Shown: piece by piece, positions 1 to 64,000 of the stretch | How positions within the stretch are numbered: the stretch's first letter is position 1 | How the letters are laid out: each line of letters starts with the position of its first letter | Origin: a phage | Length of the DNA stretch: 64,000 bases | Sequence record: PZ452582.1 | Reading direction: 5' to 3' (one strand) | Made by a program: the position numbers and the translations under genes | The notes under the pieces: model-generated | Databases searched by the model: none | Told to the model about the DNA's origin: nothing | What the model saw: the letters and a program-made list of their open reading frames with translations, nothing else

Positions 1-2
1 TG

Positions 3-371
3 TACGCGGATTATCAGGCTAATCCATCTGAAAAGCCAGATTGCCAAATTGGATGGGCTCATGATACCCTGCTTGAAGCAGTAGATGCTGCTCAAAAATT
101 AGGATATAGTTATGTAGATATTGTTCAACCTGGTGGAACAGTTATTACTCTTGAAGAGTTTAATAATATTAAACCAAACTTTTTACTTTTTGCAGGTGAT
201 AATTATTATCCTCGTGGTGGATATGCTGATTTAATCGCGAAAGCCGCTACCGAAGATGAACTCCGTGATATTATCAAAGAAAATGAAAACAAACCGATGT
301 ATGGTTCTAATCGCTTTGATTGGTGGCAAATTGTAAATGCCCACACTCATACTATTGTTGATGAAGGCTGA
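3..371 (+). CDS. hypothetical protein, C-terminal fragment (5' end outside window)
   Basis: Open frame from window edge to TGA at 369-371; stop overlaps next start (TGATAATG); phage-like codon usage. Confidence 0.45.
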   Translation, partial: YADYQANPSEKPDCQIGWAHDTLLEAVDAAQKLGYSYVDIVQPGGTVITLEEFNNIKPNFLLFAGDNYYPRGGYADLIAKAATEDELRDIIKENENKPMYGSNRFDWWQIVNAHTHTIVDEG

Positions 372-373
372 TA

Positions 374-661
374 ATGATTCTTTATGCTAAAGTATCATCC
401 ATTGAAAATGGATATAAATATGATCAAGACGCGGCTAAAGCCTTGATTGATGATTATGGCGTTTTAACATGTTTTGAAGTTGAAAAGGTTTATGTTGACC
501 GTTCATCTTCTCAAGTTAAATTAGTGAAGGAAGACCGTAAATTTAATACAGTAAATTTTGATTTCTTTATTGAAACAGAAAAAGGTCCTCTTGAATATGA
601 TATTTTCAAGAATCCTTTGGGTCTTGAATGCATCGTAAATATGTATTATCATAAATGGTAA
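374..661 (+). CDS. hypothetical protein (95 aa)
   Basis: ATG ORF coupled to upstream stop; no recognisable motifs. Confidence 0.45.
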   Translation: MILYAKVSSIENGYKYDQDAAKALIDDYGVLTCFEVEKVYVDRSSSQVKLVKEDRKFNTVNFDFFIETEKGPLEYDIFKNPLGLECIVNMYYHKW

Positions 662-758
662 ATATGCTTTAAGAATTATTTGTTATTATTAACTCATACC
701 GCACTGATTAATACCCTCTATCATCAAGGGTTCTTGTTTGAGAGCCTTTGTTAATAAT

Positions 759-831
759 TGGGAATTAGCCAAGTTGGTAAGGCATAGCACTTTGACTGCT
801 AGATGCAAAGGTTCGAGTCCTTTATTCCCAG
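759..831 (+). tRNA. tRNA-Gln (anticodon UUG)
   Basis: Cloverleaf: acceptor tgggaat/attccca, anticodon loop cTTTGAc... read as UUG at 792-794, T-loop ttcgagt. Confidence 0.85.
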
Positions 832-832
832 C

Positions 833-919
833 GCGAGAATGGTCAAATTGGTAAAGGCACAGCACTTAAAATGCTGCGGAATGATTTCCTTGTGGGTTCG
901 AGTCCCACTTCTCGCACCA
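833..919 (+). tRNA. tRNA-Leu (anticodon UAA), class II with long variable arm, CCA encoded
   Basis: Acceptor gcgagaa/ttctcgc, anticodon loop cttaaaa, T-loop ttcgagt, 3' CCA. Confidence 0.85.
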
Positions 920-924
920 AATTT

Positions 925-998
<74 letters not shown>

Positions 999-1008
999 AT
1001 TTAATTTA

Positions 1009-1082
1009 CTCCGTGTAGCTCAGTTTGGTAGAGCGCCTGATTTGGGATCAGGAGGTCCAAGGTTCAAATCCTTGTATGGAGA
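1009..1082 (+). tRNA. tRNA-Pro (anticodon UGG)
   Basis: Acceptor ctccgtg/tatggag (G-U pairs), anticodon stem cctga/tcagg loop tttggga, T-loop ttcaaat. Confidence 0.8.
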
Positions 1083-1084
1083 CT

Positions 1085-1174
1085 GGAGGCGTGGCAGAGT
1101 GGTTTAATGCACCGGTCTTGAAAACCGGCAGTCGCTCCGGCGACTCATAGGTTCAAATCCTATCGCCTCCGCCA
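1085..1174 (+). tRNA. tRNA-Ser (anticodon UGA), class II
   Basis: Acceptor ggaggcg/cgcctcc, anticodon loop cttgaaa, long variable arm, T-loop ttcaaat, CCA encoded. Confidence 0.85.
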
Positions 1175-1179
1175 GTTTT

Positions 1180-1255
1180 GCTGATTTAGCTCAGTAGGTA
1201 GAGCAACTCACTTGTAATGAGAAGGTCGGCGGTTCGATTCCGTCAATCAGCGCCA
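1180..1255 (+). tRNA. tRNA-Thr (anticodon UGU)
   Basis: Acceptor gctgatt/aatcagc, anticodon stem actca/tgaga loop cttgtaa, T-loop ttcgatt, CCA encoded. Confidence 0.85.
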
Positions 1256-1256
1256 A

Positions 1257-1331
1257 GGCCCTGTAGCTGGAAGGTTCAAGCAAGCGACTCATAATCGCCA
1301 GATGGTGGTTCAATTCCACCCAGGGCCACCA
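1257..1331 (+). tRNA. tRNA with CAU anticodon (Ile2 by T4 analogy, or Met)
   Basis: Acceptor ggccctg/cagggcc, anticodon loop ctcataa, T-loop ttcaatt; T4 has an AUA-reading tRNA-Ile here (from memory). Confidence 0.75.
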
Positions 1332-1340
1332 AATTAATTT

Positions 1341-1427
1341 GGGGAGTTATCCCGTAGAGGTAGCGGTGTGGACTGTAAATTCATTGTCATTGCGACTCGG
1401 GTGGTTCGACTCCATCACTCCCCACCA
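1341..1427 (+). tRNA. tRNA-Tyr (anticodon GUA), class II
   Basis: Anticodon loop ctgtaaa and variable arm gtcattgcgactc closely match recalled E. coli tRNA-Tyr; acceptor ggggagt/actcccc; weak anticodon stem. Confidence 0.65.
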
Positions 1428-1431
1428 ATTT

Positions 1432-1506
1432 GGATGTGTAGCTCAATGGCAGAGCGATCGCCTGTTAAGCGATTGGTTATAGGTTCGAATCCTATCACGT
1501 CCGCCA
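1432..1506 (+). tRNA. tRNA-Asn (anticodon GUU)
   Basis: Acceptor ggatgtg/cacgtcc, anticodon stem atcgc/gcgat loop ctgttaa, T-loop ttcgaat, CCA encoded. Confidence 0.75.
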
Positions 1507-1620
1507 AATTTGTGACAACTGTCACATTAATATCTACTTGACGCGATTATAGGGGTTGAACTGATCACTCTTCTCTTAATTTCGTGTGAAGACATCTTGA
1601 TTGTTGGAGTAGGTATTAAT

Positions 1621-1696
1621 GTGGCCGTAGTTCAGTTGGTAGAACTCGAGATTGTGATTCTCGTAGTCATGGGTTCGACTCCCATCGGTCACCCCA
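1621..1696 (+). tRNA. tRNA-His (anticodon GUG)
   Basis: Acceptor gtggccg/cggtcac, anticodon stem cgaga/tctcg loop ttgtgat, T-loop ttcgact, CCA encoded. Confidence 0.75.
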
Positions 1697-1700
1697 ATTA

Positions 1701-1776
1701 CGGGGCATAGCTCAGAAGGAAGAGCAAGGACCTTCTAAGTCCTAGGTCGTAGGTTCGATCCCTACTGCCTCGACCA
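1701..1776 (+). tRNA. tRNA-Arg (anticodon UCU)
   Basis: Acceptor cggggca/tgcctcg, anticodon stem aggac/gtcct loop cttctaa, T-loop ttcgatc, CCA encoded. Confidence 0.85.
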
Positions 1777-1794
1777 ATTATAAGTGAGGAAAAT

Positions 1795-2145
1795 ATGAAA
1801 GGTAATGTTTATTTAGTAGTTCATGATTTAACATTTTACTTCAATGAATATGAAAAACATATCTCATTTCGTGAAATTAATTTACTTTATCAACATGCGG
1901 ATTATATTTATATTCAAAACGAATTTGGTCATTGGCAATTTCTCAAAAATCGTTCATTTGGCTTAGATGGTTACGAATATTTTGAACGTAAAGACCTTTT
2001 AGATAAAATTCCGTTATCTACACAATATCAAAATCACAAATCTTTATATAAATGCCGTCCAATTCGAAATGTTGAATCCGCGTATGAAGCAATTGATTTA
2101 TGGCGTGAACGCCGTAAACAGATTGATGCTTTAAAAGAATATTAA
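1795..2145 (+). CDS. hypothetical protein (116 aa)
   Basis: ATG with SD gtgagga 8 nt upstream, directly after tRNA-Arg. Confidence 0.6.
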   Translation: MKGNVYLVVHDLTFYFNEYEKHISFREINLLYQHADYIYIQNEFGHWQFLKNRSFGLDGYEYFERKDLLDKIPLSTQYQNHKSLYKCRPIRNVESAYEAIDLWRERRKQIDALKEY

Positions 2146-2454
2146 GAAACCGGGTCGCTACCGGTAAGTCGTCGGACTGATGTTCCCTGAGTAAGGAATT
2201 GCGTTAATAATCTTTGCGTTTATTGATGCCCTCTTACATCACAGCAGAAACGGCGCACCGAATTATCGATTCGAGGAAATATCTTTGCCGTAAGCCGAGT
2301 AGCGTTTTTGACGGAACGTTCGGATATGGTCGAGATATGGCCTTTTAAAAATATTGAGTAGCGTCAACTGCTTAATAACCGGGTTCGAATCCCGGCGTTT
2401 CGTACAAACACTTGCCTTAGCAGGTGGAACCCCGACAAGGTTGCCGCAAGGCTT
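2146..2454 (+). ncRNA. putative stable RNA(s) with tRNA-like T-arm; candidate counterpart of T4 species 1/2 RNAs
   Basis: About 300 nt GC-rich with no ORF, hairpins (accgggtcgctaccggt), T-arm-like gggttcgaatccc, ends at an intrinsic terminator. Confidence 0.4.
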
Positions 2455-2482
2455 AGCCCCGACCGAAAGGTTGGGGCTTTTT
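2455..2482 (+). terminator. rho-independent terminator
   Basis: agccccgacc-gaaa-ggttggggct stem followed by TTTTT. Confidence 0.7.
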
Positions 2483-2484
2483 GG

Positions 2485-2492
2485 TATAAATA
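2485..2492 (+). promoter_or_regulatory. T4-type late promoter core TATAAATA
   Basis: Exact TATAAATA about 40 nt upstream of the CTS-bearing ORF at 2533. Confidence 0.5.
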
Positions 2493-2532
2493 TAGTAGTA
2501 TATTAAATCCACGAATTAAAACAGGAAATAAG

Positions 2533-2706
2533 ATGAAATCATATACTCAATTTTTAAATGAAGCGGTGTTAAATGAAGCATCTAGCACCGAAATTCAAGC
2601 TGTCGCAAAAGCAGCCATTGCAGCGGGTAAATATTCTTATAAAGATGCTTCTGATGAATCGCGATTCCAGTTCGCACGCGACATGAAAGCGGAAGGATTT
2701 ACGTGA
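2533..2706 (+). CDS. small protein (57 aa) with capsid-targeting-sequence-like N-terminus (candidate internal protein)
   Basis: N-terminus MKSYTQFLNEA resembles T4 internal-protein CTS MKTYQEFIAEA; SD agga; late promoter upstream. Confidence 0.5.
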   Translation: MKSYTQFLNEAVLNEASSTEIQAVAKAAIAAGKYSYKDASDESRFQFARDMKAEGFT

Positions 2707-2718
2707 AATGCAGTTAGT

Positions 2719-3006
2719 ATGGCCTGGAAAAGTTTAGTTGCTACTGGAGCTGCTTTTGCAAAGGCTTCAGGTAAACCTGCTCCTAAGGCTGACCCTAAAG
2801 CAGCACAAGAAAAAAATATTGCTAAAGGAATTATCTCTAGGTATGAAGCAATTCTTAAAGAACTTTTGATAATTAAGACCGAAGGCCAGAAACTTGCGCG
2901 AGCTCATAGTTTCAAAGATAACCCACATGCTCACTCTCTTGAGTATGTTGAAGACATCCAAAAAATTATTAAAGACCGCATTTGGTCTGCTAAACAAATC
3001 AAATAA
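2719..3006 (+). CDS. hypothetical protein (95 aa), Lys/Ala-rich N-terminus
   Basis: ATG ORF ending just before a terminator hairpin. Confidence 0.55.
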   Translation: MAWKSLVATGAAFAKASGKPAPKADPKAAQEKNIAKGIISRYEAILKELLIIKTEGQKLARAHSFKDNPHAHSLEYVEDIQKIIKDRIWSAKQIK

Positions 3007-3013
3007 CATTCTT

Positions 3014-3042
3014 AGCCCCGACCAAAAGGTTGGGGCTTTTTG
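3014..3042 (+). terminator. rho-independent terminator (second copy of the 2455 hairpin)
   Basis: agccccgacc-aaaa-ggttggggct plus TTTTT; near-identical to 2455-2482. Confidence 0.7.
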
Positions 3043-3133
3043 GTATCTAGGCCTTTCCGGGCCTCTCTAGACATCATTTAGTTTCTACCCTTTATAATAT
3101 ATTATCCTATCTTTTAATTGCCCCTCCCTGCCC

Positions 3134-3250
3134 TAGAATTCCCCAAAACTTTTTAAAAATTTTTTCACAAAACAGTTTACATCCTTACCCTTCCATGGTA
3201 CTATACAACTATCAACTACTGATACAGAAAACAACTTGGAGAATGAAATG
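3134..3250 (+). repeat. promoter-leader cassette copy A (PeSL-like), near-identical to 46217-46316
   Basis: Shared tagaattcc...ttttcacaaaac(a/t)gtttaca...ccatggtactatacaactatcaactactgatacag...ttggagaat(g/a)aaatg. Confidence 0.7.
3176..3204 (+). promoter_or_regulatory. early sigma70-type promoter (TTTACA-17-TACTAT, A/T-rich UP region)
   Basis: GTTTAC -35 motif typical of T4 early promoters; 17 bp spacer. Confidence 0.7.
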
Positions 3251-3511
3251 GATAATTACGGCGAACTGTTCAACTTCTTTATGAAATGTGTTTCAGAAGA
3301 TTTTGGTCGTACAGTGAATGATATTAAAGTTATCGGTCCTGATCATCCGATGTTTGAAACTTACGCAGTAATGGGTAATGAAGATGGTCAGTGGTATACT
3401 GTAAAGGTTGTGATTAACATGTTCACTGCTGAAGGTTATGTTAAACTGTCTTCTAAAGTTTACCATGATAACGATGAAATCGCAGAAGAATATTTCAATA
3501 ATATGAAATAA
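3248..3511 (+). CDS. hypothetical protein (87 aa)
   Basis: Track ORF starts at TTG 3236; ATG 3248 has SD GGAG 6 nt upstream. Confidence 0.6.
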   Translation: MDNYGELFNFFMKCVSEDFGRTVNDIKVIGPDHPMFETYAVMGNEDGQWYTVKVVINMFTAEGYVKLSSKVYHDNDEIAEEYFNNMK

Positions 3512-3512
3512 G

Positions 3513-3541
3513 TTTACACAGGCTCATGATTGAGATATTAT
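3513..3541 (+). promoter_or_regulatory. early promoter (TTTACA-17-TATTAT) with 8 bp inverted repeat bracketing the -10
   Basis: GTTTAC motif; aggctcat (3520-3527) and atgagcct (3540-3547) flank the -10 hexamer. Confidence 0.6.
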
Positions 3542-3567
3542 GAGCCTATAACTTTGAGGAGAACATT

Positions 3568-3900
3568 ATGAAACGTAACTTTAGTAAAGCTTTTTGTAAT
3601 AGAAATTATTATCCTGAAGAGCTTTTTGAATCTAAGGACTTTAAAGAGTTTAACGAACGTTCTCAAAACATGCCTGTACAATGGGTGTTAGATTATGCCA
3701 AACGTATCTTTGAAGGTGTACGTTGGTTCAGTCCTGATGATGAAGCCCCATATTTTCAAAGGGCATGGTCTATAGTCAATCAAGCTTATATTGATGCTTT
3801 AGAAAATATTAATATTATGGATGATGATGCTTTGTTAATCATCGATGAGTCTATTAATAGTAGTATCGATAAATTTATTGATGAATTGGACGAAGAATAA
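3568..3900 (+). CDS. hypothetical protein (110 aa)
   Basis: ATG with SD gaggag. Confidence 0.65.
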   Translation: MKRNFSKAFCNRNYYPEELFESKDFKEFNERSQNMPVQWVLDYAKRIFEGVRWFSPDDEAPYFQRAWSIVNQAYIDALENINIMDDDALLIIDESINSSIDKFIDELDEE

Positions 3901-3901
3901 G

Positions 3902-3930
3902 TTTACAAACTCTTGGGAGTAGAGTATAAT
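3902..3930 (+). promoter_or_regulatory. early promoter (TTTACA-17-TATAAT) with inverted repeat gggagta/tactccc around the -10
   Basis: Consensus -10 and GTTTAC -35; inverted repeat 3915-3936. Confidence 0.7.
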
Positions 3931-3975
3931 ACTCCCACGGATTATAAAAACCCTTAATTAACTAAAGGAAATGCT

Positions 3976-4569
3976 ATGAACATGCTGAAGAAAATTGTTG
4001 AGTTTATTCGCACTAAACTTGGTTCTGCTATGGCTAAAAATTTATCTGTTGAAGAACAGTATACTGCTGCGGCAGCAAAACTACTTGATAAGATTAAAGA
4101 TCTAAAAACTGCTTCTGTTAAATCTATTAATGAAGAAAAACGTATTCGTGAACTTATTGTCGAAAAGAATCGACAGGCCGAATCAAAAGAGCGTGAAATT
4201 CGCAAGCTTCTTTCTGAAGGTCAAGATGTAACAATGCATGCTAAACTCGGCTTGCTATATCGTCGAACAGCTGAACAGTTGACTACTAAAGCTGATGGTT
4301 ATGCTGAAATGCGAATTGAAATCGCCAAGAAAGTAGTTGAATTGGATGATGCTCGCCAAGAACTTGCAGTTAAATTGGAATATATCCGTGAAACTCGTGC
4401 AGCAAATGCCCTTGGAATTAGTACTGCTGATGATGTAGTTGAAATTGCAGCGCTAACTAAAGTTGATATTGAAGATACTCTCGCCCGAGTTGAAACCTTT
4501 AATGGTAATATTTCTGGGGTTGAAACTACCTCTGCCGATGTTCAGGAATATATTAATTCTCTGAAATAA
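3976..4569 (+). CDS. coiled-coil protein (197 aa), possibly PspA/IM30-like
   Basis: SD aagga; Lys/Glu-rich heptad-like sequence; PspA resemblance is tentative. Confidence 0.6.
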
Positions 4570-4610
4570 TGATAAGGGGCTTCGGCCCCTATTACTTGGA
4601 GTAAGTAGGA

Positions 4611-5216
4611 ATGAAAATGCAAAGTGATTTCAATTCAATGTTTGAAGAGTTCCAAAGACAGGTTGATGTTCCAGACCAATTATTAAATGCTCTTAAACGT
4701 ATGGCAGAAGGACGTAATTATTATTGGGGTTCTTCATATGAAACTGATGAAAGTCTTTCTGGATTTTATAAAGGTAAAAAGTCTTTAATACGTCCTGGAA
4801 TACTTATTAACAGTATTGAATCAATTCATTTATTAACATGCGATTTTGACGTTGAATTTACTGATTTTGTTTCTCCTGAATGGACGGTCTGTTATTTAAA
4901 CGACGATTATGATTATCTTGGCGTTTATAGTTTAAGTGATGCATGGTTTAAACGTAATTTACAAAAGTCAAATTTATTCTATATTGATACTACTGTAAAA
5001 TTTCAGGGCAAGAAATATTTCTTTACTCTTATAGTTGATTCTGAAACGAAGCATGAAAATAAACGTATTCTTAGTAAAAAGAATATCTTAACTATTGTCG
5101 ATGATCTTTTTGATAAATTCGTAGAAAATCCCAATTTTGAAAGCGATTTATTATTAGAAAAATTTGTGAAGGAATGCAGAGAATATGTCAAAGCCATCAA
5201 TGTATCTTCCAAGTAA
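4611..5216 (+). CDS. hypothetical protein (201 aa)
   Basis: SD ggagtaagtagga; C-terminal FVKECR motif shared with the three downstream genes. Confidence 0.6.
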   Translation: MKMQSDFNSMFEEFQRQVDVPDQLLNALKRMAEGRNYYWGSSYETDESLSGFYKGKKSLIRPGILINSIESIHLLTCDFDVEFTDFVSPEWTVCYLNDDYDYLGVYSLSDAWFKRNLQKSNLFYIDTTVKFQGKKYFFTLIVDSETKHENKRILSKKNILTIVDDLFDKFVENPNFESDLLLEKFVKECREYVKAINVSSK

Positions 5217-5577
5217 ACCCTTAAAGTATGAATTAAAGCGTCAGATAATTTCTACTGATGTGTTAATAGGTCCTGTGGTAGCTGTATCATTTGTGATTCT
5301 GCTGATTGCTGGAATGGTTATAGACGTTATGACTGATATTGAATCTGGTGCAATATTTGGAGCAACACTAATTCTTCCATTGGTAGTTCCGCTTTTATTA
5401 GTACCTATAAATTGGATAGGATATTGGTATCAAGGAAGACACTATCGTAAACGTGTACGTGATTGGAAAGCTCAGTGTAAAAAGATTAAAAAGGAACATC
5501 AGCTTAAACTTGCTGCGCATGAATTTGATGAAATTATGAAATTTGTTAAGGAATCACGATGCAAAAGCCAAAACTAA
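5185..5577 (+). CDS. small membrane protein (130 aa, two predicted TM helices)
   Basis: Hydrophobic core; basic C-terminus; overlaps upstream gene. Confidence 0.55.
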   Translation: MSKPSMYLPSKPLKYELKRQIISTDVLIGPVVAVSFVILLIAGMVIDVMTDIESGAIFGATLILPLVVPLLLVPINWIGYWYQGRHYRKRVRDWKAQCKKIKKEHQLKLAAHEFDEIMKFVKESRCKSQN

Positions 5578-5921
5578 ATAAAGTCAAATATTCTCTTCCT
5601 GAGGCACTATTAATTCTTGCCGTATCAGCATTTGCAGCTCTTGCGGGTAGTCTTTTTGGATTGTTAATTGACTGTCTTATTTTAAACATTGACGGCACAG
5701 TAAATATAATAGAAGTTTGGAGTGAACTTCACTATACTAAAATTATTTCATTATTTTCATTCTTTGGTACAATGTTATATTTTCATTATGATAATTTTAA
5801 AATAAATTGGCAAAGAAAAAAGGATTACAAAATACAATTAAAGGAATATAATAGCTACATGTCTTATATTGAAAAAGAATCAATGGAAGAGTTTGTGAGT
5901 GATTGTAGGAAAATTAAATGA
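5559..5921 (+). CDS. small membrane protein (120 aa), paralog-like
   Basis: Two hydrophobic segments; C-terminal EEFVSDCRKIK; start overlaps upstream stop. Confidence 0.55.
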   Translation: MQKPKLNKVKYSLPEALLILAVSAFAALAGSLFGLLIDCLILNIDGTVNIIEVWSELHYTKIISLFSFFGTMLYFHYDNFKINWQRKKDYKIQLKEYNSYMSYIEKESMEEFVSDCRKIK

Positions 5922-6402
5922 TTTTAAAAACTCGCTGGTATGATTTAGATGATGGGGATGATGGCATTTCAGTTGATAGAGTTGACTGGAATGGTTGTTC
6001 CGAAGATATGAAAAATTTGTTGATTAGGGAGTTTAGAATGGAATATCAAGCAGCTAAGCCATCTATTATAACAGATGATAAATTCGTGTGTATTCATAAT
6101 GGTCGTGCTAAGTTAACGAACGCTGATTGGTTCACAGATAAAATTATGATTCTGTGGTATATTATTAGTCTTCCTGTGACATCATTCGTATTTTACTTTT
6201 TTATAAAAAATCCAATGGACAGAATAGGAGATTGGATTCTTTTAACCATACTTGTTAATATTTTTACAGCAGCAATATTATCAGGAATATGGTGCATATT
6301 CATTGAAATGCCATGGCGTTTACGCAGACAGCAAAAGATTTTTGATGAAAAGAAATACGCTCAAAATTTAAATAACTTTATCACTGAATGCAGGAAATTA
6401 AA

Positions 6403-6406
<4 letters not shown>
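5918..6406 (+). CDS. membrane protein (162 aa), paralog-like
   Basis: TM segments; C-terminal NNFITECRKLK; ATGA overlap with upstream gene. Confidence 0.55.
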
Positions 6407-7375
<969 letters not shown>

Positions 7376-7380
7376 AGTTG

Positions 7381-7409
7381 TTTACTTTCTCCTAGAATTG
7401 TGATAGTAT
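7381..7409 (+). promoter_or_regulatory. early promoter (TTTACT-17-TAGTAT)
   Basis: GTTTAC motif upstream of denV. Confidence 0.55.
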
Positions 7410-7434
7410 ATTCACAGTTACTTGGAGGGATAAA

Positions 7435-7851
7435 ATGACTCGTATTAATTTGACTTTAGTATCTGAACTTGCTGATCAACATTTAATCGCAGAATACCGT
7501 GAATTGCCACGTGTTTTTGGTATAGTTCGTAAGCATGTGGCAAATGGTAAGCGCGTTAAAGATTTTAAAATATCTTCTAAATTTATTTTAGGTTCTGGTC
7601 ATGTTACTTTCTTTTACGATAAGTTAGAATTTTTGCGAAAGCGTCAATCGGACATTATAACGGAATGCTTAAAACGCGGGTTCAGTATAAAAGATACTGA
7701 AGTTCCTGACATCAGCGATATTCCAGTAGAATGGAAAAATGATTATAATCCATGCAAATCAGCTATTAAATTGAGTCAACAACGACTTGATGAAAAAATT
7801 TTAATGAAACCACATTGGTATAAGTATTACGGTAAAAATATTTACATTTAA
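7435..7851 (+). CDS. denV: endonuclease V (pyrimidine dimer DNA glycosylase)
   Basis: 138 aa, strong similarity to recalled T4 EndoV ([17 protein letters not shown]...[10 protein letters not shown]). Confidence 0.95.
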
Positions 7852-7860
7852 AGGAAACAT

Positions 7861-8334
7861 ATGAAAACATATCAAGAATTTATCACTGAAGCAGCTATTA
7901 ATTCTCAAATTATTGCTGAATCTTTTACTGATCTTTTGAAATTTAAAAAAGGTCAAAAAATCACTGCTGTATTGGATGATGGTACAGAAGTTGAGATGGA
8001 TGTACAGGGATATAATTATGCAGTAGATGGAAAACTGTATAATAAATCTCATGCTAAATTTGATTCATTTGACGACTTTGTTAATACAGTTGAAGATGAA
8101 AAAACTCGTAGATCCATTGCAACTGGTGATGCTAAGGTTCTTATGGCACATGGTCATGAACGCATTCGCGCTAAACAGAATAAAATGGGTGAAGATAATT
8201 TTGCATTAGTTGGTTATCAATCTGGTAAACAAACTTATGGCTATCAACGTACTGCTACCATGTATAATAAAAATGGTAAAATTGCCTTTGTGAATAGTAA
8301 GGGTTCTATTCAGTACGTTAAATCGTTCAAATAA
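7861..8334 (+). CDS. internal protein with capsid targeting sequence (IPII/IPIII family)
   Basis: N-terminus MKTYQEFITEA matches T4 internal-protein CTS; sits at the IP locus next to denV. Confidence 0.7.
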   Translation: MKTYQEFITEAAINSQIIAESFTDLLKFKKGQKITAVLDDGTEVEMDVQGYNYAVDGKLYNKSHAKFDSFDDFVNTVEDEKTRRSIATGDAKVLMAHGHERIRAKQNKMGEDNFALVGYQSGKQTYGYQRTATMYNKNGKIAFVNSKGSIQYVKSFK

Positions 8335-8468
8335 TATGGGAACAGCCTGGACCTCATTTGAGGTATTCCCGCCAACCTGTGATAAGGTCGAGCCAAAGCG
8401 CGGTAATGGGTAATGCAGGAATGGACAATTCATGCGCCACGGAATGGCCCAAATTTAGAGAGAATAAA

Positions 8469-9008
8469 ATGAGAACATTTTTAACTGGTCCTTATCTATC
8501 CCTGATGAATGCTTTTACACACCATTCTGACGCTAGAGTAGAAGAAATTTGTAAAAACGAATATATCCCGCCATTTGAAGAATTACTTAAACAGTACTGC
8601 ACACTTCGTATAGATGGTGGACGTCAATCCGGTAAATCAATTGCTGTGACTAACTTTGCTGCTAATTGGTTGTATGATGGCGGAACAGTTATTGTTCTTT
8701 CTAATACTTCAGCTTACGCTAAAATTTCTGCAAATAACATTAAAAAGGAATTTTCGCGTTATTCTAATGATGATATGCGTTTTCGTTTATTTACTGATTC
8801 TGTGCGCAGTTTTATTGGTAATAAAGGAAGCAAGTTCAGAGGTTTATCGCTTTCGCGAATTTTGTATATAATTGATGAGCCTGTCAAATCTCCTGATATG
8901 GATAAGATTTATAGCGTCCATATTGACACTGTACACTACTGCTGTAATAGTAAATGTTGCATTGGTGGTATTACTCGTCCACAGTTTTTCGTAATCGGAA
9001 TGCAATAA
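8469..9008 (+). CDS. hypothetical P-loop protein (179 aa)
   Basis: Walker A-like GGRQSGKS and Walker B-like LYIIDEP; track ORF extends upstream from TTG 8358 through a GC-rich leader. Confidence 0.5.
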   Translation: MRTFLTGPYLSLMNAFTHHSDARVEEICKNEYIPPFEELLKQYCTLRIDGGRQSGKSIAVTNFAANWLYDGGTVIVLSNTSAYAKISANNIKKEFSRYSNDDMRFRLFTDSVRSFIGNKGSKFRGLSLSRILYIIDEPVKSPDMDKIYSVHIDTVHYCCNSKCCIGGITRPQFFVIGMQ

Positions 9009-9334
9009 TGACAGACACACAGCTTTTCGAATATCTCTATTTTTCGCCAAAAACTATTAAAAATAAATTGGTAAATCATTTTGAAATTTTGGCAAATAAC
9101 AACATTTTAAGCGAATTTTATCCCAAGCAATACAAATTACAAAAAGGCGTATTCAAAGGATGCAGAGTTTTGTGCACTGCTCCTAACGCGCAGTTAATGA
9201 ATAAAATTCCATATTTTACCATGGAATTTATTGATGGACCTTTTAAAGGACTAATCACCCAAAGTTTAATGGCATATGATTCTGAGCCATTTTTAATTAA
9301 AGAACAATCTTGGATAAATTTATTTTCTAATTGA
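9008..9334 (+). CDS. hypothetical protein (108 aa)
   Basis: ATG overlaps upstream stop (TAATG); track ORF started earlier at a non-ATG codon. Confidence 0.5.
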
Positions 9335-9341
9335 GGTTTAT

Positions 9342-9704
9342 ATGAAAGCATATCAAATTCTTGAAGGCACACATAAAGGTACTATTTATTTTGAAGATGG
9401 TATTCAAGCACGAATTATTGTCTCTAAAACCTTTAAAGAGGACTCTTTTGTAGACCCGGAAATTTTCTACGGTTTGCATGCCCGTGAAATTGAAATTGAA
9501 ACACAACCTACAGTTAAAATTGAAGGTGGTCAACACCTGAACGTTAACGTTCTGCGTCGTGAAACTCTGGAAGATGCAGTTAAGCATCCGGAAAAATATC
9601 CGCAGCTGACCATCCGTGTATCCGGTTATGCAGTTCGCTTTAACTCTCTGACTCCGGAACAGCAGCGCGACGTTATCGCTCGTACCTTTACTGAGAGTTT
9701 GTAA
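9342..9704 (+). CDS. autonomous glycyl-radical cofactor, GrcA/YfiD-like (T4 Y06I-like)
   Basis: C-terminal 63 aa match recalled E. coli GrcA incl. RVSGYAVRF glycyl-radical motif; SD gagg. Confidence 0.85.
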
Positions 9705-9925
9705 TGGCAAAGATAATTATTGAAGGTTCTAAAGATGTGCTAAATGCTTTCGCCAAGTGGTTTAGTAATTCAGGCGAACAGCAATTTAACGAAGCCTGGA
9801 ATATGGGTGATATTGATGGAATTTATCCTACGACAGAAATTTCTGTTCAGGGATATGGCATTCATGAACCTATTCGTTTAGTTGAATATGATTTATGTAC
9901 TGGTGAGGAAGTCAAATATGATTGA
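9704..9925 (+). CDS. hypothetical protein (73 aa)
   Basis: ATG overlapping upstream stop. Confidence 0.5.
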   Translation: MAKIIIEGSKDVLNAFAKWFSNSGEQQFNEAWNMGDIDGIYPTTEISVQGYGIHEPIRLVEYDLCTGEEVKYD

Positions 9926-10184
9926 AGACATTAAAGGTTATAAGCCGCATACTGAAGAGAAAATCGGTAAAGTGAATGCTATCAAAGACGCTGAAGTTCG
10001 TTTAGGACTTATCTTTGATGCTTTATACGATGAATTTTGGGAAGCATTTGATAGCTGTGAAGATGATGAACTCGCGAAGAATTACGCCGAAAGCCTCGAT
10101 CAGTTAACTATTGCTAAAACGAAACTCAAAGAAGCTAGTATGTGGGCTTGTCGCGCAGTGTTCCAACCAGAGGAAAAATACTAA
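9918..10184 (+). CDS. hypothetical protein (88 aa)
   Basis: ATG 9918 with SD gagga; track ORF started at 9882. Confidence 0.5.
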
Positions 10185-10462
10185 TGGCTCAATTAAGCGC
10201 AGGGTTTGGTTATGAGTATTATACTGCCCCTCGTCGTGTATCTGTTGCTCCTAAGAAAATTCAAAGTCTTGATGATTTCCAGGAAGTAGTTCGTAACGCT
10301 TTTCAGGACTATGCACGTTATCTTAAAGAAGATTCACAGGACTGTCTCGAAGAAGATGAAATTGCTTACTATGAACAGCGTCTTGAACAGCTTAAAAACT
10401 TACATGAGGTTCGTGCAGAAGTTTCAAAGTCTATGAATAAATTGATCAGATTTAAAGAATAA
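10184..10462 (+). CDS. hypothetical protein (92 aa)
   Basis: TAATG overlap with upstream gene; SD gagga. Confidence 0.5.
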
Positions 10463-10465
10463 TTG

Positions 10466-10494
10466 TTTACTTTTCCTCTTGACTGTGGTATAAT
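10466..10494 (+). promoter_or_regulatory. early promoter (TTTACT-17-TATAAT)
   Basis: GTTTAC motif with consensus -10 upstream of regB. Confidence 0.75.
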
Positions 10495-10521
10495 TTTTCT
10501 ATCAGTTAAGAGGAGAATAAC

Positions 10522-10983
10522 ATGACTATCAATACAGAAGTTTTTATCCGTCGAAATAAGCTTCGTCGTCACTTTGAGTCGGAGTTTCGTCAAATTAACA
10601 ATGAGATTCGTGAGGCATCAAAAGCAGCAGGAGTCTCATCGTTTCATCTAAAATATTCTCAGCATCTTCTTGATCGCGCAATTCAACGGGAGATTGATGA
10701 GACATACGTTTTTGAATTATTCCATAAAATAAAAGACCATGTTTTAGAAGTTAATGAATTCCTGAGTATGCCTCCGCGTCCTGACATTGACGAGGATTTT
10801 ATTGATGGGGTTGAATATCGTCCTGGACGTTTAGAAATCACAGATGGAAATCTTTGGCTTGGATTTACAGTTTGTAAGCCTAATGAGAAGTTCAAAAACC
10901 CGTCACTTCAATGCAGGATGGCAATTATCAACAGTCGTCGTTTACCAGGAAAGGCTTCTAAAGCAGTAATTAAAACTCAATGA
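10522..10983 (+). CDS. regB: RegB site-specific endoribonuclease
   Basis: 153 aa, position between vs.x genes and vs, strong SD gaggag; matches T4 RegB size and context. Confidence 0.8.
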   Translation: MTINTEVFIRRNKLRRHFESEFRQINNEIREASKAAGVSSFHLKYSQHLLDRAIQREIDETYVFELFHKIKDHVLEVNEFLSMPPRPDIDEDFIDGVEYRPGRLEITDGNLWLGFTVCKPNEKFKNPSLQCRMAIINSRRLPGKASKAVIKTQ

Positions 10984-10990
10984 GGTAAGC

Positions 10991-11536
10991 ATGAGAAAAG
11001 CACTACTCGCTGGTCTATTGGCCATTTCAATGATGGCACATAGCTCCGAGCATACTTTCAGTAATGTCCAACTCGATAACATGCGTTACGCGTATCAATT
11101 CGGGGAACAATTTTCTAAGGATGGAAAATATAAAACACACAAAAATATCCACAAGAGCGGATTAGGTCATATAATGGCTGCTATTTTATGGCAAGAAAGC
11201 TCTGGCGGAGTTAATTTAAAATCTAAACCAAAGCATCACGCCTACGGAATGTTCCAAAATTATTTGCCTACTATGCGAGCAAGAGTTAAGGAACTTGGTT
11301 ATAATATGACCGATGCTGAAATAAAAAGAATGTTGAATAAACGGTCCAATTCAGCTTCCTGGGCGTACATTGAACTTTCTTATTGGTTAAATATACATAA
11401 GGGCGATATAAGAAAAGCAATATCCTCTTATAATTCGGGATGGAATGTTAAAGCTGGTTCTAAATATGCTTCTGAAGTCCTAGAAAAGGCTAATTACCTT
11501 AAAAATAATAAACTTTTGGAAATAGTAAATGACTAA
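10991..11536 (+). CDS. secreted lytic transglycosylase-like protein (T4 vs.1-like)
   Basis: Signal peptide MRKALLAGLLAISMMAHS; SLT motifs LWQESSGG and AYGMFQ. Confidence 0.65.
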   Translation: MRKALLAGLLAISMMAHSSEHTFSNVQLDNMRYAYQFGEQFSKDGKYKTHKNIHKSGLGHIMAAILWQESSGGVNLKSKPKHHAYGMFQNYLPTMRARVKELGYNMTDAEIKRMLNKRSNSASWAYIELSYWLNIHKGDIRKAISSYNSGWNVKAGSKYASEVLEKANYLKNNKLLEIVND

Positions 11537-11876
11537 AATTTTGGTTTTATGTATAGGATTAATTTCATTTTCTGCTTCTGCATCAGCAGATACATCATAT
11601 ACTGAAATTAGAGAATATGTAAACCGTACTGCAGCGGATTATTGCGGGAAAAATAAAGCATGCCAAGCTGAATTTGCGCAGAAATTAATATATGCATATA
11701 AAGACGGAGAAAGAGATAAATCAAGCAGATACAAAAATGATACATTGTTAAAACGATATGCTAAAAAGTGGAATACCTTAGAATGTTCAGTTGCGGAGGA
11801 GAAAGATAAAGCCGCTTGTCATTCAATGGTTGACCGTTTGGTAGATTCTTATAATCGAGGATTGAGTACTAGATGA
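11529..11876 (+). CDS. vs: Vs-like protein (valyl-tRNA synthetase modifier position), signal peptide
   Basis: 115 aa at the vs position upstream of tk; N-terminal signal-like segment. Confidence 0.45.
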   Translation: MTKILVLCIGLISFSASASADTSYTEIREYVNRTAADYCGKNKACQAEFAQKLIYAYKDGERDKSSRYKNDTLLKRYAKKWNTLECSVAEEKDKAACHSMVDRLVDSYNRGLSTR

Positions 11877-12352
11877 TTGTAAAATATATCAAGGGCGATA
11901 TTGTCGCCCTATTTCTTCAAGGTAATATTATTGCGCACGGGTGCAATTGTTTTCATACTATGGGTTCAGGTGTAGCTGGTCAATTAGCAAGAGCCTATCC
12001 CAAAATTTTAGAAATAGATAAAACCACTACTGAGTACGGTTCTCGTGATAAATTAGGCGATATGTCTATTGTTTTTAAACATAAACCTAATGGTTTTGGT
12101 ATATGCTATAACCTGTATACGCAATACGAACCAGGTCCTAATCTTGATTATGGTGCTTTAGTAAACTGCATGATAGAATTAAATCTACAGGCAGAAACCC
12201 TTTTGTTTAAACCAGTAATTTACATTCCACGCATAGGTTGTGGTATTGCTGGCGGCGATTGGGATAAGGTTTCTAAATTAATCGACATGTTTACTCCTGA
12301 TATTGATTTAATAGTGGTGGATTATGAAAGTACATTACCCACATCCGTTTGA
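11873..12352 (+). CDS. macro-domain protein (ADP-ribose binding/processing fold)
   Basis: GDIVALF...AHGCNC...GSGVAGQL and IGCGIAGG parallel the macro-domain GDIT/NAAN/GGGV/G-x-G motifs. Confidence 0.6.
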   Translation: MIVKYIKGDIVALFLQGNIIAHGCNCFHTMGSGVAGQLARAYPKILEIDKTTTEYGSRDKLGDMSIVFKHKPNGFGICYNLYTQYEPGPNLDYGALVNCMIELNLQAETLLFKPVIYIPRIGCGIAGGDWDKVSKLIDMFTPDIDLIVVDYESTLPTSV

Positions 12353-12536
12353 TCCTAAAAACAAAGTGGAAATTATTCGTCAATGGGAACGCATTTGCCG
12401 TACTAAATGTCCAATTAATAGTCCACATGATGTAGATAAAGACTACATTGGAACATTCGTTGAATATACCTTTATTGATAAGAAAGGTCGTAAACAACAT
12501 GTAGAAGAATATTGCTTAAAGGTTACATGGTTATGA
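12324..12536 (+). CDS. hypothetical protein (70 aa)
   Basis: ATG ORF overlapping the 3' end of the macro gene by 29 nt. Confidence 0.4.
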   Translation: MKVHYPHPFDPKNKVEIIRQWERICRTKCPINSPHDVDKDYIGTFVEYTFIDKKGRKQHVEEYCLKVTWL

Positions 12537-12739
12537 GCCAAACTAGTATTCTTAAAAATGCCCATTGTGAAAAGTGTAAATGGCCTGTTGTTTTTGCTTT
12601 ATGTAATGATGAAATGGCTTGTGATTTCGATTATTGGTGCTATTGTTCTAATAAAGGATGCATCAATCATAAAGGTGAAGGATTTTATTCAGGATTTTAT
12701 CCTTATCCTGATTTCGTTAAAGAAGGTAAACCAAAATGA
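12527..12739 (+). CDS. Cys-rich small protein (about 70 aa), zinc-finger-like
   Basis: CEKCKW...C-x...CDFDYWCYCSNKGC cysteine clusters; start ATG 12527 or 12533. Confidence 0.45.
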   Translation: MVMSQTSILKNAHCEKCKWPVVFALCNDEMACDFDYWCYCSNKGCINHKGEGFYSGFYPYPDFVKEGKPK

Positions 12740-12909
12740 ATAGTTTTGAGTTACAATACGAAGTGTTACGTGAGCTTGATAATTTAATTGAACTCGCTGT
12801 TAATAAAGGTTTTGCCATTGGAATCGGTCAAAAAGATACTGGTCATTTAACTATGGAAATATTTAAGCAAAAGCGAATTATTTTAAAACTCCTGGAAATT
12901 AATATATGA
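12736..12909 (+). CDS. hypothetical small protein (57 aa)
   Basis: ATGA overlap with upstream stop and with next start; below track size cutoff. Confidence 0.4.
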   Translation: MNSFELQYEVLRELDNLIELAVNKGFAIGIGQKDTGHLTMEIFKQKRIILKLLEINI

Positions 12910-13091
12910 GTCTGAGTAAAGAACAAAAAGATAAATTGTTTGAGCTTATCCATGAACTTCTAGATGAGCATATAGAAGCAAACACCTTTTATGATGAATA
13001 CGGCCCGCTATCTCCCGAACAGCAGGAAGAATTTGCTGATCGGTTTGATAAGAAAGAAAATGAATTAATAGCTTATGTGAATACGCTTTAA
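12906..13091 (+). CDS. hypothetical acidic protein (61 aa)
   Basis: ATG ORF coupled to upstream. Confidence 0.5.
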   Translation: MSLSKEQKDKLFELIHELLDEHIEANTFYDEYGPLSPEQQEEFADRFDKKENELIAYVNTL

Positions 13092-13100
13092 GAAGGTGAT

Positions 13101-13682
13101 ATGGCGAGTTTAATTTTTACTTATGCAGCAATGAATGCTGGAAAATCTGCTTCTCTTTTGACTGCTGCACATAATTATAAAGAACGTGGAATGAGTGTAT
13201 TAGTTCTTAAGCCTGCTATTGATACTCGCGATTCTGTCTGTGAAGTTGTTTCTCGCATTGGAATTAAACAGGAAGCGAATATTATTACAGATGATATGGA
13301 TATTTTCGAGTTCTATAAATGGGCTGAAGCACAAAAAGATATTCATTGCGTATTTGTAGATGAAGCTCAGTTTTTAAAAACTGAACAAGTGCATCAATTA
13401 AGTCGAATTGTTGATACATATAATGTTCCTGTTATGGCTTATGGATTAAGGACTGATTTCGCTGGAAAATTGTTTGAAGGTTCTAAAGAACTTTTAGCGA
13501 TTGCAGATAAACTTATTGAACTAAAGGCAGTTTGTCATTGCGGCAAAAAAGCGATTATGACAGCTCGATTAATGGAAGATGGAACACCAGTTAAAGAAGG
13601 TAATCAAATCTGTATTGGTGATGAAATTTATGTTTCTTTGTGTAGAAAACATTGGAATGAATTAACTAAAAAGCTCGGTTAG
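13101..13682 (+). CDS. tk: thymidine kinase
   Basis: 193 aa; P-loop NAGKSASLL; strong similarity to recalled T4 Tk. Confidence 0.95.
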   Translation: MASLIFTYAAMNAGKSASLLTAAHNYKERGMSVLVLKPAIDTRDSVCEVVSRIGIKQEANIITDDMDIFEFYKWAEAQKDIHCVFVDEAQFLKTEQVHQLSRIVDTYNVPVMAYGLRTDFAGKLFEGSKELLAIADKLIELKAVCHCGKKAIMTARLMEDGTPVKEGNQICIGDEIYVSLCRKHWNELTKKLG

Positions 13683-13691
13683 TGCAAAAGT

Positions 13692-13699
13692 TATAAATA
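13692..13699 (+). promoter_or_regulatory. T4-type late promoter core TATAAATA
   Basis: Exact TATAAATA 26 nt upstream of ATG 13725. Confidence 0.55.
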
Positions 13700-13724
13700 G
13701 GTTTATCTAACTAAAGGGGTATAT

Positions 13725-13937
13725 ATGCTACAATTAACTGAAAAGCAACTTCGCAATCTTACTGTGCTTCAATTAGATGAAATTCGTAGGGAAGTTGGAA
13801 ATGTTATTTCAGCTTTGCGTCGAGAAGTATCACTCAACCAATCTCCGGCAGACTATACTAGATTGCGAAATTTTGAAAAATACCTTGATAAAGTTAAGGC
13901 CGTGCATCGGCATAAAGTAAATACAGGACAAAAATGA
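13725..13937 (+). CDS. hypothetical protein (70 aa)
   Basis: SD aaagggg; late promoter upstream. Confidence 0.55.
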
Positions 13938-13949
13938 TAGGAGGCCTTT

Positions 13950-14243
13950 ATGGCCTTAAAAGCAACGGCACTATTTGCCATGCTAGGATTGTCATTTGTT
14001 TTATCTCCATCGATTGAAGCGAATGTCGATCCTCATTTTGATAAATTTATGGAATCTGGTATTAGGCACGTTTATATGCTTTTTGAAAATAAAAGCGTAG
14101 AATCGTCTGAACAATTCTATAGTTTTATGAGAACGACCTATAAAAATGACCCGTGCTCTTCTGATTTTGAATGTATAGAACGAGGCGCGGAGATGGCACA
14201 ATCATACGCTAGAATTATGAACATTAAATTGGAGACTGAATGA
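13950..14243 (+). CDS. rI: lysis inhibition regulator rI
   Basis: 97 aa with N-terminal signal-anchor; matches recalled T4 RI length and context next to tk. Confidence 0.85.
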   Translation: MALKATALFAMLGLSFVLSPSIEANVDPHFDKFMESGIRHVYMLFENKSVESSEQFYSFMRTTYKNDPCSSDFECIERGAEMAQSYARIMNIKLETE

Positions 14244-14626
14244 AATTCAGCGACTTTTCACAAAGTGGAAAACCTTCAAAGGCAGATGAATACTTAGGTT
14301 TATTAATGGCTGCACAAGCTTATTTTCATTCTGCACATTTTGAAACTAAAAGTTATGCTAGACACAAAGCATACGATTTTATTTTCTCCGAGTTGCCAGA
14401 TTTGATTGATAAATTTGGTGAGCAATATTTGGGGTATTCTGGTAGAAAATACACACCTTCAATTCCAGATGCCAGTAAACTTCCTACCGACACAATTAAA
14501 ATGATTGATCGCATACTAGACCAATCTAACAGCATTTATAAAGAAATGCCTCCAGCCATTCAAAGCACGATAGATGATATTACTGGAATGTTTTACCAGA
14601 GTAAGTATCTTCTTTCCCTCGAATAA
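14240..14626 (+). CDS. hypothetical protein (128 aa)
   Basis: ATGA overlap with rI stop. Confidence 0.55.
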
Positions 14627-14630
14627 CATT

Positions 14631-14654
14631 AGTCTCCTTCGGGAGACTTTTTTC
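14631..14654 (+). terminator. rho-independent terminator (UUCG tetraloop)
   Basis: agtctcc-ttcg-ggagact followed by TTTTTT. Confidence 0.8.
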
Positions 14655-14664
14655 ATTTTACCGG

Positions 14665-14693
14665 TTTACTTTCCGTTTGAGCTGTGGTACTAT
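14665..14693 (+). promoter_or_regulatory. early promoter (TTTACT-17-TACTAT)
   Basis: GTTTAC motif; shares ggtactatacaactatc leader with other copies. Confidence 0.65.
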
Positions 14694-14721
14694 ACAACTA
14701 TCGGATAAAGAGGAGAACATC

Positions 14722-14910
14722 ATGAAAATTGAAGCACTCAATCAAGAAGGAAATATCTACGTCATCATTAATGGTGATTTTTTCGTCGACATGGATGAAG
14801 TTACTAGTGAAGAACTTGTAGAACTTCTTAAGAAACGTTATAATATGTGTGATGAAGTTGCAACTCACATGGCGTGTGCAATATTCTCTCTTTCATATGT
14901 GGTGGAATAA
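14722..14910 (+). CDS. hypothetical protein (62 aa)
   Basis: ATG with SD gaggag; track ORF began at TTG 14677 inside the promoter. Confidence 0.5.
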
Positions 14911-15113
14911 TGATTAGTATAGAGCAAGCAGATAAAATCAAGGAATTAGTGGCTTCAATTCGTAAAGCAGATGAGGAACTTAGTGACTTTGCTTGGTTTT
15001 CGTCAGGCATTGCAAATAAAGGTATTGATGAACTTGAAGCTAAAGTTGATAATGCTTTAGAAGCGTTAGATATGTTTCTTGATGAAATTATCGATCATAA
15101 TACGAGAGTTTAA
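14910..15113 (+). CDS. hypothetical protein (67 aa)
   Basis: TAATG overlap with upstream stop. Confidence 0.5.
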   Translation: MISIEQADKIKELVASIRKADEELSDFAWFSSGIANKGIDELEAKVDNALEALDMFLDEIIDHNTRV

Positions 15114-15115
15114 GT

Positions 15116-15310
15116 ATGCTAACACGCGAACAGTTTGAAAAAATCATTAAATTAGCACGTGATATTGAAATAGATTCATATCAATTAGCAGTTGAGCATT
15201 GTGAAGGATATTCATACGACGGTATAGAAGCAGCTAAAAAGGATTTGGATAAATCTAAAGCTAAGTTAGTTCAATATCTTGAAATGATTAGGTGGAATAA
15301 TGAAAACTGA
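15116..15310 (+). CDS. hypothetical protein (64 aa)
   Basis: ATG ORF. Confidence 0.5.
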   Translation: MLTREQFEKIIKLARDIEIDSYQLAVEHCEGYSYDGIEAAKKDLDKSKAKLVQYLEMIRWNNEN

Positions 15311-15473
15311 AAAGCAGATGTTTTTAATGAAACTAATTGAAGAATATGCTAATGCAGTTTCTGACTATGAGTATTCTGCTCGGGAAAGAGGCACAGCTTT
15401 CGCAAAAGAAGAAATGAAAATCATGGTTGATGCTCACACAAAGCTTCAGAATTTTATTGAAAACGTCATTTAA
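15300..15473 (+). CDS. hypothetical protein (57 aa)
   Basis: ATG overlapping upstream gene end; below track cutoff. Confidence 0.4.
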   Translation: MKTEKQMFLMKLIEEYANAVSDYEYSARERGTAFAKEEMKIMVDAHTKLQNFIENVI

Positions 15474-15476
15474 TGG

Positions 15477-15505
15477 TTTACAAGTTGGCAAGGTTATGGT
15501 ATAGT
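15477..15505 (+). promoter_or_regulatory. early promoter (TTTACA-17-TATAGT)
   Basis: GTTTAC motif. Confidence 0.6.
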
Positions 15506-15637
15506 AATCTTGTCAACTGTCAAGGAGAAGAGAATGAAAATTTTGTTTGTTGTGTATGTGATGATTCAATATAATTACCCAATGTTTACTTATAATCTGG
15601 TGAACAACATTATTGATATGATTCAGAGGAGTATACA

Positions 15638-16183
15638 ATGATGAGTGAGGCGAAACGATTAGTATTAGAAGTTAGTTCACTTTTTGGTGAATTGGCTATA
15701 GAAAAAGTAAATAATATGTATCGTTTGACACAAGAAGACGATATGCTATATTTTACGCCTAACGAAATTGTTCGTTTAACCCAAATTGAAAATTCTTATA
15801 CTGATAAAATTGTAAGCATTAATGATGAGCATAAAATTCATTTCTATTCTTTATGCCCAGGATTTAATATTGAAAGCGAGTCAATATGCTTATCAATTAA
15901 TAATTGGGATAATTTTATAACTAAGATTAAATATTTTTATTATTCTAATGAAAGAAAACATAGTTTAAAATGGTTTAAAAATTGCAATGCTATTATTACT
16001 AACGCTTGCAATCAGAATGATGAAACTGTTTTAAACGTATCAAAATGTTATGAAGATGGAGATGTCTTAACTATTCGTCAAATTGATGATTTTCGATCGC
16101 ATATTGTCACATTTACCAAAGACGAAGCTATTGCACTAAAGACTTATCTTGATTCTGTTATTCCAACTATGATTTCAAAGTGA
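15638..16183 (+). CDS. hypothetical protein (181 aa), paralog of 16190-16711
   Basis: Shared motifs GFNIE(S/D)E and C-terminal (A/E)(L/M)(K/I)(T/K)YL(D/T)(S/T)V(I/T)P(T/S)M. Confidence 0.6.
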   Translation: MMSEAKRLVLEVSSLFGELAIEKVNNMYRLTQEDDMLYFTPNEIVRLTQIENSYTDKIVSINDEHKIHFYSLCPGFNIESESICLSINNWDNFITKIKYFYYSNERKHSLKWFKNCNAIITNACNQNDETVLNVSKCYEDGDVLTIRQIDDFRSHIVTFTKDEAIALKTYLDSVIPTMISK

Positions 16184-16189
16184 GGAAAT

Positions 16190-16711
16190 ATGTTTATTTC
16201 AAGTGAAAGCGGTTTAATTCGTGTTGAATTTAAAAATGACATCTTTCTTAGTCAAGGAGATGATATTATTAAAATGAGTTATGACGAAATCAAGAAAATT
16301 TGTCATACTCTTGAAAGCCGTGGAAAAGTAAATGCTGTTATTGACATCGGTGATTTATGGGTAACACTTTATGAAGTATCCGAAGGATTTAACATTGAAG
16401 ATGAAAATAACATTTTAGCTATTGATAAAAGAAGTGATTTGTTTGATGTATTAAAAGTTTATGAACAGTCAAACGGTGGAAGAAAAGCTGTATTGATTTA
16501 TCAAAAACCACATTCGTGTGGAACTGCTTCAATCATTTCAAATATTGAAGGCGAAGTTGATACTTATATGTGTGTTTTAAAAGCCGGTGGTGACCGTCAT
16601 CCGGATTTTATTTCTATTCGTCAAAACAATGGAGAAATTTCATTATCAAAATCAGAAGCTGAAGCTATGATTAAGTATTTAACAACCGTTACGCCTTCAA
16701 TGAAAGGATAA
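16190..16711 (+). CDS. hypothetical protein (173 aa), paralog of 15638-16183
   Basis: SD gtgagga; shared motifs with upstream gene. Confidence 0.6.
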   Translation: MFISSESGLIRVEFKNDIFLSQGDDIIKMSYDEIKKICHTLESRGKVNAVIDIGDLWVTLYEVSEGFNIEDENNILAIDKRSDLFDVLKVYEQSNGGRKAVLIYQKPHSCGTASIISNIEGEVDTYMCVLKAGGDRHPDFISIRQNNGEISLSKSEAEAMIKYLTTVTPSMKG

Positions 16712-16713
16712 TT

Positions 16714-17175
16714 ATGATTATTAATGAAAACTCTTGGCACTATAAATTATTCAAATTGTTTAACGATGAATGGCAACGACCTAAGACACTATGCGCATAT
16801 TTTTGGTCTATTGCCATTCCTATATTTTTCGTTTCTATTTTTGGGTGTGCTATACTCGTAGGGCTAACAATTATTTGTGCAGAAAGCCTACAACGCTGGC
16901 TTATTTTTGGTAGTTTATGGACTCTTATTCCATCAGCATTTATACTTGCCATTTTGCTTGTTTTACTTATTATTGGTTCATTTGTTATTCCTGCACAACT
17001 GCATGAAAAATATAAAGATTATAAATGGAAAAAGGATTATGCTTTACATGTAGAAAATATTGATAGGGCGTATAAAGGTTTACCTCCTATTCAACCCAAG
17101 AAATCTATTATCGTCGAATTTTTAAAAGCGCGTAAAGCTAAAGTATGTCCTGTTATTGAATATAAGGCTGAATGA
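16714..17175 (+). CDS. membrane protein (153 aa, 3-4 TM helices)
   Basis: Long hydrophobic segments; overlaps next gene (ATGA). Confidence 0.6.
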   Translation: MIINENSWHYKLFKLFNDEWQRPKTLCAYFWSIAIPIFFVSIFGCAILVGLTIICAESLQRWLIFGSLWTLIPSAFILAILLVLLIIGSFVIPAQLHEKYKDYKWKKDYALHVENIDRAYKGLPPIQPKKSIIVEFLKARKAKVCPVIEYKAE

Positions 17176-18185
17176 TGAAAACAGTAATGAAAAGCTATTT
17201 TGGTAGTCATCTTTATGGAACTTCTACTCCAGAATCTGATGTAGATTTTAAAGAAATCTTTGTTCCTCCTGCTCGCGATATTCTTATCGGAAATGTTAAA
17301 GAGCATATGAGCAAAAACACTAACAATACATCATCTAAAAACACTAAAGATGATATTGACCATGAACTATACAGTCTTAAATATTTCTTTAAATTAGCAG
17401 CAGATGGTGAAACTGTAGCATTGGATATGCTTCACACTCCACCTGAACTAGTGGTTAAATCTGATTTGCCTGATGTGTGGAAGTTTATTCAAGACAACCG
17501 TTCTCGTTTTTATACGACTAACATGAAATCCTATTTAGGATATGTCCGCAAGCAAGCTTCTAAATACGGTGTCAAGGGTTCTCGTTTGGCTGCATTACGT
17601 GATGTATTGAAAGTAGTTAATCAAATCCCCGAGCAATGGGTTGATTACCAAGAAGACGGTTCCATTAAGCAGCGTCGCACTAAAGTTGAAGATATTAAGC
17701 ATCGTCTTCCAGAAAACGAATTCTGTGAATGGGTGTTCCATAATCATGAGAAAACAGGCCCACAAACGTTCTACACTGTGTTGGGTCGTAAATATCAGAC
17801 AACGCTTTCTCTTATTGAGCTTAAGCAGTCACTGAACAAATTAGATGCTGAATATGGTGAACGTGCTCGTAAGGCCGAAGCCAATGAAGGTATTGACTGG
17901 AAAGCTCTGAGTCATGCTTGCCGTGGTGGACTCCAACTATTGGAAATTTACAAAACTGGTGACTTGGTTTATCCACTCAAAGATGCTCCATTTATTCTCG
18001 ACGTGAAGTTGGGTAAACATCCATTTAAAACGGTTCAAGAGTTTTTGGAAGATGTGGTCGATCAAGTAGAAGCAGCATCTACTGAAGCTTCTAAGAACGG
18101 TATGCAGCAAAAAGTAGACATGGGTTTCTGGGATGACTTCCTTGAGAAGGTCTATCTTGAAAACCACCGAAGTTATTATAAATGA
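17172..18185 (+). CDS. nucleotidyltransferase-fold protein (Pol-beta superfamily-like), 337 aa
   Basis: N-terminal GSHLYGTSTPESDVDF matches the G-S-x(n)-[DE]-h-[DE] NTase signature. Confidence 0.6.
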   Translation: MMKTVMKSYFGSHLYGTSTPESDVDFKEIFVPPARDILIGNVKEHMSKNTNNTSSKNTKDDIDHELYSLKYFFKLAADGETVALDMLHTPPELVVKSDLPDVWKFIQDNRSRFYTTNMKSYLGYVRKQASKYGVKGSRLAALRDVLKVVNQIPEQWVDYQEDGSIKQRRTKVEDIKHRLPENEFCEWVFHNHEKTGPQTFYTVLGRKYQTTLSLIELKQSLNKLDAEYGERARKAEANEGIDWKALSHACRGGLQLLEIYKTGDLVYPLKDAPFILDVKLGKHPFKTVQEFLEDVVDQVEAASTEASKNGMQQKVDMGFWDDFLEKVYLENHRSYYK

Positions 18186-18187
18186 TA

Positions 18188-18211
18188 GGGAGCCTTCGGG
18201 CTCCCTTTTTT
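18188..18211 (+). terminator. rho-independent terminator (UUCG tetraloop)
   Basis: gggagcc-ttcg-ggctccc plus TTTTTT. Confidence 0.8.
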
Positions 18212-18236
18212 ATTTCAAAAATTTTTCACAAAACTG

Positions 18237-18265
18237 TTTACAAGCATAAAGCTTTATGGTACTAT
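18237..18265 (+). promoter_or_regulatory. early promoter (TTTACA-17-TACTAT)
   Basis: GTTTAC motif; conserved ttttcacaaaac upstream and ggtactatacaactatcaa downstream. Confidence 0.65.
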
Positions 18266-18303
18266 ACAACTATCAAAACAAATGAGTAAATTGGAGATAC
18301 AAA

Positions 18304-18504
18304 ATGACTACTTTGAATAAACGTTTCGGTAAAGCTAAATCTGGTTGTGCAGCTGAACGTCGTTATGTTTTCGCTCAGTTAGAAGATGTAGAGTATCAGA
18401 TTAATCAAGTTCACATTACTGGTATCGAGCCTATGTGTGGCCTTGAAGCTCTTCGTGAAGTTCGTGACGGGTATCGTCGTGCCATCGAAGAAATGTCAAA
18501 ATAA
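18304..18504 (+). CDS. hypothetical protein (66 aa)
   Basis: SD ggag; ATG ORF. Confidence 0.5.
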   Translation: MTTLNKRFGKAKSGCAAERRYVFAQLEDVEYQINQVHITGIEPMCGLEALREVRDGYRRAIEEMSK

Positions 18505-18505
18505 G

Positions 18506-18534
18506 TATACAAACTGATAGGACTATGTTATAGT
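18506..18534 (+). promoter_or_regulatory. early promoter variant (TATACA-17-TATAGT) with inverted repeat taggacta/tagtccta around the -10
   Basis: Inverted repeat 18518-18541 flanks the -10 hexamer. Confidence 0.5.
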
Positions 18535-18561
18535 AGTCCTATCAAATCAAAGGAGAATAAA

Positions 18562-19530
18562 ATGAAAACTGTAACTATCAATAAGGGTATCTACTTCGGT
18601 AAAGAAATCTCTGGAACTTTTGAGCTCTTAGGTGAATGGTTCCCAGATAATGCTCCGGTAGATGCACAAGGAGATGGTAAAGTTTTTGTTGAAATTGACG
18701 GTAAGCGTCGCGGTGTTTGGGTTTACAAATCAGACATTTCATATGATGGTGTAAAAGTTGAAGAAGTTAAAGAATCATATGAAGATATGAAAACCCGCAT
18801 TAATAAAAGATTTAATGTTATGGGAATGATGACGAATGGTATTATTAACGGAAACATTCGTTCATTAATTATCTCGGGAGCAGCAGGTATTGGTAAAACG
18901 TATTCTTTAGATAAAGCTTTAAATAAAGCAAATGATATTGGATACATTGAATATAAAAGCATTAACGGTAAAATCTCTGGTATTGGTCTTTATGAGCAGC
19001 TTTGGAATAATCGTGAAGAGAATTCTGTCCTTTTGATTGATGATGTGGATGTTTTCTCTGATATGGACATTCTTAATCTTCTGAAAGCTGCTCTGGACAC
19101 TGGAGAGACCCGTAAAGTCTGCTGGAGCACTGCATCTTCTTACTTAGAAGAAAAAGGCATTGAGCGTGAGTTTGAATTTAAAGGAACGATTGTTTTTATC
19201 ACAAACGTTGACATTGACCGCGAATTAGACCGTGGTACTAAACTTGCTCCACATTTACAAGCATTAGTGTCCCGCTCAGTTTATTTGGATTTGGGTGTTC
19301 ACACTAATGAAGAAATTATGGTCAGGGTTGAAGATGTTATTCTTTCAACTGACATGATGCAAAAGCGCGGTCTTTCTGATGAAGAAACTTATAAAGCATT
19401 ATCATGGATGAAAGTCAATGTTAATCGTTTACGCAATGTTTCACTGCGTACTGCTCTTTATCTTGCTGACTTTATTATGACCGACAAAAACGGTTGGGAA
19501 GAAATTGCTGAGGTTACTCTTCTGAAATAA
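18562..19530 (+). CDS. AAA-type ATPase (322 aa)
   Basis: Walker A GAAGIGKT, Walker B LLIDDVD; SD aaggag. Confidence 0.7.
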   Translation: MKTVTINKGIYFGKEISGTFELLGEWFPDNAPVDAQGDGKVFVEIDGKRRGVWVYKSDISYDGVKVEEVKESYEDMKTRINKRFNVMGMMTNGIINGNIRSLIISGAAGIGKTYSLDKALNKANDIGYIEYKSINGKISGIGLYEQLWNNREENSVLLIDDVDVFSDMDILNLLKAALDTGETRKVCWSTASSYLEEKGIEREFEFKGTIVFITNVDIDRELDRGTKLAPHLQALVSRSVYLDLGVHTNEEIMVRVEDVILSTDMMQKRGLSDEETYKALSWMKVNVNRLRNVSLRTALYLADFIMTDKNGWEEIAEVTLLK

Positions 19531-19631
19531 TTCATAAGAGGACTTCTATGACAAAAAGGCAGTTCAGAAATAGATTATATGGACTGCCATTAAAAAGATG
19601 ACTAGAATTAAACTGGTGAATGGAGGTAGTG

Positions 19632-19934
19632 ATGTTATACTCAAAGGCTCGTGAAATTTATGAAACTAAAATTAAAGACGCGGTTCATCAGTTCGCAACG
19701 ACAATGCGTTGGACAAATGATTGGGAGTATTCAAAAAATCATAAGAAGCCCTTGGTGACAAGAAAGGCTCATATGTTAGTGTTAATAGACCGTGAGCAGA
19801 TTAAAGCCCGAGAAGCCCTCCAGAATCATAAAAAGGCTGCCTTTGAATGGTTTATGGATAACACTGCTCCTGAGACTAAGAAAGCAGTGAGCGCTTGGTT
19901 CAGTGGAAAAAATTGTGAAAGAAGTTTCTTTTAG
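19632..19934 (+). CDS. hypothetical protein (100 aa)
   Basis: ATG 19632 with SD ggagg; alternative ATG 19620. Confidence 0.5.
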   Translation: MLYSKAREIYETKIKDAVHQFATTMRWTNDWEYSKNHKKPLVTRKAHMLVLIDREQIKAREALQNHKKAAFEWFMDNTAPETKKAVSAWFSGKNCERSFF

Positions 19935-19937
19935 TTG

Positions 19938-19966
19938 TTTACAAGACCGTTCCTCTGTGGTACTAT
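19938..19966 (+). promoter_or_regulatory. early promoter (TTTACA-17-TACTAT)
   Basis: GTTTAC motif; same leader ggtactatacaactatcaactac. Confidence 0.6.
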
Positions 19967-19994
19967 ACAACTATCAACTACGGAGGAACACAAA

Positions 19995-20522
19995 ATGAAC
20001 GCTAAAGATATTTTCAACCTGGTAAATTACAACGATGGTAAATTTAAATCTGAAGCACAAAGCAAGTTCTTTAATGACATCTCAATCGGAGGTGAAATCA
20101 CGGTTGATGGAGGACAAATTTACAAATCCCGTTGGAATTGGATCGTTATTATCGATGAGATTGGTATTGTAGAAATTTACAAGAATACGAATAAAAATCG
20201 TACATTACACTGGTCTCGTGATACTAACGAACAGTACAAAAAGGATAAAGCATCTAAATTATCTCGTGTAACTCAAGAAGATATTGAGTTCATCAAGAAA
20301 GATATTTTGATGTATGATAAATTAATTGCTGAAGAGCAAGCTGTTATTGATAAATTTGACGAGATTAAAGCTTCTCGTGAAATTCCTGATTTTATGAAAG
20401 AATCAGTAAATGAACGATACACTCTCATTTCAGAGCGTATTGAAACTTACAAAAAGCAAAGAGCTGAACGCCAAAATACTCTTCGGAAGTTTGAAGAACG
20501 GTTAAAGACGGTACTCGCATAA
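19995..20522 (+). CDS. hypothetical protein (175 aa)
   Basis: ATG with SD ggagg; track ORF started at TTG within the promoter. Confidence 0.6.
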   Translation: MNAKDIFNLVNYNDGKFKSEAQSKFFNDISIGGEITVDGGQIYKSRWNWIVIIDEIGIVEIYKNTNKNRTLHWSRDTNEQYKKDKASKLSRVTQEDIEFIKKDILMYDKLIAEEQAVIDKFDEIKASREIPDFMKESVNERYTLISERIETYKKQRAERQNTLRKFEERLKTVLA

Positions 20523-20577
20523 CCGCTTTATACCAAGGATGGTATAATGGTTCTAAGCCCTTTTAATTGAGATTATT

Positions 20578-20985
20578 ATGAAACAGTTGATAATTAAAAG
20601 ATTGAATTTATTGATATGTTGTTTATGCGTAGTAGTTGCATATGGTTATTATGCTATTAATGATTATATGCATTATAAAGATTATGATGTTACTGTAGTT
20701 AATACCCTTACAGGAACTCAAGGAAAGGGGTCTAGTTTATCGTTTATTGCCGTATATGAACTCAAAGACGGCTATAGATTTAGCGAATATATTTCGCCAG
20801 AGATGTATTCATCAATAGAAAAAGGCGATAATATTACTGTAAGTTTACGTCCTTTCGACGTAAAACAGACATTGTTTGATAATATTGTTTGGTTCTTTGG
20901 AATGGTATTAGTTCAATCTGTGTGTGGTGCTTATATAGTCTGTTCCATCTTATTCTGTATATTTAGTAAAATTGAAATTGAGTGA
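20578..20985 (+). CDS. membrane protein (135 aa)
   Basis: N- and C-terminal hydrophobic helices. Confidence 0.55.
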   Translation: MKQLIIKRLNLLICCLCVVVAYGYYAINDYMHYKDYDVTVVNTLTGTQGKGSSLSFIAVYELKDGYRFSEYISPEMYSSIEKGDNITVSLRPFDVKQTLFDNIVWFFGMVLVQSVCGAYIVCSILFCIFSKIEIE

Positions 20986-20992
20986 GGAAAAT

Positions 20993-21880
20993 ATGTCAGT
21001 AGTAATTAATAATGTCAATGCAGTAATTAAATCTTTAGTTAATAAAAAATTGAATGAATGGATTGTACTTCGTCGTGGAGAGCCAGATAAATTTTTTCAT
21101 AGATTTAACCCAACTTTGGATTTGAATGTTATTGACAGAGATGTTCATGCTGAAATTTTAGATAAATTTAAAGTTGATATTGGGTTTGGATTAGATAAAC
21201 ATTTACAACGAACAAACGGGTCTGGAATGGGTTTATCTAATCGCATCATGAAAGCCCTTAATAAAATTGGAGCGTTGTCTCGTATTAATGCGAGTGAAAT
21301 CCTTCGCAATTATAATAAAGGATATGACCTTTATGGTCGGCTAATGCCGAAATTATCATTTGACCAAATGATCGCAGATTTGTGGGAAAATCAACGACGA
21401 TTATTAGCATTAGGCGCTCGATTAGCTAAAGGTCTAGATAAACAAATGATTTTTAAGACCAATAATACAGAAGACCTTAAATGCTTTAAATTTAGTATTC
21501 GGGGCGATGATTATTATATCAGAGCTCGCTCTACAGATTATGTTAATATGGGGCATCATCTCTGTTTAGCTTTTGAAGTTTTAAAAGAAGCCGGAACATT
21601 AGAATATTCATCTGGTGCAAAATGTCCAATTGGTTCAAGTTGTATTTTAATTTATCGCCCGGATGAATCCAGTTCAACTAAATTGCCTACAAAACCTGTA
21701 CCAGTTCGTAGTAACGAAAAACATTCTGAGCAAATTGATTATTTTAATAAGCAAATTGAAGAGCTGAATATTTCTATTCAACAATATGATGATGAAATTT
21801 TTAGACTATCTGGATTGAGTAGTAAAGCTAAATCTGAGCGTGAAAAATTAATTAAAATTGTTGATTTACTTAAATCTTAA
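20993..21880 (+). CDS. hypothetical protein with C-terminal coiled coil (295 aa), member of 4-gene tandem family
   Basis: SD gtgagga; C-terminal heptad-rich Lys/Glu segment. Confidence 0.6.
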   Translation: MSVVINNVNAVIKSLVNKKLNEWIVLRRGEPDKFFHRFNPTLDLNVIDRDVHAEILDKFKVDIGFGLDKHLQRTNGSGMGLSNRIMKALNKIGALSRINASEILRNYNKGYDLYGRLMPKLSFDQMIADLWENQRRLLALGARLAKGLDKQMIFKTNNTEDLKCFKFSIRGDDYYIRARSTDYVNMGHHLCLAFEVLKEAGTLEYSSGAKCPIGSSCILIYRPDESSSTKLPTKPVPVRSNEKHSEQIDYFNKQIEELNISIQQYDDEIFRLSGLSSKAKSEREKLIKIVDLLKS

Positions 21881-21888
21881 GGAACACT

Positions 21889-22908
21889 ATGAAAACTCGT
21901 TCTCAAATTGAAGATATGGTTCGTAATGCCAGCTATACTCGTGATGTTATGACATTTTTGTGCCAAAATAATTTAGACCCTGATAAAGTTAATCGTGATA
22001 TTCACTTTAAATATATGAATAGCAGTGAATGGTTACGTCATTTTAGTAAAGCGGGGTATATTACACAAATGACTGCTCGTGAGCAGCTCACCGATTTCTG
22101 TAAAACTATTGATTATAAAAATCCTCTGTTTGTTCAAGGTGTTGGTCAGAGTAAGGTCGATTTATCATCTGGATTTTTTAATCCAAATCATTATCGTCTT
22201 GAATGGAGATTTATTGCTCTATTCCGTAAACAATTAAAGCAAATTTTGTCGACGGCTAGTCGATTAAAAGGCTCTGATATTAACTTAAAGAATCTGAAAT
22301 TTGATGGTTATACTCTTCAGATGGAAGTAAGACCATTAAAAGAAAATAATAGAACTGCACGAATTAGCTTTAAACCTAATACAAAAAATTCTCTTTCAAT
22401 TTGTGAATGCCTTAAATCACAGTTGACAGAAGCATTTAAGTATATGGATGTTGTTGCCGCTGTTCAGTCTAAGATTTCACAGCATTTCGAACGATTTAAA
22501 TTAGACACAACAACGTATGAACTTGATATGATCGTTTCATTTAAATATGAATTTTTGAGAAAAGATGAAGTCCCGCAAGAGAAAAAGCAGGAAGTGCAAG
22601 ATAACTTAAATTTATCTAATTACTCATCAAACGATCCTAAATTTTGGATGTATAGTTCAGGTAATAAAGATGCATGGAAATTCAATAAAGTGAATTTTCT
22701 TCCTGTTGAAAATCCGAGTCTTAAACCTGTTGAAAAATGGCACGCGGATGCGATTGAGAAGTCTCTTAAGGCAGTAGATGATGAACTCGTTAAAGCGACC
22801 AATGAAGTGTTAGAAGCTGAAAAGATGCTAGAAAAAGCACAAGAAAAAGTCAAAAATCTCACGAAGCAACGTTCTAAATTGAACAATGCACTAAATGCAC
22901 TGAACTAG
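21889..22908 (+). CDS. hypothetical protein with C-terminal coiled coil (339 aa)
   Basis: Starts MKTR like 24020 ORF; C-terminal coiled coil. Confidence 0.6.
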   Translation: MKTRSQIEDMVRNASYTRDVMTFLCQNNLDPDKVNRDIHFKYMNSSEWLRHFSKAGYITQMTAREQLTDFCKTIDYKNPLFVQGVGQSKVDLSSGFFNPNHYRLEWRFIALFRKQLKQILSTASRLKGSDINLKNLKFDGYTLQMEVRPLKENNRTARISFKPNTKNSLSICECLKSQLTEAFKYMDVVAAVQSKISQHFERFKLDTTTYELDMIVSFKYEFLRKDEVPQEKKQEVQDNLNLSNYSSNDPKFWMYSSGNKDAWKFNKVNFLPVENPSLKPVEKWHADAIEKSLKAVDDELVKATNEVLEAEKMLEKAQEKVKNLTKQRSKLNNALNALN

Positions 22909-22937
22909 TTTACTTTGCCACAAGGATGTGGTATAAT
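22909..22937 (+). promoter_or_regulatory. early promoter (TTTACT-17-TATAAT)
   Basis: GTTTAC motif with consensus -10. Confidence 0.7.
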
Positions 22938-22965
22938 GTTCTTACTTTCTACTGAGGAGATTATT

Positions 22966-23967
22966 ATGACTCGTAACGAATATATCAAATCATTCAATAG
23001 CGTTATTGATGATAAAGCTATACCGATGTTTGGCCAAAATAGCGTTCTTTCTATTATCAATCAATGGCTCAATAGTGTTGATGCAGGTATTGTTTCTTCT
23101 GCTAAATTTATTCATGAAATTCGTAAAATTTCTAGCCGTGTAGATAAAGATAATATCAAGAAAACTTTTAAAGAGTCTCGTCTTCTTTCATATTTGGTTA
23201 ATCGGGATATTCTAGGTAATTTTGGGAAAGAAATTAAACGAACCAAAGATGTAGTAGGATATAATTGGTTCGGTGATGTTAATTCTTATCATCTTAATAA
23301 TAAAGAAGACCCTGAGAATATTTTTACTCGTCGTTGGATTAGTAATTTCAGACTTTTCAAAGGACAGATTCTAAAATCAGCTTCTAAATTATGTTATGGC
23401 GATTATCGTCAAATTCATCCTTTGGCTTCTGATATGATTATCATAAAAGAATATGAACTTGATAAAAATAAAGTATCTATTTTTGTGAATTATGGATTTT
23501 TTACACCAGAAACTAACCAAAAGAACATTAATAAATTTTTCTCAATTGCTAGCACTATAACTCGTCAATTAGAGACCGCATTACTTTGTATGGAAACAGT
23601 AGAAAATATTCATACATATCCTTTTAAGAATATATGCGGCTGGGAAGGATATAAAATTGTAATTAGTCTTCGTGAAGTAAAGTGCGCGTACTCACCGACT
23701 AATAAAGAAATTTACCAACAAAAATGTGAGGAAATTGTGAATACTCCTAAAGAAGAAACTACCCTTGAGGAACTAATGGATAATCTTGATGATTCGCCTG
23801 AACCGGCAGAAATTCGTCCAGAAGTTATTGCACTAGAAAAAGCTTATAAAGAAGTTCTAGAAATTTCTAATAAAGCGCAGAAAGAATATGAGCAGGCTAA
23901 AAAGATTTGGGAAGAATCCGTTAATCGTCTTGATCGTCTTGAACAAGCTTTACAGTTAATTAAGTAA
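22966..23967 (+). CDS. hypothetical protein with C-terminal coiled coil (333 aa)
   Basis: ATG with SD gaggag; track ORF began at 22915 inside the promoter. Confidence 0.6.
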   Translation: MTRNEYIKSFNSVIDDKAIPMFGQNSVLSIINQWLNSVDAGIVSSAKFIHEIRKISSRVDKDNIKKTFKESRLLSYLVNRDILGNFGKEIKRTKDVVGYNWFGDVNSYHLNNKEDPENIFTRRWISNFRLFKGQILKSASKLCYGDYRQIHPLASDMIIIKEYELDKNKVSIFVNYGFFTPETNQKNINKFFSIASTITRQLETALLCMETVENIHTYPFKNICGWEGYKIVISLREVKCAYSPTNKEIYQQKCEEIVNTPKEETTLEELMDNLDDSPEPAEIRPEVIALEKAYKEVLEISNKAQKEYEQAKKIWEESVNRLDRLEQALQLIK

Positions 23968-24019
23968 TTTAAAGCCAAGGATGGCTCGGAGTATAAACCA
24001 TTAACCAAGTGAGAAGAAT

Positions 24020-24943
24020 ATGAAAACTCGTAAACATTATATTGATTATTTTGACAGTCTTATTACTAAACACCGTAATTATCAGATCGGACACAGAGCA
24101 GTAATCAATAATATTCTTCGTGATTTTTTAGACTATATTGGATGGGAAAACCATATTTGTAAAGATACACAAAATGCGTATTCACATTCTCTTGGTTCTT
24201 TGCTCGAGTGGTTCAAACGTTCCCGATTACTATCTTCTGTGATAGCTGTTAATAATGTTAAAAAATTTATGTATCCAAGCTACATTGAGACTAATGTATC
24301 AAATGCTAATGTTGTTACATTTAATATTATTAATGACGTGAAAAGAACTTATTTAGAAGAATGGTTTTCTAAAAATAGTAAAGAAAAATTTGCTAGTGAG
24401 TTTTCACACGAATTTAATAATAATGTGAATATGCTTTTTAAGCATTCTCGTAGACTGTTTTGTCATGGCGATGACCGTACTATTAATGTAAATGTAAAAG
24501 ATTGGGTTACGGCTAAATTCATTCCATCGCAGAATGGACCAGTTGAATTGTCAATTATTGTTTGTGCTCCACATGAAATATATAAAAATCTTCCATATAT
24601 GAAACCATGCGAAGCTAATAAACATAATAAAACGATTCGTTCTTTGACTTATAATCTTCGTACGTTATTGTCTAAAATGGACGTAGTTGAATCCTTTGAT
24701 GATAATACAAATTATGGTCTTTCACTGTTTGAAACTAAAATTGTTATTAAGTTAAAGGACCCTAGTAAATTTAAACCTACACCAAAGCCCAATCATGGGA
24801 ATGATACTATGAAAGAAGAACGCGAATATCTCAGTGCTCGTTTGATTGAAGTTGAAAAACAGATTGAAGAGCATACTAAAGTTCTTAAGGCTTTAACAGC
24901 CAAAGCAAATGGTTTACGTGATGCTATTGAGGTACTGAAATGA
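24020..24943 (+). CDS. hypothetical protein with C-terminal coiled coil (307 aa)
   Basis: SD gagaag; C-terminal coiled coil. Confidence 0.6.
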   Translation: MKTRKHYIDYFDSLITKHRNYQIGHRAVINNILRDFLDYIGWENHICKDTQNAYSHSLGSLLEWFKRSRLLSSVIAVNNVKKFMYPSYIETNVSNANVVTFNIINDVKRTYLEEWFSKNSKEKFASEFSHEFNNNVNMLFKHSRRLFCHGDDRTINVNVKDWVTAKFIPSQNGPVELSIIVCAPHEIYKNLPYMKPCEANKHNKTIRSLTYNLRTLLSKMDVVESFDDNTNYGLSLFETKIVIKLKDPSKFKPTPKPNHGNDTMKEEREYLSARLIEVEKQIEEHTKVLKALTAKANGLRDAIEVLK

Positions 24944-25257
24944 AAAAGCGTTTATTAGAAGATATTGCAGCTTCAAGTAATTCCAGTCTAATTAAAATTA
25001 TTATGGCTGGTGAGGAAGATGATATGGAAATGCGTGGAAAGATTCACGGCTGCGACGATTTAGATTTTAAACCTCCAGCATGGGATGCTATTATGGCTAT
25101 GGTTGAACGACGTGAAAGAGCTTCTAAAAACGTTCCTAATTGCCCTGAGTGTGGAACTGAACAGGTGCAATTGGTCCATTGGCAGACTAATAATCTTCGT
25201 TATAAATGTCGTCATTGTAAACACCGATTTGACCGAGAAGAAAATGACAAAGCGTAA
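24940..25257 (+). CDS. zinc-ribbon protein (105 aa)
   Basis: CPECG...CRHCKH motif; ATGA overlap. Confidence 0.55.
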
Positions 25258-25486
25258 AGAATATATGGAGGCTGCTGAAAAGGCAGTCCGTGAATTAGCA
25301 ATAGCTTATTATAATGAACATGGTAAATTTCCTGATAGATACAGCGTGCTTAAATCAGCTTTAACTCGTTCATATAAAAATATGCTATCAGAAGTAAGTG
25401 ATATTATATACAAACATAAAGAACAAACGGGCCAAAGTCTTGATTACGACGAGACTTTTAAACAAGTACTAGGAATTAAGGAATAA
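25244..25486 (+). CDS. hypothetical protein (80 aa)
   Basis: ATG overlapping upstream end; track ORF 25085 is a spurious N-terminal extension. Confidence 0.45.
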
Positions 25487-25487
25487 T

Positions 25488-25751
25488 ATGTTTAAAGTAT
25501 ATGGTTATGATAGCAACATCCATAAATGCGTGTACTGCGATAATGCAAAACGTCTTTTGACTGTGAAGAAACAGCCGTTTGAATTTATCAACATTATGCC
25601 AGAAAAAGGTGTTTTTGATGATGAGAAAATTGCTGAGCTTCTGACTAAACTAGGTCGTGATACTCAAATCGGCTTGACAATGCCTCAGGTATTTGCTCCT
25701 GATGGAAGTCATATTGGTGGATTTGACCAATTGCGAGAATATTTTAAATGA
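25488..25751 (+). CDS. nrdC: glutaredoxin/thioredoxin NrdC
   Basis: 87 aa, CVYC active site, matches recalled T4 NrdC. Confidence 0.9.
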   Translation: MFKVYGYDSNIHKCVYCDNAKRLLTVKKQPFEFINIMPEKGVFDDEKIAELLTKLGRDTQIGLTMPQVFAPDGSHIGGFDQLREYFK

Positions 25752-25963
25752 TGCTTGAAGGAACTGACTATATTCACGATTACCGCGGCAGCGCGGTATA
25801 TGTAGGTGATGAAGTTGCAGTTTACTATGGGTATGGAACTTTGATGACAGCCAAGGTTATTCAAATTAAAAATAATCGTGCTAAACTCGAAGTTTATTAT
25901 TCTAACGGCGAAAAGTCTATTTCTAAGTGGAAATACGGCGATTGCATGGTCAAACTGGGGTAA
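25748..25963 (+). CDS. hypothetical protein (71 aa)
   Basis: ATGA overlap with nrdC. Confidence 0.5.
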   Translation: MMLEGTDYIHDYRGSAVYVGDEVAVYYGYGTLMTAKVIQIKNNRAKLEVYYSNGEKSISKWKYGDCMVKLG

Positions 25964-25965
25964 AT

Positions 25966-26136
25966 ATGATATACGATATTAGTGCAGCAAGAGCTCCATC
26001 AATGGTTACTATTCCTGTTGAAGAATTAGATCGTCTTCATAAAATTGAAGAACTTCTTTGGGAAATTGAATGTGACCTGCCATCAGGATTAGAATCCTGG
26101 ATTGATTATGAAGAACTTAATAAGCTTCGGGGTTAA
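25966..26136 (+). CDS. hypothetical protein (56 aa)
   Basis: First ATG after upstream stop. Confidence 0.4.
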   Translation: MIYDISAARAPSMVTIPVEELDRLHKIEELLWEIECDLPSGLESWIDYEELNKLRG

Positions 26137-26258
26137 ACCTTGGTGGGCGGCTAGATGGGAAACTGTAGAGCCAGAGCCGGAAGAACCGGTTTACACTGAT
26201 GAAGAAACAGTATATAATGAACCAACGATAAATGACTTAATTGATATGGAGATGGGAC

Positions 26259-26744
26259 ATGATTACAGTAGATAAGTGGTTTAGAATTAATCGTGCTGAT
26301 ACAGGGCTGTGTAATTACTGGCCGGAACTTAGTGCAGGTACTGTCTTTAAAGTTCGTGAACTTGCAAAAGAATGTGAAGATGATATAGAGCCTGACACTG
26401 GAATTATTGAAATTGAACTTTCTGATGGAAAAATTATTAACATCTACGATAAGCCAATTACGTATTGGTGCTTGTGGAATACTGAATCAGTCGAAAATGG
26501 CGAAATTGAAGAAGTTGTAGAGCGAACTAATCAAGTTGTTCAGAAGCCTAAAGCCGATTTTCAAGGTGAACGTATTTCATACGCATTAGCTAAATTAGCT
26601 GCACAAGAAAATAACGATGGCTATGAAGGAAATTTGATGCAAGCTGCGGCAGAATATATTGAATGGCTTGAAACCCAAATTTCTTTTTCTGACCAAAAGA
26701 TTCGGCAATATAAGCGATTGAATCAAATGTTTTACAATACTTGA
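26259..26744 (+). CDS. pin: hypothetical protein at the T4 pin position (161 aa)
   Basis: Position between nrdC and gene 49; size matches T4 Pin; no diagnostic motif. Confidence 0.45.
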   Translation: MITVDKWFRINRADTGLCNYWPELSAGTVFKVRELAKECEDDIEPDTGIIEIELSDGKIINIYDKPITYWCLWNTESVENGEIEEVVERTNQVVQKPKADFQGERISYALAKLAAQENNDGYEGNLMQAAAEYIEWLETQISFSDQKIRQYKRLNQMFYNT

Positions 26745-26755
26745 AAATAATAAAT

Positions 26756-26783
26756 ACCCTTATCTATTTAAGGTAAGGGTTTT
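26756..26783 (+). terminator. hairpin, weak intrinsic terminator
   Basis: accctta-(11 nt loop)-taagggt followed by TTT. Confidence 0.5.
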
Positions 26784-26786
26784 ATT

Positions 26787-27260
26787 ATGTTATTGACTGG
26801 CAAATTATACAAAGAAGAAAAACAGAAATTTTATGATGCACAAAATGGTAAATGCTTAATTTGCCAACGAGAACTAAATCCTGACGTTCAAGCTAATCAC
26901 CTCGACCATGACCATGAATTAAATGGACCAAAAGCAGGAAAGGTACGTGGATTGCTTTGTAATCTCTGCAATGCCGCAGAAGGTCAAATGAAGCATAAAT
27001 TTAATCGTTCTGGCTTAAAGGGACAGGGTGTTGATTATCTTGAATGGTTAGAAAATTTACTTACTTATTTAAAATCCGATTACACCCAAAATAATATTCA
27101 CCCTAACTTTGTTGGAGATAAATCAAAGGAATTTTCTCGTTTAGGAAAAGAGGAAATGATGGCTGAGATGCTTCAAAGAGGATTTGAATATAATGAATCT
27201 GACACTAAAACACAATTAATAGCTTCATTTAAGAAGCAGCTTAGAAAGAGTTTAAAATGA
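26787..27260 (+). CDS. 49: endonuclease VII (Holliday junction resolvase)
   Basis: 157 aa; zinc-binding CLICQ...CNLC; matches recalled T4 gp49. Confidence 0.95.
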   Translation: MLLTGKLYKEEKQKFYDAQNGKCLICQRELNPDVQANHLDHDHELNGPKAGKVRGLLCNLCNAAEGQMKHKFNRSGLKGQGVDYLEWLENLLTYLKSDYTQNNIHPNFVGDKSKEFSRLGKEEMMAEMLQRGFEYNESDTKTQLIASFKKQLRKSLK

Positions 27261-29074
27261 CAATTGAAAAAGAAATTGAAGGATTGATTCATAAAACTAA
27301 TAAAGACCTTTTAAACGAGAATGCTAATAAAGATTCTCGTGTTTTTCCAACTCAACGGGACCTTATGGCTGGTATTGTGTCTAAACACATTGCCAAAAAT
27401 ATGGTCCCGTCTTTTATTATGAAAGCGCATGAAAGCGGAATTATTCATTTCCATGATATTGATTATTCCCCTGCTCTTCCATTTACTAATTGTTGTTTAG
27501 TAGATTTAAAAGGAATGCTTGAGAACGGATTTAAGCTTGGTAATGCACAGATTGAAACTCCTAAATCAATTGGAGTTGCTACTGCAATTATGGCACAAAT
27601 TACTGCACAGGTTGCTTCCCATCAATACGGCGGAACGACTTTTGCTAATGTAGATAAAGTACTTTCTCCTTATGTTAAACGCACCTATGCAAAACATATT
27701 GAGGATGCAGAAAAATGGCAAATCGCTGATGCGTTGAATTATGCTCAATCTAAAACAGAAAAAGACGTATACGATGCATTCCAAGCTTATGAATATGAAG
27801 TAAATACTCTCTTTAGTTCAAACGGGCAAACACCTTTTGTAACAATTACATTTGGTACAGGAACTGACTGGACTGAACGAATGATTCAGAAAGCAATTCT
27901 GAAAAATCGTATTAAAGGTCTCGGTCGTGATGGGATAACTCCTATTTTCCCTAAGCTTGTTATGTTCGTTGAAGAAGGTGTTAATCTTTATAAAGACGAT
28001 CCGAATTACGACATTAAGCAACTTGCTCTAGAGTGCGCAAGCAAAAGGATGTATCCTGATATTATTTCAGCTAAGAACAATAAAGCTATCACTGGTTCAT
28101 CTGTTCCTGTTTCTCCAATGGGTTGCCGTAGTTTCTTGAGCGTATGGAAAGATTCGACTGGTAATGAAATTCTTGATGGACGTAATAATCTTGGTGTTGT
28201 AACACTGAATCTTCCTCGCATCGCGTTAGATTCTTATATTGGAACACAATTCAATGAACAGAAATTTGTTGAGCTATTTAATGAACGAATGGATTTATGT
28301 TTTGAAGCTTTGATGTGTAGAATTAGTTCCTTAAAAGGAGTTAAAGCTACTGTTGCTCCTATTCTTTACCAAGAAGGTGCATTCGGGGTTCGTCTTAAAC
28401 CTGATGACGACATAATTGAGTTATTTAAAAACGGTAGAAGTTCAGTGTCTTTAGGATACATTGGTATTCACGAATTGAATATTCTTGTCGGTCGTGATAT
28501 TGGACGAGAAATTTTAACTAAAATGAATGCTCATCTTAAACAGTGGACTGAAAGAACTGGATTTGCTTTTAGTTTATATTCGACTCCTGCTGAAAACCTT
28601 TGTTATCGCTTCTGTAAACTCGATACAGAAAAATATGGAAGCGTAAAAGATGTTACCGATAAAGGCTGGTACACTAACAGTTTCCATGTTTCAGTAGAAG
28701 AAAATATTACTCCGTTTGAAAAGATTTCTCGCGAAGCCCCGTATCATTTCATTGCAACAGGTGGTCACATTTCTTATGTTGAACTTCCTGATATGAAAAA
28801 TAACTTAAAAGGTCTTGAGGCTGTATGGGATTATGCTGCACAACATTTAGATTATTTTGGTGTTAATATGCCAGTAGATAAATGTTTTACATGTGGAAGT
28901 ACCCATGAAATGACTCCTACTGAAAACGGATTTGTTTGTTCTATTTGTGGAGAAACTGATCCTAAAAAGATGAACACAATAAGAAGAACATGTGGTTATT
29001 TGGGAAATCCGAACGAACGCGGATTTAATCTCGGTAAAAATAAAGAAATCATGCATAGGGTTAAACACCAATGA
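27257..29074 (+). CDS. nrdD: anaerobic ribonucleotide reductase NrdD (class III, glycyl radical)
   Basis: 605 aa continuous ORF; C-terminal zinc ribbon CFTCGS...CSICG. Confidence 0.95.
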   Translation: MTIEKEIEGLIHKTNKDLLNENANKDSRVFPTQRDLMAGIVSKHIAKNMVPSFIMKAHESGIIHFHDIDYSPALPFTNCCLVDLKGMLENGFKLGNAQIETPKSIGVATAIMAQITAQVASHQYGGTTFANVDKVLSPYVKRTYAKHIEDAEKWQIADALNYAQSKTEKDVYDAFQAYEYEVNTLFSSNGQTPFVTITFGTGTDWTERMIQKAILKNRIKGLGRDGITPIFPKLVMFVEEGVNLYKDDPNYDIKQLALECASKRMYPDIISAKNNKAITGSSVPVSPMGCRSFLSVWKDSTGNEILDGRNNLGVVTLNLPRIALDSYIGTQFNEQKFVELFNERMDLCFEALMCRISSLKGVKATVAPILYQEGAFGVRLKPDDDIIELFKNGRSSVSLGYIGIHELNILVGRDIGREILTKMNAHLKQWTERTGFAFSLYSTPAENLCYRFCKLDTEKYGSVKDVTDKGWYTNSFHVSVEENITPFEKISREAPYHFIATGGHISYVELPDMKNNLKGLEAVWDYAAQHLDYFGVNMPVDKCFTCGSTHEMTPTENGFVCSICGETDPKKMNTIRRTCGYLGNPNERGFNLGKNKEIMHRVKHQ

Positions 29075-29541
29075 ATTACGATAGATTTTATCCCTGTGAT
29101 TTTGTGAATGGCCCTGGATGCAGGGTCGTTCTTTTCGTTACAGGTTGTTTGCATAAATGCGAAGGGTGTTATAATAAATCGACATGGAATGCTAGAAATG
29201 GTGTTCCATTCACTGGTGAAACACTAGAACAATTAATTGAATGTTTGAATAATGATTATATAGAAGGATTGACTATAACCGGAGGTGACCCTCTCTATCC
29301 TGATAACAGAGACGTGATTCACTCTGTGGTTCAAACTATTAAAAATCTTTATCCCAATAAAAGCATTTGGTTGTGGACAGGATATAAGTTTGAAGATATT
29401 AAACAACTAGAAATGCTTAAATATGTTGATGTTATTATTGATGGGAAGTATGAGAAAAATCTTCCGACTAAAAAGCTGTGGCGAGGATCAGATAATCAGC
29501 GACTTTGGTCAAATACCGATGGGGTGTGGACACATGATTAA
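29071..29541 (+). CDS. nrdG: anaerobic RNR activating enzyme NrdG (radical SAM)
   Basis: 156 aa; CLHKCEGCYN radical-SAM cysteine motif; ATGA overlap with nrdD. Confidence 0.9.
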   Translation: MNYDRFYPCDFVNGPGCRVVLFVTGCLHKCEGCYNKSTWNARNGVPFTGETLEQLIECLNNDYIEGLTITGGDPLYPDNRDVIHSVVQTIKNLYPNKSIWLWTGYKFEDIKQLEMLKYVDVIIDGKYEKNLPTKKLWRGSDNQRLWSNTDGVWTHD

Positions 29542-29656
29542 ATTGAATTACATTATGGATACTATAAATGATATGATTTTTCATTTTGGTCCAGAATTTT
29601 ATTCGCAATATAGTTTAGTGCTTATCAATGCTTGGTTAATCAATTAAGGGTAAAAT

Positions 29657-29869
29657 ATGTATAAATTTCGTAAAGGTTTAGCTGATTTTCTTACAACTGT
29701 AACATTCTTTCTGTTTATGGCAGTTGGAGCTATTTTCCTTATTCCTTTTATTGCTATATTTTTCGTGATTAGTTTAATTTCTCCAGAAAAGGGCTTATCT
29801 TCTAGTGAGTTCAATAAGCGTCTGGATAAAATTACTAACAAGCTGAATGCTGCTCTTAGTAAGGAATAG
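29657..29869 (+). CDS. small membrane protein (70 aa)
   Basis: Two hydrophobic segments; SD aaggg. Confidence 0.5.
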   Translation: MYKFRKGLADFLTTVTFFLFMAVGAIFLIPFIAIFFVISLISPEKGLSSSEFNKRLDKITNKLNAALSKE

Positions 29870-29871
29870 TT

Positions 29872-30180
29872 GTGAAACAAAATAAGATTGAAGTCTATGG
29901 AATTCCAGATGAAGTAGGTCGTTGTCCTGGATGTCAATCAGTTACAAAACTTCTAAAGGAGCTCAATGCTCCTTTTACTTTCTATAAAGTTCTTACAAAT
30001 AATGGTAAGATTGAGTATGATCGTCCGCTGATTGTATCTCTTGCTAAACGCGCTGGATTCACATCTCTTAACATTCGTTATCCAGTCATTTTCATTAATG
30101 ATTCTAGACAAAAGAACATTAAACACTTCAAAGAAACTCTCATTTCACTTGGATATGATAGAGATATCATAGAAGACTAA
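29872..30180 (+). CDS. nrdH: glutaredoxin-like protein NrdH
   Basis: GTG start with SD aagga; CPGC redox motif; position after nrdG. Confidence 0.7.
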   Translation: MKQNKIEVYGIPDEVGRCPGCQSVTKLLKELNAPFTFYKVLTNNGKIEYDRPLIVSLAKRAGFTSLNIRYPVIFINDSRQKNIKHFKETLISLGYDRDIIED

Positions 30181-30184
30181 GACG

Positions 30185-30207
30185 GGCCCTCTGGGCCTTT
30201 CTTTCTT
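30185..30207 (+). terminator. rho-independent terminator
   Basis: ggccc-tct-gggcc hairpin followed by T-rich tract. Confidence 0.6.
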
Positions 30208-30279
30208 ACATTCTGTATATTACCATTCTAAGCTATCGTTCCCTTCTTATCATTCCCTAAAATAATTTTCACAAAGTTG

Positions 30280-30308
30280 TTTACAACAAGTTCAAACCGT
30301 GGTATTAT
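30280..30308 (+). promoter_or_regulatory. early promoter (TTTACA-17-TATTAT)
   Basis: GTTTAC motif with ttttcacaaag upstream element. Confidence 0.6.
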
Positions 30309-30338
30309 TAACATATGAATTGCCTTTGAGGATTTGAT

Positions 30339-30521
30339 ATGGTTGTGGTTGATAAAGAAATTAAAAAGGGACAATATTATTTTATTAATGGTAATGTTGT
30401 TCGTGTTACTTACGTAAATGGTTATGATGTTTATTATCTTATACTTAAGTTACATAAACACATGATTTGTGATCGTGCTGTATTTAGTTCAGTTGCTAAG
30501 GAAATTAAACTCCATGGGTAA
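30339..30521 (+). CDS. hypothetical protein (60 aa)
   Basis: ATG with SD gagg. Confidence 0.5.
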   Translation: MVVVDKEIKKGQYYFINGNVVRVTYVNGYDVYYLILKLHKHMICDRAVFSSVAKEIKLHG

Positions 30522-30807
30522 AACGTATCGTCGTAAAGACTTGAAAGTTCGTGATTATGACTATTTCGGAAAGCGTAAAGCCCCTGATGGGGTAAGTCAT
30601 AAAGATATGGTTGAAAACATTTTTCGCTCAGATAAATGGCGTAGAATGAAAGGCATTGATTCAGAAGTTAAAGATGAGCTAAATCGCCAATTACGTGGTG
30701 AAGTAAGAAAGTTGAAAAAATCAGTTTACATTGACGATGATTTTGATTATAATACTTCTCAACGAGTTGCTAAACGTAAATCAAACGAGTGTTATCGTTA
30801 CAGCTGA
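30514..30807 (+). CDS. basic protein (97 aa)
   Basis: ATG overlapping upstream end; Arg/Lys-rich. Confidence 0.5.
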   Translation: MGKTYRRKDLKVRDYDYFGKRKAPDGVSHKDMVENIFRSDKWRRMKGIDSEVKDELNRQLRGEVRKLKKSVYIDDDFDYNTSQRVAKRKSNECYRYS

Positions 30808-30946
30808 GGAAAATATGAATATCAAACGAATGCTTTTTAAGCAAGGGCTATATACTTTAAATGTTACTCCAAAAGGTGATACAACTAAGTGGTCAGTAAA
30901 TGACTGGATTAAATTTATTGATGAAAACGGTAACTGGAAAATTTAA

Positions 30947-31147
30947 ATGAATCCTGAATCTAAATTATCACAACGAATTGCCGAATCTCGTCGTCAGTTC
31001 TTTGAAAATATGATAGCCCAAGGTATTGATGATGAAGTTTTTCTAAACTGGTTTTGGAATCACAAATATTCAAGTTGCTCAGGAGCAATATTAATATCAG
31101 CCGCAATGATGTATGAAGGCTGGAAGGGTGCCAAAAAGTTTAGCTAA
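30947..31147 (+). CDS. hypothetical protein (66 aa)
   Basis: ATG ORF ending at a terminator hairpin. Confidence 0.5.
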   Translation: MNPESKLSQRIAESRRQFFENMIAQGIDDEVFLNWFWNHKYSSCSGAILISAAMMYEGWKGAKKFS

Positions 31148-31164
31148 GGGCTTCGGCCCTTTTT
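31148..31164 (+). terminator. rho-independent terminator (UUCG tetraloop)
   Basis: gggc-ttcg-gccc plus TTTTT. Confidence 0.7.
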
Positions 31165-31199
31165 GGATAATAAAATTTTAACGTAATTGAGGATAATGT

Positions 31200-31526
31200 A
31201 TGACTATTCAAATTAAAAACGTCATTAATTCTTACGCATATGATAAAGTAGTTTCTTTGCTAGAAAAAGGCGATATTGTAACTCCTCAAATTTTGGATAA
31301 ATGGGAAAAAGAGCTTCATCAAACGATGAAACAGAATGATCAGAAGATTGGACGCAATACTGTCCGTGAATTGTTGGTTCAATATATCTTGTCAGAATTT
31401 GATGTTAAAGCTTTTGGCGTAGAATCTAAAGCTTATCAAAAGCATGAAATTTCCGATAAAACTATTCGTCGCATGAAAAATCAACGCAAGAAAAAATTTG
31501 CAGACCTGAAAATTACTAAGGTATAA
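31200..31526 (+). CDS. hypothetical protein (108 aa)
   Basis: SD gagga. Confidence 0.55.
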   Translation: MTIQIKNVINSYAYDKVVSLLEKGDIVTPQILDKWEKELHQTMKQNDQKIGRNTVRELLVQYILSEFDVKAFGVESKAYQKHEISDKTIRRMKNQRKKKFADLKITKV

Positions 31527-31528
31527 TT

Positions 31529-31744
31529 ATGAACGAAGCTCTTATTAACGATTTGCGTCTTGCCGGATATGAAGTAAATACAAATGGCATTGGTTTAACT
31601 CAAATTGAAGGAAATGGATTCATCCTTGAGTATGAATTTAGCCAATGGTGGTTATACGCTAATTACGGCGAATTGATTGAATATGTTGATCAATTTGATT
31701 CACTAGATGCAGCTCTTGAAGCGGCTAAGTTGATGAATGTATGA
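31529..31744 (+). CDS. hypothetical protein (71 aa)
   Basis: Coupled ATG. Confidence 0.5.
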   Translation: MNEALINDLRLAGYEVNTNGIGLTQIEGNGFILEYEFSQWWLYANYGELIEYVDQFDSLDAALEAAKLMNV

Positions 31745-32010
31745 AATTTATTAATATTTCTATTACTATTGAAAATTATGGCATTTTCTATGTTGACCAA
31801 TACATGAAAATTTCATTTTTCCCAAATAAGACTGGTGTTGGATATTGGGAAAGCCATGTTTCTGAATTAAATGAAAGTGAATATGTTAGTACACATGAAA
31901 AGTTTTTAGACTTTTTATATCATGCTGATCTAACTAGTCATTATATAGATATTCATGAATTTAAAAAGATGATGGAGAAAGTATTCCAAGCATACTGTTT
32001 ACTTAGATAA
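31741..32010 (+). CDS. hypothetical protein (89 aa)
   Basis: ATGA overlap. Confidence 0.5.
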   Translation: MKFINISITIENYGIFYVDQYMKISFFPNKTGVGYWESHVSELNESEYVSTHEKFLDFLYHADLTSHYIDIHEFKKMMEKVFQAYCLLR

Positions 32011-32088
32011 CTGATATCCTCTATGCTTTAAGATAGATCTTCAAATATTATGATATAATAGATCTATGAATTGAGCTAAGAGGTGAAA

Positions 32089-32646
32089 ATGTCAGAAACT
32101 AAGCCTAAATATAATTACGTAAACAATAAAGAGCTTTTACAAGCTATTATTGATTGGAAAACAGAATTAGCAAATAATAAAGACCCAAATAAAGTAGTTC
32201 GTCAGAATGATACTATCGGATTAGCCATTATGCTTATTGCAGAAGGCTTATCTAAACGTTTCAACTTTTCAGGATACACCCAGTCTTGGAAACAAGAAAT
32301 GATTGCAGATGGTATAGAAGCTTCTATTAAGGGGCTTCACAATTTTGATGAAACGAAATATAAAAACCCGCATGCATATATAACTCAAGCTTGTTTTAAT
32401 GCATTCGTCCAGCGTATTAAAAAAGAACGTAAGGAAGTTGCAAAGAAATATAGTTACTTCGTTCACAATGTCTATGACAGTCGTGACGACGATATGGTTG
32501 CGTTAGTAGATGAAACTTTTATTCAAGACATCTATGATAAAATGACGCATTACGAAGAATCAACCTATAGAACACCGGGGGCTGAAAAGAAAAGTGTTGT
32601 AGACGATTCTCCTAGTTTGGATTTTTTATATGAGGCTAACGATTAA
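32089..32646 (+). CDS. 55: late sigma factor gp55
   Basis: 185 aa from ATG 32089 (SD aagagg); matches recalled T4 gp55 ([20 protein letters not shown]...). Confidence 0.95.
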
Positions 32647-32848
32647 CCTCTCCGGATTCTTGGAAGAAATACCTGAAGTTGAAGCTATTCCCTATTTACT
32701 TAAAATGTATCTCAGGGAAGTTTTAGCTCTTGACATTGATATTGATCCAGAAAATCCGTATGATACCGCTTTTAAATCTAATGGTGTAGAATTAAACTAT
32801 CGGTATCATTTAACAGATGATGATTTTTATTTTATATTAGAGAAATAA
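32630..32848 (+). CDS. hypothetical protein (72 aa)
   Basis: ATG ORF overlapping 3' end of gene 55. Confidence 0.45.
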
Positions 32849-32849
32849 T

Positions 32850-33167
32850 ATGACTGATAAACCCGAAATTAATGATGAAGTGGAAAAGCTTATTTCTTCT
32901 ATTGAAGAAAAGAACCGTCTTGAAGCAGAAAGAAAAGCAAATAAGTTATTGTCTAAAAACAAACGCGAACTGAATCGTCTTTATAAGCACGCTCAGATCG
33001 CAGCTGAAAATAATAATTTTGCTCAATACGAATATGCTATCAAGAAAAGTCGGGATATTCTAAAACAGCCATATAACGATGAACTCATCAGTATTCTTTG
33101 GAAGACTACTAGATCGCAAATTGAGGATATGATTGATGCTTACACACGTAAAATTCAAGCGTCTTAA
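32850..33167 (+). CDS. hypothetical protein (105 aa)
   Basis: ATG ORF. Confidence 0.55.
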   Translation: MTDKPEINDEVEKLISSIEEKNRLEAERKANKLLSKNKRELNRLYKHAQIAAENNNFAQYEYAIKKSRDILKQPYNDELISILWKTTRSQIEDMIDAYTRKIQAS

Positions 33168-33339
33168 AATTAATGCAGGATTTACTGAATCTTTGAATGG
33201 TCATCTTTGTGTGAAAATTTCTGAAAAAGAATACCATGATAGTTCAATTAAAGAAGTTAATCCTCCTATTGTAAGAGCAGACCCTAATATGAAAGTGTGG
33301 GTTGATTCTTATCAAGTCAAAAAATGGTGGCAGTTATGA
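33136..33339 (+). CDS. hypothetical protein (67 aa)
   Basis: Overlaps upstream gene by 32 nt; weak support. Confidence 0.35.
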   Translation: MLTHVKFKRLKINAGFTESLNGHLCVKISEKEYHDSSIKEVNPPIVRADPNMKVWVDSYQVKKWWQL

Positions 33340-33342
33340 AAG

Positions 33343-33516
33343 ATGAACACCCAGACTTCTGAAATAGATTATAATAAAATTCGTTCCTCTAAAGAGGAAA
33401 TGATGAGACTCTTTAAAGCGTCTCATGATAAAGCTAAAGCAGAAGGAACTATAAAATATAAGCGCATAAAATTTAAAAGTTCTAACGAGCCTCTGTATGG
33501 CGTATTATGTGGATAG
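33343..33516 (+). CDS. hypothetical small protein (57 aa)
   Basis: ATG ORF ending in the hairpin at 33515; weak SD. Confidence 0.35.
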   Translation: MNTQTSEIDYNKIRSSKEEMMRLFKASHDKAKAEGTIKYKRIKFKSSNEPLYGVLCG

Positions 33517-33582
33517 GAGCTTCGGCTCCTATATTGCTTTATAAATTTTTGGTAAAATAAACCAAAACAAAGAGGATATTAA

Positions 33583-34785
33583 ATGAAAGTATGTATTTTT
33601 ATGGCTCGAGGTCTTGAAGGTTGTGGTGTAACTAAATTTTCTCTTGAGCAACGTGATTGGTTTATTAAGAATGGTCATGAAGTAACTTTGGTTTATGCTA
33701 AAGATAAATCATTTACTCGTAATTGCGCGCATGATTATAAATCATTTTCAATTCCGGTTTTATTGGCAAAAGAATATGATAAAACACTTAAGCTGGTAAA
33801 TGATTGTGATATTCTAATTATCAATTCAGTTCCTGCTACTTCGGTTGAAGAAGACACTATTAATAACTATAAAAAAATTATTGATAACATTAAACCTTCT
33901 GTTCGTGTTGTAGTTTATCAACATGACCATTCTTCTCTTTCTTTGCGCCGAAATTTGGGATTAGAAGAAACTGTTCGTCGAGCTGATGTTATTTTTAGCC
34001 ATTCTGATAATGGTGATTTTAATAAAGTTCTGATGAAAGAATGGTATCCTGAAACAGTTTCTCTGTTTGATGATATTGAAGAAGCACCGACAGTATATAA
34101 CTTTCAGCCTCCTATGGATATTGCGAAGGTTCGGTCAACCTACTGGAAAGATGTTTCTGAAATTAACATGAATATCAACCGTTGGATTGGTCGTACGACT
34201 ACATGGAAAGGTTTTTATCAGATGTTTGATTTTCATGAAAAACATCTTAAACCTGCAGGACTAAGTACTATTATGGAAGGTCTGGAACGTTCTCCAGCGT
34301 TCATTCCTATTAAAGAAAAAGGAATTCCATACGAGTATTATCGTCTTCATCAAGTAGACCAAATTAAAATTGCTCCTAATTTGCCAACGCAAATTCTTGA
34401 CCGTTATGTAAATAGCGAAATGCTTGAACGCATGAGTAAATCCGGTTTTGGTTATCAGCTGAGTAAGTTGGACAAAAAATATCTACAGCGTTCTTTAGAA
34501 TATACTCATCTCGAGCTTGGTGCATGCGGAACAATTCCGGTATTTTGGAAATCTACTGGCGAAAATTTAAAATTCCGTGTTGATAATACTCCTTTGACCT
34601 CGCATGATAGCGGTATCATTTGGTTTGATGAAAATGATATGGAATCAACATTTGAACGTATTAAAGAACTGTCATCTGACCGAACTCTTTATGACCGCGA
34701 ACGTGAAAAAGCTTATGAATTTTTGTATCAGCATCAAGATTCAAGCTTCTGCTTTAAAGAACAGTTTGACATTATTACAAAATAA
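33583..34785 (+). CDS. agt: DNA alpha-glucosyltransferase
   Basis: 400 aa, near-identical to recalled T4 Agt (M..CIFMARGLEGCGVTKFSLEQRDWFIKNGHEVTLVYAKDKSF...). Confidence 0.95.
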   Translation: MKVCIFMARGLEGCGVTKFSLEQRDWFIKNGHEVTLVYAKDKSFTRNCAHDYKSFSIPVLLAKEYDKTLKLVNDCDILIINSVPATSVEEDTINNYKKIIDNIKPSVRVVVYQHDHSSLSLRRNLGLEETVRRADVIFSHSDNGDFNKVLMKEWYPETVSLFDDIEEAPTVYNFQPPMDIAKVRSTYWKDVSEINMNINRWIGRTTTWKGFYQMFDFHEKHLKPAGLSTIMEGLERSPAFIPIKEKGIPYEYYRLHQVDQIKIAPNLPTQILDRYVNSEMLERMSKSGFGYQLSKLDKKYLQRSLEYTHLELGACGTIPVFWKSTGENLKFRVDNTPLTSHDSGIIWFDENDMESTFERIKELSSDRTLYDREREKAYEFLYQHQDSSFCFKEQFDIITK

Positions 34786-34824
34786 AGGGCTTCGGCCCTT
34801 TAGCTTTATACGGAGTTTGATATA

Positions 34825-34965
34825 ATGATATTTCTTGGATATGTGATACTTTTTCTAGCGTTTTATCTGTTCACCAGAGCATGTTGGATTGGGTTCTTTA
34901 GCACTCCGGACGGATTTATTTCAATAATTTTATTTTGCATTTCAATGACGGTTCTTGATATATGA
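34825..34965 (+). CDS. small hydrophobic protein (46 aa)
   Basis: SD ggag; ATGA-coupled to gene 47; two hydrophobic stretches. Confidence 0.45.
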   Translation: MIFLGYVILFLAFYLFTRACWIGFFSTPDGFISIILFCISMTVLDI

Positions 34966-35981
34966 AAATTTTAAATTTAGGTGATTGGCATTTAGGTGTT
35001 AAAGCCGATGATGAGTGGGTTCAATCCATTCAGTTGGATGGAATTAAACAAGCAATAGAATATTCTAAGAAAAATGGAATTACTACATGGATTCAATACG
35101 GCGATATTTTTGATGTGCGAAAAGCAATCACACATAAAACTATGGAGTTCGCTCGTGAAATAGTTCAAATGCTTGATGATGCTGGTATTACCCTACATAC
35201 TGTTGTAGGAAACCATGATATGCACTTTAAAAATACTTTAACTCCAAATGCTTCTACTGAGCTTTTGGCTAAATATCCTAATGTTAAAGTATATGATAAG
35301 CCTACTACAGTAGATTTTGACGGATGTTTGATTGATTTAATTCCTTGGATGTGTGAAGAAAATACTGGTGAAATTCTTGAACATATTAAAACTTCATCCG
35401 CTTCTTTTTGTGTTGGTCACTGGGAACTGAATGGGTTTTATTTTTATAAAGGAATGAAATCTCACGGTCTTGAACCTGATTTCCTTAAGACTTATAAAGA
35501 GGTGTGGTCTGGTCACTTCCATACTATCTCTGAGGCTGCTAACGTCAGATATATTGGGACACCATGGACACTAACTGCAGGTGACGAGAATGACCCTCGT
35601 GGGTTCTGGATGTTTGATACAGAAACAGAACGAATGGAATTTATTCCAAACAATACTACCTGGCATCGTAGAATTCATTATCCATTTAAAGGAAAAATTG
35701 ACTATAAAGATTTTACAAATCTATCAGTACGTGTTATAGTAACTGAAGTAGACAAAAATCTAACGAAGTTCGAATCTGAACTAGAAAAAGTTGTGCATTC
35801 ATTACGAGTTGTGTCAAAAATTGATAACTCTGTCGAGTCAGATGACAGTGAAGAAGTTGAAGTTCAATCTCTTCAGACGTTAATGGAAGAATACATTAAT
35901 GCAATTCCAGACATCACTGATTCTGACCGTGAAGCACTTATTCAATATGCGAATCAGCTATATGTAGAGGCAACACAATGA
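34962..35981 (+). CDS. 47: recombination nuclease subunit gp47 (Mre11-like)
   Basis: 339 aa; phosphoesterase motifs GDWHLG, GDIFD, GNHD. Confidence 0.95.
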   Translation: MKILNLGDWHLGVKADDEWVQSIQLDGIKQAIEYSKKNGITTWIQYGDIFDVRKAITHKTMEFAREIVQMLDDAGITLHTVVGNHDMHFKNTLTPNASTELLAKYPNVKVYDKPTTVDFDGCLIDLIPWMCEENTGEILEHIKTSSASFCVGHWELNGFYFYKGMKSHGLEPDFLKTYKEVWSGHFHTISEAANVRYIGTPWTLTAGDENDPRGFWMFDTETERMEFIPNNTTWHRRIHYPFKGKIDYKDFTNLSVRVIVTEVDKNLTKFESELEKVVHSLRVVSKIDNSVESDDSEEVEVQSLQTLMEEYINAIPDITDSDREALIQYANQLYVEATQ

Positions 35982-36241
35982 CTTTTGATGAATTTAAAAA
36001 TGTTATGATGAGTCAGCATTTTGAATGCGAAGTAAAAGATGATATTGGTCATAAAGAAATTATTGAATATTGGTTTGAACCGCTAGAGGTTGAACATAAT
36101 TGTATTAAAAAGGTTACGGTCTGCACTGACTGGGCTGTATCCTTTAACTTCAACATTTTAGATAATGACACACCTAAATCATTGCGAGATATGGCCGTAT
36201 CTTGTATTAAGGATGCATACTGTGAAGTTTTCGACATTTGA
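35978..36241 (+). CDS. hypothetical protein (87 aa)
   Basis: ATGA overlap with gene 47. Confidence 0.5.
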   Translation: MTFDEFKNVMMSQHFECEVKDDIGHKEIIEYWFEPLEVEHNCIKKVTVCTDWAVSFNFNILDNDTPKSLRDMAVSCIKDAYCEVFDI

Positions 36242-36428
36242 CATTAATGATGAATTCATAGCAAACATTGATTATACCGAAGAAGATTCTAGATATGTTG
36301 GAATAATTTATATTACATCAAAAACAGCACAAGGCGTTGTTTGCATGGCTGAATTTGATGAATACTTTTTAGATTATGATGATATGATAGAATGGTCTAA
36401 AAGATACATTAAAAGGAATCTTTTGTGA
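36213..36428 (+). CDS. hypothetical protein (71 aa)
   Basis: 5' end shares about 30 nt with the start of the downstream HNH gene. Confidence 0.45.
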   Translation: MHTVKFSTFDINDEFIANIDYTEEDSRYVGIIYITSKTAQGVVCMAEFDEYFLDYDDMIEWSKRYIKRNLL

Positions 36429-37279
36429 AGAATTTTAAACTTGACATTAATGATGAATTTTTAATAAAGGAATTAGTTGAAAAATTAGCGTTGAGTGAAG
36501 AAGACGCCAAGTCTTACATTAATTTTATTTCTATGAATTCAACTGTTAAAACTCCAGGTAAAACGGAAGCACATCACGTGCTTCCTAAATCAATATTTCC
36601 TGAATATTTAAAATCTACATGGAATTTAGTTAATTTAAGTCATTTTAATCATTTTAAAGCACATTTCTTATTAGCAAAAGGTAAAAATGGAAAAATGCTA
36701 AATGCTTTAAATAGAATGATGTCAGGAAAAACATATAAAAATTTATCTTTAGCCGAAGTTGATTTAATAGCTGCTGAATATAGTTTTATAAAACAAGATG
36801 TAAGTGACACAATATCAAAAAGGCTTCAACAATATTATTCAAATCCGCAAAATAGAAATGCTGCTAGAGAAAGGGCATTAAAATATTTTTCAGTAGCAAA
36901 AAATAGGAAAGATAACAAAGAAAGATTAAATAATTTTAAAACAAAACAAAAAATTTCAATGGCTTCAAGGGAATGGTTTAATAACGAAGAAAATAAAATT
37001 AAACACCAAAAGGCTGTTCGTGCTGCTTTATCAAAACCTGAATATAAAATAGCTATATCAAATTCAGTAGCTGCTAGTTGGAAAAATCCGGAGATTAGAA
37101 AAGCTCATATAGCATCTCGACGAAAAGGCTATCATTGGGATAATAAAGATAAATTGTATGAATTGTGGATATCATATAATCGTCCTAAACATGTGATGTT
37201 TAGGAAAATGTTAGTTAAGAATGGATATCCAATAGAGGCTTCATTACAGGCTTTAGTTAAAGAATTTTCTTCATTGTGA
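36425..37279 (+). CDS. free-standing HNH homing endonuclease with NUMOD-like DNA-binding repeats
   Basis: HNH motif AHHVLPKS...NLVNLSHFNHFKAH; repeated IS.S..W motifs; GTG start overlapping upstream stop; AT-rich. Confidence 0.65.
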   Translation: MKNFKLDINDEFLIKELVEKLALSEEDAKSYINFISMNSTVKTPGKTEAHHVLPKSIFPEYLKSTWNLVNLSHFNHFKAHFLLAKGKNGKMLNALNRMMSGKTYKNLSLAEVDLIAAEYSFIKQDVSDTISKRLQQYYSNPQNRNAARERALKYFSVAKNRKDNKERLNNFKTKQKISMASREWFNNEENKIKHQKAVRAALSKPEYKIAISNSVAASWKNPEIRKAHIASRRKGYHWDNKDKLYELWISYNRPKHVMFRKMLVKNGYPIEASLQALVKEFSSL

Positions 37280-37294
37280 ACAATTGGATACAAA

Positions 37295-38977
37295 ATGAAA
37301 TCATTTAAACTTAATAGAGTAAAATATAAAAATATAATGTCAGTTGGTCAAAATGGAGTTGACATTCAATTAGATAAGGTTCAAAAAACTCTTATTACTG
37401 GACGAAATGGCGGTGGTAAGTCTACTATGTTAGAAGCCATCACATTTGGGCTTTTTGGCAAGCCATTTCGTGATGTAAAGAAAGGCCAATTAATAAACAG
37501 CACAAATAAGAAAGAACTTTTAGTTGAACTGTGGATGGAATATGATGAGAAAAAGTACTATATCAAAAGAGGACAAAAACCAAACGTTTTCGAAATCACC
37601 GTTAACGGTACACGTCTTAATGAATCTGCCAGCAGTAAAGATTTCCAAGCAGAATTTGAACAGCTTATCGGAATGTCATATGCCAGTTTCAAGCAGATTG
37701 TTGTCCTTGGTACAGCAGGGTATACCCCTTTCATGGGTTTGTCGACCCCTGCACGAAGAAAGCTTGTGGAAGACCTGCTTGAGGTAGGAACATTAGCTGA
37801 AATGGATAAGCTTAATAAAGCACTAATACGTGAATTAAATTCACAAAACCAAGTGCTTGATGTTAAAAAAGATAGTATTATCCAACAAATTAAAATATAT
37901 AATGATAATGTTGAACGCCAGAAAAAATTGTCTGGTGACAACCTTACTCGTCTTCAAAATATGTATGATGATTTGGCAAAAGAAGCTAGAACGCTAAAAT
38001 CAGAAATAGAAGAAGTTAATGAAAGATTAGTTAATATTGTTTTAGATGAAGACCCGACTGATGCATTTAATAAAATCGGTCAAGAAGCAGTTTTAATTAA
38101 ATCAAAAATTGACTCGTATAATAAAGTCATTAATATGTATCACGAAGGCGGATTATGCCCAACCTGCTTGTCACAATTAAGTTCAGGTGATAAAGTTGTT
38201 TCTAAAATTAAAGATAAAGTTTCTGAATGTACGCATTCGTTTGAACAGCTTTCAACACATCGTGATAATTTAAAAGTTCTTGTTGATGAATACCGAGATA
38301 ATATTAAAACCCAACAGTCGTTGGCAAATGATATTCGCAATAAAAAGCAATCTCTAATCACGACGGTAGATAAAGCTAAAAAAGTTAAAGCAGCTATAGA
38401 AAAAGCATCTTCTGAGTTTATTGACCATGCTGATGAAATAGCACTGCTTCAAGAAGAACTTGATAAAATTGTTAAGACAAAAACTAATTTAGTAATGGAA
38501 AAATACCACCGAGGAATTTTGACTGATATGCTCAAAGATTCTGGTATTAAAGGTGCTATTATTAAAAAGTACATTCCATTATTTAATAAGCAGATTAACC
38601 ATTATCTTAAAATAATGGAAGCGGATTATGTGTTTACATTAGATGAAGAATTTAATGAGACAATTAAATCCCGTGGTCGTGAAGATTTTAGTTATGCTTC
38701 ATTCAGTCAAGGTGAAAAAGCACGAATTGATATTGCTCTTTTATTTACTTGGCGTGATATTGCTGAAAAAGTTTCAGGTGTTAAAATAAACACACTAATT
38801 CTTGATGAAGTTTTTGATTCAGCGACCGATGTTGAAGGTGTAAAAGCTATTTCAACTATTTTAGATAGTTTAAAAAATACTAATGTTTTTGTTATTTCGC
38901 ATAGAGACCATGACCCACAAGCATATGGTCAGCACCTTCAAATGAAGAAAGTTGGTCGATTTACTGTAATGGTTTAA
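37295..38977 (+). CDS. 46: recombination ATPase gp46 (Rad50/SbcC-like)
   Basis: 560 aa; Walker A GRNGGGKST; zinc-hook CPTC; long coiled coil. Confidence 0.95.
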   Translation: MKSFKLNRVKYKNIMSVGQNGVDIQLDKVQKTLITGRNGGGKSTMLEAITFGLFGKPFRDVKKGQLINSTNKKELLVELWMEYDEKKYYIKRGQKPNVFEITVNGTRLNESASSKDFQAEFEQLIGMSYASFKQIVVLGTAGYTPFMGLSTPARRKLVEDLLEVGTLAEMDKLNKALIRELNSQNQVLDVKKDSIIQQIKIYNDNVERQKKLSGDNLTRLQNMYDDLAKEARTLKSEIEEVNERLVNIVLDEDPTDAFNKIGQEAVLIKSKIDSYNKVINMYHEGGLCPTCLSQLSSGDKVVSKIKDKVSECTHSFEQLSTHRDNLKVLVDEYRDNIKTQQSLANDIRNKKQSLITTVDKAKKVKAAIEKASSEFIDHADEIALLQEELDKIVKTKTNLVMEKYHRGILTDMLKDSGIKGAIIKKYIPLFNKQINHYLKIMEADYVFTLDEEFNETIKSRGREDFSYASFSQGEKARIDIALLFTWRDIAEKVSGVKINTLILDEVFDSATDVEGVKAISTILDSLKNTNVFVISHRDHDPQAYGQHLQMKKVGRFTVMV

Positions 38978-38991
38978 TTTATAAGAGATTA

Positions 38992-39015
38992 TGCTTTAAT
39001 TTATTAGAGTATAAT
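38992..39015 (+). promoter_or_regulatory. candidate MotA-dependent middle promoter (MotA box TGCTTTA, 11 bp, TATAAT)
   Basis: tATGCTTTAa then 11 bp then TATAAT; embedded in 9 bp inverted repeat agagattat/ataatctct. Confidence 0.5.
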
Positions 39016-39032
39016 CTCTGTGGAGGAAAAAC

Positions 39033-39221
39033 ATGGAATATTCAACTGGACAACATCTATTAACTATTCCTGAAATAAAACGATATATTCTGAGAAATAA
39101 TTTTTCTAATGAAGAGCATATAGTTACTGAATCTATGCTTAGGAATGCATTTAAAGCAGAATATACAAAAATAATGTCCAATAGAAATGAAGCTTGGACT
39201 GTTACTGATTATTATGACTAA
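39033..39221 (+). CDS. hypothetical protein (62 aa)
   Basis: SD ggagga. Confidence 0.5.
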   Translation: MEYSTGQHLLTIPEIKRYILRNNFSNEEHIVTESMLRNAFKAEYTKIMSNRNEAWTVTDYYD

Positions 39222-39230
39222 AGGTGTATT

Positions 39231-39620
39231 ATGACTAAAATTACTGTGAATTATACTGTTGATGTAAAAGATATTCAGCCAAAACACGTGCGTTCTGAAT
39301 CAAATCCACAAAACCAAAATAAAATTCGTCGAGCATGGGTTTTGTCTCTTTCTGATAACGCAATGGAAGTTATTCAGAACAAAATTAAATCTGCACCTGC
39401 TCGTCATGCGTATTATGAAGCTATCGATCGTGAAGTAAGTAATAAATGGATTGAACTAATGCGCAAACATACTACAGAATCCCTAAATGCCGGTGCTAAA
39501 TTTATTATGACTTCATGTGGTGAACGCCTTGAAGATGAATATTGCGGTAATGCAGATGAACGTCTAATTGTTGCTGCTCAAATTGTTGCCGAAACAATTG
39601 TGGCCGAGTTTAATAAATGA
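39231..39620 (+). CDS. rpbA: RNA polymerase-binding protein RpbA-like (129 aa)
   Basis: Size and position between 46 and 45 match T4 rpbA; no diagnostic motif. Confidence 0.5.
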
Positions 39621-40504
39621 ATTTAGTATATCTTATTAGCTTTCCAGAGCGGGAAGCTAAAAATATTTTTCCGTGTTATTATATAGGTTCAAAAATTAAC
39701 GCAATTTTCGATGGAACAAATATAATTGATTCAGCTGGAAAGATTTATACTGGAAGCGTGTCATCGAGTTATAGCGATGAATATTTTGAACTTATTAAAA
39801 CCACTAAATATACCGTCAAAATTTTAGCTGAAACTATATTAGATCCAAGAAAATTGGAGAGATTTTTTCAATTAAAAGTTAAAGCAAAAAGTAATATAAA
39901 ATATTTTAATAAAGCATACGCAGATGAAAATACTTTAATTGGTGCTAAAGGATATGGAACATATAAAAATGTTTTAACTGGAAAAATTGTAAAGCTTTCG
40001 CAATCTGAAATTACGCCTGAGTATGTCGGTATTCGTAAAGGTTACAAACATAGTTCTGAAGTAAAATACAAAATATCTAATTCAATGAAGAATCACTGGA
40101 CCGATGAGAAAAAGCTTAAACTCTCAAATAAGATGAAATTGAAATATCTTGATTGTAGTTATGCTAAAAAGTTTAGTGATATAATGAATTCAGAAAGTGT
40201 AAGATCAAAAATTTCTAAATCTCAAAAAGAATTATGGAATAATGCTGAAAGAAGACAGAGAGCTTCAATTCAAGCAACTGTTAGAAATAATTTACCGGAA
40301 TTCAAATCAAAATTTAGAAAATCTAAAGCTAGAGGAACTTGGATTGAACATGAAGATGAATTAAAATCTTTATGGCATGCTTACGGAAAACCAAGTTATA
40401 ATAAATTTCGTAAAATTGCAGTAGCTAATGGGTTTAACGACGAATCTTATCAGGGTGCTGTACGGTCCTGGTCTAACTATTATGTAAATAGGAAATTGAA
40501 ATGA
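39617..40504 (+). CDS. free-standing GIY-YIG homing endonuclease (Seg-like) with NUMOD-like repeats
   Basis: LVYLISF...(11 aa)...YYIGSK matches GIY-YIG; C-terminal domain resembles that of the HNH ORF at 36425. Confidence 0.65.
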
Positions 40505-41187
40505 AATTATCTAAAGACACACTGAATATTTTGAAAAATTTCGCTACTATTAACTCCGGTATTATGCTTAAATCCGGTCAATTTATTATGACTCGTGCAG
40601 TTAATGGTACAACTTATGCGGAAGCAAATATTTCTGACGTTATTGATTTTGATGTAGCAATTTACGATTTGAACGGTTTTCTCGGTATTCTGTCTCTAGT
40701 TAATGATGATGCAGAAATTTCCCAGTCAGAAGATGGAAATATTAAAATTGCTGATGCCCGCTCAACAATTTTTTGGCCAGCAGCCGATCCGAGTACAGTA
40801 GTTGCTCCTAATAAACCAATTCCATTCCCGGTAGCATCTGTTGTTACTGAAATTAAAGCTGAAGACCTTCAACAACTGTTGCGTGTATCTCGTGGTCTGC
40901 AAATTGATACAATTGCTATCACGGTAAAAGAAGGTAAAATCGTAATTAATGGTTTTAATAAAGTAGAAGATTCTGCTCTTACCCGTGTTAAATATTCTTT
41001 GACTCTTGGTGATTATGATGGTGAAAATACATTTAATTTCATTATCAATATGGCAAATATGAAAATGCAACCAGGAAATTATAAACTTCTGCTTTGGGCA
41101 AAAGGTAAACAAGGTGCTGCTAAATTTGAAGGTGAACACGCGAATTATGTAGTAGCTCTTGAAGCTGATTCTACCCACGATTTTTAA
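40501..41187 (+). CDS. 45: sliding clamp gp45
   Basis: 228 aa, matches recalled T4 gp45 ([21 protein letters not shown]...). Confidence 0.95.
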   Translation: MKLSKDTLNILKNFATINSGIMLKSGQFIMTRAVNGTTYAEANISDVIDFDVAIYDLNGFLGILSLVNDDAEISQSEDGNIKIADARSTIFWPAADPSTVVAPNKPIPFPVASVVTEIKAEDLQQLLRVSRGLQIDTIAITVKEGKIVINGFNKVEDSALTRVKYSLTLGDYDGENTFNFIINMANMKMQPGNYKLLLWAKGKQGAAKFEGEHANYVVALEADSTHDF

Positions 41188-41190
41188 TAG

Positions 41191-41206
41191 AGGGCTTCGG
41201 CCCTTT
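41191..41206 (+). terminator. UUCG tetraloop hairpin, weak terminator
   Basis: agggc-ttcg-gccct followed by TTT. Confidence 0.5.
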
Positions 41207-41238
41207 ATAATTTACACTAAAACTTGAATGAGGAAATT

Positions 41239-42198
41239 ATGATTACCGTAAATGAAAAAGAACACATTCTTGAACAGAAATATCGTCCATCTACTATCGA
41301 TGAATGTATTCTTCCCGCCTTTGATAAAGAAACCTTTAAATCTATTACAAGTAAAGGTAAGATTCCACATATTATTCTTCATTCTCCTTCTCCAGGAACA
41401 GGTAAAACAACTGTAGCAAAAGCATTGTGTCATGATGTAAATGCTGATATGATGTTTGTGAATGGATCAGATTGTAAAATTGATTTCGTTCGTGGTCCTT
41501 TGACTAATTTTGCCAGTGCAGCTTCATTTGATGGTCGTCAAAAAGTAATCGTTATTGATGAATTTGACCGCTCAGGGTTAGCAGAGTCTCAGCGACATCT
41601 TCGTTCCTTTATGGAAGCTTATAGTTCAAACTGTAGTATTATTATTACTGCTAACAATATTGATGGTATTATTAAACCGCTTCAGTCACGCTGCCGAGTT
41701 ATTACGTTCGGTCAACCGACCGATGAAGATAAAATTGAAATGATGAAGCAGATGATTCGTCGATTGACTGAAATCTGCAAGCATGAAGGAATTGCTATAG
41801 CTGATATGAAAGTTGTAGCAGCTTTGGTTAAAAAGAATTTTCCTGATTTTCGTAAAACTATTGGCGAGCTCGATAGTTATTCATCTAAAGGTGTTTTGGA
41901 TGCTGGTATTTTATCACTGGTTACTAACGATCGTGGTGCTATTGATGATGTTCTTGAGTCTCTCAAAAATAAAGATGTTAAACAACTCAGAGCTTTAGCA
42001 CCAAAATATGCAGCCGATTATTCGTGGTTCGTGGGTAAACTTGCCGAAGAAATCTATTCACGTGTAACTCCACAGAGTATTATTCGTATGTACGAAATTG
42101 TCGGCGAAAATAATCAGTATCATGGTATTGCAGCTAATACTGAATTGCATCTAGCTTATCTTTTCATTCAATTAGCATGCGAAATGCAGTGGAAGTGA
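41239..42198 (+). CDS. 44: clamp loader large subunit gp44
   Basis: 319 aa from ATG 41239 (SD gagga); Walker [10 protein letters not shown]. Confidence 0.95.
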
Positions 42199-42199
42199 T

Positions 42200-42763
42200 A
42201 TGAGCTTATTTGAAGATGATATTCAATTAAACGAGCATCAAGTTGCTTGGTATTCTAAAGATTGGACAGCTGTCCAATCTGCTGCTGATACTTTTAAAGA
42301 AAAAGCTGAAAATGAATTTTTTGAAATAATTGGAGCTATTAATAATAAAACTAAATGCTCTATTGCTCAAAAAGATTATTCAAAATTCATGGTTGAAAAT
42401 GCATTATCACAATTTCCAGAGTGCATGCCAGCTGTATATGCTATGAATTTAATTGGATCAGGCTTAAGTGATGAAGCTCATTTTAATTATCTAATGGCTG
42501 CAGTTCCTCGTGGTAAAAGATATGGTAAATGGGCAAAACTAGTTGAAGATTCCACCGAAGTATTGATTATTAAGTTACTTGCTAAGCGGTATCAAGTTAA
42601 TACAAATGATGCAATTAACTATAAATCAATTCTTACTAAAAATGGAAAACTACCTTTAGTATTAAAAGAACTTAAAGGATTAGTCACGGATGATTTTTTA
42701 AAAGAAGTGACTAAGAACGTAAAAGAACAGAAACAACTCAAAAAACTAGCATTGGAATGGTAA
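42200..42763 (+). CDS. 62: clamp loader small subunit gp62
   Basis: 187 aa directly after gene 44. Confidence 0.9.
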
Positions 42764-42764
42764 A

Positions 42765-43133
42765 ATGATTGAAATTACTCTTAAAAAACCTGAAGATTTT
42801 CTGAAAGTAAAAGAAACTTTGACTCGTATGGGAATTGCTAATAATAAAGATAAAGTTCTGTATCAGTCCTGTCATATTCTTCAGAAAAAAGGACTATACT
42901 ATATCGTTCATTTTAAAGAAATGCTTCGTATGGATGGTCGCCAAGTTGAAATGACAGAAGAAGATGAAGTTCGTCGTGATTCGATTGCATGGCTGTTAGA
43001 AGATTGGGGACTGATTGAAATCGTTCCTGGTCAAAGAACTTTTATGAAAGATTTAACTAATAACTTCCGAGTTATTTCTTTTAAACAAAAACATGAATGG
43101 AAACTCGTTCCTAAATATACGATTGGTAATTAA
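42765..43133 (+). CDS. regA: translational repressor RegA
   Basis: 122 aa between 62 and 43; matches T4 RegA size and context. Confidence 0.9.
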   Translation: MIEITLKKPEDFLKVKETLTRMGIANNKDKVLYQSCHILQKKGLYYIVHFKEMLRMDGRQVEMTEEDEVRRDSIAWLLEDWGLIEIVPGQRTFMKDLTNNFRVISFKQKHEWKLVPKYTIGN

Positions 43134-43134
43134 T

Positions 43135-43356
43135 ATGACTGCTATAACTCCACAAGAATACATGGCGTCTCTTAAAGAAAAATATAATCTTTCTGCGACA
43201 GAAACACTTTTTGATTTACCAGAAAACCTCCAACTAAAATTTCAAGTAGAATTTCAAAAACTAGTTCACCCAGAACAAAAACATTTTACTGCAGTCATTA
43301 AGTCAATTAATGCAGATGGATTGACAATTTTCACCCGGCAAATAGTACTAATTTAA
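43135..43356 (+). CDS. hypothetical protein (73 aa)
   Basis: ATG immediately after regA stop; track ORF 43093 started earlier. Confidence 0.5.
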   Translation: MTAITPQEYMASLKEKYNLSATETLFDLPENLQLKFQVEFQKLVHPEQKHFTAVIKSINADGLTIFTRQIVLI

Positions 43357-43358
43357 GC

Positions 43359-43374
43359 AGGGGCTTCGGCCCCT
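43359..43374 (+). terminator. UUCG tetraloop hairpin (aggggc-ttcg-gcccct), no strong U-tract
   Basis: Perfect 6 bp stem; followed by tatttgg. Confidence 0.5.
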
Positions 43375-43433
43375 TATTTGGAGTATAATATATCAAGAGC
43401 CTAATAACTCGGGCTATAAACTAAGGAATATCT

Positions 43434-46130
43434 ATGAAAGAATTTTATATCTCTATTGAAACAGTCGGAAATAACATTGTTGAACGTTATATTGATGAAA
43501 ACGGAAAGGAACGTACTCGTGAAGTAGAATATCTTCCGACTATGTTTAGGCATTGTAAGGAAGAGTCAAAATACAAAGACATCTATGGTAAAAACTGCGC
43601 TCCTCAAAAATTTCCATCAATGAAAGATGCTCGAGATTGGATGAAGCGAATGGAAGACATCGGTCTCGAAGCTCTCGGTATGAACGATTTTAAACTCGCT
43701 TATATCAGTGATACATATGGTTCAGAAATTGTTTATGACCGAAAATTTGTTCGTGTAGCTAACTGTGACATTGAGGTTACTGGTGATAAATTTCCTGACC
43801 CAATGAAAGCTGAATATGAAATTGATGCTATCACTCATTACGATTCAATTGATGATCGTTTTTATGTTTTCGACCTTTTGAATTCAATGTATGGTTCAGT
43901 ATCAAAATGGGATGCAAAGTTAGCTGCTAAGCTTGACTGTGAAGGTGGTGATGAAGTTCCTCAAGAAATTCTTGACCGAGTAATTTATATGCCATTCGAT
44001 AACGAGCGTGATATGCTCATGGAATATATCAATCTCTGGGAACAGAAACGACCTGCTATTTTTACTGGTTGGAATATTGAGGGATTTGACGTTCCGTATA
44101 TCATGAATCGCGTTAAAATGGTTCTCGGTGAACGTAGTATGAAACGCTTCTCTCCAATCGGTCGAGTAAAATCTAAACTAATTCAAAATATGTACGGTAG
44201 CAAAGAAATTTATTCTATTGATGGCGTATCTATTCTTGATTATTTAGATTTGTACAAGAAATTCGCTTTTACTAATTTGCCGTCATTCTCTTTGGAATCA
44301 GTTGCTCAACATGAAACCAAAAAAGGTAAATTACCATATGATGGCCCTATTAATAAACTTCGTGAGACTAATCATCAACGATACATTAGTTATAACATCA
44401 TTGACGTAGAATCAGTTCAAGCAATTGATAAAATTCGCGGGTTTATCGATCTAGTTTTAAGTATGTCTTATTATGCTAAAATGCCTTTTTCTGGTGTAAT
44501 GAGTCCTATTAAAACTTGGGATGCTATTATTTTTAACTCATTGAAAGGTGAACATAAGGTTATTCCTCAACAAGGTTCGCATGTTAAACAGAGTTTTCCG
44601 GGTGCATTTGTGTTTGAACCTAAACCAATTGCTCGTCGATATATTATGAGTTTTGACTTGACGTCTCTGTATCCGAGCATTATTCGTCAGGTTAACATTA
44701 GTCCTGAGACTATTCGTGGTCAGTTTAAAGTTCATCCAATTCATGAATATATCGCAGGAACAGCTCCTAAACCAAGTGATGAATATTCTTGTTCTCCGAA
44801 TGGATGGATGTATGATAAGCATCAAGAAGGTATCATTCCAAAGGAAATCGCTAAAGTATTTTTCCAGCGTAAAGATTGGAAAAAGAAAATGTTCGCTGAA
44901 GAAATGAATGCCGAAGCTATTAAAAAGATTATTATGAAAGGCGCAGGGTCTTGTTCAACTAAACCTGAAGTTGAACGATATGTTAAGTTCAGTGATGATT
45001 TCTTAAATGAATTATCGAATTACACTGAATCTGTTCTTAATAGTCTGATCGAAGAATGTGAAAAAGCAGCTACACTTGCTAACACAAATCAGCTGAACCG
45101 TAAAATTCTTATTAACAGTCTTTATGGTGCTCTTGGTAATATTCATTTCCGTTACTATGATTTGCGAAATGCTACTGCTATCACAATTTTCGGCCAAGTT
45201 GGTATTCAGTGGATTGCTCGTAAAATTAATGAATATCTGAATAAAGTATGCGGAACTAATGGCGAAGATTTCATTGCAGCAGGTGATACTGATTCGGTAT
45301 ATGTTTGTGTAGATAAAGTTATTGAAAAAGTTGGTCTTGACCGATTCAAAGAGCAGAACGATTTAGTTGAATTCATGAATCAGTTCGGTAAGAAAAAAAT
45401 GGAACCGATGATTGATGTTGCATATCGTGAGTTATGTGATTATATGAATAACCGCGAGCATCTGATGCATATGGACCGTGAAGCTATTTCTTGCCCTCCG
45501 CTTGGTTCAAAGGGTGTCGGTGGATTTTGGAAAGCGAAAAAGCGTTATGCTCTGAACGTTTATGATATGGAAGATAAGCGATTTGCTGAACCGCATCTAA
45601 AAATCATGGGTATGGAAACTCAGCAAAGTTCAACGCCTAAAGCGGTTCAAGAAGCTCTCGAAGAAAGTATTCGTCGTATTCTTCAGGAAGGTGAAGAGTC
45701 TGTCCAAGAATATTACAAAAACTTCGAGAAAGAATATCGTCAACTTGACTATAAAGTTATTGCTGAAGTAAAAACTGCGAACGATATAGCGAAATATGAT
45801 GATAAAGGTTGGCCAGGATTTAAATGCCCGTTCCATATTCGTGGGGTGCTAACTTATCGTCGAGCTGTTAGCGGTTTAGGTGTAGCTCCAATTTTGGATG
45901 GAAATAAAGTAATGGTTCTTCCATTGCGTGAAGGAAATCCATTTGGTGACAAGTGCATTGCTTGGCCGTCGGGTACAGAACTTCCAAAAGAAATTCGTTC
46001 TGACGTACTGTCTTGGATTGACTACTCAACTTTGTTCCAAAAATCGTTTGTTAAACCGCTTGCAGGCATGTGTGAATCGGCTGGTATGGACTATGAAGAA
46101 AAAGCTTCGTTAGACTTCCTGTTTGGCTGA
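43434..46130 (+). CDS. 43: DNA polymerase gp43 (family B)
   Basis: 898 aa; exonuclease and polymerase motifs incl. YGDTDS. Confidence 0.97.
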   Translation: MKEFYISIETVGNNIVERYIDENGKERTREVEYLPTMFRHCKEESKYKDIYGKNCAPQKFPSMKDARDWMKRMEDIGLEALGMNDFKLAYISDTYGSEIVYDRKFVRVANCDIEVTGDKFPDPMKAEYEIDAITHYDSIDDRFYVFDLLNSMYGSVSKWDAKLAAKLDCEGGDEVPQEILDRVIYMPFDNERDMLMEYINLWEQKRPAIFTGWNIEGFDVPYIMNRVKMVLGERSMKRFSPIGRVKSKLIQNMYGSKEIYSIDGVSILDYLDLYKKFAFTNLPSFSLESVAQHETKKGKLPYDGPINKLRETNHQRYISYNIIDVESVQAIDKIRGFIDLVLSMSYYAKMPFSGVMSPIKTWDAIIFNSLKGEHKVIPQQGSHVKQSFPGAFVFEPKPIARRYIMSFDLTSLYPSIIRQVNISPETIRGQFKVHPIHEYIAGTAPKPSDEYSCSPNGWMYDKHQEGIIPKEIAKVFFQRKDWKKKMFAEEMNAEAIKKIIMKGAGSCSTKPEVERYVKFSDDFLNELSNYTESVLNSLIEECEKAATLANTNQLNRKILINSLYGALGNIHFRYYDLRNATAITIFGQVGIQWIARKINEYLNKVCGTNGEDFIAAGDTDSVYVCVDKVIEKVGLDRFKEQNDLVEFMNQFGKKKMEPMIDVAYRELCDYMNNREHLMHMDREAISCPPLGSKGVGGFWKAKKRYALNVYDMEDKRFAEPHLKIMGMETQQSSTPKAVQEALEESIRRILQEGEESVQEYYKNFEKEYRQLDYKVIAEVKTANDIAKYDDKGWPGFKCPFHIRGVLTYRRAVSGLGVAPILDGNKVMVLPLREGNPFGDKCIAWPSGTELPKEIRSDVLSWIDYSTLFQKSFVKPLAGMCESAGMDYEEKASLDFLFG

Positions 46131-46143
46131 TAGAATAAATCTA

Positions 46144-46164
46144 GGGACCTCCGGGTCCCTTTTT
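46144..46164 (+). terminator. rho-independent terminator
   Basis: gggacc-tccg-ggtccc plus TTTTT. Confidence 0.8.
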
Positions 46165-46216
46165 CATACAAGTAATATAAATCTATACTTATGAAAAACA
46201 GATGATTCTGGACCTT

Positions 46217-46316
46217 TAGAATTCCCTAAAAAATTTTCACAAAACTGTTTACAAGACTGTTCTTCCATGGTACTATACAACTATCAACTACTGATACAGA
46301 TTTGGAGAATAAAATG
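46217..46316 (+). repeat. promoter-leader cassette copy B (PeSL-like), near-identical to 3134-3250
   Basis: Same -35/-10, leader and ttggagaat.aaaatg start context as copy A. Confidence 0.7.
46248..46276 (+). promoter_or_regulatory. early promoter (TTTACA-17-TACTAT)
   Basis: GTTTAC motif. Confidence 0.65.
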
Positions 46317-46550
46317 AAAATTGTTATGGGATGCTTAGCAGTTTGTTTAGTTGCATTAGCAGCAGTTCCATTTGTTAGTGTTGAAAATGATACTCAACCT
46401 GCGATTGAATCTAGCACCGTTATTCACACTAATGGTAAAATATCAGTTAAAATTGATGATAATCTTCATGTGAATACAAATGGATCTTTAGGTGTGCAAA
46501 TGGGTAATACCTGCATAAGCACTACTGGAGTAATTACTACTTGCATTTGA
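46314..46550 (+). CDS. secreted small protein (78 aa) with N-terminal signal peptide
   Basis: MKIVMGCLAVCLVALAAVPF hydrophobic N-terminus; SD ggag; track ORF began at TTG 46302. Confidence 0.55.
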   Translation: MKIVMGCLAVCLVALAAVPFVSVENDTQPAIESSTVIHTNGKISVKIDDNLHVNTNGSLGVQMGNTCISTTGVITTCI

Positions 46551-46560
46551 GGAAATTATT

Positions 46561-46941
46561 ATGAAAATCGCTATTTTGGTTATTGCATTAGGTCTTACTG
46601 GTTGTGTAGCTCAAGGACCGGTAGTAAATCAGTCTGATGTAGGAAAAATTGTAAACTGTTCAAGCAAATTTTATAATCCTAATGTCAAGTGTTATAAAGA
46701 AGCTCCAAAGCAAACAGTAGAACAAATGCAGGCGAATTTTGACGAAGCTATTCGTCCAGATGAATCTGCTCAAGCATATCGTAATTCGGATGTAATTACA
46801 CGCGAAGAAAAAATTGAAAATTACTGCGCCGAGCTTTGGGCTAATTGGGCTAATAATTACCAATGGCGTACTGGTAAAAATGCTCCGATGGAGTATGTAG
46901 TGAATTCTTATAATTCATGTGTAAAAAATTTGACTAAGTGA
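46561..46941 (+). CDS. predicted lipoprotein (126 aa)
   Basis: Signal peptide with lipobox LTGC (MKIAILVIALGLTGC); SD gagga. Confidence 0.6.
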   Translation: MKIAILVIALGLTGCVAQGPVVNQSDVGKIVNCSSKFYNPNVKCYKEAPKQTVEQMQANFDEAIRPDESAQAYRNSDVITREEKIENYCAELWANWANNYQWRTGKNAPMEYVVNSYNSCVKNLTK

Positions 46942-46948
46942 GGAAAAT

Positions 46949-47263
46949 ATGGAAACTTTAGTAGCAGGTTCAATTTTTATGGTTTTAGTTTCAGGTGTGT
47001 TGGCTATTATTATATACATGCTTCCATGGTTTATTGCTTTGATGCGTGGGTCAAAATCGACAGTAGGAATCTTTTTCACATCTTTACTGTTTAACTGGTC
47101 AATTATTGGTTGGTTTATTACATTTATTTGGTCAATTGCGGGTGAAACTAAAAAGTCTGCACAACCAAATCAGGTAATTATCATCAGAGAGAGAAGGAAT
47201 GAAAAGCAAAATTATAGCAGTGTTGCTTTTAATCTTGATGATTATAATAAGTATATACTATAG
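46949..47263 (+). CDS. imm: membrane protein at the imm position (immunity to superinfection-like)
   Basis: Two to three TM helices; directly upstream of gene 42 as T4 imm; SD gtgagga. Confidence 0.5.
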   Translation: METLVAGSIFMVLVSGVLAIIIYMLPWFIALMRGSKSTVGIFFTSLLFNWSIIGWFITFIWSIAGETKKSAQPNQVIIIRERRNEKQNYSSVAFNLDDYNKYIL

Positions 47264-47355
47264 TGTAACGGTTCCTCTTATGATTCCGACTATTATTTTA
47301 GGTTGGAGCTTATTACTGTTACAAGTTAAATATGAATGTATCAATTGAGGTTTAA

Positions 47356-48096
47356 ATGATTAGTGACTCTATGACAGTTGAAGAAATCCGTCTTCATTTG
47401 GGGCTTGCATTAAAAGAAAAAGATTTCGTAGTTGATAAAACCGGTGTTAAAACTATTGAAATTATTGGCGCATCATTTGTAGCAGATGAACCGTTTATTT
47501 TTGGTGCTCTTAATGATGAATACATTCAGCGTGAACTTGAATGGTATAAATCTAAGAGCTTGTTCGTTAAAGATATTCCAGGTGAAACACCGAAGATTTG
47601 GCAACAAGTAGCATCTTCTAAAGGCGAAATTAACTCGAACTATGGTTGGGCTATTTGGTCAGAAGATAACTATGCCCAGTATGATATGTGTTTAGCTGAA
47701 CTTGGTCAAAATCCTGATTCTCGACGTGGTATCATGATTTATACTCGTCCATCCATGCAATTTGACTACAATAAAGATGGTATGTCAGATTTCATGTGTA
47801 CTAATACAGTACAGTACCTGATTCGTGATAAGAAAGTCAATGCAGTAGTAAGCATGCGCTCAAATGACGTGGTCTTCGGATTCCGTAATGATTATGCATG
47901 GCAAAAATACGTATTAGATAAATTAGTATCTGATTTGAATGCCGGCGATTCATCTCGTCAGTATAAAGCAGGTTCTATTATATGGAATGTCGGAAGTCTT
48001 CATGTATATTCTCGTCATTTTTACTTGGTTGATCATTGGTGGAATACTGGCGAAACTCATATTGTGAAAAAAGACTATAAAGGTGAGTGGAAATGA
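47356..48096 (+). CDS. 42: dCMP hydroxymethylase gp42
   Basis: 246 aa thymidylate-synthase-like fold; position between imm and glycosyltransferase. Confidence 0.95.
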   Translation: MISDSMTVEEIRLHLGLALKEKDFVVDKTGVKTIEIIGASFVADEPFIFGALNDEYIQRELEWYKSKSLFVKDIPGETPKIWQQVASSKGEINSNYGWAIWSEDNYAQYDMCLAELGQNPDSRRGIMIYTRPSMQFDYNKDGMSDFMCTNTVQYLIRDKKVNAVVSMRSNDVVFGFRNDYAWQKYVLDKLVSDLNAGDSSRQYKAGSIIWNVGSLHVYSRHFYLVDHWWNTGETHIVKKDYKGEWK

Positions 48097-48935
48097 TTCA
48101 ATTCGTAATTCCAAGTTATCAGCGTGTCAGGGCAGTTTCTGCCCTTGATATGTTTCCGACTGATTATGAACCGCATATTGTAGTGCGTGAACATGAAGAA
48201 AAAGCTTATCATGACGCTTATGGGTCTAGAGCTAAAATTATAACTATTCCTGATGATGTAAACGGAATTGCCGGTACTCGTAAAGCAATTACCGATATAT
48301 ATGCAGGTCAACGAATCTGGATGATTGACGATGATACTACTATTCGTATGAGTTCAATGCGAAAAAGAGATGATCGTCGTTGCGTAGATAAAGTCAATCA
48401 ATTGACTCGTGAACAGTTCTATGAATTGATTCAATATGTTGAGGATGCCATGGATTGCGGGTATTATCATGGCCATGCTCGTCTACCTATTTTTAAAATT
48501 ACTTCATCTTGGGGTAATTATCGTGAAAATTCATATGGATTCACGAATACATGGTATGACCTCGGAAAACTTACGACAGAACAAATTGGGTATGGAAAAA
48601 TTGATTTATGCGAAGATATGTATGCATTTCTCAATTTAATTAATCAAGGTTATCCGCATTTGGCCTTGTTCAAATATCTAGTTGTATCTGGAAAAGCACA
48701 AGCTCCTGGCGGGTGCAGTTCAATTCGTAGTAATTCTAAACATAATAGAGCGCTTGAGCAGATTAATAGAGAGTTTCCAGAGCAAGCTCGTTGGAAAACT
48801 TCTAATATTGAAAAACGAAAATCGTTGGGTGAAGAAGACGAACCATTAAAGGTTCTTCGCATGTGCGTTTCACGTAAAGAAAAATCAGAAGCATTTCATA
48901 AGTTTAATGCTATTCATCCAATAGCAGTTGATTAA
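48093..48935 (+). CDS. GT-A fold glycosyltransferase (DxD motif) at the T4 beta-gt position; not T4 beta-gt
   Basis: WMIDDDTT DxD motif; ATGA-coupled to gene 42; 280 aa vs 351 aa for T4 beta-gt. Confidence 0.6.
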   Translation: MIQFVIPSYQRVRAVSALDMFPTDYEPHIVVREHEEKAYHDAYGSRAKIITIPDDVNGIAGTRKAITDIYAGQRIWMIDDDTTIRMSSMRKRDDRRCVDKVNQLTREQFYELIQYVEDAMDCGYYHGHARLPIFKITSSWGNYRENSYGFTNTWYDLGKLTTEQIGYGKIDLCEDMYAFLNLINQGYPHLALFKYLVVSGKAQAPGGCSSIRSNSKHNRALEQINREFPEQARWKTSNIEKRKSLGEEDEPLKVLRMCVSRKEKSEAFHKFNAIHPIAVD

Positions 48936-49012
48936 TGCCTAAATTTATTGTGTTATAATTACTCTATCTTTAACCAGTGAGGAAAATATAATGATGCCTA
49001 TGGAAAAAATGA

Positions 49013-50194
49013 ATGTCTATTGCAGATTTAAAATCCCGTTTGATTAAAGCTTCCACTTCTAAAATGACTGCTGAACTGACTACATCTAAATTCTTTAATG
49101 AAAAGGATGTAATTCGTACAAAAATTCCAATGCTTAATATTGCTATTTCTGGTGCGATTGATGGCGGCATGCAGTCTGGTTTAACTATTTTCGCAGGGCC
49201 TTCTAAACACTTTAAATCAAATATGTCTTTGACTATGGTTGCGGCATATTTGAACAAATATCCTGACGCGGTTTGTCTATTCTATGATAGTGAATTTGGT
49301 ATTACTCCAGCTTATTTGCGATCCATGGGAGTTGACCCGGAACGAGTAATTCATACGCCGATTCAGTCAGTTGAACAGCTGAAAATTGATATGGTGAACC
49401 AGCTTGAAGCTATTGAGCGTGGTGAAAAGGTTATTGTATTCATCGACTCAATTGGTAATATGGCTTCTAAGAAAGAAACGGAAGATGCCTTGAATGAAAA
49501 ATCTGTGGCAGATATGACTCGTGCTAAATCACTGAAGTCATTATTCCGTATTGTTACTCCTTACTTTAGCATTAAAAATATTCCATGTGTTGCGGTTAAC
49601 CATACAATTGAAACAATTGAAATGTTTAGTAAAACCGTGATGACAGGTGGTACAGGCGTAATGTATTCGGCTGATACTGTATTCATTATCGGTAAGCGTC
49701 AGATTAAAGATGGTTCTGATCTTCAGGGGTATCAATTTGTTCTAAATGTAGAAAAATCTCGTACCGTTAAAGAAAAAAGTAAATTCTTTATTGATGTTAA
49801 ATTTGACGGTGGTATCGATCCTTATTCTGGATTGTTAGATATGGCTCTAGAATTAGGATTTGTAGTAAAACCTAAAAATGGTTGGTATGCTCGTGAATTT
49901 CTTGACGAAGAAACCGGCGAGATGATTCGCGAAGAAAAATCTTGGCGTGCAAAAGATACTAACTGCACTACATTCTGGGGTCCTTTATTTAAGCATCAAC
50001 CATTCCGAGATGCTATTAAGCGTGCTTATCAGTTAGGTGCTATTGATAGTAATGAAATTGTTGAAGCGGAAGTTGATGAATTAATTAACTCAAAGGTTGA
50101 AAAATTTAAATCCTCAGAAAGTAAAAGTAAATCAGCAGCTGATTTAGAAACTGACCTCGAGCAGTTAAGTGATATGGAAGAATTTAATGAATAA
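49013..50194 (+). CDS. uvsX: recombinase UvsX (RecA-like)
   Basis: 393 aa, near-identical to recalled T4 UvsX over most of its length. Confidence 0.95.
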   Translation: MSIADLKSRLIKASTSKMTAELTTSKFFNEKDVIRTKIPMLNIAISGAIDGGMQSGLTIFAGPSKHFKSNMSLTMVAAYLNKYPDAVCLFYDSEFGITPAYLRSMGVDPERVIHTPIQSVEQLKIDMVNQLEAIERGEKVIVFIDSIGNMASKKETEDALNEKSVADMTRAKSLKSLFRIVTPYFSIKNIPCVAVNHTIETIEMFSKTVMTGGTGVMYSADTVFIIGKRQIKDGSDLQGYQFVLNVEKSRTVKEKSKFFIDVKFDGGIDPYSGLLDMALELGFVVKPKNGWYAREFLDEETGEMIREEKSWRAKDTNCTTFWGPLFKHQPFRDAIKRAYQLGAIDSNEIVEAEVDELINSKVEKFKSSESKSKSAADLETDLEQLSDMEEFNE

Positions 50195-50531
50195 AGATGA
50201 TTTAGATTTAGATCTAGAAATTATCGATGAATCCCCCTCTTCGGAGGGGGAAGAAGAAAGAAAAGAACGTCTTTTTAATGAATCTCTTAAGATAATTAAA
50301 TCTGCCATGGAAAATGTTATCCAGGAGATTGTCATTAAACTAGAAGATGGTTCTACACATATAGTGTATGTAACTAAACTGGATTGGGTTGATGGAAAGG
50401 TTGTAATGGACTTTGCTGTTCTTGACCAAGAAAGAAAAGCTGAGTTAGCTCCTCATGTAGAAAAATGTATTACAATGCAACTACAAGATGCATTTAATAA
50501 AAGGTCAAAGAAAAAGTTTAAATTCTTTTAA
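50187..50531 (+). CDS. 40: gp40-like head assembly protein (114 aa)
   Basis: Position between uvsX and 41; acidic N-terminus; ATG 50187 overlapping uvsX end. Confidence 0.6.
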   Translation: MNKDDLDLDLEIIDESPSSEGEEERKERLFNESLKIIKSAMENVIQEIVIKLEDGSTHIVYVTKLDWVDGKVVMDFAVLDQERKAELAPHVEKCITMQLQDAFNKRSKKKFKFF

Positions 50532-50540
50532 GGAGTAAGT

Positions 50541-51968
50541 GTGGTAGAAATTATTCTTTCTCATCTTATATTTGATCAAGCTTATTTTTCAAAAGTTTGG
50601 CCATATATGGATTCAGAATATTTTGAAAGTGGTCCAGCTAAAAATACATTCAAATTAATTAAATCTCATGTCAACGAGTACCATAGCGTTCCATCTATTA
50701 ATGCGTTAAATGTTGCATTAGAAAATAGTTCATTTACTGAAACAGAATATTCTGGTGTAAAAACACTTATTTCAAAACTGGCTGATTCTCCAGAAGACCA
50801 CAGCTGGTTAGTAAAAGAAACAGAAAAATATGTTCAGCAAAGGGCGATGTTTAATGCTACGTCTAAAATAATCGAAATTCAAACTAATGCTGAGCTTCCT
50901 CCGGAAAAACGAAATAAGAAAATGCCGGATGTTGGTGCTATTCCTGACATCATGCGGCAAGCATTATCTATTTCATTTGATAGTTACGTTGGTCATGATT
51001 GGATGGATGACTATGAAGCACGTTGGCTATCTTATATGAATAAAGCTCGTAAAGTTCCATTTAAACTCAGAATTCTAAACAAAATTACTAAAGGCGGAGC
51101 TGAAACAGGAACACTGAACGTTTTAATGGCTGGCGTTAACGTTGGTAAATCATTAGGATTGTGTTCATTAGCGGCAGATTATTTACAGCTCGGACATAAT
51201 GTTCTTTACATTTCCATGGAAATGGCAGAAGAAGTCTGTGCTAAGCGTATTGACGCTAACATGCTTGATGTTTCTCTTGATGACATTGATGATGGGCATA
51301 TTTCTTACGCTGAATATAAAGGAAAAATGGAAAAATGGCGTGAGAAATCTACCCTTGGTCGTTTAATCGTTAAGCAATATCCTACTGGTGGAGCAGACGC
51401 TAATACATTTCGATCACTTTTAAATGAATTAAAGCTCAAGAAGAATTTTGTTCCAACAATCATTATTGTCGACTATCTAGGTATTTGTAAATCTTGCCGC
51501 ATTAGAGTTTATTCAGAAAATAGTTACACAACTGTTAAAGCTATCGCAGAGGAATTGCGTGCTCTGGCTGTTGAAACCGAAACTGTTCTTTGGACTGCAG
51601 CACAGGTTGGTAAACAAGCTTGGGACTCTTCCGATGTTAACATGAGCGATATTGCAGAATCTGCTGGTCTTCCAGCAACAGCTGATTTTATGCTTGCGGT
51701 CATTGAAACCGAGGAGCTAGCAGCTGCTGAACAACAACTCATTAAGCAAATCAAATCACGATATGGTGATAAGAATAAGTGGAATAAGTTTTTGATGGGT
51801 GTTCAAAAAGGAAATCAAAAATGGGTAGAAATTGAACAAGATTCTACTCCAACTGAAGTGAGTGAAGTAGCAGGTTCACAACAGATTCAGGCTGAGCAGA
51901 ATCGCTATCAAAGAAATGAATCCACTCGAGCTCAGTTAGATGCTTTGGCAAATGAATTAAAATTTTAG
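50541..51968 (+). CDS. 41: replicative DNA helicase gp41 (DnaB-like)
   Basis: GTG start with SD aaggag; Walker A GVNVGKS; 475 aa. Confidence 0.95.
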   Translation: MVEIILSHLIFDQAYFSKVWPYMDSEYFESGPAKNTFKLIKSHVNEYHSVPSINALNVALENSSFTETEYSGVKTLISKLADSPEDHSWLVKETEKYVQQRAMFNATSKIIEIQTNAELPPEKRNKKMPDVGAIPDIMRQALSISFDSYVGHDWMDDYEARWLSYMNKARKVPFKLRILNKITKGGAETGTLNVLMAGVNVGKSLGLCSLAADYLQLGHNVLYISMEMAEEVCAKRIDANMLDVSLDDIDDGHISYAEYKGKMEKWREKSTLGRLIVKQYPTGGADANTFRSLLNELKLKKNFVPTIIIVDYLGICKSCRIRVYSENSYTTVKAIAEELRALAVETETVLWTAAQVGKQAWDSSDVNMSDIAESAGLPATADFMLAVIETEELAAAEQQLIKQIKSRYGDKNKWNKFLMGVQKGNQKWVEIEQDSTPTEVSEVAGSQQIQAEQNRYQRNESTRAQLDALANELKF

Positions 51969-51997
51969 TTTACAAGCTGACAAGACTATGGTATAGT
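51969..51997 (+). promoter_or_regulatory. early promoter (TTTACA-17-TATAGT) with inverted repeat caagacta/tagtcttg
   Basis: GTTTAC motif; inverted repeat 51981-52003 around the -10. Confidence 0.6.
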
Positions 51998-52026
51998 AGT
52001 CTTGTTGGTTAAATGAGGAGATTGTT

Positions 52027-52209
52027 ATGGAATTGGTAAAGGTAGTTTTTATGGGGTGGTTTAAGAATGAAAGCATGTTTACTAAAGAAACCACAATGAT
52101 GAAAGATGACGTTCAATGGGCTACTACTCAATATGCTGAAGTTAATAAAGCATTAGTTAAAGCTTTCATTGATGACAAGAAAGTATGTGAAGTAGATTGC
52201 CGAGGATAA
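52027..52209 (+). CDS. dmd: Dmd-like antitoxin (T4 61.5)
   Basis: 60 aa, near-identical to recalled T4 Dmd (MELVKVVFMGWFKNESMF...). Confidence 0.8.
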   Translation: MELVKVVFMGWFKNESMFTKETTMMKDDVQWATTQYAEVNKALVKAFIDDKKVCEVDCRG

Positions 52210-52210
52210 T

Positions 52211-52468
52211 ATGCATATTGTTTTATTTAAACCTACTCCGTATAACGTCAGGAAAAATACGCAATTCAAAGCACTTATTGCAGATACGTGGGAATTGGTG
52301 CTAGATATTCCAACAGAAGAAAGTCCTCCATTTGGTCGAGTGGAATTTATTAAGTTTGCTGTACGTCCTACGAAGAGGCAGATTCGTCAGTGTAAAAGGT
52401 ATTTTCGTAAAATCGTCAAGTTAGAGAAACAGTTTGTAACATGTGATTATGCAGAAGTTTTAAAATAG
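52211..52468 (+). CDS. T4 61.4-like small protein (85 aa)
   Basis: Position and size match T4 61.4 (reported as ToxN inhibitor TifA, from memory). Confidence 0.5.
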   Translation: MHIVLFKPTPYNVRKNTQFKALIADTWELVLDIPTEESPPFGRVEFIKFAVRPTKRQIRQCKRYFRKIVKLEKQFVTCDYAEVLK

Positions 52469-52471
52469 CTG

Positions 52472-52500
52472 TTTACTTTTGTTGGAAATTGAGATACTAT
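52472..52500 (+). promoter_or_regulatory. early promoter (TTTACT-17-TACTAT)
   Basis: GTTTAC motif. Confidence 0.6.
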
Positions 52501-52528
52501 ATAAACATAAACTACTGAGGAGATTATC

Positions 52529-52822
52529 ATGAAAAAATTTATCTTTGCTGCAATTTTTGCTTTAGCTTCTTGTGCTGCTCAGCCTGCTATGGCAGGTTAT
52601 GATAAAGATTTGTGTGAATGGTCTATGACTGCGGATCAGACTGAAGTTGAAACTCAAATTGAAGCGGATATTATGAATATCGTTGAGCGCGATCGTCCTG
52701 AAATGAAAGCTGAAGTGCAAAAACAGCTTAAGTCTGGTGGTGTAATGCAGTATAATTATGTTCTGTATTGCGATAAAAACTTTAATAACAAAAATATCGT
52801 AACCGAAATCACAGGTGAATAA
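52529..52822 (+). CDS. sp: spackle-like periplasmic protein (T4 sp / 61.3)
   Basis: 97 aa with signal peptide MKKFIFAAIFALASCAAQPAMA; matches T4 Sp size and position. Confidence 0.7.
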   Translation: MKKFIFAAIFALASCAAQPAMAGYDKDLCEWSMTADQTEVETQIEADIMNIVERDRPEMKAEVQKQLKSGGVMQYNYVLYCDKNFNNKNIVTEITGE

Positions 52823-53456
52823 TATGATTTATTATATGCACAAAAATCCACCGTTTAAATACGGTAAATTTCCTGATGCACAATGTTATAATATAACGCC
52901 TGATGAAAATAACCGTGGATATCTTATTGGCACAATTTTTGTAATTGTTAAAGATAACGAAATCGTTGCCTGGGCAGATTTTAAAGGTACAACACATGAT
53001 GTTAATCCGGTGCCTTTCACATATTACAATATAATGGATTTGGCATATGATTATAATTGGTTTAATCATGACACGTTGGCTCATATTGAAGGTGTAGGAT
53101 TTGACATCTCTTATTCTAGCTACTCATTGTGTCCTATGAGTCGGGCTCATAAAGAACCTGAATATTTTTCATTTAGGAAACGTGTAAACTTTAAACGCAA
53201 CACAGAGTATGTCGGTGGAATATTTGTTAAAGATAATCGAATTATTCGTATTAATTATCCTTTGAGCGTTAGTCAAAAAGATATTGATGTTGATTTAGAT
53301 TTCACTGAAAATAATATTAATCATATTGCTTCTGTGTATTTTGGTATCGATCACAAAATTGTAATATGTGGATATGAATTACCGTTTGAAGAACAGCCTA
53401 AAGTAAATGTTTCTATTGATGACCAAATTTTTAATGCTTTTATGAATAAAGGTTAA
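52815..53456 (+). CDS. T4 61.2-like protein (213 aa)
   Basis: Position and size match T4 61.2 (reported anti-DarT factor AdfA family, from memory). Confidence 0.5.
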   Translation: MNNMIYYMHKNPPFKYGKFPDAQCYNITPDENNRGYLIGTIFVIVKDNEIVAWADFKGTTHDVNPVPFTYYNIMDLAYDYNWFNHDTLAHIEGVGFDISYSSYSLCPMSRAHKEPEYFSFRKRVNFKRNTEYVGGIFVKDNRIIRINYPLSVSQKDIDVDLDFTENNINHIASVYFGIDHKIVICGYELPFEEQPKVNVSIDDQIFNAFMNKG

Positions 53457-53460
53457 TATG
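53409..53460 (+). repeat. direct repeat copy 1 (gene 3' end plus next start), repeated at 53767-53818
   Basis: tctattgatgaccaaatttttaatgcttttatgaata(a/g)aggttaatatg. Confidence 0.8.
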
Positions 53461-53814
53461 TATAGTTCTGAATTTTCATATTTAAAAATGGAAAAAATTT
53501 CATACGATTTTATAGATGAAAAGGTTTATTACAGTTTCCATGAACCACGTTTTAATAGTGAGGTTGGGTTTATTGTAGTAAAAGACAATTTTATTTTAAA
53601 AATATATTCAGCATTAAAGGATTTTCATTACGAAAATATTAACCTAAAATTTAATAAAGAAAACGTTCGTAATTGCGCAGTAACAATTACGGGAAATAAA
53701 GGTACATGTGTTATGCTATCTGATGAAATTAATGATTTGCTAAATGATGCAGAAAATATTACTGCACCATCTATTGATGACCAAATTTTTAATGCTTTTA
53801 TGAATAGAGGTTAA
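53458..53814 (+). CDS. T4 61.1-like protein (118 aa)
   Basis: C-terminal SIDDQIFNAFMNRG duplicates the tail of the upstream gene. Confidence 0.5.
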   Translation: MYSSEFSYLKMEKISYDFIDEKVYYSFHEPRFNSEVGFIVVKDNFILKIYSALKDFHYENINLKFNKENVRNCAVTITGNKGTCVMLSDEINDLLNDAENITAPSIDDQIFNAFMNRG

Positions 53815-53818
53815 TATG
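53767..53818 (+). repeat. direct repeat copy 2
   Basis: Near-identical to 53409-53460. Confidence 0.8.
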
Positions 53819-53980
53819 AAAACATATAAAGAATTTATCAAAGAAGATATGGTCGCTGGAGATTCAGGTGGTAGTCCTGAAAATATCTCTACTGGAACAA
53901 CGTCAGGCGCTGTAGTAAATAAAGGTCCTGAACAGATTCCTAAAAAGAAAAAAGAGGAATCTAAAGAAAAAGAAGAGTAA
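53816..53980 (+). CDS. small Lys/Glu-rich protein (54 aa) with CTS-like N-terminus
   Basis: MKTYKEFIKE matches the T4 internal-protein capsid targeting sequence; stop 3 nt before gene 61 ATG. Confidence 0.45.
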   Translation: MKTYKEFIKEDMVAGDSGGSPENISTGTTSGAVVNKGPEQIPKKKKEESKEKEE

Positions 53981-53983
53981 AGA

Positions 53984-55012
53984 ATGTCATCAATACCTTG
54001 GATTGATAATGAGTTTGCATACCGTGCATTAGCTCATTTACCTAAATTCACACAAGTAAATAATAGTTCAACTTTTAAATTACGGTTTAGATGCCCTGTT
54101 TGTGGAGATTCAAAAACCGACCAAAATAAAGCCCGTGGATGGTATTATGGTGATAATAATGAAGGAAATATTCATTGTTATAACTGTAACTATCATGCAC
54201 CAATCGGAATATATTTAAAGGAGTTTGAACCTGATTTATATCGTGAGTATATCTTTGAAATAAGAAAAGAAAAAGGTAAAAGTCGTCCAGTAGAAAAACC
54301 TAAAGAACTTCCTAAACAACTTGAGAAGAAAATAATTAAATCTCTTCCGTCATGTGTTAGATTAGATAAACTGGCGGAAGACCATCCAATTATAAAATAT
54401 GTAAAAGCTCGTTGTATTCCAAAGGATAAATGGAAATATCTTTGGTTTACAACCGAATGGCCTAAATTAGTTAATAGCATAGCACCGGGAACATATAAAA
54501 AGGAAATACCTGAGCCTCGTCTTGTTATTCCAATTTATAATGCTAATGGAAAAGCTGAGTCTTTTCAAGGACGTGCATTAAAGAAAGATGCTCCCCAAAA
54601 ATATATCACCATCAAAGCTTATCCTGAAGCAACAAAAATCTATGGAGTCGAACGAGTTAAAGATGGTGATGTATATGTTCTAGAAGGACCTATAGATTCA
54701 CTTTTTATTGAAAATGGTATAGCTATTACGGGTGGTCAATTAGACCTAGAAGTTGTTCCATTTAAAGATAGACGTGTGTGGGTTTTAGATAATGAACCTC
54801 GTCATCCTGACACTATTAAGCGAATGACTAAATTAGTTGATGCAGGAGAAAGGGTTATGTTTTGGGATAAATCTCCCTGGAAATCAAAAGATGTTAATGA
54901 TATGATTAGAAAGGAAGGTGCAACCCCTGAACAAATTATGGAATATATGAAAAATAATATTGCACAGGGGTTGATGGCTAAAATGCGGCTATCTAAATAT
55001 GCCAAGATTTAA
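53984..55012 (+). CDS. 61: DNA primase gp61
   Basis: 342 aa; N-terminal zinc finger CPVCGDS...CYNC; Toprim-like core. Confidence 0.95.
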   Translation: MSSIPWIDNEFAYRALAHLPKFTQVNNSSTFKLRFRCPVCGDSKTDQNKARGWYYGDNNEGNIHCYNCNYHAPIGIYLKEFEPDLYREYIFEIRKEKGKSRPVEKPKELPKQLEKKIIKSLPSCVRLDKLAEDHPIIKYVKARCIPKDKWKYLWFTTEWPKLVNSIAPGTYKKEIPEPRLVIPIYNANGKAESFQGRALKKDAPQKYITIKAYPEATKIYGVERVKDGDVYVLEGPIDSLFIENGIAITGGQLDLEVVPFKDRRVWVLDNEPRHPDTIKRMTKLVDAGERVMFWDKSPWKSKDVNDMIRKEGATPEQIMEYMKNNIAQGLMAKMRLSKYAKI

Positions 55013-55209
55013 ATTAACCCAACTAAAGCAAATGCTAGATCTACGAATGTATCAAGAGTAACCACTGGAATATTAATACCATGTGCAATTGCAATAGGTG
55101 ATAGAATAAAGTTCCAGAGTAAAATTCCTACCATAGCAGAAATAGTAAAAGCTATACGTTTTTTATTACCTTTTATGGCATTAACAAGTGCCATTAATTT
55201 TTGTACCAT
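55009..55209 (-). CDS. small membrane protein (66 aa) on the opposite strand
   Basis: Minus-strand ATG preceded by AAGGAGGA; hydrophobic helices; convergent with gene 61. Confidence 0.5.
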   Translation of the reverse strand: MVQKLMALVNAIKGNKKRIAFTISAMVGILLWNFILSPIAIAHGINIPVVTLDTFVDLAFALVGLI

Positions 55210-55254
55210 ATGTCCTCCTTTAAATTAATATTTATCACAAATTTCATAAATTTG

Positions 55255-55283
55255 TTTACTTTCTCAGCTTGTTATGGTATTAT
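55255..55283 (+). promoter_or_regulatory. early promoter (TTTACT-17-TATTAT)
   Basis: GTTTAC motif upstream of the 55309 ORF / dam operon. Confidence 0.6.
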
Positions 55284-55308
55284 AAAATAAATTGCTGAGG
55301 ATGATATA

Positions 55309-56648
<1,340 letters not shown>

Positions 56649-56649
56649 C

Positions 56650-56674
56650 TGCTTACATATTCAAATGATATAAT
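56650..56674 (+). promoter_or_regulatory. possible MotA-box middle promoter (TGCTTAC ... TATAAT)
   Basis: cTGCTTAca followed 13 bp later by TATAAT; box deviates from consensus. Confidence 0.35.
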
Positions 56675-56708
56675 TATTTAACTTATTAATGAATTGAAAG
56701 GAAAAATA

Positions 56709-57227
56709 ATGGCTCACTTTAATGAATGTGCTCATTTGATCGAAGGTGTTGATAAAGCAAATCGTGCATATGCTGAGAATATTATGCACAATATTGACCC
56801 ACTGCAGGTTATGCTTGACATGCAGCGGCATTTACAGATTCGTTTGGCTAATGATAAACCAGAAACAAATCGTCATCCTGATTCACTTGAAACTGCAGGA
56901 GAAGTTCTTGCTTGGTTGCGAAACCAAGACGATTATATCGCAGATGAAACCCGCGAGTTATATACTTCTCTTGGTGGTATGAGTAATGGCGAAAAAGAAG
57001 CTTCTGCTGTATGGAAACCTTGGAAGAAACGTTATTCTGAAATGCAATCCAAGAAAATTCAAGATTTATCTCCCGAAGATCAGCTTGAAATTAAATTTGA
57101 ACTTATTGACCAATTTCATTTTTTCATGAATAAATTTATTGCTCTTGGAATGTCAGCTGAAGAAATCTTTAAACTTTATTACCTGAAAAATGCTGAAAAC
57201 TTCGCTCGTCAAGACCGAGGTTATTAA
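56709..57227 (+). CDS. 56: dCTPase/dUTPase gp56 (MazG-like)
   Basis: 172 aa from ATG 56709 (SD aagga); matches recalled T4 gp56 N-terminus MAHFNECAHL. Confidence 0.9.
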   Translation: MAHFNECAHLIEGVDKANRAYAENIMHNIDPLQVMLDMQRHLQIRLANDKPETNRHPDSLETAGEVLAWLRNQDDYIADETRELYTSLGGMSNGEKEASAVWKPWKKRYSEMQSKKIQDLSPEDQLEIKFELIDQFHFFMNKFIALGMSAEEIFKLYYLKNAENFARQDRGY

Positions 57228-57421
57228 TGGCTCGTTTAAATAAGCGTCAGCTTAAGAAAGCCCATAAGAAACGTATTGACCAGCTATTTAAAGATTATAA
57301 CAAAGAGCTCGTGTGTGAGCTCTTAACTAATCAACTTCGTATGGTTGAAATTATAGAAGGTCCTGACGAAATTTTTGTCAGTGAAGAAGCTTTAAAATTA
57401 ATTATAGAGCATTCAAAATGA
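57227..57421 (+). CDS. hypothetical basic protein (64 aa)
   Basis: ATG overlapping upstream stop. Confidence 0.5.
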   Translation: MARLNKRQLKKAHKKRIDQLFKDYNKELVCELLTNQLRMVEIIEGPDEIFVSEEALKLIIEHSK

Positions 57422-57627
57422 AATTTGATTTTTATGCATGGCAAAAAGCTGGGAGACCAGCTACTCGAGCATTTGGTTCTGATGGATATAATATTAGAGC
57501 CCATTGGAAATTTAATGCTCCAGAAGATTATTCTCCGGTAATTATTAACGGCGATGTTGTTATATTAACTAAAATCGGGTATTTTAACGTTCCGCGAGAA
57601 TTTATTATAAATAATCATGTAATTTAA
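57418..57627 (+). CDS. hypothetical protein (69 aa)
   Basis: ATGA overlap. Confidence 0.5.
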   Translation: MKFDFYAWQKAGRPATRAFGSDGYNIRAHWKFNAPEDYSPVIINGDVVILTKIGYFNVPREFIINNHVI

Positions 57628-57643
57628 ATAAAAGGAGAATTAC

Positions 57644-57889
57644 ATGGCTAGTACTCGCGGTTATGTTAATATTAAAACATTTGAGCAGAAATTAGATGGA
57701 AATAAGAAAATTGAAGGAAAGGAAATTTCTGTAGCTTTCCCTCTTTATTCTGACGTTCACAAAATTTCTGGTGCTCATTACCAGACGTTCCCTTCAGAAA
57801 AAGCAGCATATTCTACAGTATATGAAGAAAATCAACGTACTGAATGGATTGCTGCAAATGAAGATTTGTGGAAAGTAACTGGTGAATAA
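57644..57889 (+). CDS. soc: small outer capsid protein Soc
   Basis: 81 aa, matches recalled T4 Soc; SD aaggag. Confidence 0.9.
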   Translation: MASTRGYVNIKTFEQKLDGNKKIEGKEISVAFPLYSDVHKISGAHYQTFPSEKAAYSTVYEENQRTEWIAANEDLWKVTGE

Positions 57890-57895
57890 ATGCAA

Positions 57896-57918
57896 GGACT
57901 CCTTCGGGAGTCCTTTTT
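57896..57918 (+). terminator. rho-independent terminator (UUCG tetraloop)
   Basis: ggactcc-ttcg-ggagtcc plus TTTTT. Confidence 0.8.
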
Positions 57919-57929
57919 CATTTAAACGG

Positions 57930-57958
57930 TTTACATATCAAAATGAGTATGGTATAAT
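57930..57958 (+). promoter_or_regulatory. early promoter (TTTACA-17-TATAAT)
   Basis: GTTTAC motif, consensus -10. Confidence 0.7.
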
Positions 57959-57984
57959 AGAATTATCTTATAGAGGAGAGCACT

Positions 57985-58191
57985 ATGTTAAATCGCTGGA
58001 TTAAACCAAATGAAGATTTAGATATTATCATTTCACGACATGTAATGAAGAAATATGAACTACAGCCATGGTCTACAGAAGTTGTTGTGCATTCATTTAT
58101 GATGTACGCAGATGGTTCTGTTGAATTTAATGCAGAGATTCGATATGATTATGGCGAGAAGCAAGTCGAATTTAAGAGAGGCTTTTTGTAA
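57985..58191 (+). CDS. hypothetical protein (68 aa)
   Basis: SD gaggag. Confidence 0.5.
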   Translation: MLNRWIKPNEDLDIIISRHVMKKYELQPWSTEVVVHSFMMYADGSVEFNAEIRYDYGEKQVEFKRGFL

Positions 58192-58523
58192 TGTTTATCT
58201 TTAATTGGTTTAAAAGTTTCTTTACAGATTTTTTCTCTACGACTCCTGGAGAAGGTGTAGTTCCTATTTCAAATGACTACCTTCCTTTAACTGTAGTTGA
58301 GTATGTTTATATGGGAGATGGAACAGTAGAAGCAGTCACTATGACTTATGAAGAAGCCCAAGAATATTATAAAAATCCTTGGCGCTGGTCAACACCTACT
58401 ACATCATCTAATACACAGTCTAGTTCTGATTCATATGATACAAATGTCCCTGTTCATGTATGGGCAGGTGATTCATGCGGAAGTTCTTGTGATTCTAGCT
58501 GTTCATCTACATCTTGTGATTGA
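58191..58523 (+). CDS. hypothetical protein (110 aa) with Ser/Cys-rich C-terminal tail
   Basis: Tail [18 protein letters not shown]; TAATG coupling. Confidence 0.5.
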
Positions 58524-59017
58524 GGAAAATTATGGAAGCAATTTTGTTTGAAATGTATATTAGCAGTAATAGCATGTCGTTTGCTAAAGATGTTCCAATT
58601 ACTGTAGCCGTAGTGATTGATAAGGGTTATTGTAACCCTATGTATCTCGTAGAAAATTTCGTTTCAATGCCAGTTCCAGAAGATGTTGAAATAAAACTTA
58701 AAAAGATCGGAATTATTGAAACTGTGCCAAATAGTCCGTTTAGAGCAATTGAAGCATTTACTAAATCCGAATACATTAATGTTAGCGCAGAACAATATAA
58801 TGGTAATCCTTTATCTTTTTATTCGTACGATTCAGTATATGACTGGAAAATAAATGAAGGAAATAAATTTATAATTGCGAGTGAAGATGCTTTATCATAC
58901 TTTATTTATTATGTATGGAATAATTTAAATCCAAAATTGCTAAAAATTCATGAATTTGACGATGCTCCTACTATTGTTTTAGGTAAAACAAATGAAAGTT
59001 CTGAAGAAAATGCTTGA
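58520..59017 (+). CDS. hypothetical protein (165 aa), at the T4 mrh position
   Basis: Size and position only. Confidence 0.4.
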
Positions 59018-59195
59018 ATGGTTCAATAGACCAAACTCAATGTATATTGACGATGGTTGGGTTGAACAAGCAAATAAAGAAATGCAGAACGAATCGGAAG
59101 AATGGATGAAATCAATGATTAGTGCTGAGAAAGAAAAGAAATTAGAACGCTCAGCGCTTAAATTGATGAGAGACATCTATGGTGATAAATCATGA
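58992..59195 (+). CDS. hypothetical protein (67 aa)
   Basis: ATG ORF overlapping upstream 3' end. Confidence 0.4.
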
Positions 59196-59356
59196 GCAAA
59201 GATATGACATTGGAAGAGGCTAAAGCAAAAGCAAATGAAGCAATGGATTTGCTTCTTAAAATTGGTAGTAAAATGATGGAAGAAAATGAGAAATATATCC
59301 AGGAAAATAAAATTCCTGACGGTCCATTAGTAGGCAAAAGGAAATCACATGATTGA
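59192..59356 (+). CDS. hypothetical small protein (54 aa)
   Basis: ATGA-coupled on both sides; below track cutoff. Confidence 0.35.
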
Positions 59357-59819
59357 AGTAGCAAAACTATATTCAATAGAATTTATGTCTAAAGAAGGTA
59401 AATCAGTAAATACACTTGATAAAAAATGCTCATTAATTATTCCTTTGGCAGAAAATCCGGATTTTTTAATTAAAGATATAAAAGAAAGAAAATATCCAGA
59501 AAATATTATTCTAATTATAAAGCATACTGAAGATATTTTGCAGAATACTGATTCGCCGTTTTCTTCTTCTGAAGCTTTAACTATTAAAGGCTATAAAAGA
59601 GCCCATGAATATGGTCTTTTTGACATGTTTGAAGACGATAAAGTTAAATTAGTGAGTCAACCTTCTAAAAGTAAAACATTCATTATTGAAGATATTAAAG
59701 ATATAAATGCATTTGTTAAGATGGTCTGGGCTCATTTTGATGTTGGACTACGTTGGAGAATGTCCGAAGAAGAAAGAAAGATTATTGAAGCTAATCGTCA
59801 ATTTGGTTTTTATCGCTAG
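59349..59819 (+). CDS. hypothetical protein (156 aa)
   Basis: ATG ORF. Confidence 0.5.
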
Positions 59820-59827
59820 GAATTAGT

Positions 59828-60010
59828 ATGGATTTATTTGAGATGTTAGAAGATAATCATTCTACGAATATCCAGAATGATTCTAGTGATTATAAGAAAG
59901 AATACCGTATAGTATTACAGAATTATGGAATTGAAGCCCCAGATGCTCTTCTAGAAGAACTAGCTTCATACCATCTTGACCCTCCGCCTTGGGCTCCCTG
60001 GGCAAAATAA
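59828..60010 (+). CDS. hypothetical protein (60 aa)
   Basis: ATG ORF. Confidence 0.45.
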   Translation: MDLFEMLEDNHSTNIQNDSSDYKKEYRIVLQNYGIEAPDALLEELASYHLDPPPWAPWAK

Positions 60011-60022
60011 TTCAAAAAGTTG

Positions 60023-60051
60023 TTTACTTTCCTTTCTAACGATGATATGAT
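60023..60051 (+). promoter_or_regulatory. early promoter (TTTACT-17-TATGAT)
   Basis: GTTTAC motif. Confidence 0.55.
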
Positions 60052-60077
60052 AGCTTCTGAAGTATACGGAGGCTATC

Positions 60078-60701
60078 ATGATTATTAATCCTGCAGATGT
60101 TGAACAGTTATCTATAAAAGCTGAAAGCGTTGATTTTCAATATGATATGTATAAAAAAGTCTGTGAAAAATTTACTGACTTCGAGCAGTCTGTTCTTTGG
60201 CAATGTATGGAAGCCAAAAAGAATGAAGCTCTTCACAGACAGTTGAATAAAATCATTAAAAAGCATTTAACTAAATCGCCTTATCAATTATATCGTGGTA
60301 TATCAAAATCGACAAAAGAACTTATTAAAGATTTACAGGTTGGAGAAGTGTTTTCAACGAACAGGGTAGATTCATTTACTACTAGTTTACACACAGCGTG
60401 TTCTTTTTCTTATGCTGAATATTTCACTGAAACAATACTTCATTTAAAAACTGATAAAGCTTTTAATTATTCTGACCATATCAGCGATATTATACTTTCT
60501 TCTCCTAATACTGAGTTTAAGTATACATATGAAGATACTGATGGATTAGATTCAGAGCGTACTGATAACTTAATGATGATTGTGCATGAACAAGAATGGA
60601 TGATTCCAATTGGAAAGTATAAAATAACTTCTATTTCAAAAGAAAAATTACACGATTCATTTGGAACATTTAAAGTTTATGATATTGAGGTAATTGAATG
60701 A
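60078..60701 (+). CDS. modB: ADP-ribosyltransferase (ModB-like, 207 aa)
   Basis: R-S-EXE-like triad: LYRG, FTTS, EQEWMIP; modA/modB assignment is by length only. Confidence 0.6.
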   Translation: MIINPADVEQLSIKAESVDFQYDMYKKVCEKFTDFEQSVLWQCMEAKKNEALHRQLNKIIKKHLTKSPYQLYRGISKSTKELIKDLQVGEVFSTNRVDSFTTSLHTACSFSYAEYFTETILHLKTDKAFNYSDHISDIILSSPNTEFKYTYEDTDGLDSERTDNLMMIVHEQEWMIPIGKYKITSISKEKLHDSFGTFKVYDIEVIE

Positions 60702-61300
60702 AATACTCAGTAATGCAACTAAAAGATTTTAAAATAAAATCAATGGATGCATCGGTGCGTGCTTCTATTCGTGAAGAATTACTTTCTGAAGGGTTTAATT
60801 TATCTGAAATTGAACTTTTAATTCATTGTATTACCAACAAACCAGATGACCATACTTGGTTAAATGAAATAATCAAATCTCGTTTGGTTCCAAACGATAA
60901 ACCTCTTTGGAGAGGTGTTCCAGCTGAGACTAAGCAGGTGTTAAATCAAGGAATTGATATTATTACATTTGATAAAGTCGTATCAGCTTCATATGATAAA
61001 AATATAGCTCTACATTTTGCTTCCGGTTTAGAGTATAACACACAAGTTATTTTTGAATTCAAAGCTCCTATGGTATTCAATTTCCAGGAGTATGCTATAA
61101 AAGCTCTACGCTGTAAAGAATACAATCCAAACTTTAAGTTTCCGGATAGCCATCGTTATCGTAATATGGAATTAGTTTCAGATGAACAAGAAGTAATGAT
61201 ACCAGCTGGAAGTGTATTTAGAATTGCAGATAGATATGAGTATAAAAAGTATTCAACATACACTATCTATACTCTTGATTTTGAAGGATTTAATCTATAA
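60698..61300 (+). CDS. modA: ADP-ribosyltransferase (ModA-like, 200 aa)
   Basis: LWRG, SAS, EQEVMIP motifs; paralog of upstream gene. Confidence 0.6.
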   Translation: MKYSVMQLKDFKIKSMDASVRASIREELLSEGFNLSEIELLIHCITNKPDDHTWLNEIIKSRLVPNDKPLWRGVPAETKQVLNQGIDIITFDKVVSASYDKNIALHFASGLEYNTQVIFEFKAPMVFNFQEYAIKALRCKEYNPNFKFPDSHRYRNMELVSDEQEVMIPAGSVFRIADRYEYKKYSTYTIYTLDFEGFNL

Positions 61301-61357
61301 TGGAAGGACTTAGATTCATTATACCATGAAATTTTTGAAGCATTTTTCATAAAATTG

Positions 61358-61386
61358 TTTACAAGCCAAGGTAAAAATGTTATAGT
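61358..61386 (+). promoter_or_regulatory. early promoter (TTTACA-17-TATAGT)
   Basis: GTTTAC motif. Confidence 0.6.
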
Positions 61387-61421
61387 ATAGTAGTCAATCG
61401 TCCGTAAGATGTGAGAAAAAT

Positions 61422-62168
61422 ATGAAACTGTCTAATAATCAAATTCGTAAAATTAAACGTCGTTTAGAGCACACTCAGGCATCTGCAAAAAGACGTTCTA
61501 AAGATTTTAACTTAGACTTCAATTACATTAAGAACATTTTAGACCAAAAAGTTTGCGCTTACTCGGGAGAACCTTTTGATAATCGTATTGAAGGAGAGAA
61601 ATTATCATTAGAACGTTTTGATAATAACGTTGGATACATTAAAGGGAATGTTATTGCAGTAAAGAAAAAGTATAATACATTTCGTTCTGATTATACTTTA
61701 GAGGAGTTGATTGAAAAACGTGATTTGTTTGCTTTGCGAATTGGTCGTTCATCTGCGAAAAAAGTTCATAAACTAAATTTAGATGAAAAGAAATGGGCTA
61801 AAATCAAAAAGACTTATAATCAAATTAAAGCTATACAGAAAAAACGTGAAAACCGAATTGAACACATTTCTCAGCTTTCTAAATCAAAACAGACCTCTGA
61901 CATTAAGCTAAGAATTATAGCACTTAAAGCTCGTATTGATGGTTCTCGTATAGCAGAAGGCGCTGAAGTTGTTAAATTGAACGTTCTTCTTAAAGGCTCG
62001 GATTGGAAAACTGTGAAAAAGTTGTCAGAAGCAGAAATGCAATATGATATGTGTGATAAAATTATTCAAGGTGTAGAGCGGTATCAAAACTTGTCTTTTA
62101 TTGATAAACTTAAACTGAAAAGAGGATATCCGCTGAATTGTTCAATTTTTAAACTTATCCGAGGATAA
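61422..62168 (+). CDS. hypothetical protein (248 aa), at the T4 srd position
   Basis: Position between mod genes and dda; basic N-terminus; no diagnostic motif. Confidence 0.45.
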   Translation: MKLSNNQIRKIKRRLEHTQASAKRRSKDFNLDFNYIKNILDQKVCAYSGEPFDNRIEGEKLSLERFDNNVGYIKGNVIAVKKKYNTFRSDYTLEELIEKRDLFALRIGRSSAKKVHKLNLDEKKWAKIKKTYNQIKAIQKKRENRIEHISQLSKSKQTSDIKLRIIALKARIDGSRIAEGAEVVKLNVLLKGSDWKTVKKLSEAEMQYDMCDKIIQGVERYQNLSFIDKLKLKRGYPLNCSIFKLIRG

Positions 62169-62169
62169 T

Positions 62170-62481
62170 ATGGTTTATGTATATGCGATAGTTTACCGAG
62201 ACAAAGACGGATTTACGGCGCCAGTTCCACTTGATGAACATCGTCCTGCTGTGTTTTTTGAAAGAGAGATTGCTGATAGAGTTTTTACTACTCTCAAAGA
62301 CCAATATAAATTAGCTTTAGGTATGGGAATTCCAAGATTAGTTGAGACTCCACGCAAGTTTTGGTTTAATAAAATAGAAGTTAAACATGTTAAGCCTGAC
62401 GTAGACACACAAAGATTATATCAGCGAATTTTAGATACTGGGCGTATTGTTAGTATACCAATTGCAGGGACTTTCCGATGA
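62170..62481 (+). CDS. hypothetical protein (103 aa), dda.1 position
   Basis: ATG ORF; ATGA-coupled to dda. Confidence 0.5.
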   Translation: MVYVYAIVYRDKDGFTAPVPLDEHRPAVFFEREIADRVFTTLKDQYKLALGMGIPRLVETPRKFWFNKIEVKHVKPDVDTQRLYQRILDTGRIVSIPIAGTFR

Positions 62482-63797
62482 CATTTGATGATTTGACCGA
62501 AGGCCAGAAAAATGCCTTTAACATTGTTATGAAGGCTATTAAAGAAAAGAAACATCATGTAACTATTAATGGACCTGCTGGTACTGGTAAGACTACTCTT
62601 ACTAAGTTCATCATTGAAGCTTTAATATCTACGGGTGAAACTGGTATTATTTTAGCAGCTCCTACTCATGCAGCTAAAAAGATTCTTTCAAAACTATCAG
62701 GGAAAGAAGCGAGTACTATTCATAGTATTCTTAAAATTAACCCAGTAACATATGAAGAAAACGTTCTTTTTGAACAGAAGGAAGTACCAGATTTAGCTAA
62801 ATGCAGGGTATTAATCTGCGACGAAGTGTCAATGTATGATAGAAAGCTATTTAAAATTCTGCTTTCAACTATCCCGCCATGGTGTACTATAATTGGAATA
62901 GGTGATAATAAGCAAATTAGACCTGTTGACCCAGGAGAAAATACTGCTTATATCAGTCCATTCTTTACACACAAAGATTTTTATCAGTGTGAACTTACTG
63001 AAGTTAAACGCAGTAATGCTCCTATTATTGATGTAGCTACTGATGTTCGTAATGGTAAGTGGATTTATGATAAAGTTGTTGACGGGCATGGAGTACGTGG
63101 ATTTACTGGTGATACCGCTTTACGCGATTTTATGGTAAATTATTTTTCAATCGTCAAATCACTAGATGATTTGTTTGAAAATCGCGTAATGGCATTTACG
63201 AATAAATCTGTTGACAAGTTAAACAATATTATTCGTAAAAAGATTTTTGAAACTGATAAAGATTTTATTGTTGGTGAAATTATTGTAATGCAGGAACCAT
63301 TAATTAAAACATATAAAATTGATGGAAAGCCTGTATCAGAAATTATTTTTAATAATGGACAATTAGTTCGTATTATAGAAGCAGAGTATACATCAACATT
63401 TGTTAAAGCTCGTGGTGTTCCTGGAGAATACTTAATTCGTCATTGGGATTTAACAGTAGAAACTTACGGCGATGATGAATATTATCGTGAAAAGATTAAA
63501 ATAATTTCATCTGATGAAGAGCTGTATAAGTTTAACTTATTTTTAGGTAAAACGGCAGAAACATATAAAAATTGGAATAAAGGCGGAAAAGCTCCATGGA
63601 GTGATTTTTGGGATGCTAAATCACAGTTCAGTAAAGTGAAAGCACTTCCTGCATCAACATTCCATAAAGCTCAGGGTATGTCTGTAGACCGTGCTTTCAT
63701 TTATACGCCTTGTATTCATTATGCAGATGCTGAATTGGCCCAACAACTTCTTTATGTTGGTGTAACACGTGGTCGTTATGATGTGTTTTATGTGTGA
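62478..63797 (+). CDS. dda: Dda DNA helicase (SF1B)
   Basis: 439 aa; Walker A GPAGTGKTT; matches recalled T4 Dda. Confidence 0.95.
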   Translation: MTFDDLTEGQKNAFNIVMKAIKEKKHHVTINGPAGTGKTTLTKFIIEALISTGETGIILAAPTHAAKKILSKLSGKEASTIHSILKINPVTYEENVLFEQKEVPDLAKCRVLICDEVSMYDRKLFKILLSTIPPWCTIIGIGDNKQIRPVDPGENTAYISPFFTHKDFYQCELTEVKRSNAPIIDVATDVRNGKWIYDKVVDGHGVRGFTGDTALRDFMVNYFSIVKSLDDLFENRVMAFTNKSVDKLNNIIRKKIFETDKDFIVGEIIVMQEPLIKTYKIDGKPVSEIIFNNGQLVRIIEAEYTSTFVKARGVPGEYLIRHWDLTVETYGDDEYYREKIKIISSDEELYKFNLFLGKTAETYKNWNKGGKAPWSDFWDAKSQFSKVKALPASTFHKAQGMSVDRAFIYTPCIHYADAELAQQLLYVGVTRGRYDVFYV

Positions 63798-63803
63798 GGC
63801 TAT

Positions 63804-64000
63804 ATGATTAACATCAATTCAAAATATTTAAATCGTCTAATAGATGGTATAAGGAAGCATACTAATAAGCAAGATAATCTCGATGTTATGGTAACAGGAG
63901 CTGAGCTCCTTCATAAGCTTTATCTTATAAGTGATACTATATTAGCAATTAAACGAATTGAAAAACAATCATATCACAGTAATACAGATACGGTAATTAC
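63804..64000 (+). CDS. hypothetical protein, N-terminal fragment (3' end outside window)
   Basis: ATG with SD gagg after dda; open to window end. Confidence 0.45.
   Translation, partial: MININSKYLNRLIDGIRKHTNKQDNLDVMVTGAELLHKLYLISDTILAIKRIEKQSYHSNTDTVI

Follow-up and report, generated by a model that had tools for sequence, protein, structure and literature searches.

Gene content of the region between genes 41 and 61

We analysed a stretch of 64,000 nucleotides of phage DNA (PZ452582.1; here called the window), which derives from a Tequatrovirus. Between the gene 41 helicase (50541-51968) and the gene 61 primase (53984-55012), six open reading frames (ORFs) lie on the plus strand in the same order as in RB51. 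The DNA of this 2.2-kb locus is 98.4% identical to that of the deposited phage R5505 and about 97% identical to that of RB51, RB68, wV7 and AR1. The initial annotation had proposed six small genes under two early promoters, and we confirmed all six ORFs, as well as the two promoter-like sites, at the following positions.

51969-51997, plus strand: sigma-70-like early promoter upstream of dmd (TTTACA-17-TATAGT, TG-extended -10)
52027-52209, plus strand: dmd (gene 61.5), 60 aa, predicted RnlA/LsoA toxin inhibitor (Pfam PF17587)
52211-52468, plus strand: tifA (gene 61.4), 85 aa, predicted ToxN protein inhibitor (T4 identity, DUF7279)
52472-52500, plus strand: second promoter-like site, upstream of sp (TTTACT-17-TACTAT)
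52529-52822, plus strand: sp (spackle, 61.3), 97 aa, predicted secreted periplasmic protein (Pfam PF25676)
52824-53456, plus strand: adfA (gene 61.2), 210 aa, predicted anti-DarT factor A (Pfam PF23813)
53458-53814, plus strand: 118-aa ORF, RB32ORF033c/phrog_4122, member of the AdfA-tail family, absent from T4
53816-53980, plus strand: 61.1 orthologue, 54 aa (T4 gp61.1 identity, phrog_1823)

The promoter upstream of dmd matches the sigma-70 consensus at 10 of 12 positions and had the top score in the region. The site upstream of sp matches at only 8 of 12 positions and, because of this score, fell under the listing threshold of the scan. In T4, an early promoter was described 5' of dmd and a further promoter downstream of tifA (Srikant et al., PMC9391042). 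The 41-dmd and tifA-sp spacers of the window each differ from those of T4 by 1 nt, outside the hexamers. Within the cluster, stop codons and the next start codons are separated by gaps of 1-3 nt. An Rfam search of the region at E-values up to 1 returned no RNA element, the sole candidate in a terminator scan of the region lay on the minus strand at chance level, and PADLOC matched none of the six island proteins.

The anti-TA island of T4 (dmd-tifA-sp-adfA-61.1) has the same 41-to-61 position, gene order and promoters as the window, with identities of 94-98% for Dmd, TifA, Sp and 61.1. The window differs from T4 by the extra 118-aa ORF between adfA and 61.1 and by an adfA allele that is 74% identical. 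Loci of the RB51/RB32/wV7/AR1 type share the architecture of the window, including the 118-aa gene, with no substantive difference; in these loci the 118-aa gene carries no annotation beyond "hypothetical protein" or "similar to gp61.2". The study of LeRoux et al. (2022) is reportedly among the published works on the T4 island. The name "anti-TA island" was already given to this region by others (Srikant, Guegler & Laub 2022, PMC9391042; Johannesman et al. 2024, PMC11257639).

dmd, tifA and sp closely resemble their T4 orthologues

Dmd gave a full-length match to PF17587 (1.8e-45, 153.5 bits, cut-off 27) and is identical to T4 Dmd at 59 of 60 residues, the sole substitution being I22T. The gene is preceded by the Shine-Dalgarno sequence GAGGAG. 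Since dmd was shown to inhibit RnlA (PMC9391042; PMC11257639), the 98% identity to T4 suggests that the Dmd of this phage would bind and neutralise RnlA/LsoA.

As in the T4 architecture, tifA lies directly downstream of dmd, its start being 2 nt past the dmd stop. TifA is identical to T4 gp61.4 at 83 of 85 residues (changes A35T and I83L), matches DUF7279 (3.1e-20), and carries a basic central cluster, RPTKRQIRQCKRYFRK, that is exactly that of T4. Gene 61.4 was renamed tifA and its product inhibits ToxN; its architecture, including the central basic cluster, was described in the same work (PMC9391042).

The product of sp matches T4_Spackle (PF25676; 1.5e-45, 154.2 bits) and is identical to T4 Spackle at 91 of 97 residues, with six changes. 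Its N-terminus resembles a signal peptide, MKKFIFAAIFALASCAAQPAMA, ending in AMA. Spackle is a periplasmic superinfection-exclusion and lysis-inhibition protein rather than a toxin-antitoxin or abortive-infection (TA/Abi) inhibitor. The description of the island genes as TA/Abi-inhibitor-type in the initial annotation thus holds for Dmd, TifA and AdfA but does not apply to Spackle, and it is not supported for 61.1, which has no known function. The labels it had given to Dmd, 61.4, spackle and 61.2 were right by Pfam (PF17587, DUF7279, PF25676 and PF23813, respectively), and the activities it had given for Dmd (RnlA/LsoA), 61.4 (ToxN) and 61.2 (DarT) agree with the literature (PMC9391042, PMC11257639).

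The adfA allele is divergent from that of T4

The frame ending at 53456 encodes 213 aa when read from a GTG at 52815 and 210 aa when read from an ATG at 52824. The ATG is most likely the start of adfA, because an AGGTG Shine-Dalgarno sequence lies 5 nt upstream and both the alignment with the T4 start and the RB51 annotation agree with it; the GTG lacks a Shine-Dalgarno sequence. Residues 1-210 of the product cover positions 1-211 of the PF23813 profile (6.4e-138, 457.4 bits against 27). AdfA is 74% identical to its T4 counterpart and identical to that of RB51 at 209 of 210 residues, and its N-terminal ~55 residues are RB69-like. The synonymous divergence of adfA from T4 is likewise high (dS 0.50, against 0.03-0.22 for the neighbouring genes). 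In the AF2 model (pLDDT 72.8), two tandem beta-meander-plus-helix domains are predicted, followed by a flexible C-terminal tail.

Gene 61.2 was identified as adfA, which counters DarT (PMC9391042; PMC11257639), and deletion of adfA from T4 had no phenotype (PMC11257639). Residue 164 was shown to set DarT1 specificity, His marking the allele that binds and neutralises DarT1 (PMC11257639). At the position corresponding to RB69 residue 164, the AdfA of the window carries His and not Arg (TENNINHIASVYF, compared to TENNINRIASVYF in RB69). On the basis of the published work and of the 74% identity to T4, this allele is predicted to neutralise DarT1.

An additional 118-aa gene lies between adfA and 61.1

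Two labels of the initial annotation had to be revised. The 54-aa ORF, which had been set apart as a "CTS mini-ORF", is the 61.1 orthologue: it lies directly upstream of primase gene 61, is identical to T4 gp61.1 at 51 of 54 residues (three changes) and matches phrog_1823 (2.4e-33), with zero Pfam matches. The 118-aa ORF, which had been called 61.1-like, is instead RB32ORF033c, a gene that is missing in T4 and annotated as "similar to gp61.2" in RB51. It matches phrog_4122 (4.4e-72) and, over profile positions 113-211 only, the Pfam AdfA profile (8.8e-8, 32.2 bits against 27).

The 118-aa ORF has its own Shine-Dalgarno sequence. Its product is identical to that of RB51 at 112 of 118 residues and 100% identical in ZCEC14, DalCa, ESh24, FL08 and AV119. 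The ORF occurs in 337 phage records, and in 294 of these the identity is at least 90%; its presence is polymorphic among close relatives. Orthologues of 44-48% identity occur in Gaprivervirus and Yersinia phage P8, and in T2, sb3 and G3F6 the 118-aa type is the sole family member, AdfA being missing. With dN/dS values of 0.14 relative to RB51 and 0.28 relative to Sf21, and dS of up to 0.45, the substitution pattern indicates a real gene under purifying selection. The AF2 model (pLDDT 82, and >90 over residues 20-90) predicts a single beta5-alpha domain plus a tail.

We compared the 118-aa protein with AdfA. Both occupy the same slot, both end in the same 14 residues except for K209 in AdfA and R117 in the 118-aa protein, and both contain a VG-I-VKDN-I hairpin motif. 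For both, five beta strands and a helix are predicted in the same order, in two domains in AdfA (~210 aa) and in one domain in the 118-aa protein; the two AF2 models share overlapping alignments and are thus not independent. Once the tail was removed, the similarity of the 118-aa protein to AdfA was not significant, either by BLASTP (E 0.08-0.24) or by hhalign (P ~0.002, probability 15%). We therefore downgraded the notion that the AdfA C-domain has a clear paralogue in the 118-aa ORF: a paralogous relationship would rest on the tail, the VKDN hairpin, the predicted topology and the slot. In a MAFFT alignment, which is of low confidence in this segment, the 118-aa protein has Asn where AdfA has His/Arg164.

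Evidence on the target of the 118-aa protein comes from T2, in which deletion of adfN was shown to cause a 10^4-fold sensitivity to DarTG1 (PMC11257639). Since T2 carries the 118-aa gene without AdfA and is sensitive to DarTG1 without adfN, the 118-aa protein at its native level does not neutralise that DarT1. Its target is probably something other than the DarT1 assayed to date. As to nomenclature, T2 was published as "lacking adfA", yet GenBank calls its gene of the 118-aa type "61.2".

A conserved C-terminal tail and 49-nt direct repeats

The 210-aa and 118-aa proteins share the tail S-I/V-DDQIFNAFM-N/K-R/K-G/D, of which DDQIFNAFM is invariant in AdfA, in the 118-aa type and in a 145-aa type. 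Five of the six invariant columns in an alignment of 37 sequences fall within this tail, which is the best-conserved feature across the family. Its synonymous sites vary among genera (GAT/GAC, CAA/CAG, GCT/GCC/GCA, TTT/TTC, AGA/CGA). Comparison of these sequences thus indicates conservation at the peptide level across the three protein types found after sp. AF2 places the tail in a short helix (pLDDT ~52-64) behind a linker with pLDDT <50, so that it is apparently flexible and amphipathic in the models. The published T4 ΔadfA allele (61.2Δ65-196) retains the tail, and that deletion therefore does not probe tail-dependent function.

At the DNA level, the two tails of the window are part of direct repeats of 49 nt, the copies of which are identical at 48 of 49 positions and spaced by 358 nt, that is, by one unit:

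53412-53460, plus strand: direct repeat copy 1, AdfA tail SIDDQIFNAFMNKG, stop, Shine-Dalgarno sequence and ATG of the next gene
53770-53818, plus strand: direct repeat copy 2, tail of the 118-aa protein SIDDQIFNAFMNRG, stop, Shine-Dalgarno sequence and ATG of 61.1

The adfA/61.1 junction of T4 (AGA GGT TAA T ATGAAAACAT) equals repeat copy 2 except for one base inside 61.1. The penultimate K/R residue of the tail was considered as proof that T4 has lost the 118-aa ORF and was rejected, since RB69 AdfA also ends in MNRG; for such a loss we retained the exact one-unit geometry as the only evidence.

The slot after sp is filled by a divergent family in T-even phages

sp is immediately followed by a gene of this family in Tequatrovirus, Mosigvirus, Gaprivervirus and Yersinia phage P8, as well as on two T-even contigs from metagenomes, and the position of the slot was conserved at the six other loci checked. 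The bodies of the proteins are highly divergent and come as 116-125 aa, as 144-148 aa or as the two-domain, 210-aa AdfA. In Gaprivervirus, a tandem pair of family genes follows sp. The 144-148-aa and 116-119-aa proteins of Gaprivervirus/Dhakavirus (DK-13, ECML-359, JS10, Bp7, WG01) occupy the slot of the window and have the invariant tail, with bodies 20-48% identical to the 118-aa protein. A profile HMM searched against 1.84 billion representatives recovered seven real clusters, all from T-even phages. Two further long but weak matches, P0073 and P0074, correspond to BACON and TAL-repeat proteins, and we regarded them as spurious. The family profile gave no significant match to PDB sequences. 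By these searches, the family appears restricted to T-even phages, where it fills the slot right after sp.

A T4-type anti-TA island with an additional candidate inhibitor

Taken together, we consider it highly probable that the locus is the published T4-type anti-TA island with an extra 118-aa gene of the tail family, likely encoding a toxin or defence inhibitor. Immediately on infection, the two early promoters would drive dmd-tifA and sp-adfA-ORF118-61.1, with tight translational coupling through the 1-3 nt stop-start gaps. Dmd would bind and block the RnlA/LsoA RNases and TifA the ToxN RNase, AdfA (here the His164 allele) would bind the DarT1 DNA ADP-ribosyltransferase, and Spackle would be exported to the periplasm. 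These island functions were shown for T4/RB69 in the literature; here they are expected from identities of 94-98%, and of 74% for AdfA. The 118-aa protein is most likely a further inhibitor that binds a toxin or defence component. Its choice of target would depend on the variable body, and the tail would provide a family-wide function, for example by docking to a shared partner or acting as an inhibitory peptide.

More tentatively, the whole slot after sp may house a hypervariable family in which diversifying bodies recognise different toxins or defences, the tail is a portable peptide of 12-14 residues and the 49-nt repeat is a recombination joint, the 118-aa protein being a new anti-defence factor. 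The portable tail could, for example, dock to one partner, of phage or host, shared by the family, or plug a conserved target site, and the repeat joint would allow cassettes to be added, removed or swapped, giving rise to the configurations of T4, the window, T2 and Gaprivervirus.

It seems unlikely that the tail family, including AdfA, consists primarily of replisome accessory proteins whose tail docks to one shared replication protein of phage or host (clamp, SSB/gp32, helicase or primase). The body would thereby be brought to the replication fork, the site of ssDNA modification by DarT, and binding of toxins would be one of its uses. Such a role is consistent with the family genes lying between the genes for helicase 41 and primase 61 in all genera examined and with an invariant, acidic-then-aromatic amphipathic tail on a flexible linker. 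The clamp-binding peptides of T4 (gp43 SLDFLFG, gp55 tail) are alike in general style, and the gp43 of the window likewise ends in SLDFLFG, but the spacing of the tail is off the SLDFL[FY] motif. The tail also misfits the bacterial QL[SD]LF motif, and clamp binding was kept only as a rival of low probability. In addition, the tail is not at the extreme C-terminus, unlike an SSB-tip mimic. Within a genome, the two tails have their codon usage and the N/K variant in common, which would fit such a role; gene conversion explains the shared codon usage equally well.

The initial annotation had proposed that differences from T4 mark altered anti-defence specificities. For Dmd, TifA, Sp and 61.1 we regard this as very improbable. 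Small changes do exist (I22T in Dmd, A35T and I83L in TifA, six in Sp, three in 61.1), and TifA homologues were shown to vary in potency, but this was shown at 56% identity (RB69; PMC9391042). Dmd and TifA have one or two conservative changes each, dN/dS values of 0.05-0.22 are typical of purifying selection, and the TifA proteins of T2, T4 and T6, termed "nearly identical", behave in the same manner (PMC9391042). Alignment to T4 thus revealed near-identity for Dmd, TifA and 61.1, speaking against the proposal; it is reasonable only for AdfA, which is 74% identical and keeps His164, and for the 118-aa gene.

It is also very unlikely that the 118-aa ORF is a decaying partial adfA duplicate that arose without function when the 49-nt repeats recombined: the near-identical repeats flank it exactly one unit apart, T4 resembles the same locus minus one unit and its presence is polymorphic in close relatives, but decay is at odds with its dN/dS of 0.14-0.28 at dS of up to 0.45, its intact state in about 300 genomes, its retention alone where adfA is missing (T2, sb3, G3F6), its 44-48% orthologues in Gaprivervirus and Yersinia phage P8, and the compact fold predicted confidently at residues 20-90.

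Significance of the locus

The island is an already known system, nearly identical to that of hundreds of sequenced phages, and the window adds little to it, because the counter-defence island is published and the phage is ~98% identical to sequenced isolates. The 118-aa ORF is one uncharacterised member of modest interest. When genotype is related to DarTG sensitivity, the AdfA and 118-aa types should be kept separate. Defence-library screens could include the 118-aa gene at low cost as a well-defined candidate.

Layout of the island

The window derives from a Tequatrovirus, a T4-like phage. Its 2.2-kb segment at 51900-54100 is matched by 665 phage records, led by vB_EcoM_R5505 (98.4% identity), and the group of RB51, RB68, wV7 and AR1 shows ~97% identity to it. 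We drew the gene order of the published anti-TA island from the ORF listing and the annotations of RB51 and T4.

Genes of the island and its flanks (identities are to T4)
upstream of 41: uvsX and 40
50541-51968: 41, helicase; gp41 474/475 identical
52027-52209, + strand: dmd; Pfam Dmd, 1.8e-45; 59/60 identical
52211-52468, + strand: 61.4 (tifA); Pfam DUF7279, 3.1e-20; gp61.4 83/85 identical
52529-52822, + strand: sp; Pfam T4_Spackle, 1.5e-45; Sp 91/97 identical
52824-53456, + strand: 61.2 (adfA); Pfam AdfA, 6.4e-138, full length; gp61.2 157/211 (74%)
53458-53814, + strand: 118-aa ORF (ORF118); RB51 RB32ORF033c; phrog_4122
53816-53980, + strand: 61.1; gp61.1 51/54 identical
53984-55012: 61, primase; gp61 338/342 identical

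All six small genes lie on the + strand, each preceded by a Shine-Dalgarno sequence, with 1 to 3 nt from stop to start (2 to 3 intervening bases), the start of sp excepted. The ORF listing and the RB51 and T4 annotations confirmed the coordinates of the initial annotation, which had described the six ORFs essentially correctly. Two of its labels were wrong. The 54-aa "CTS mini-ORF" is, by its identity to T4 gp61.1, 61.1 itself; the 118-aa ORF is not "61.1-like". It is missing from T4, is listed in the RB51 annotation as "similar to gp61.2" and falls into phrog_4122 of PHROGs. A 213-aa reading of 61.2 is less likely, as its GTG start overlaps sp and lacks a Shine-Dalgarno sequence; the ATG at 52824 (210 aa), preceded by AGGTG, coincides with the starts in T4 and RB51.

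Promoter 1 (51969-51997, TTTACA-17-TATAGT) was the best match of the sigma-70 scan. A second promoter-like site (52472-52500, TTTACT-17-TACTAT) agrees with the consensus at only 8 of 12 positions, too few to be listed by that scan. In each of the two intergenic regions a single base, not in the hexamers, separates the window from T4; in T4, an early promoter precedes dmd and another promoter follows tifA (PMC9391042). An Rfam search of the region matched no family, and a terminator search found none convincing. The leaders of dmd (52014-52032, TGAGGAGATTGTTATGGAA) and sp (52516-52534, TGAGGAGATTATCATGAAA) are near-identical, each ~20-25 nt downstream of its own early promoter, and the Shine-Dalgarno sequences of both contain GGAG. 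In early mRNAs, T4 RegB cleaves at GGAG.

Several features were observed around these genes. gp61.1 is built of a conserved module of ~45 residues, in which DMVAGDSGGxPxxIxxGTTxGAVVNKGPEQIP leads into a lysine-rich end; in RB69 (3318-3596) the module follows a 45-residue N-terminal extension, and in phrog_2086 (156 aa) it is C-terminal. A 66-aa ORF (55009-55209, - strand; RB32ORF030w/RB69ORF029w, phrog_2024), convergent with primase gene 61 and overlapping its last 4 nt, is a predicted membrane protein in the Sf21 annotation; its conservation extends from RB69 to Tequatrovirus, and it is missing from the T4 annotation. A 186-aa ORF (55309-55869, + strand; phrog_8706; GC content low, 0.24-0.29) lies directly upstream of dam (55869-56648), its stop overlapping the dam start. 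A total of 164 phage records contain it, T2 among them, and all label it "hypothetical"; at this site T4 shows just a ~310-bp gap, and RB51 has no dam there. Its hits to type II restriction endonucleases are weak: PADLOC REase_II (E 8.5e-5) aligns residues 16-109 with positions 149-239 of a 290-position profile, and Pfam DpnII scored under its cut-off (E 0.004). A PDB sequence search found no match. This ORF may be what is left of a GATC-type nuclease, or a partner of the phage Dam.

Differences from T4

The functions that the initial annotation gave for Dmd, TifA and AdfA agree with Srikant et al. (PMC9391042) and Johannesman et al. 2024 (PMC11257639). Its description of the island as TA/Abi inhibitors stands for these three and not for Spackle and 61.1, for which no TA/Abi inhibition is known. 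It had further proposed that differences from T4 mark altered specificities. Dmd (I22T) and TifA (A35T, I83L) carry few substitutions, with dN/dS versus T4 of 0.05-0.21, and nothing suggests a changed specificity; adfA is the sole strongly divergent allele, with dS 0.50 and dN 0.15 against T4, versus dS ≤0.22 in neighboring genes. The N-terminal ~55 residues of AdfA are of RB69 type (KFPDAQCYNITPDENN...), a part in which T4 is very different, and the C-terminal domain is conserved in T4 and RB69, with His at RB69 position 164. His at this residue allows DarT1 binding and Arg, as in RB69, does not (Johannesman et al. 2024, PMC11257639). Being 209/210 identical to RB51 and 99.5% to wV7, the window AdfA is an allelic mosaic that is already widespread in databases. 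Its AF2 model (pLDDT 72.8) comprises two tandem beta-meander-plus-helix domains and, beyond a linker (pLDDT <50 at residues 191-196, inside a low-confidence stretch at 181-196), a tail helix (198-207).

ORF118 and its relation to AdfA

ORF118 is a real gene. It is found in 337 phage records, in 294 at ≥90% identity and in several at 100%, and its dN/dS is 0.14 versus RB51 and 0.28 versus Sf21, with dS up to 0.45. AF2 predicted a compact fold (mean pLDDT 82, pTM 0.73) of five antiparallel strands (residues 9-64), two helices (67-78, 89-98), a flexible linker (99-107) and a last helix (108-115, pLDDT ~52).

With its last 14 residues included, ORF118 matches AdfA residues 111-210 by BLASTP (E 3e-10), and it scores 32.2 bits against Pfam AdfA (cut-off 27); without those residues, the BLASTP E value is only 0.08-0.24. 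The two bodies compared profile to profile gave P ~0.002 and 15% probability. Both proteins have the tail and a VG-I-VKDN-I hairpin motif, which AdfA contains twice, and their predicted secondary structure follows one order. Judged on these comparisons, the relation is real but narrow, with marginal similarity of the bodies.

In phage T2 (LC348380.1, 3037-3392, minus strand), a 108-aa "61.2" is annotated; an upstream in-frame ATG extends it to the full 118 aa, and so read it is 98% identical to ORF118 of the window. By sequence, the T2 "61.2" is an ORF118-type protein and not AdfA, so that the GenBank label no longer conflicts with published work in which T2 lacks adfA.

A shared tail and an exchangeable slot

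The 3' ends of adfA and ORF118 form a 49-nt direct repeat, its copies 48/49 identical and 358 nt apart, coding for SIDDQIFNAFMN(K/R)G and a stop, followed by the Shine-Dalgarno sequence and ATG of the next gene. A third type of protein, 144-148 aa long and ending in this tail peptide, occupies the place of AdfA in Gaprivervirus, Dhakavirus and Yersinia phage P8, and a 116-119-aa ORF118 orthologue follows it there. Across genera the tail codons vary synonymously (GAT/GAC, CAA/CAG, GCT/GCC/GCA, TTT/TTC, AGA/CGA) and DDQIFNAFM is invariant, indicating selection on the peptide and not on the DNA joint alone. The two copies within one genome have codon choices in common, a sign of concerted evolution or gene conversion. 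A 37-sequence alignment has six invariant columns, five of them in the tail. Searched with a profile, 1.84 billion representative proteins yielded 7 clusters of the family, all from T-even-type phages, and a PDB sequence search found no solved structure for the family.

Gene content of the slot after sp
AdfA alone: T4
AdfA and ORF118: window, RB51, Sf21
ORF118 alone: sb3, G3F6, phage T2
145-aa and 117-aa pair: Gaprivervirus, P8
single 120-125-aa member: metagenomic contigs

The adfA/61.1 junction of T4 equals the ORF118/61.1 junction of the window but for one base inside 61.1; T4 thus corresponds to the window locus minus exactly one repeat unit. In the ORF118-only phages sb3 (1861-1875), G3F6 and T2, TTAGAGGTTAGTATG is kept directly after the sp stop. 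The sequence is similar to the end of the tail repeat, from its last codons through stop and start (AGAGGTTAATATG), and seems to be a remnant of the tail's end, which suggests that adfA was lost in these phages by a deletion ending inside the repeat. RB69 (3804-4001), Gaprivervirus and P8 have a further small cassette of 63-65 aa (M..A.CTGSKISVF...GDKAIFV), placed between 61.1 and the AdfA-family gene and seen at 2507-2698 in DK-13; the window and T4 lack it. Its distribution adds to the evidence for a slot between sp and 61.1 in which genes are swapped in and out.

Possible role of ORF118

Dmd, TifA and AdfA, made early, have been shown elsewhere to neutralize RnlA/LsoA, ToxN and DarT1 by direct binding, and by their identity the window proteins would do the same. 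The experiment that bears on ORF118 gives indirect, negative evidence: in T2, which has ORF118 and lacks AdfA, deletion of adfN causes a four-log plating loss on DarTG1 (PMC11257639). At native level, ORF118 thus fails against that DarT1, and T4's own AdfA is in the same position. Deleting adfA from T4 gives no phenotype, since the chief factor against DarTG1 is AdfN (gp30.3) (PMC11257639). The published ΔadfA allele is 61.2Δ65-196 (PMC11257639). By the T4 sequence it keeps residues 197-208, DDQIFNAFMNRG, so that a tail-specific function was never removed.

We also considered the tail as a replisome-docking peptide, an unlikely reading; the tails by which gp43 and gp55 of the window bind gp45 do not match the AdfA-family tail. 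The locus is a published, widely sequenced system, in which the 118-aa tail-family gene is the only uncharacterized element. Most likely, ORF118 would be another binding-type inhibitor with a different target, its tail serving a function common to the family.

Follow-up and report, generated by a model that had tools for sequence, protein, structure and literature searches.

The locus between sp and the primase gene

The analysis covers a stretch of 64,000 nucleotides of phage DNA, to which we refer as the window. In the region of interest the window is 96–98% identical to many Tequatrovirus (T4-like) genomes, and its genes, all on the + strand, follow the T4-like order 41, dmd, 61.4/tifA, sp, 61.2, X, 61.1, 61. 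The gene 41 helicase (50541-51968) precedes dmd (52027-52209) and 61.4/tifA (52211-52468), known anti-toxin genes of the dmd-tifA-adfA region that has been termed the anti-TA island (PMC9391042). The spackle gene sp (61.3; 52529..52822) is the left neighbour of adfA (gene 61.2; 52824..53456), which encodes 210 aa from the ATG at 52824, the more likely start, or 213 aa from the GTG at 52815 used in the list of open reading frames; from the primers quoted in PMC11257639 and an alignment we infer that the published numbering of AdfA starts at Met5 (52836). The gene that follows, here called X (phrog_4122; 53458..53814, 118 aa), has one domain, is paralogous to the C-terminal half of AdfA, and is present in some relatives of this phage and absent from others. 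Gene 61.1 (phrog_1823; 53816..53980, 54 aa) and gene 61 for the DNA primase (53984..55012), which forms the right boundary of the variable locus, complete the series.

A repeat search of the window recovers a 49-nt direct repeat at the junctions on either side of X, with 48 of 49 positions identical and a start-to-start spacing of 358. Copy 1 (53412..53460, + strand) comprises the last 14 codons of adfA/61.2 (SIDDQIFNAFMNKG), the stop codon TAA, one nucleotide, and the ATG of X; copy 2 (53770..53818, + strand) comprises the last 14 codons of X (SIDDQIFNAFMNRG), TAA, one nucleotide, and the ATG of 61.1. The preliminary description had read a direct repeat of 50 nt and 15 codons at these gene ends, 358 bp apart; on exact comparison the repeat and its spacing are real, and its size becomes 49 nt with 14 sense codons. 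Its edges are abrupt (GTT vs CCA immediately upstream, ATG-T vs ATG-A downstream), and the sole mismatch between the copies is A at 53449 (AAA, Lys) vs G at 53807 (AGA, Arg). The encoded tail can be written SIDDQIFNAFMN[K/R]G, that is, the peptide S-I-D-D-Q-I-F-N-A-F-M-N-[K/R]-G. The body of X together with one copy of the repeat makes up a 358-bp unit (53461..53818, + strand, or equivalently 53412-53769, since the repeat leaves the exact placement ambiguous), which is missing from T4- and PE37-type genomes. Allowing up to 3 mismatches, a third site is absent from the 64-kb window, and the same pattern has no match in 100 dinucleotide-preserving shuffles. The two-copy layout also recurs in several metagenome contigs and in independent phage records of GenBank, about 158 in number. 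With these results, a chance match or an artefact of assembly or sequencing has a negligible probability.

The 3' part of the repeat provides the next gene with its ribosome-binding site and start codon. In copy 1 this part (AAAGGTTAATATG; 53448..53460, + strand) has a weak Shine-Dalgarno sequence, AAGG, within the Lys-Gly codons, followed by the stop codon and the ATG of X; in copy 2 (AGAGGTTAATATG; 53806..53818, + strand) the Shine-Dalgarno sequence is GAGG, 5 nt before the ATG of 61.1. The Lys/Arg difference (53449 vs 53807) is also a difference in the Shine-Dalgarno sequence of the downstream gene, AAGG before X and GAGG before 61.1.

Such features could be read as a sign that the repeat is conserved for a regulatory role of its nucleotide sequence, which would have to stand before certain genes as a translational operator, a structured RNA, or a PeSL-type cassette with promoter and terminator. 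The final 13 nt clearly form the translation start of the downstream gene (Shine-Dalgarno sequence, spacer and ATG), this initiation module of 13–15 nt recurs by itself after sp in T2 and RB3, and copy 2 can form a weak hairpin that touches the Shine-Dalgarno sequence. Against these points, no promoter-like site was found on the + strand overlapping 53412-53460 (the single promoter-like site near copy 2, a 9/12 match, is on the minus strand), no terminator-like site was found within the repeat, fold energies are no better than those of shuffled sequences (z of −0.13 and −0.96 for the two copies alone, and of +2.1 and −1.4 when flanking sequence is included), and no Rfam family is matched in 52000-54200. 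Moreover, the synonymous sites of the coding 42 nt vary by lineage while the peptide stays fixed, and the gene downstream of the tail varies by phage, being X, 61.1, a TifA-like ORF, or orf32. We consider a regulatory origin of the repeat very improbable.

Throughout the loci surveyed for tail-bearing genes (19 from IMG/VR, 8 from GenBank, 12 from metagenomes), each such gene sits between sp and the primase gene, with at most two per locus. The surroundings show some variation of their own. In RB69-like phages the 61.1 sequence is not a free-standing 54-aa gene: it makes up the last third of a 155-aa protein (phrog_2086), seen in locus L007 (NHEP11; 2643-3110) and in L019, L020, L032, L038 and L039. 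A Tequatrovirus contig (L011, ~2690-2950) has an extra ORF of ~85 aa (MMLVNREYQFKSEEDLEKF...) between 61.4 and sp, with an altered 3' end of 61.4; it looks like another variable cassette of the same island. GenBank labels at the locus are inconsistent, with 61.1 or AdfA described as 'major capsid protein' or 'head morphogenesis protein', and 61.4 as 'DNA primase/helicase' or 'goF mRNA metabolism modulator'; these odd labels look like transferred errors.

AdfA, gene X and their common tail

The 210-aa protein matches the Pfam family PF23813 (AdfA) over the whole profile (positions 1-211 of 211; E = 6.4e-138; 457 bits, with a cutoff of 27) and is 100% identical to RB68_036; on the strength of the profile match the 210/213-aa gene is AdfA (gp61.2, anti-DarT factor A). 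AdfA with His at position 164 is reported to bind DarT1 (PMC11257639; PMC9391042), and in RB69 AdfA an R-to-H change at 164 lets the protein bind and neutralise this toxin (PMC11257639). The AdfA of the window has His at the equivalent position (...NNINHIAS). Two sharply different N-terminal alleles of AdfA can be recognized over window positions 52824-53000, an RB69-like one (MIYYMHKNPPF...) and a T4-like one (MLYQMHKCKDT...), as compared between L001, L008 and L037 on one side and L004, L005 and L029 on the other. From about position 52996 of the window the two alleles converge to ~95% DNA identity, which places a mosaic breakpoint inside the gene. Either N-terminal allele is found both with and without X.

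Gene X shares with AdfA its locus, its C-terminal peptide, and a profile match that is confined to the C-terminal half: residues 21-118 align with AdfA 114-213 at 37% identity (BLASTP, E = 3e-10), and the match to PF23813 (32.2 bits, cutoff 27; E = 8.8e-8) spans profile positions 113-211 only. Precomputed Pfam annotation already puts the cluster of X in PF23813.2. However, X is half as long, its identity to AdfA is only 37%, the residue opposite His164 is Asn, and the 118 aa of X form a single domain rather than the two-domain, full-length architecture of AdfA. Gene X is a relative within the AdfA family, and not an orthologue of AdfA. The intervening gene had been described as 61.1-like, which is wrong: the 118-aa gene is a paralogue of AdfA, with matches to AdfA and phrog_4122, and 61.1 (phrog_1823) is the next gene, of 54 aa. 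That X is a real gene follows from its presence in 295 GenBank phage records and from a dN/dS of 0.15–0.28, similar to that of AdfA (0.25–0.34). In T2 (L002, AP018813.1; 637-993) X stands directly after sp and is 98% identical to the X of the window; this phage is described as one that 'naturally lacks an adfA homolog' (PMC11257639).

The AlphaFold (AF2) model of X (pLDDT 82.6) has a confident domain of five strands plus helices at residues 8-100, a disordered linker at 102-105, and then the conserved tail at 106-115, modelled with low confidence as a helix of its own. In the AF2 model of AdfA (pLDDT 70.8) the five-strand-plus-helix pattern of X occurs twice, and the tail helix is at 198-207; in both models the confidence for the tail is low (pLDDT 54–61). 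Mainly from these matching secondary-structure patterns, AdfA looks like two X-like domains in tandem; the hhalign match between the N-terminal half of AdfA and the X family is weak (probability 20%, E = 1e-3). A search for a solved structure or an informative structural neighbour returned none.

A profile built from X and the C-terminal half of AdfA finds only six clusters (at 50% identity) among 1.84 billion representative proteins. They are X, AdfA, three more body types of 119–125 aa that are 27–47% identical to X, and one fragment. The tail reads DDQIFNAFM[NK]RG in all clusters except the 41-aa fragment, in which it reads DVQIFNAFMNRG; DDQIFNAFM is invariant in X, AdfA and the three further body types. 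The preliminary description had noted a C-terminal peptide common to the two proteins of this locus, and that observation is not only borne out but extends, without change, to the whole family. Because the peptide is invariant while the bodies diverge, and because 11 of the 16 positions of the tail that vary across lineages are third codon positions, purifying selection on the tail peptide is, by this comparison, strong in all members of the family that were found.

The tail is also carried by orf33 (phrog_8539, 122 aa) of Dhakavirus-like phages; beyond the tail, the candidacy of orf33 as a family member is weak (probability 42%, E = 3e-4 without the tail). Downstream of the tail in Dhakavirus C6 (L006, MW679410.1; 1848-2069) there is an intact 73-aa ORF that starts exactly at the tail ATG, resembles gp61.4/TifA, and carries the motif ARPTKRQLRKLKK; it is unannotated in the C6 record. 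A TifA-like ORF after the tail is found also in L013-L018, L021 and L023. Phages with the 73-aa ORF would thereby carry a second TifA-like gene right behind the tail-bearing gene.

In the models the tail sits at the very end of the protein, on a flexible linker, a position that suggests a role in docking. Replication and transcription proteins of T4 have C-terminal peptides that bind the sliding clamp, that of gp43 among them. Like the T4 clamp-binding peptides, the tail is short, partly hydrophobic, and placed at the extreme C-terminus behind a flexible linker, and both the tail and the clamp-binding C-terminus of gp43 (KASLDFLFG in the window) start with S-[IL]-D and end with G. The sequence likeness to the gp43 ending (...SLDFLFG) is loose and serves as a lead only.

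Variation at the repeat

All four combinations of the two genes occur among the relatives of this phage. The arrangement sp-AdfA-X-61.1 is found in the window, R5505 and PhiZZ6; sp-AdfA-61.1 in T4 and PE37; sp-X-61.1 in T2; and sp-61.1 in RB3. In terms of GenBank records, about 158 have both AdfA and X, about 137–144 have X only, and many have AdfA only, the central region of AdfA being present in 469 records, Mosigvirus included. The preliminary description had proposed that relatives with and without the intervening gene be compared for breakpoints in the repeat, and in three genome pairs this comparison gives indels of 358 or 361 bp with their edges in the repeat. A single 358-bp gap, flush with the repeat, separates the window from PE37 and, likewise, PhiZZ6 from T4; in a second lineage, whose tail sequence differs, a 361-bp gap that is again flush with the repeat separates L021 from L022. 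The flanks of these indels are mostly 88–100% identical. The genomes without the unit (T4, PE37, L009, L010 and L024) have exactly one copy of the tail, joined to 61.1. The locus has in this respect the makeup of a substrate for repeat-mediated rearrangement, with direct repeats that flank the variable segment and variants that keep one copy when the segment is absent. Queries for an Arg tail joined to X, or for X joined to X, returned only two-piece joins from genomes that have X alone, and such joins carry no information on duplication products. The comparisons fit deletion and insertion alike, and it is from them that we infer losses and gains of X.

Further rearrangements were seen in this interval. 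T2 and RB3 differ by the same X unit, here bounded by the 14-nt repeat of the initiation region. A simple microhomology deletion of AdfA does not account for the junctions after sp in these two phages, because the observed sequence (GAATAATTAGAGG...) is unequal to the predicted product. Between L021 and L022 the orf33-like genes just upstream of the tail (alignment columns ~500-700) are only 58–72% identical in loci that are otherwise 96–100% identical, and the replaced segment stops at the tail. In L028 (Mosigvirus-like, reverse strand; ~1790-1830, compared with L007 2560-2625) most of the orf32 that follows AdfA is deleted, with the left breakpoint exactly at the tail ATG, an AAATG microhomology at the join, and a 7-codon remnant.

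The tail DNA has a history of its own. The bodies of X and of the C-terminal half of AdfA are 46.6% identical at the nucleotide level and use the same codon at 9 of 26 identical residues; their tails use the same codon at 13 of 13 (P ~5e-4 from the codon usage of the genome). Identity of this degree needs more than selection on the peptide, and the tail DNA is, as judged from codon identity, far younger than the gene bodies. Furthermore, tails group by phage lineage and not by gene family. The tail of Tequatrovirus X is 0–1 nt away from the AdfA tails of Tequatrovirus and 7 nt away from the tails of the X-like genes of L021 and L023; the Tequatrovirus AdfA tail is 6 nt from that of Mosigvirus AdfA; and the X-like tail of L023 is 3 nt from the tail of its own neighbour. 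Some haplotypes occur in both positions of the array: GACGAT is found in copy 1 of R5505, PhiZZ6, L029 and L030 and in copy 2 of L012, and the copy-2 haplotype GATGAC is found also in copy 1 of the window and of L037, on both AdfA alleles. The youth of the tail DNA, the grouping by lineage and the haplotypes common to copies 1 and 2 together indicate that DNA has been exchanged between tails by gene conversion or recombination, a signal of concerted evolution that comes from few lineages and from sequences of 49 nt.

The alternative is that only selection on the shared peptide is at work, the repeat having no role in recombination and X having been gained or lost once and then spread by ordinary recombination in the flanking genes. 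The invariance of the peptide in all family members agrees with this alternative, as does the identity of the flanks, which at 90–100% is high enough for general recombination to move the indel; a single ancient indel spread in this way would likewise end flush with the repeat. The Lys/Arg site points in the same direction, since in every genome examined it is perfectly linked to the identity of the downstream gene, and a chimera in which the Lys tail leads to 61.1 has no perfect match among 491 records. In view of this linkage and of the missing chimera, crossovers would all have occurred in the left 37 nt of the repeat, or else have been few. However, selection on the peptide leaves unexplained why 13 of 13 tail codons are the same when the synonymous sites of the bodies are saturated, why tails group by lineage, and why copies 1 and 2 have haplotypes in common; nor does a single indel account for the independent flush indel in the second lineage, which has a different tail. 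We regard this alternative as unlikely, although more probable than a regulatory element. The earlier proposal that the repeats serve in recombination receives support, on the other hand, from natural variants in two lineages.

Interpretation and comparison with known systems

The explanation that we favour, with a probability of roughly 70%, is that the repeat is the conserved 3' end of tandem AdfA-family paralogues together with the next translation start, and that it is used for recombination. The constrained peptide would keep ~45 nt of nearly identical DNA at the end of each family member, and T4-type homologous or short-homology recombination would use this tail for unequal crossing-over and gene conversion. 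An X cassette, consisting of the X body, the tail and the initiation region, could in this manner be deleted, re-inserted, or moved behind another tail-bearing gene, and each exchange would leave both reading frames and the downstream translation start intact. The locus would thus behave as a small expandable array of 0, 1 or 2 modules of AdfA-family genes in the dmd-tifA-adfA island. Within each module the variable domain may set the specificity for the target, because the body is where the R164H change switches the specificity of AdfA, and the constant tail may provide a common function, for example docking to a shared partner. As a case of recombination at a conserved gene end, the repeat is real but fairly ordinary.

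A bolder version, which we put forward as possible but doubtful, treats the AdfA family as modular inhibitors. The fast-evolving domain or domains would pick the toxin variant, the invariant tail of 12–14 residues would be a docking or 'warhead' motif, the frozen tail DNA would double as a recombination site, and X would be a candidate anti-toxin factor. Possible partners of the tail include a conserved surface of DarT or the clamp of the replisome. If this version is true, T-even phages add, drop and swap modules in frame, as in an array of counter-defence cassettes, and X is an unrecognised anti-toxin factor even in T2, a phage described as having no adfA.

Few direct inhibitors of a DNA-ADP-ribosylating toxin are known, and AdfA is one of them; its T4 allele has no phenotype against the DarT1 tested. 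To this picture the present analysis adds a tiny family, restricted to one locus, with one- and two-domain forms that all carry an invariant, tethered C-terminal peptide. The invariant tail is a concrete target for studies of the mechanism of AdfA, and X is flagged as a candidate counter-defence gene in ~295 sequenced phages, T2 among them. More generally, the repeat illustrates how a stable recombination site can arise from selection on a peptide, a site at which counter-defence modules change in number while their neighbours are left undisturbed, and this bears on the way anti-defence islands diversify. If only the ordinary reading set out above is true, the locus is still a clean textbook case of gene gain and loss bounded by a repeat in T-even phages.

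The novelty of these results is modest: AdfA, the anti-TA island and the rearrangement of T4 DNA at short homologies are all known, and Pfam already places X in PF23813. The half-size paralogue, the tail that is invariant throughout the family, and the coincidence of tail and indel were not found in the literature covered, a body of work that does not include the original AdfA paper (LeRoux 2022).

Two known systems offer themselves for comparison. The modular shuffling of PeSL cassettes at repeated boundary elements is established (PMC2839356, 2010). As with PeSLs, the tail repeat is a short repeat at gene boundaries of variable regions, it bounds indels and replacements between close relatives, and the proposal is that small cassettes are excised when neighbouring copies recombine. 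In contrast to PeSLs, which are non-coding and consist of a sigma-70 promoter and a terminator stem-loop, the tail repeat consists for the most part of coding sequence (14 codons), followed by a ribosome-binding site, with neither an early promoter of the sigma-70 type nor a stem-loop terminator.

The second system is the short-homology ('minihomology') deletion and amplification of T4 DNA, as documented for rII, for genes 16-18, for the dmd-tifA amplification, and in CRISPR escape (PMC9391042); the dmd-tifA amplifications were selected in the laboratory (PMC9391042). Here, too, a direct repeat flanks a non-essential segment, X lies in the same island as the dmd-tifA amplification, and the natural variants of X look like the expected products of minihomology deletion. 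The differences are that the T4 cases involve 2–10 bp and were seen experimentally, whereas the homology at the X locus is 49 bp long, is maintained by selection on a peptide, and marks events that are read from comparisons of genomes.

Follow-up and report, generated by a model that had tools for sequence, protein, structure and literature searches.

The T4 internal peptides II and VII are small, acidic fragments of core proteins that are retained in heads. Packaging of the T4 internal proteins has been related to a short N-terminal capsid-targeting sequence (CTS): according to a review of the work of the Black laboratory, IPIII needs no more than its first 10 residues to be packaged, with targeting achieved mainly via residues 4 and 7 and processing via residues 8 and 10 (PMC9026906). 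The major capsid protein gp23 is itself cut by the prohead protease gp21 after E65 (L63-T-E65|A66), yielding gp23* (PMC9546572). Residues 66–91 of gp23* form the N-fist, an unusual 25-residue element followed from residue 92 on by the N-arm; in the mature shell the N-fist contacts four subunits and helps to form the Soc sites (PMC9958956, PMC7136217). In the unexpanded head, gp23 residues 66–105 are disordered or flexible and lie inside the shell, where a contact with the scaffolding core was inferred as probable by the authors, and head-length mutations map to the same residues (PMC9546572).

A window of 64,000 nucleotides (sequence record PZ452582.1), corresponding to an RB32-like Tequatrovirus in the strand complementary to the T4 map, was analysed here. 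It contains a small gene, 61.1, whose anatomy, that of a capsid-arm paralogue preceded by a targeting leader, appears to be unreported.

Gene 61.1 and its neighbours

An ATG-to-TAA ORF of 54 codons plus stop occupies nt 53816–53980 (+). The earlier note had placed a 54-aa ORF immediately upstream of the primase gene, and its coordinates and its translation (MKTYKEFIKEDMVAGDSGGSPENISTGTTSGAVVNKGPEQIPKKKKEESKEKEE, exactly as quoted there) agree with our analysis. A Shine-Dalgarno sequence, GAGG, was read at nt 53807–53810 (+), 5 nt before the ATG. The ORF starts 1 nt past the stop of an upstream adfA-like gene and stops 3 nt ahead of the ATG (nt 53984) of gene 61, coding for the DNA primase (nt 53984–55012, +), which follows directly downstream.

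This is a genuine gene, orthologous to gene 61.1 of T4 (RB32 YP_802974; T4 NP_049649) and annotated everywhere as hypothetical. The protein differs from T4 gp61.1 (NC_000866) at 3 of 54 residues, and an identical copy was found in 170 blocks of public assemblies. It is matched over its full length (residues 1–54/54, E 2.4e-33) by phrog_1823; phrog_2086 was the only other profile matched, both families being listed with function unknown. No family was matched in Pfam, either by 61.1 (E up to 0.1) or by 61.1 together with four distant homologues, nor in Rfam at the 61.1 cluster. The searchable literature on gp61.1 consists of gene tables and gives no function. Gene 61.1 is known but uncharacterised. 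Few uncharacterised small genes of T4-like phages are conserved as widely, and it belongs to the best-studied phage genome.

As the earlier note had indicated, gene 61.1 is flanked by an anti-defence island, which extends upstream from dmd to the adfA-like gene (nt 52027–53814, +). Pfam and PHROG matches, together with the RB32 annotation, identified dmd (nt 52027–52209), 61.4/tifA (DUF7279; nt 52211–52468), spackle (sp; nt 52529–52822) and adfA (nt 52815–53456), all on the + strand, with functions as given in bioRxiv 10.1101/2022.04.14.488369. The second adfA-type gene (nt 53458–53814, +) codes for a 118-residue paralogue corresponding to the C-terminal half of AdfA (Pfam AdfA, E 8.8e-08). 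Both adfA products end with IDDQIFNAFMN(K/R)G, and the shorter paralogue is absent from T4 and from some contigs keeping 61.1.

Similarity of the leader with the capsid-targeting sequence of internal proteins

Codons 1–10 of 61.1 (MKTYKEFIKE; nt 53816–53845, +) form a CTS-like leader ending at a predicted prohead-protease site, I-K-E|D. This leader is identical at 8/10 residues with MKTYQEFIAE of T4 ipII and ipIII (NC_000866), as the earlier note had proposed, and equally at 8/10 with MKTYQEFITE (nt 7861–7890, +), the leader of the internal-protein gene present in the same window (nt 7861–8334, 157 residues, phrog_3155). All four CTS determinants are kept in 61.1 (Y4, F7, I8 and E10), the differences being confined to positions 5 and 9. 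T4's own 61.1 has F4, and position 4 is aromatic in every short form of the family beginning with a CTS-type leader. The processing motif of gp21 (aliphatic 8, Glu 10) is present as I8 and E10, and the I-K-E|D junction fits the gp21 rule L/I-x-E. The part of the earlier interpretation that concerned targeting and cleavage is supported by these sequence features, whereas the anti-defence effector role attached to it is not (see below).

At the nucleotide level the two leaders of the window are identical at 27/30 positions, every synonymous position included, and no other site in the window is within 3 mismatches of the 61.1 leader (0 expected in 100 shuffles). Such identity at synonymous sites suggests a recent exchange of a 30-nt leader cassette between 61.1 and the internal-protein gene. 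Covariation of the 61.1 leader with internal-protein leaders was also looked for in the first 100 kb of RB49 and none emerged, a loose leader pattern fitting there 61.1 and gp24 only.

The resemblance of 61.1 to the internal proteins IPI, IPII and IPIII thus covers a 10-residue leader (MKTY.EFI.E) with the same determinants followed by a gp21-type Glu site, a nearly identical leader DNA and, as reported below, an early-class RNA. Beyond the leader the two differ. The cargo of 61.1 is a conserved, predicted-disordered peptide of 44 residues, which in T4-type phages is not basic overall, whereas the cargoes of the internal proteins are diverse and folded; and 61.1 resides in a conserved helicase-primase interval, whereas the internal proteins are encoded at variable ip loci. 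Diverse, lineage-specific cargo at variable loci was not what we found for 61.1, whose cargo is conserved over 1398 records at a syntenic locus. With regard to the ip locus itself, the region corresponding to it in the window (nt 6881–8334, +) contains e (lysozyme), a denV-like gene (nt 7435–7851) and the single 157-residue phrog_3155 protein, the order in T4 being e - ipIII - ipII - denV.

Homology with the N-terminus of mature gp23

Downstream of the leader, three segments can be distinguished. Codons 11–36 (DMVAGDSGGSPENISTGTTSGAVVNK; nt 53846–53923, +) are a paralogue of the gp23* N-fist (gp23 residues 66–91); codons 37–46 (GPEQIPKKKK; nt 53924–53953, +) are the counterpart of the N-arm start GPAVMGMVRR and include a conserved basic patch; codons 47–54 (EESKEKEE; nt 53954–53977, +) are a variable tail, not conserved in the family. 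The description of everything beyond the leader as a Lys/Glu-rich low-complexity tail therefore applies to residues 43–54 only, residues 11–42 being conserved, Gly/Ser/Thr-rich and homologous with gp23.

The relationship was recovered by several comparisons. BLASTP aligned 61.1 residues 2–38 with gp23 57–93 without gaps (41% identity, pairwise E 7e-8). A profile of the family core, built from approximately 65 cores, matched gp23 residues 60–101 (50.2 bits, E 6e-15), and nothing but gp23 scored among 706 ORFs of the window and of the RB32 head region. When 177,635 distinct PDB sequences were searched with a short-form profile, T4 gp23 residues 59–101 were retrieved (E 2.5e-10; 6uzc, 7vs5, 5vf3 and others) with no other significant match, and a profile of the long forms described below also matched gp23 (residues 49–102). 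By these alignments, 61.1 residues 2–46 are homologous to gp23 57–101, a stretch comprising the cleavage site, the whole N-fist (25 residues) and the beginning of the N-arm. In the alignment FIKE|D (61.1) falls opposite FLTE|A (gp23) residue for residue, so that the two cleavage sites are in register, and the Gly-rich pattern GD.G...NI..G.TSGAV...GP, with the basic pair or patch that follows, is common to both proteins.

Unlike gp23, 61.1 (54 residues) is devoid of the HK97-fold body and of any match with Pfam Gp23 (PF07068), has a signature of its own (MVAGDSGG, where gp23 has EIGGDHGY) and is encoded independently, as an early gene. Some databases use names of the kind 'major capsid domain-containing protein', which reflect the similarity with gp23 and overstate the relationship; no paper discussing the similarity was found in the literature. 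The GDSGG sequence was also considered as a serine-protease active-site motif and rejected, the peptide being predicted disordered and gp23 having GDHGY at that place. By AlphaFold the gp23-like core of the family is predicted disordered (pLDDT below 50), as would be expected of an arm that orders only upon docking. Covariation of the 61.1 core with the N-fist of the same phage's gp23 was not supported, since a 5x5 identity matrix (RB32-type, RB49, JK36, 44RR and Acj9) gave no own-phage excess.

The pre-cleavage segment of gp23 also shows the pattern of the CTS. Residues 57–65 (QAFGSFLTE) have the same order of aromatic, aromatic, aliphatic and Glu residues and, with 61.1 joining both, the leader of the internal proteins may have arisen from the pre-cleavage segment of gp23 itself, or may imitate it. 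If true, and if 61.1 is a prohead-targeted N-fist copy released by the protease, mimicry of the scaffold-facing, protease-cut N-terminal segment of gp23 would offer a concrete hypothesis for the working and the origin of the CTS, and 61.1 would be an evolutionary link between the capsid propeptide and the cargo-loading leader of T4. The hypothesis bears on T4 nanoparticle engineering, where the leader is used to load cargo.

Conservation, synteny and long forms of the family

The earlier note had suggested that conservation across T4-like genomes be checked, and the ORF proved to be conserved on a wide scale: besides its match with phrog_1823 and its conserved locus, tblastn with the 61.1 core retrieved 1398 phage records (from phages of Escherichia, Klebsiella, Acinetobacter, Aeromonas, Enterobacter, Serratia, Proteus and other hosts), and an exhaustive profile search gave 51 clusters at 50% identity. 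All members share the pattern h-x-E|[DEAS]-M-V-A-G-D-S-G-G-...-I-A-S-G-.-T-S-G-.-V-...-G-P-....-K-K-K. A hydrophobic-x-Glu site stands directly before the core in nearly all of the approximately 70 family members, short or long; its Glu is all but invariant, and a hydrophobic residue almost always stands three positions ahead of the cut. Only synonymous changes separate close relatives, and the comparison with the core of Mosigvirus JK36 gave 11 synonymous versus 7 non-synonymous codon differences, purifying selection being evident from these comparisons. Copies of the T6 type (P0002 and P0004) are 62 residues long and identical through the KKKK patch, after which an apparent frameshift leads to a different tail, RNLKKKKSKNVINTLD, which shows the Lys/Glu tail to be dispensable.

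As to gene order, 61.1 is the sole gene between helicase 41 and primase 61 in the Aeromonas phages 44RR2.8t, AS-sw and ZPAH1, and it lies at the same helicase-primase position in KVP40-type vibriophages; contigs without adfA genes still keep it. Departures were seen in RB49, with two ORFs between 61.1 and the primase gene, and in Acj9, where the helicase gene is not adjacent to 61.1. A 'DNA primase-helicase subunit' fusion of 61.1 in ZPAH1 was discarded, the label belonging to a separate ORF of 149 residues. Judged from this distribution, the family is old and widespread in Straboviridae and the order 41 - 61.1 - 61 is ancestral. Since 61.1 is the only gene of the interval in the Aeromonas phages and is kept when adfA is lost, it is the ancestral resident, upstream of which the dmd-tifA-sp-adfA island was inserted. 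The earlier description of 61.1 as an extra CTS-bearing gene of the anti-defence island is at odds with its presence as the sole 41-61 gene in the island-less 44RR2.8t, AS-sw and ZPAH1.

Two size classes were recognised. Short forms have 50–70 residues, most of them beginning with M-K-(T/S)-(F/Y)-x-(E/D)-(F/L). Long forms (120–250 residues, phrog_2086 / phrog_18642) occur in Acj9 and in RB69-like Mosigvirus, KVP40-like, Aeromonas, Klebsiella and Enterobacter phages; they agree with the Tequatrovirus 61.1 in core, basic patch and locus and in having a cleavage-type junction, but carry in place of the 10-residue leader a helical, strongly conserved N-terminal domain of approximately 105 residues, found in 618 records. 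JK36, a Mosigvirus, has its long form at exactly this locus, downstream of a comparable island (dmd, spackle and an adfA-like gene), so that the 10-residue Tequatrovirus leader takes the place of a whole N-domain in a sister genus; if 61.1 is indeed targeted to the prohead, the two would be interchangeable. The AlphaFold model of a long form had a mean pLDDT of 65, with 73–92 in the N-domain. A Foldseek search with this domain gave no PDB match and no recognisable fold, and its matches in BFVD were uncharacterised or unnamed viral proteins, some of 387–913 residues.

An analogous arrangement may be seen in the giant phages phiKZ, 201phi2-1 and SPN3US, whose head proteins carry propeptides of >100 residues, with a targeting role inferred by the authors (PMC5694885), followed by a cut after Glu by a gp21-like protease, although they have no sequence relationship with the long forms. 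An N-domain without an N-fist-like core was found in a 223-residue protein of Synechococcus phage BUCT-ZZ01 (L021, nt 2498–3169; 44.6 bits), encoded upstream of the tail sheath gene and beside two spanin-like ORFs; the capsid protein of this phage, the single cyanophage examined, is likewise without a T4-type N-fist sequence. Three metagenomic relatives (P0035, P0051 and P0056) show a second leader-like motif (..MNEVSNFKQFVEGLE|ADK..) past the basic patch and an extra domain of approximately 90 residues, thus looking like a small polyprotein with several gp21-type sites. No match for this extra C-terminal module was found in the phage collection.

Expression, detection and dispensability

A sigma-70-type early promoter-like site (TTTACA-17-TATAGT with TG; nt 51969–51997, +) is located after gene 41. 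A single transcription unit made up of dmd, 61.4, sp, adfA, the adfA-like gene, 61.1 and 61 is probably driven from it, no terminator-like site being found on the + strand after it until nt 55175–55194. The T4 late-promoter box, TATAAATA, does not occur between nt 13699 and 57606. In T4, the RNA of 61.1 was classed as early, whereas a time-resolved proteome of infected cells did not contain the protein among those detected (PMC9697503 supplement); T4 gp61.1 contains a good tryptic peptide. For ipI, ipII and ipIII of T4, the RNA was early and the protein late (PMC9697503). No report of 61.1 detected in virions was found in the searchable literature, and no chain with the 61.1 sequence was present in the T4 head entries returned by a PDB search.

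Gene 61.1 of T4 is dispensable in laboratory E. coli K-12: it was scored 'Not Fit' by CRISPRi-ART (4 guides, score -0.84; PMC11879866 supplement), and it is listed as 'Non-essential', with 13/13 sites hit, in HIDEN-SEQ.

Possible role of gene 61.1

Considering the evidence together, we tentatively favour, without holding it to be probable, a reading in which 61.1 finds its way to the prohead and is processed by gp21 behind Glu10, yielding a 44-residue mimic of the capsid arm. The protein would be made from the early dmd-to-61 transcript and brought by its leader, or by the N-domain in the long forms, into the scaffolding core of the assembling prohead, where gp21 would cleave at this Glu just as it does at Glu65 of gp23. 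What is released, 61.1*, would be a disordered peptide mimicking the N-terminus of mature gp23*, and it would meet the partners of the gp23 N-terminal region: the scaffolding core before expansion and the docking surfaces of the N-fist afterwards. That a free N-fist copy is drawn inside the shell is plausible because gp23 66–105 lies there in the unexpanded head. It would act as an accessory modulator or passenger of head maturation, and neither as a structural necessity nor as a diversified injected enzyme inhibitor. A prohead-targeted copy of the N-fist released by the protease would be a new kind of head component. The internal peptides II and VII would be comparable as small gp21-generated peptides able to stay in the head, but they are fragments of core proteins, whereas 61.1* would be the product of a dedicated gene resembling the capsid arm.

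The determinants of the leader, the homology with gp23, the register of the cleavage sites and the conserved junction all speak for prohead targeting and cleavage, and we also count in favour of a head role that a head gene, 40, adjoins gene 41 in this part of the genomes. Against it stand the failure to detect the T4 protein in the proteome, the lack of a late promoter (although the RNA of the ip genes is likewise early-class), the dispensability in K-12 and the lack of covariation between core and N-fist. Moreover, the x-E junction could be conserved merely as part of the duplicated segment, and a disordered peptide of 4.5 kDa could escape through the capsomer openings, which measure 14–17 Å (PMC9546572). 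The peptide is unlikely to hold an ordered, stoichiometric place in the shell, since no such chain occurs among the T4 head entries returned by the PDB search, and the same absence, together with the dispensability of 61.1, disfavours an obligatory ordered shell component. A specific mode of action, in which 61.1 as a free N-fist copy docks on sites left without a partner or competes for the scaffold, seems to us quite unlikely as stated. The portal surroundings were named as one docking place, because the N-fists of five gp23 subunits are disordered there; if true, scaffold competition or docking by 61.1 would tune the maturation, expansion or stability of the head.

Below prohead targeting we rank a cytoplasmic capsid mimic, then an injected effector and then a primosome accessory. 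The cytoplasmic mimic, itself rather unlikely, would be an early peptide that is never packaged and serves as a decoy or competitor for a factor recognising the gp23 N-terminal region, for instance a chaperone or protease, or an abortive-infection system of the host that senses the capsid; 61.1 would then be a candidate counter-measure to capsid-sensing immunity. The position next to dmd, tifA and adfA would fit, as would the early transcription together with proven anti-toxin genes, the homology to a surface-forming and highly conserved part of the capsid protein and the lack of essentiality in K-12, and other genes of the region are named as attractive anti-toxin candidates by Srikant et al. 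(bioRxiv 10.1101/2022.04.14.488369). However, 61.1 is also kept in phages without the island, and it was not depleted in one HIDEN-SEQ conditional comparison. Its conservation goes far beyond that of typical counter-defence genes, neither PHROG nor Pfam relates it to a known anti-toxin or anti-defence protein, and the CTS-like leader and the conserved cleavage motif would be left without a role. The Gol determinant sensed by Lit, which lies just downstream of the gp23 part copied by 61.1, counts against the mimic as well; a Gol/Lit decoy role was rejected, the copied segment ending about where the Gol region begins.

The proposal of the earlier note, in which 61.1 would be packaged through its CTS, trimmed by gp21 and injected with the DNA as an anti-restriction or anti-defence effector like IPI*, appears improbable, with a cargo that is conserved, predicted disordered and capsid-derived. 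Its leader and cleavage motif do match those of the internal proteins, it is located in an anti-defence island, and leader-bearing inhibitors are still being found at the ipI locus, according to the HIDEN-SEQ preprint. Yet known internal proteins are diverse and lineage-specific, with a folded IPI* (PMC9026906), whereas the predicted 44-residue cargo of 61.1 is conserved in approximately 1400 records and is slightly net acidic in T4-type phages; its homology is to a capsid segment and to no inhibitor, the long-form relatives are without such a 10-residue N-terminal leader, and virion detection is unreported in the searchable literature. Judged by its sequence, 61.1 resembles a conserved peptide of head assembly more closely than it does an injected weapon against restriction. 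Less probable again is a function in the primosome, reflected in the position between 41 and 61, with the basic patch binding, for example, DNA or a replication protein, and with the similarity to gp23 as a relic. The synteny 41 - 61.1 - 61 in T-even, Aeromonas, Vibrio and other lineages would agree with this, as would the early co-transcription with the primase gene only 3 nt downstream. Pfam, however, gave no nucleic-acid-binding or replication family, the arrangement is broken by the two ORFs before the primase gene in RB49 and by the non-adjacent helicase gene in Acj9, the cyanophage homologue of the N-domain lies upstream of a tail sheath gene, away from replication genes, and the strict conservation of an N-fist-like sequence with its cleavage motif would go unexplained. 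Finally, it is hardly credible that gene 23 was once partly duplicated and that 61.1 is what remains, lacking translation or function: the undetected protein and the dispensability would be accounted for, but not the strong Shine-Dalgarno sequence, the tight spacing to the neighbours, the protein-level conservation across genera with its synonymous excess, or the retention of 61.1 where neighbouring genes were lost.

Other loci of the window

A further ORF with a CTS-like leader was noticed at nt 2533–2706 (+). It codes for 57 residues beginning MKSYTQFLNE|AVLNEASS..., with an aromatic residue at position 4 followed by F7, L8 and E10, and a perfect T4 late-promoter box (TATAAATA) stands at nt 2485–2492, approximately 40 nt upstream. 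Its only match is with the first 51 of 178 positions of phrog_2280 (unknown function), so that a further head-targeted protein may be represented here by a short or truncated version.

Between primase and Dam methylase, a 186-residue ORF (nt 55309–55869, +) abuts dam (nt 55869–56648), the place being occupied in T4 by a gap only. It contains a PD-(D/E)xK-like motif (FDIVIS...IIEIK) and gave sub-threshold Pfam matches with the restriction endonucleases DpnII (E 0.004; 16.9 bits, the cut-off being 23) and BanI, so that it may code for a GATC-type nuclease paired with the phage Dam. A hydrophobic ORF of 66 residues (nt 55009–55209, −), which the RB32 annotation calls 'similar to RB69ORF029w', shares 4 nt with the 3' end of the primase gene and is the sole minus-strand gene of the early cluster.

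Follow-up and report, generated by a model that had tools for sequence, protein, structure and literature searches.

The window, a 64,000-nt stretch of phage DNA, belongs to a Tequatrovirus, a close T4 relative with 90–99% nucleotide identity to hundreds of Tequatrovirus genomes. A 66-amino-acid open reading frame (ORF) lies on its minus strand, running head-on into gene 61 (DNA primase), and the locus raises the question of whether this frame is a gene, when it would be expressed, and what the product and the convergent arrangement could do. The ORF is present with an ATG start and, as an earlier note on this DNA had described, its 3' end overlaps the gene 61 stop. The overlap is 4 nt, and the palindrome TTAA at 55009-55012 carries both stop codons. 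The genes concerned are the following.

55009..55209 (-): coding sequence of a predicted small membrane protein, 66 aa, ATG start (ORF list, PHROG 2024 match, orthologues, selection, codon score)
53984..55012 (+): gene 61, DNA primase, convergent with the 66-aa ORF (PHROG 47 DNA primase, E = 3.7e-106; T4 annotation)
55309-55869 (+): 186-aa ORF, following gene 61 in the local order
55869-56648 (+): dam, next after the 186-aa ORF and itself followed by gene 56 (+)

The window has 87 minus-strand ORFs that reach 50 aa; among them the 66-aa ORF ranked first in codon-usage log-odds (+0.33 bit per codon) and was alone in combining an ATG, a Shine-Dalgarno site and a positive codon score. When minus-strand ORFs of at least 25 aa located between + strand genes were considered, the 66-aa ORF was again the only one to unite these three properties. 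The heptamer ATAAATA occurs in five copies on the minus strand, and just one of these, that of the 66-aa ORF, has a Shine-Dalgarno sequence after it and then a start codon that opens at least 20 aa of reading frame. All three tests (codon score, ORFs between genes and ATAAATA sites) thus bear out the claim that no other minus-strand gene in the 64 kb is credible.

The protein matched the PHROG 2024 profile with E = 1.4e-31 and 109 bits, residues 2-66 aligning with positions 1-65 of 65. It is 100% identical to a protein of Escherichia phage FriedrichZschokke and has 50–56% identity to its RB69 and Gaprivervirus orthologues. T4 has the identical frame at 17738..17938 (+), with three amino-acid differences, where it is unannotated; in the T4 record (NC_000866) nothing is annotated between dam and gene 61. 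The frame was open in 13 loci from approximately 10 T-even-type genera at 44–73% nucleotide identity, with orthologues placed as follows.

RB69 (RB69ORF029w, Mosigvirus) and Gaprivervirus VR25, SP18 and TH22: opposite strand, convergent with gene 61
Dhakavirus JS98, Marfavirus and Potts1-type Klebsiella phages: same placement
Mosugukvirus PM2, Gelderlandvirus CGG4-1 and Kanagawavirus (Q7622, Kosakonia 305): same placement
Slopek-like Klebsiella phage Roth01: same placement

The tight convergent junction with gene 61 was kept in 12 of the 13 loci, the exception being the divergent phage L020, in which a 124-aa gene is inserted between the ORF and the primase. No positional analogue was found in Serratia 92A1, Aeromonas Biquartavirus, Krischvirus, Acinetobacter Lazarusvirus or Klebsiella Roth41. 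Phage records with a Tequatrovirus-type 66-aa protein (at least 80% identity) numbered 503 and those with a Tequatrovirus-type gp61 (at least 95%) numbered 502, indicating near-universal retention in Tequatrovirus.

Members of the PHROG 2024 / RB69ORF029w family are 62–74 aa long and share a W-N...P...G...P motif. The 66-aa protein is a member of this family and shows no difference from it in position, length or motif. The family falls into three sequence subfamilies with a mutual identity of only 18–28%.

Subfamily A: T4, RB69 and Gaprivervirus copy a
Subfamily B: Gaprivervirus copy b, JS98 and Klebsiella/Enterobacter/Salmonella phages
Subfamily C: Slopek-like phages

Six residues (W32, N33, P38, G44, P48 and G64) are invariant in all three. 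VR25 has both types, A and B, as tandem copies, and the indels seen in other family members (P0025, P0077) are in-frame.

Substitution patterns were compared in 10 pairs of loci. Synonymous divergence exceeded nonsynonymous divergence (pS > pN) in all 10 and for the annotated reading frame alone, pS/pN was maximal in the annotated frame in every pair, and Fisher P values ranged from 6e-2 down to 2e-16. The lowest was obtained for JS98 and Marfa (pS 0.80 vs pN 0.13; P = 2e-16), and the window compared to RB69 gave pS 0.72 vs pN 0.31 (P = 4e-7). The ratio dN/dS was 0.15–0.39 between genera and 0.15–0.63 within genera. That the ORF is a real gene is thus borne out by a frame open in 13 loci from about 10 genera and by purifying selection specific to that frame. 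A chance ORF in an intergenic spacer could well be short (66 codons here), unannotated in the curated T4 reference and devoid of functional annotation. However, a 65-codon frame would stay open by chance with a probability of about 0.007 per lineage (a back-of-envelope estimate from the base composition of the window), yet it is open in 13 diverged loci. The frame-specific selection, the best codon score of the minus-strand ORFs and the conservation of both the Shine-Dalgarno sequence and the promoter motif (below) also argue against chance, the likelihood of which we consider vanishingly small; the open frame in diverged loci together with selection effectively refutes it already. Judged from these sequence comparisons, the ORF is a genuine, vertically inherited gene of enterobacterial T-even-type phages (Tevenvirinae genera and the Marfa-/Slopek-like Klebsiella phages). 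It is not new, since public annotation already contains RB69ORF029w (since the RB69 genome) and PHROG 2024, and in relatives it is listed as a hypothetical protein or a putative membrane protein.

Two elements were identified directly upstream of the start codon, where the minus strand reads TGTGATAAATATTAATTTAAAGGAGGACAT and then ATG.

55213-55220 (-): Shine-Dalgarno sequence AAGGAGGA, whose GGAGG is separated from the ATG by 4 nt (sequence)
55229-55236 (-): GATAAATA, a candidate late promoter of variant T4 type, 19 nt ahead of the start codon (sequence and conservation)

Both had been pointed out earlier, as a consensus Shine-Dalgarno sequence and an ATAAATA late-promoter-like element on the minus strand, and both were found again at these positions. 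A GGAG or GGAGG motif is kept upstream of the ORF in 13 of 13 loci; its spacing to the ATG is 4 nt in the window, which is short, and 6 nt in T4. The T4 late promoter is an 8-bp element, TATAAATA, located at -13 to -6 (PMC2988020). In the window ATAAATA occupies 55229-55235 (-) with a G before it, so that GATAAATA matches the late consensus in seven of eight positions. Among 50 T4 late sites listed, 32 are perfect and nine have an A at -13, and variant late promoters function both in vitro and in vivo (PMC2988020). The T at -13 is, moreover, weakly conserved among T4 relatives (PMC1524935).

In 10 of 12 loci ATAAATA precedes the ATG by 13–21 nt, in flanking sequence that has otherwise diverged. 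The two loci without it are VR25b, which is the downstream tandem copy, and CGG4-1, which has ATTAAATA. The base at -13 is G in Tequatrovirus and PM2, A in RB69 and JS98, and C in Gaprivervirus, and it is the consensus T, giving the full TATAAATA, in three genera (Marfa, Q7622 and Kosakonia 305). Nolan et al. listed RB69 late promoters, none of them at the orthologous site. Across the window ATAAATA was found 12 times compared to 43.7 +/- 7.6 expected from dinucleotide-preserving shuffles of the window, a 3.6-fold depletion. When ATAAATA followed by a Shine-Dalgarno site and an ATG was used as a rule on the + strand, four ORFs were selected.

6881-7375 (+): 164-aa ORF
13725-13937 (+): ORF directly upstream of rI
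26787-27260 (+): 157-aa ORF
57644-57889 (+): fourth ORF selected by the rule

We take the first to be the T4 lysozyme gene e from its size and twin late promoters, the third to be gene 49 by size, and the fourth to be soc, in each case drawing on knowledge of T4 and the annotation of relatives; e, 49 and soc are known late units. The 66-aa ORF resembles these late units embedded in the T4 early region (e, the ORF upstream of rI, 49 and soc) in having a (T)ATAAATA box 13–30 nt before the ATG, a Shine-Dalgarno site between box and ATG, and a setting among early and middle genes. It differs from them in two respects: all four share the strand of the early genes, to which the 66-aa ORF runs opposite, and at -13 its box has a G where theirs have a T. 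From T4 late-promoter geometry (-13 to -6), we infer that transcription would start near 55221-55223 (-), which corresponds to about 17,720-17,726 (+) in T4, leaving a leader of approximately 12–14 nt that would contain the Shine-Dalgarno site only. Late expression of the 66-aa ORF is, on these motifs, very probable. A literature search returned no paper on the ORF or its expression. For T4, dRNA-seq has mapped 150 phage start sites, of which 22 are antisense (bioRxiv 10.1101/2024.04.04.588121).

The convergent layout has consequences for both transcripts, and two further features on the + strand bear on them.

55175..55204 (+): terminator-like hairpin (55175-55194) and T-run for gene 61, contained in codons 2-12 of the 66-aa ORF
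55255..55283 (+): early-promoter-like site, TTTACT-17-TATTAT preceded by a TG, placed to serve the 186-aa ORF, dam and gene 56

The hairpin has an 8-bp stem and the tail TAATTTTTGT, with a fold energy of -8.9 kcal/mol (z = -2.0), and the annotation of phage fPS-65 shows a terminator at the equivalent hairpin. A gene 61 mRNA ending at 55175-55204 would cover almost the entire ORF in antisense. When a gene 61 terminator inside the ORF was sought across genera, it was present in Tequatrovirus loci only. In the other direction, the ORF and gene 61 leave no space between them for a terminator, and the first minus-strand terminator-like site is at 53691-53668, about 1.3 kb further on in the 61/61.1/61.2 region. 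A late transcript of the ORF would therefore run antisense to gene 61 and beyond, and the antisense regulation that the earlier note had raised as a possibility may follow from this. At the equivalent of the early-promoter-like site, the fPS-65 record has an early promoter and the JB75 record a promoter. The sequence motifs indicate that 55210-55308 is a divergent control region in which the early-promoter-like site diverges from the candidate late promoter.

This layout could mean that the main product of the locus is an RNA, a late antisense transcript that silences primase mRNA through duplex formation and RNase III cleavage or through head-on interference, with the ORF incidental. [quoted passage not shown] An incidental ORF is, however, hard to reconcile with frame-specific purifying selection, with residues that stay invariant across subfamilies only 18–28% identical, or with a strong, conserved Shine-Dalgarno sequence, and in L020 the 124-aa gene before the primase would give the transcript a different target. 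Because of the selection and the invariant residues, an antisense effect would be possible in addition to the protein and not as the sole function, and we regard an RNA-only locus as quite improbable. The hairpin is confined to Tequatrovirus and L020 carries an insertion; antisense effects are thus likely a consequence of the layout, not the conserved purpose of the locus, and may perhaps sharpen late-only expression.

A related possibility is a type I toxin-like hydrophobic peptide silenced by the antisense 3' UTR of gene 61. The predicted product is indeed small and hydrophobic, and its mRNA would be almost fully complementary to the gene 61 3' UTR up to 55175-55194. However, Pfam, NCBIfam and PADLOC gave no match to a toxin family, and neither a dedicated antisense promoter nor a co-conserved antisense RNA was found. 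The + strand terminator that defines the antisense tail is restricted to Tequatrovirus whereas the protein is distributed far more widely, and the gene appears to be a late gene of a lytic phage, not part of an addiction module. A toxin of this type is therefore highly improbable.

For the 66-aa protein, the maximum of a 19-residue Kyte-Doolittle window was 2.0, at residues 23-41, and the summed Hessa insertion energy was +0.4 kcal/mol for residues 19-37 compared to +6.5 kcal/mol for the C-terminal 19-mer. Five basic residues (K4, K13, K16, K17 and R18) and no Asp or Glu precede the helix, while no Lys or Arg and two Asp or Glu follow it. An AlphaFold2 model computed from a 41-sequence alignment displayed helices at 2-12, 16-42 and 52-63 with a mean pLDDT of 75. 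The C-terminal 24 residues end in FALVGLI. For the RB69 orthologue, RB69ORF029w, a transmembrane segment had been predicted at 21-41 (PMC1524935 supplement). These predictions describe a single-pass, N-in/C-out inner-membrane protein with its transmembrane helix at approximately residues 19-42. The reading as a membrane protein, for which the earlier note had called for topology prediction, is supported by this one hydrophobic helix with five Lys/Arg before it and none after, but its plural "hydrophobic helices" stands only in part: one helix is a confident transmembrane helix, and of the others the N-terminal one is amphipathic and the C-terminal one short, so that there are not two spanning helices.

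The predicted cytoplasmic N-terminal part differs among the subfamilies, and the invariant residues are located in the membrane helix and the tail. A polar Asn lies in mid-membrane, joined by an additional Asp in subfamily B. This pattern suggests that the protein functions through packing of its helix within the membrane. In size and in its predicted N-in/C-out single helix it is like the small membrane regulators of the MgrB, SafA and AcrZ type, and like theirs its helix has conserved polar positions and is followed by a short tail predicted to be periplasmic. Unlike them, it is phage-encoded, and it has no sequence or fold similarity to them.

No known family could be assigned beyond its own. 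The 66-aa protein had no match in Pfam, NCBIfam or PADLOC. An exhaustive HMMER search of 1.84 billion representative proteins returned family members only, plus three long repeat proteins; inspection of their sequences traced these matches to repeated motifs of LLWNF or SH3-like type, and they were discarded as spurious. When 5.8 billion proteins were searched with profiles, only 56–74-aa proteins of T4-like phages were recovered, with no function; those matches located on long contigs were on contigs of approximately 160–175 kb, a T4-like size, and all were labelled "hypothetical" save obvious mislabels. Foldseek with the AlphaFold2 model retrieved its own family only from viral structures (BFVD), and nothing with an E value below 7 from the PDB. 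An Rfam scan of 54700-55500 gave chance-level matches only. Within the window, a family profile search found no significant paralogue. Relation to rI (13950-14243) and other + strand genes was examined with the family profile against all + strand ORFs, where the best E value was 0.06, to a spurious short ORF. This search of the + strand ORFs gave no sign of homology to T, RI, Imm or Sp. The annotation of the family is "hypothetical protein" in hundreds of records, and PHROG 2024 has no assigned function. Rare other names are "putative membrane protein" (JB75) and "Holin" (the OE5505 orthologue A0A482MZV5, UniRef), and two further labels, "DNA packaging ATPase" and "dCTP pyrophosphatase", are clearly erroneous. 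The label "Holin" was rejected, as no supporting feature was found.

A holin, an antiholin or another dedicated lysis-timing protein would nevertheless be, like this one, small, predicted to be embedded in the membrane and apparently late. Two of the four + strand late-promoter units are also tied to lysis, namely e and the ORF upstream of rI, the unit of which presumably also carries rI, and one database label reads "Holin". That label is, however, one automatic record against hundreds of "hypothetical protein". The 66-aa protein has no holin-family match in Pfam, PHROGs or NCBIfam, and it differs from phage holins in lacking the charged, hydrophilic C-terminal domain typical of them, its tail ending in ...FALVGLI with no Lys or Arg. 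The T4 lysis set, consisting of t, rI, rIII, e and the spanins, is, moreover, already genetically defined and complete. We consider a dedicated lysis-timing protein rather unlikely.

The reading that we prefer, and hold to be probably correct overall, is that of a conserved, late, single-pass membrane protein that would act through helix contacts and, at a guess, have an envelope-related role at the end of infection. After the onset of replication, host RNA polymerase together with gp55 (the late sigma factor), gp33 and the gp45 clamp would initiate at GATAAATA and produce an mRNA whose leader of about 12–14 nt would hold only the strong Shine-Dalgarno sequence. The 66-aa protein would then insert into the inner membrane with its basic N-terminus and the amphipathic helix 2-12 in the cytoplasm, one transmembrane helix at about 19-42, and an acidic tail of approximately 24 residues (helix 52-63) at the periplasmic face or in an interfacial position. 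The invariant W32, N33, P38, G44 and P48, in or just after the helix, may mediate helix-helix packing. The partner could be a second copy of the protein, through self-association, or a larger phage or host membrane protein, by analogy with small single-pass regulators. As to the target, the late timing leads us to guess at a late envelope event, for example lysis timing, superinfection or envelope integrity; nothing beyond timing and location points to it, and we commit ourselves to this guess tentatively.

The transcript of the gene would extend antisense into primase mRNA, and in Tequatrovirus the 3' UTR of gene 61, antisense to nearly all of the ORF, may help to confine expression to late times. 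A variant in which the protein is a late inner-membrane envelope factor (for lysis timing, lysis inhibition or protection against late superinfection) and its convergent transcript additionally helps to switch off primase mRNA, or supplies a late R-loop near oriA, is decidedly doubtful. In T4, oriA lies about 1 kb away. If true, either role would bring a previously unrecognised factor into a phage life cycle that is among the best studied.

The annotation of T4, a reference organism, lacks a gene kept in essentially every Tequatrovirus genome and in about 10 related genera. This gene is therefore invisible to transcriptomics, proteomics and gene-by-gene knock-down screens that are based on annotation. 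Shotgun proteomics would also have difficulty in detecting the protein, because a theoretical tryptic digest yields a single convenient peptide, LMALVNAIK, together with a hydrophobic peptide of 48 residues. The gene would be simple to annotate in T4 and to knock out, since the overlap with gene 61 is limited to the stop codon. It is otherwise ordinary, another small phage membrane protein without an assigned function and of modest interest.

One isolate, T4_ev240, has a 1-nt deletion inside the ORF. This may mean that laboratory growth does not require the gene, or it may reflect a homopolymer sequencing error.

The 66-aa small membrane ORF that lies convergent with primase gene 61 was found intact in T4, and copies in related phages differed in number and integrity. 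The features of the T4-like comparison genomes were as follows:

NC_000866 17738-17938 (T4; L001 3739-3939), + strand: intact 66-aa ORF with promoter and Shine-Dalgarno site
L022 (T4_ev240), aligned to window about 55160-55166: 1-nt deletion in codons 15-17
L005 1495-1692 and 1701-1901 (Gaprivervirus VR25): tandem small-ORF copies of subfamilies A and B, respectively
AY303349 about 15998-16039 (RB69; L004 about 1432-1473): promoter overlap

Despite the intact ORF, the T4 reference genome annotates no feature in the 309 bp that separate dam from gene 61, and the sole database source of T4's exact 66-aa protein sequence was raw-read assemblies. In the evolved T4-like strain T4_ev240 (LR597657) the small ORF was frameshifted by the deletion, which falls in an A-run and represents either a genuine loss or a homopolymer sequencing error. 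The tandem pair of VR25, with the subfamily A copy first and the subfamily B copy second, apparently forms a single late operon, and the second copy of SP18 (L007) was partly deleted.

The late-promoter heptamer ATAAATA was 3.6-fold rarer than expected in the whole window (12 copies vs. 43.7 expected). The promoter rule (ATAAATA followed by a Shine-Dalgarno site, a start codon and an ORF) was positively controlled with a unit containing a complete TATAAATA box upstream of a 70-aa ORF (13725-13937, + strand), which is located directly 5' of the antiholin gene rI (13950-14243).

13693-14243, + strand: TATAAATA box, 70-aa ORF and rI
1905-1911, 6452-6458, 9383-9389 and 58903-58909, - strand: four ATAAATA copies other than that of the small ORF

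These four minus-strand copies, which could be antisense late promoters, have no Shine-Dalgarno site or ORF downstream; the third stands before a GTG ORF (9118-9372) whose codon score is mildly positive.

In RB69, the small ORF's AATAAATA box overlaps, on the opposite strand, a MotA-type middle promoter that a published prediction assigns to gene 56 (Pm:16038, - strand); the published RB69 list gives no late promoter at this box. The opposite-strand late promoter of T4 (17.7 kb) makes a local point of divergent transcription ~1 kb from oriA (16,763). In the window the late promoter lies at about 55232 vs. a gene 56 start at about 56700, and the distance to oriA is about 1.5 kb. Published work (PMC3016281) places oriA outside the regions where transcription diverges and describes its activity as higher late in infection. 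A link between the small-ORF late promoter and oriA is speculative.

Further ORFs were identified around gene 61 and dam:

52815-53456 and 53458-53814, + strand: a 213-aa ORF and its 118-aa neighbor, respectively
L017 1744-2307 (Krischvirus KFS-EC), + strand: 187-aa ORF that lacks annotation and carries the HNH-like motif HIDGNPENN
55309-55869, + strand: 186-aa ORF directly 5' of dam

The adjacent ORFs both terminate in ...SIDDQIFNAFMN(K/R)G, a common end that suggests tandem 61.2-like paralogues or module exchange. The HNH-like ORF of KFS-EC occupies the gap after gene 61, whereas T-evens carry the small membrane gene there.

The stop of the 186-aa ORF overlaps the dam start (TAATG). Its restriction-endonuclease matches were weak (PADLOC REase_II, E=8.5e-5, and Pfam DpnII, E=0.004, below the cut-off), and a D...E-x-K-like motif (FDIVIS...IIEIK) was judged by eye. 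Its product could be a nuclease partner for the 'orphan' Dam methylase. The ORF was found in about 155 Tequatrovirus records, including T2, always labeled 'hypothetical protein'; T4 has lost it and retains only a remnant of about 17 C-terminal codons.
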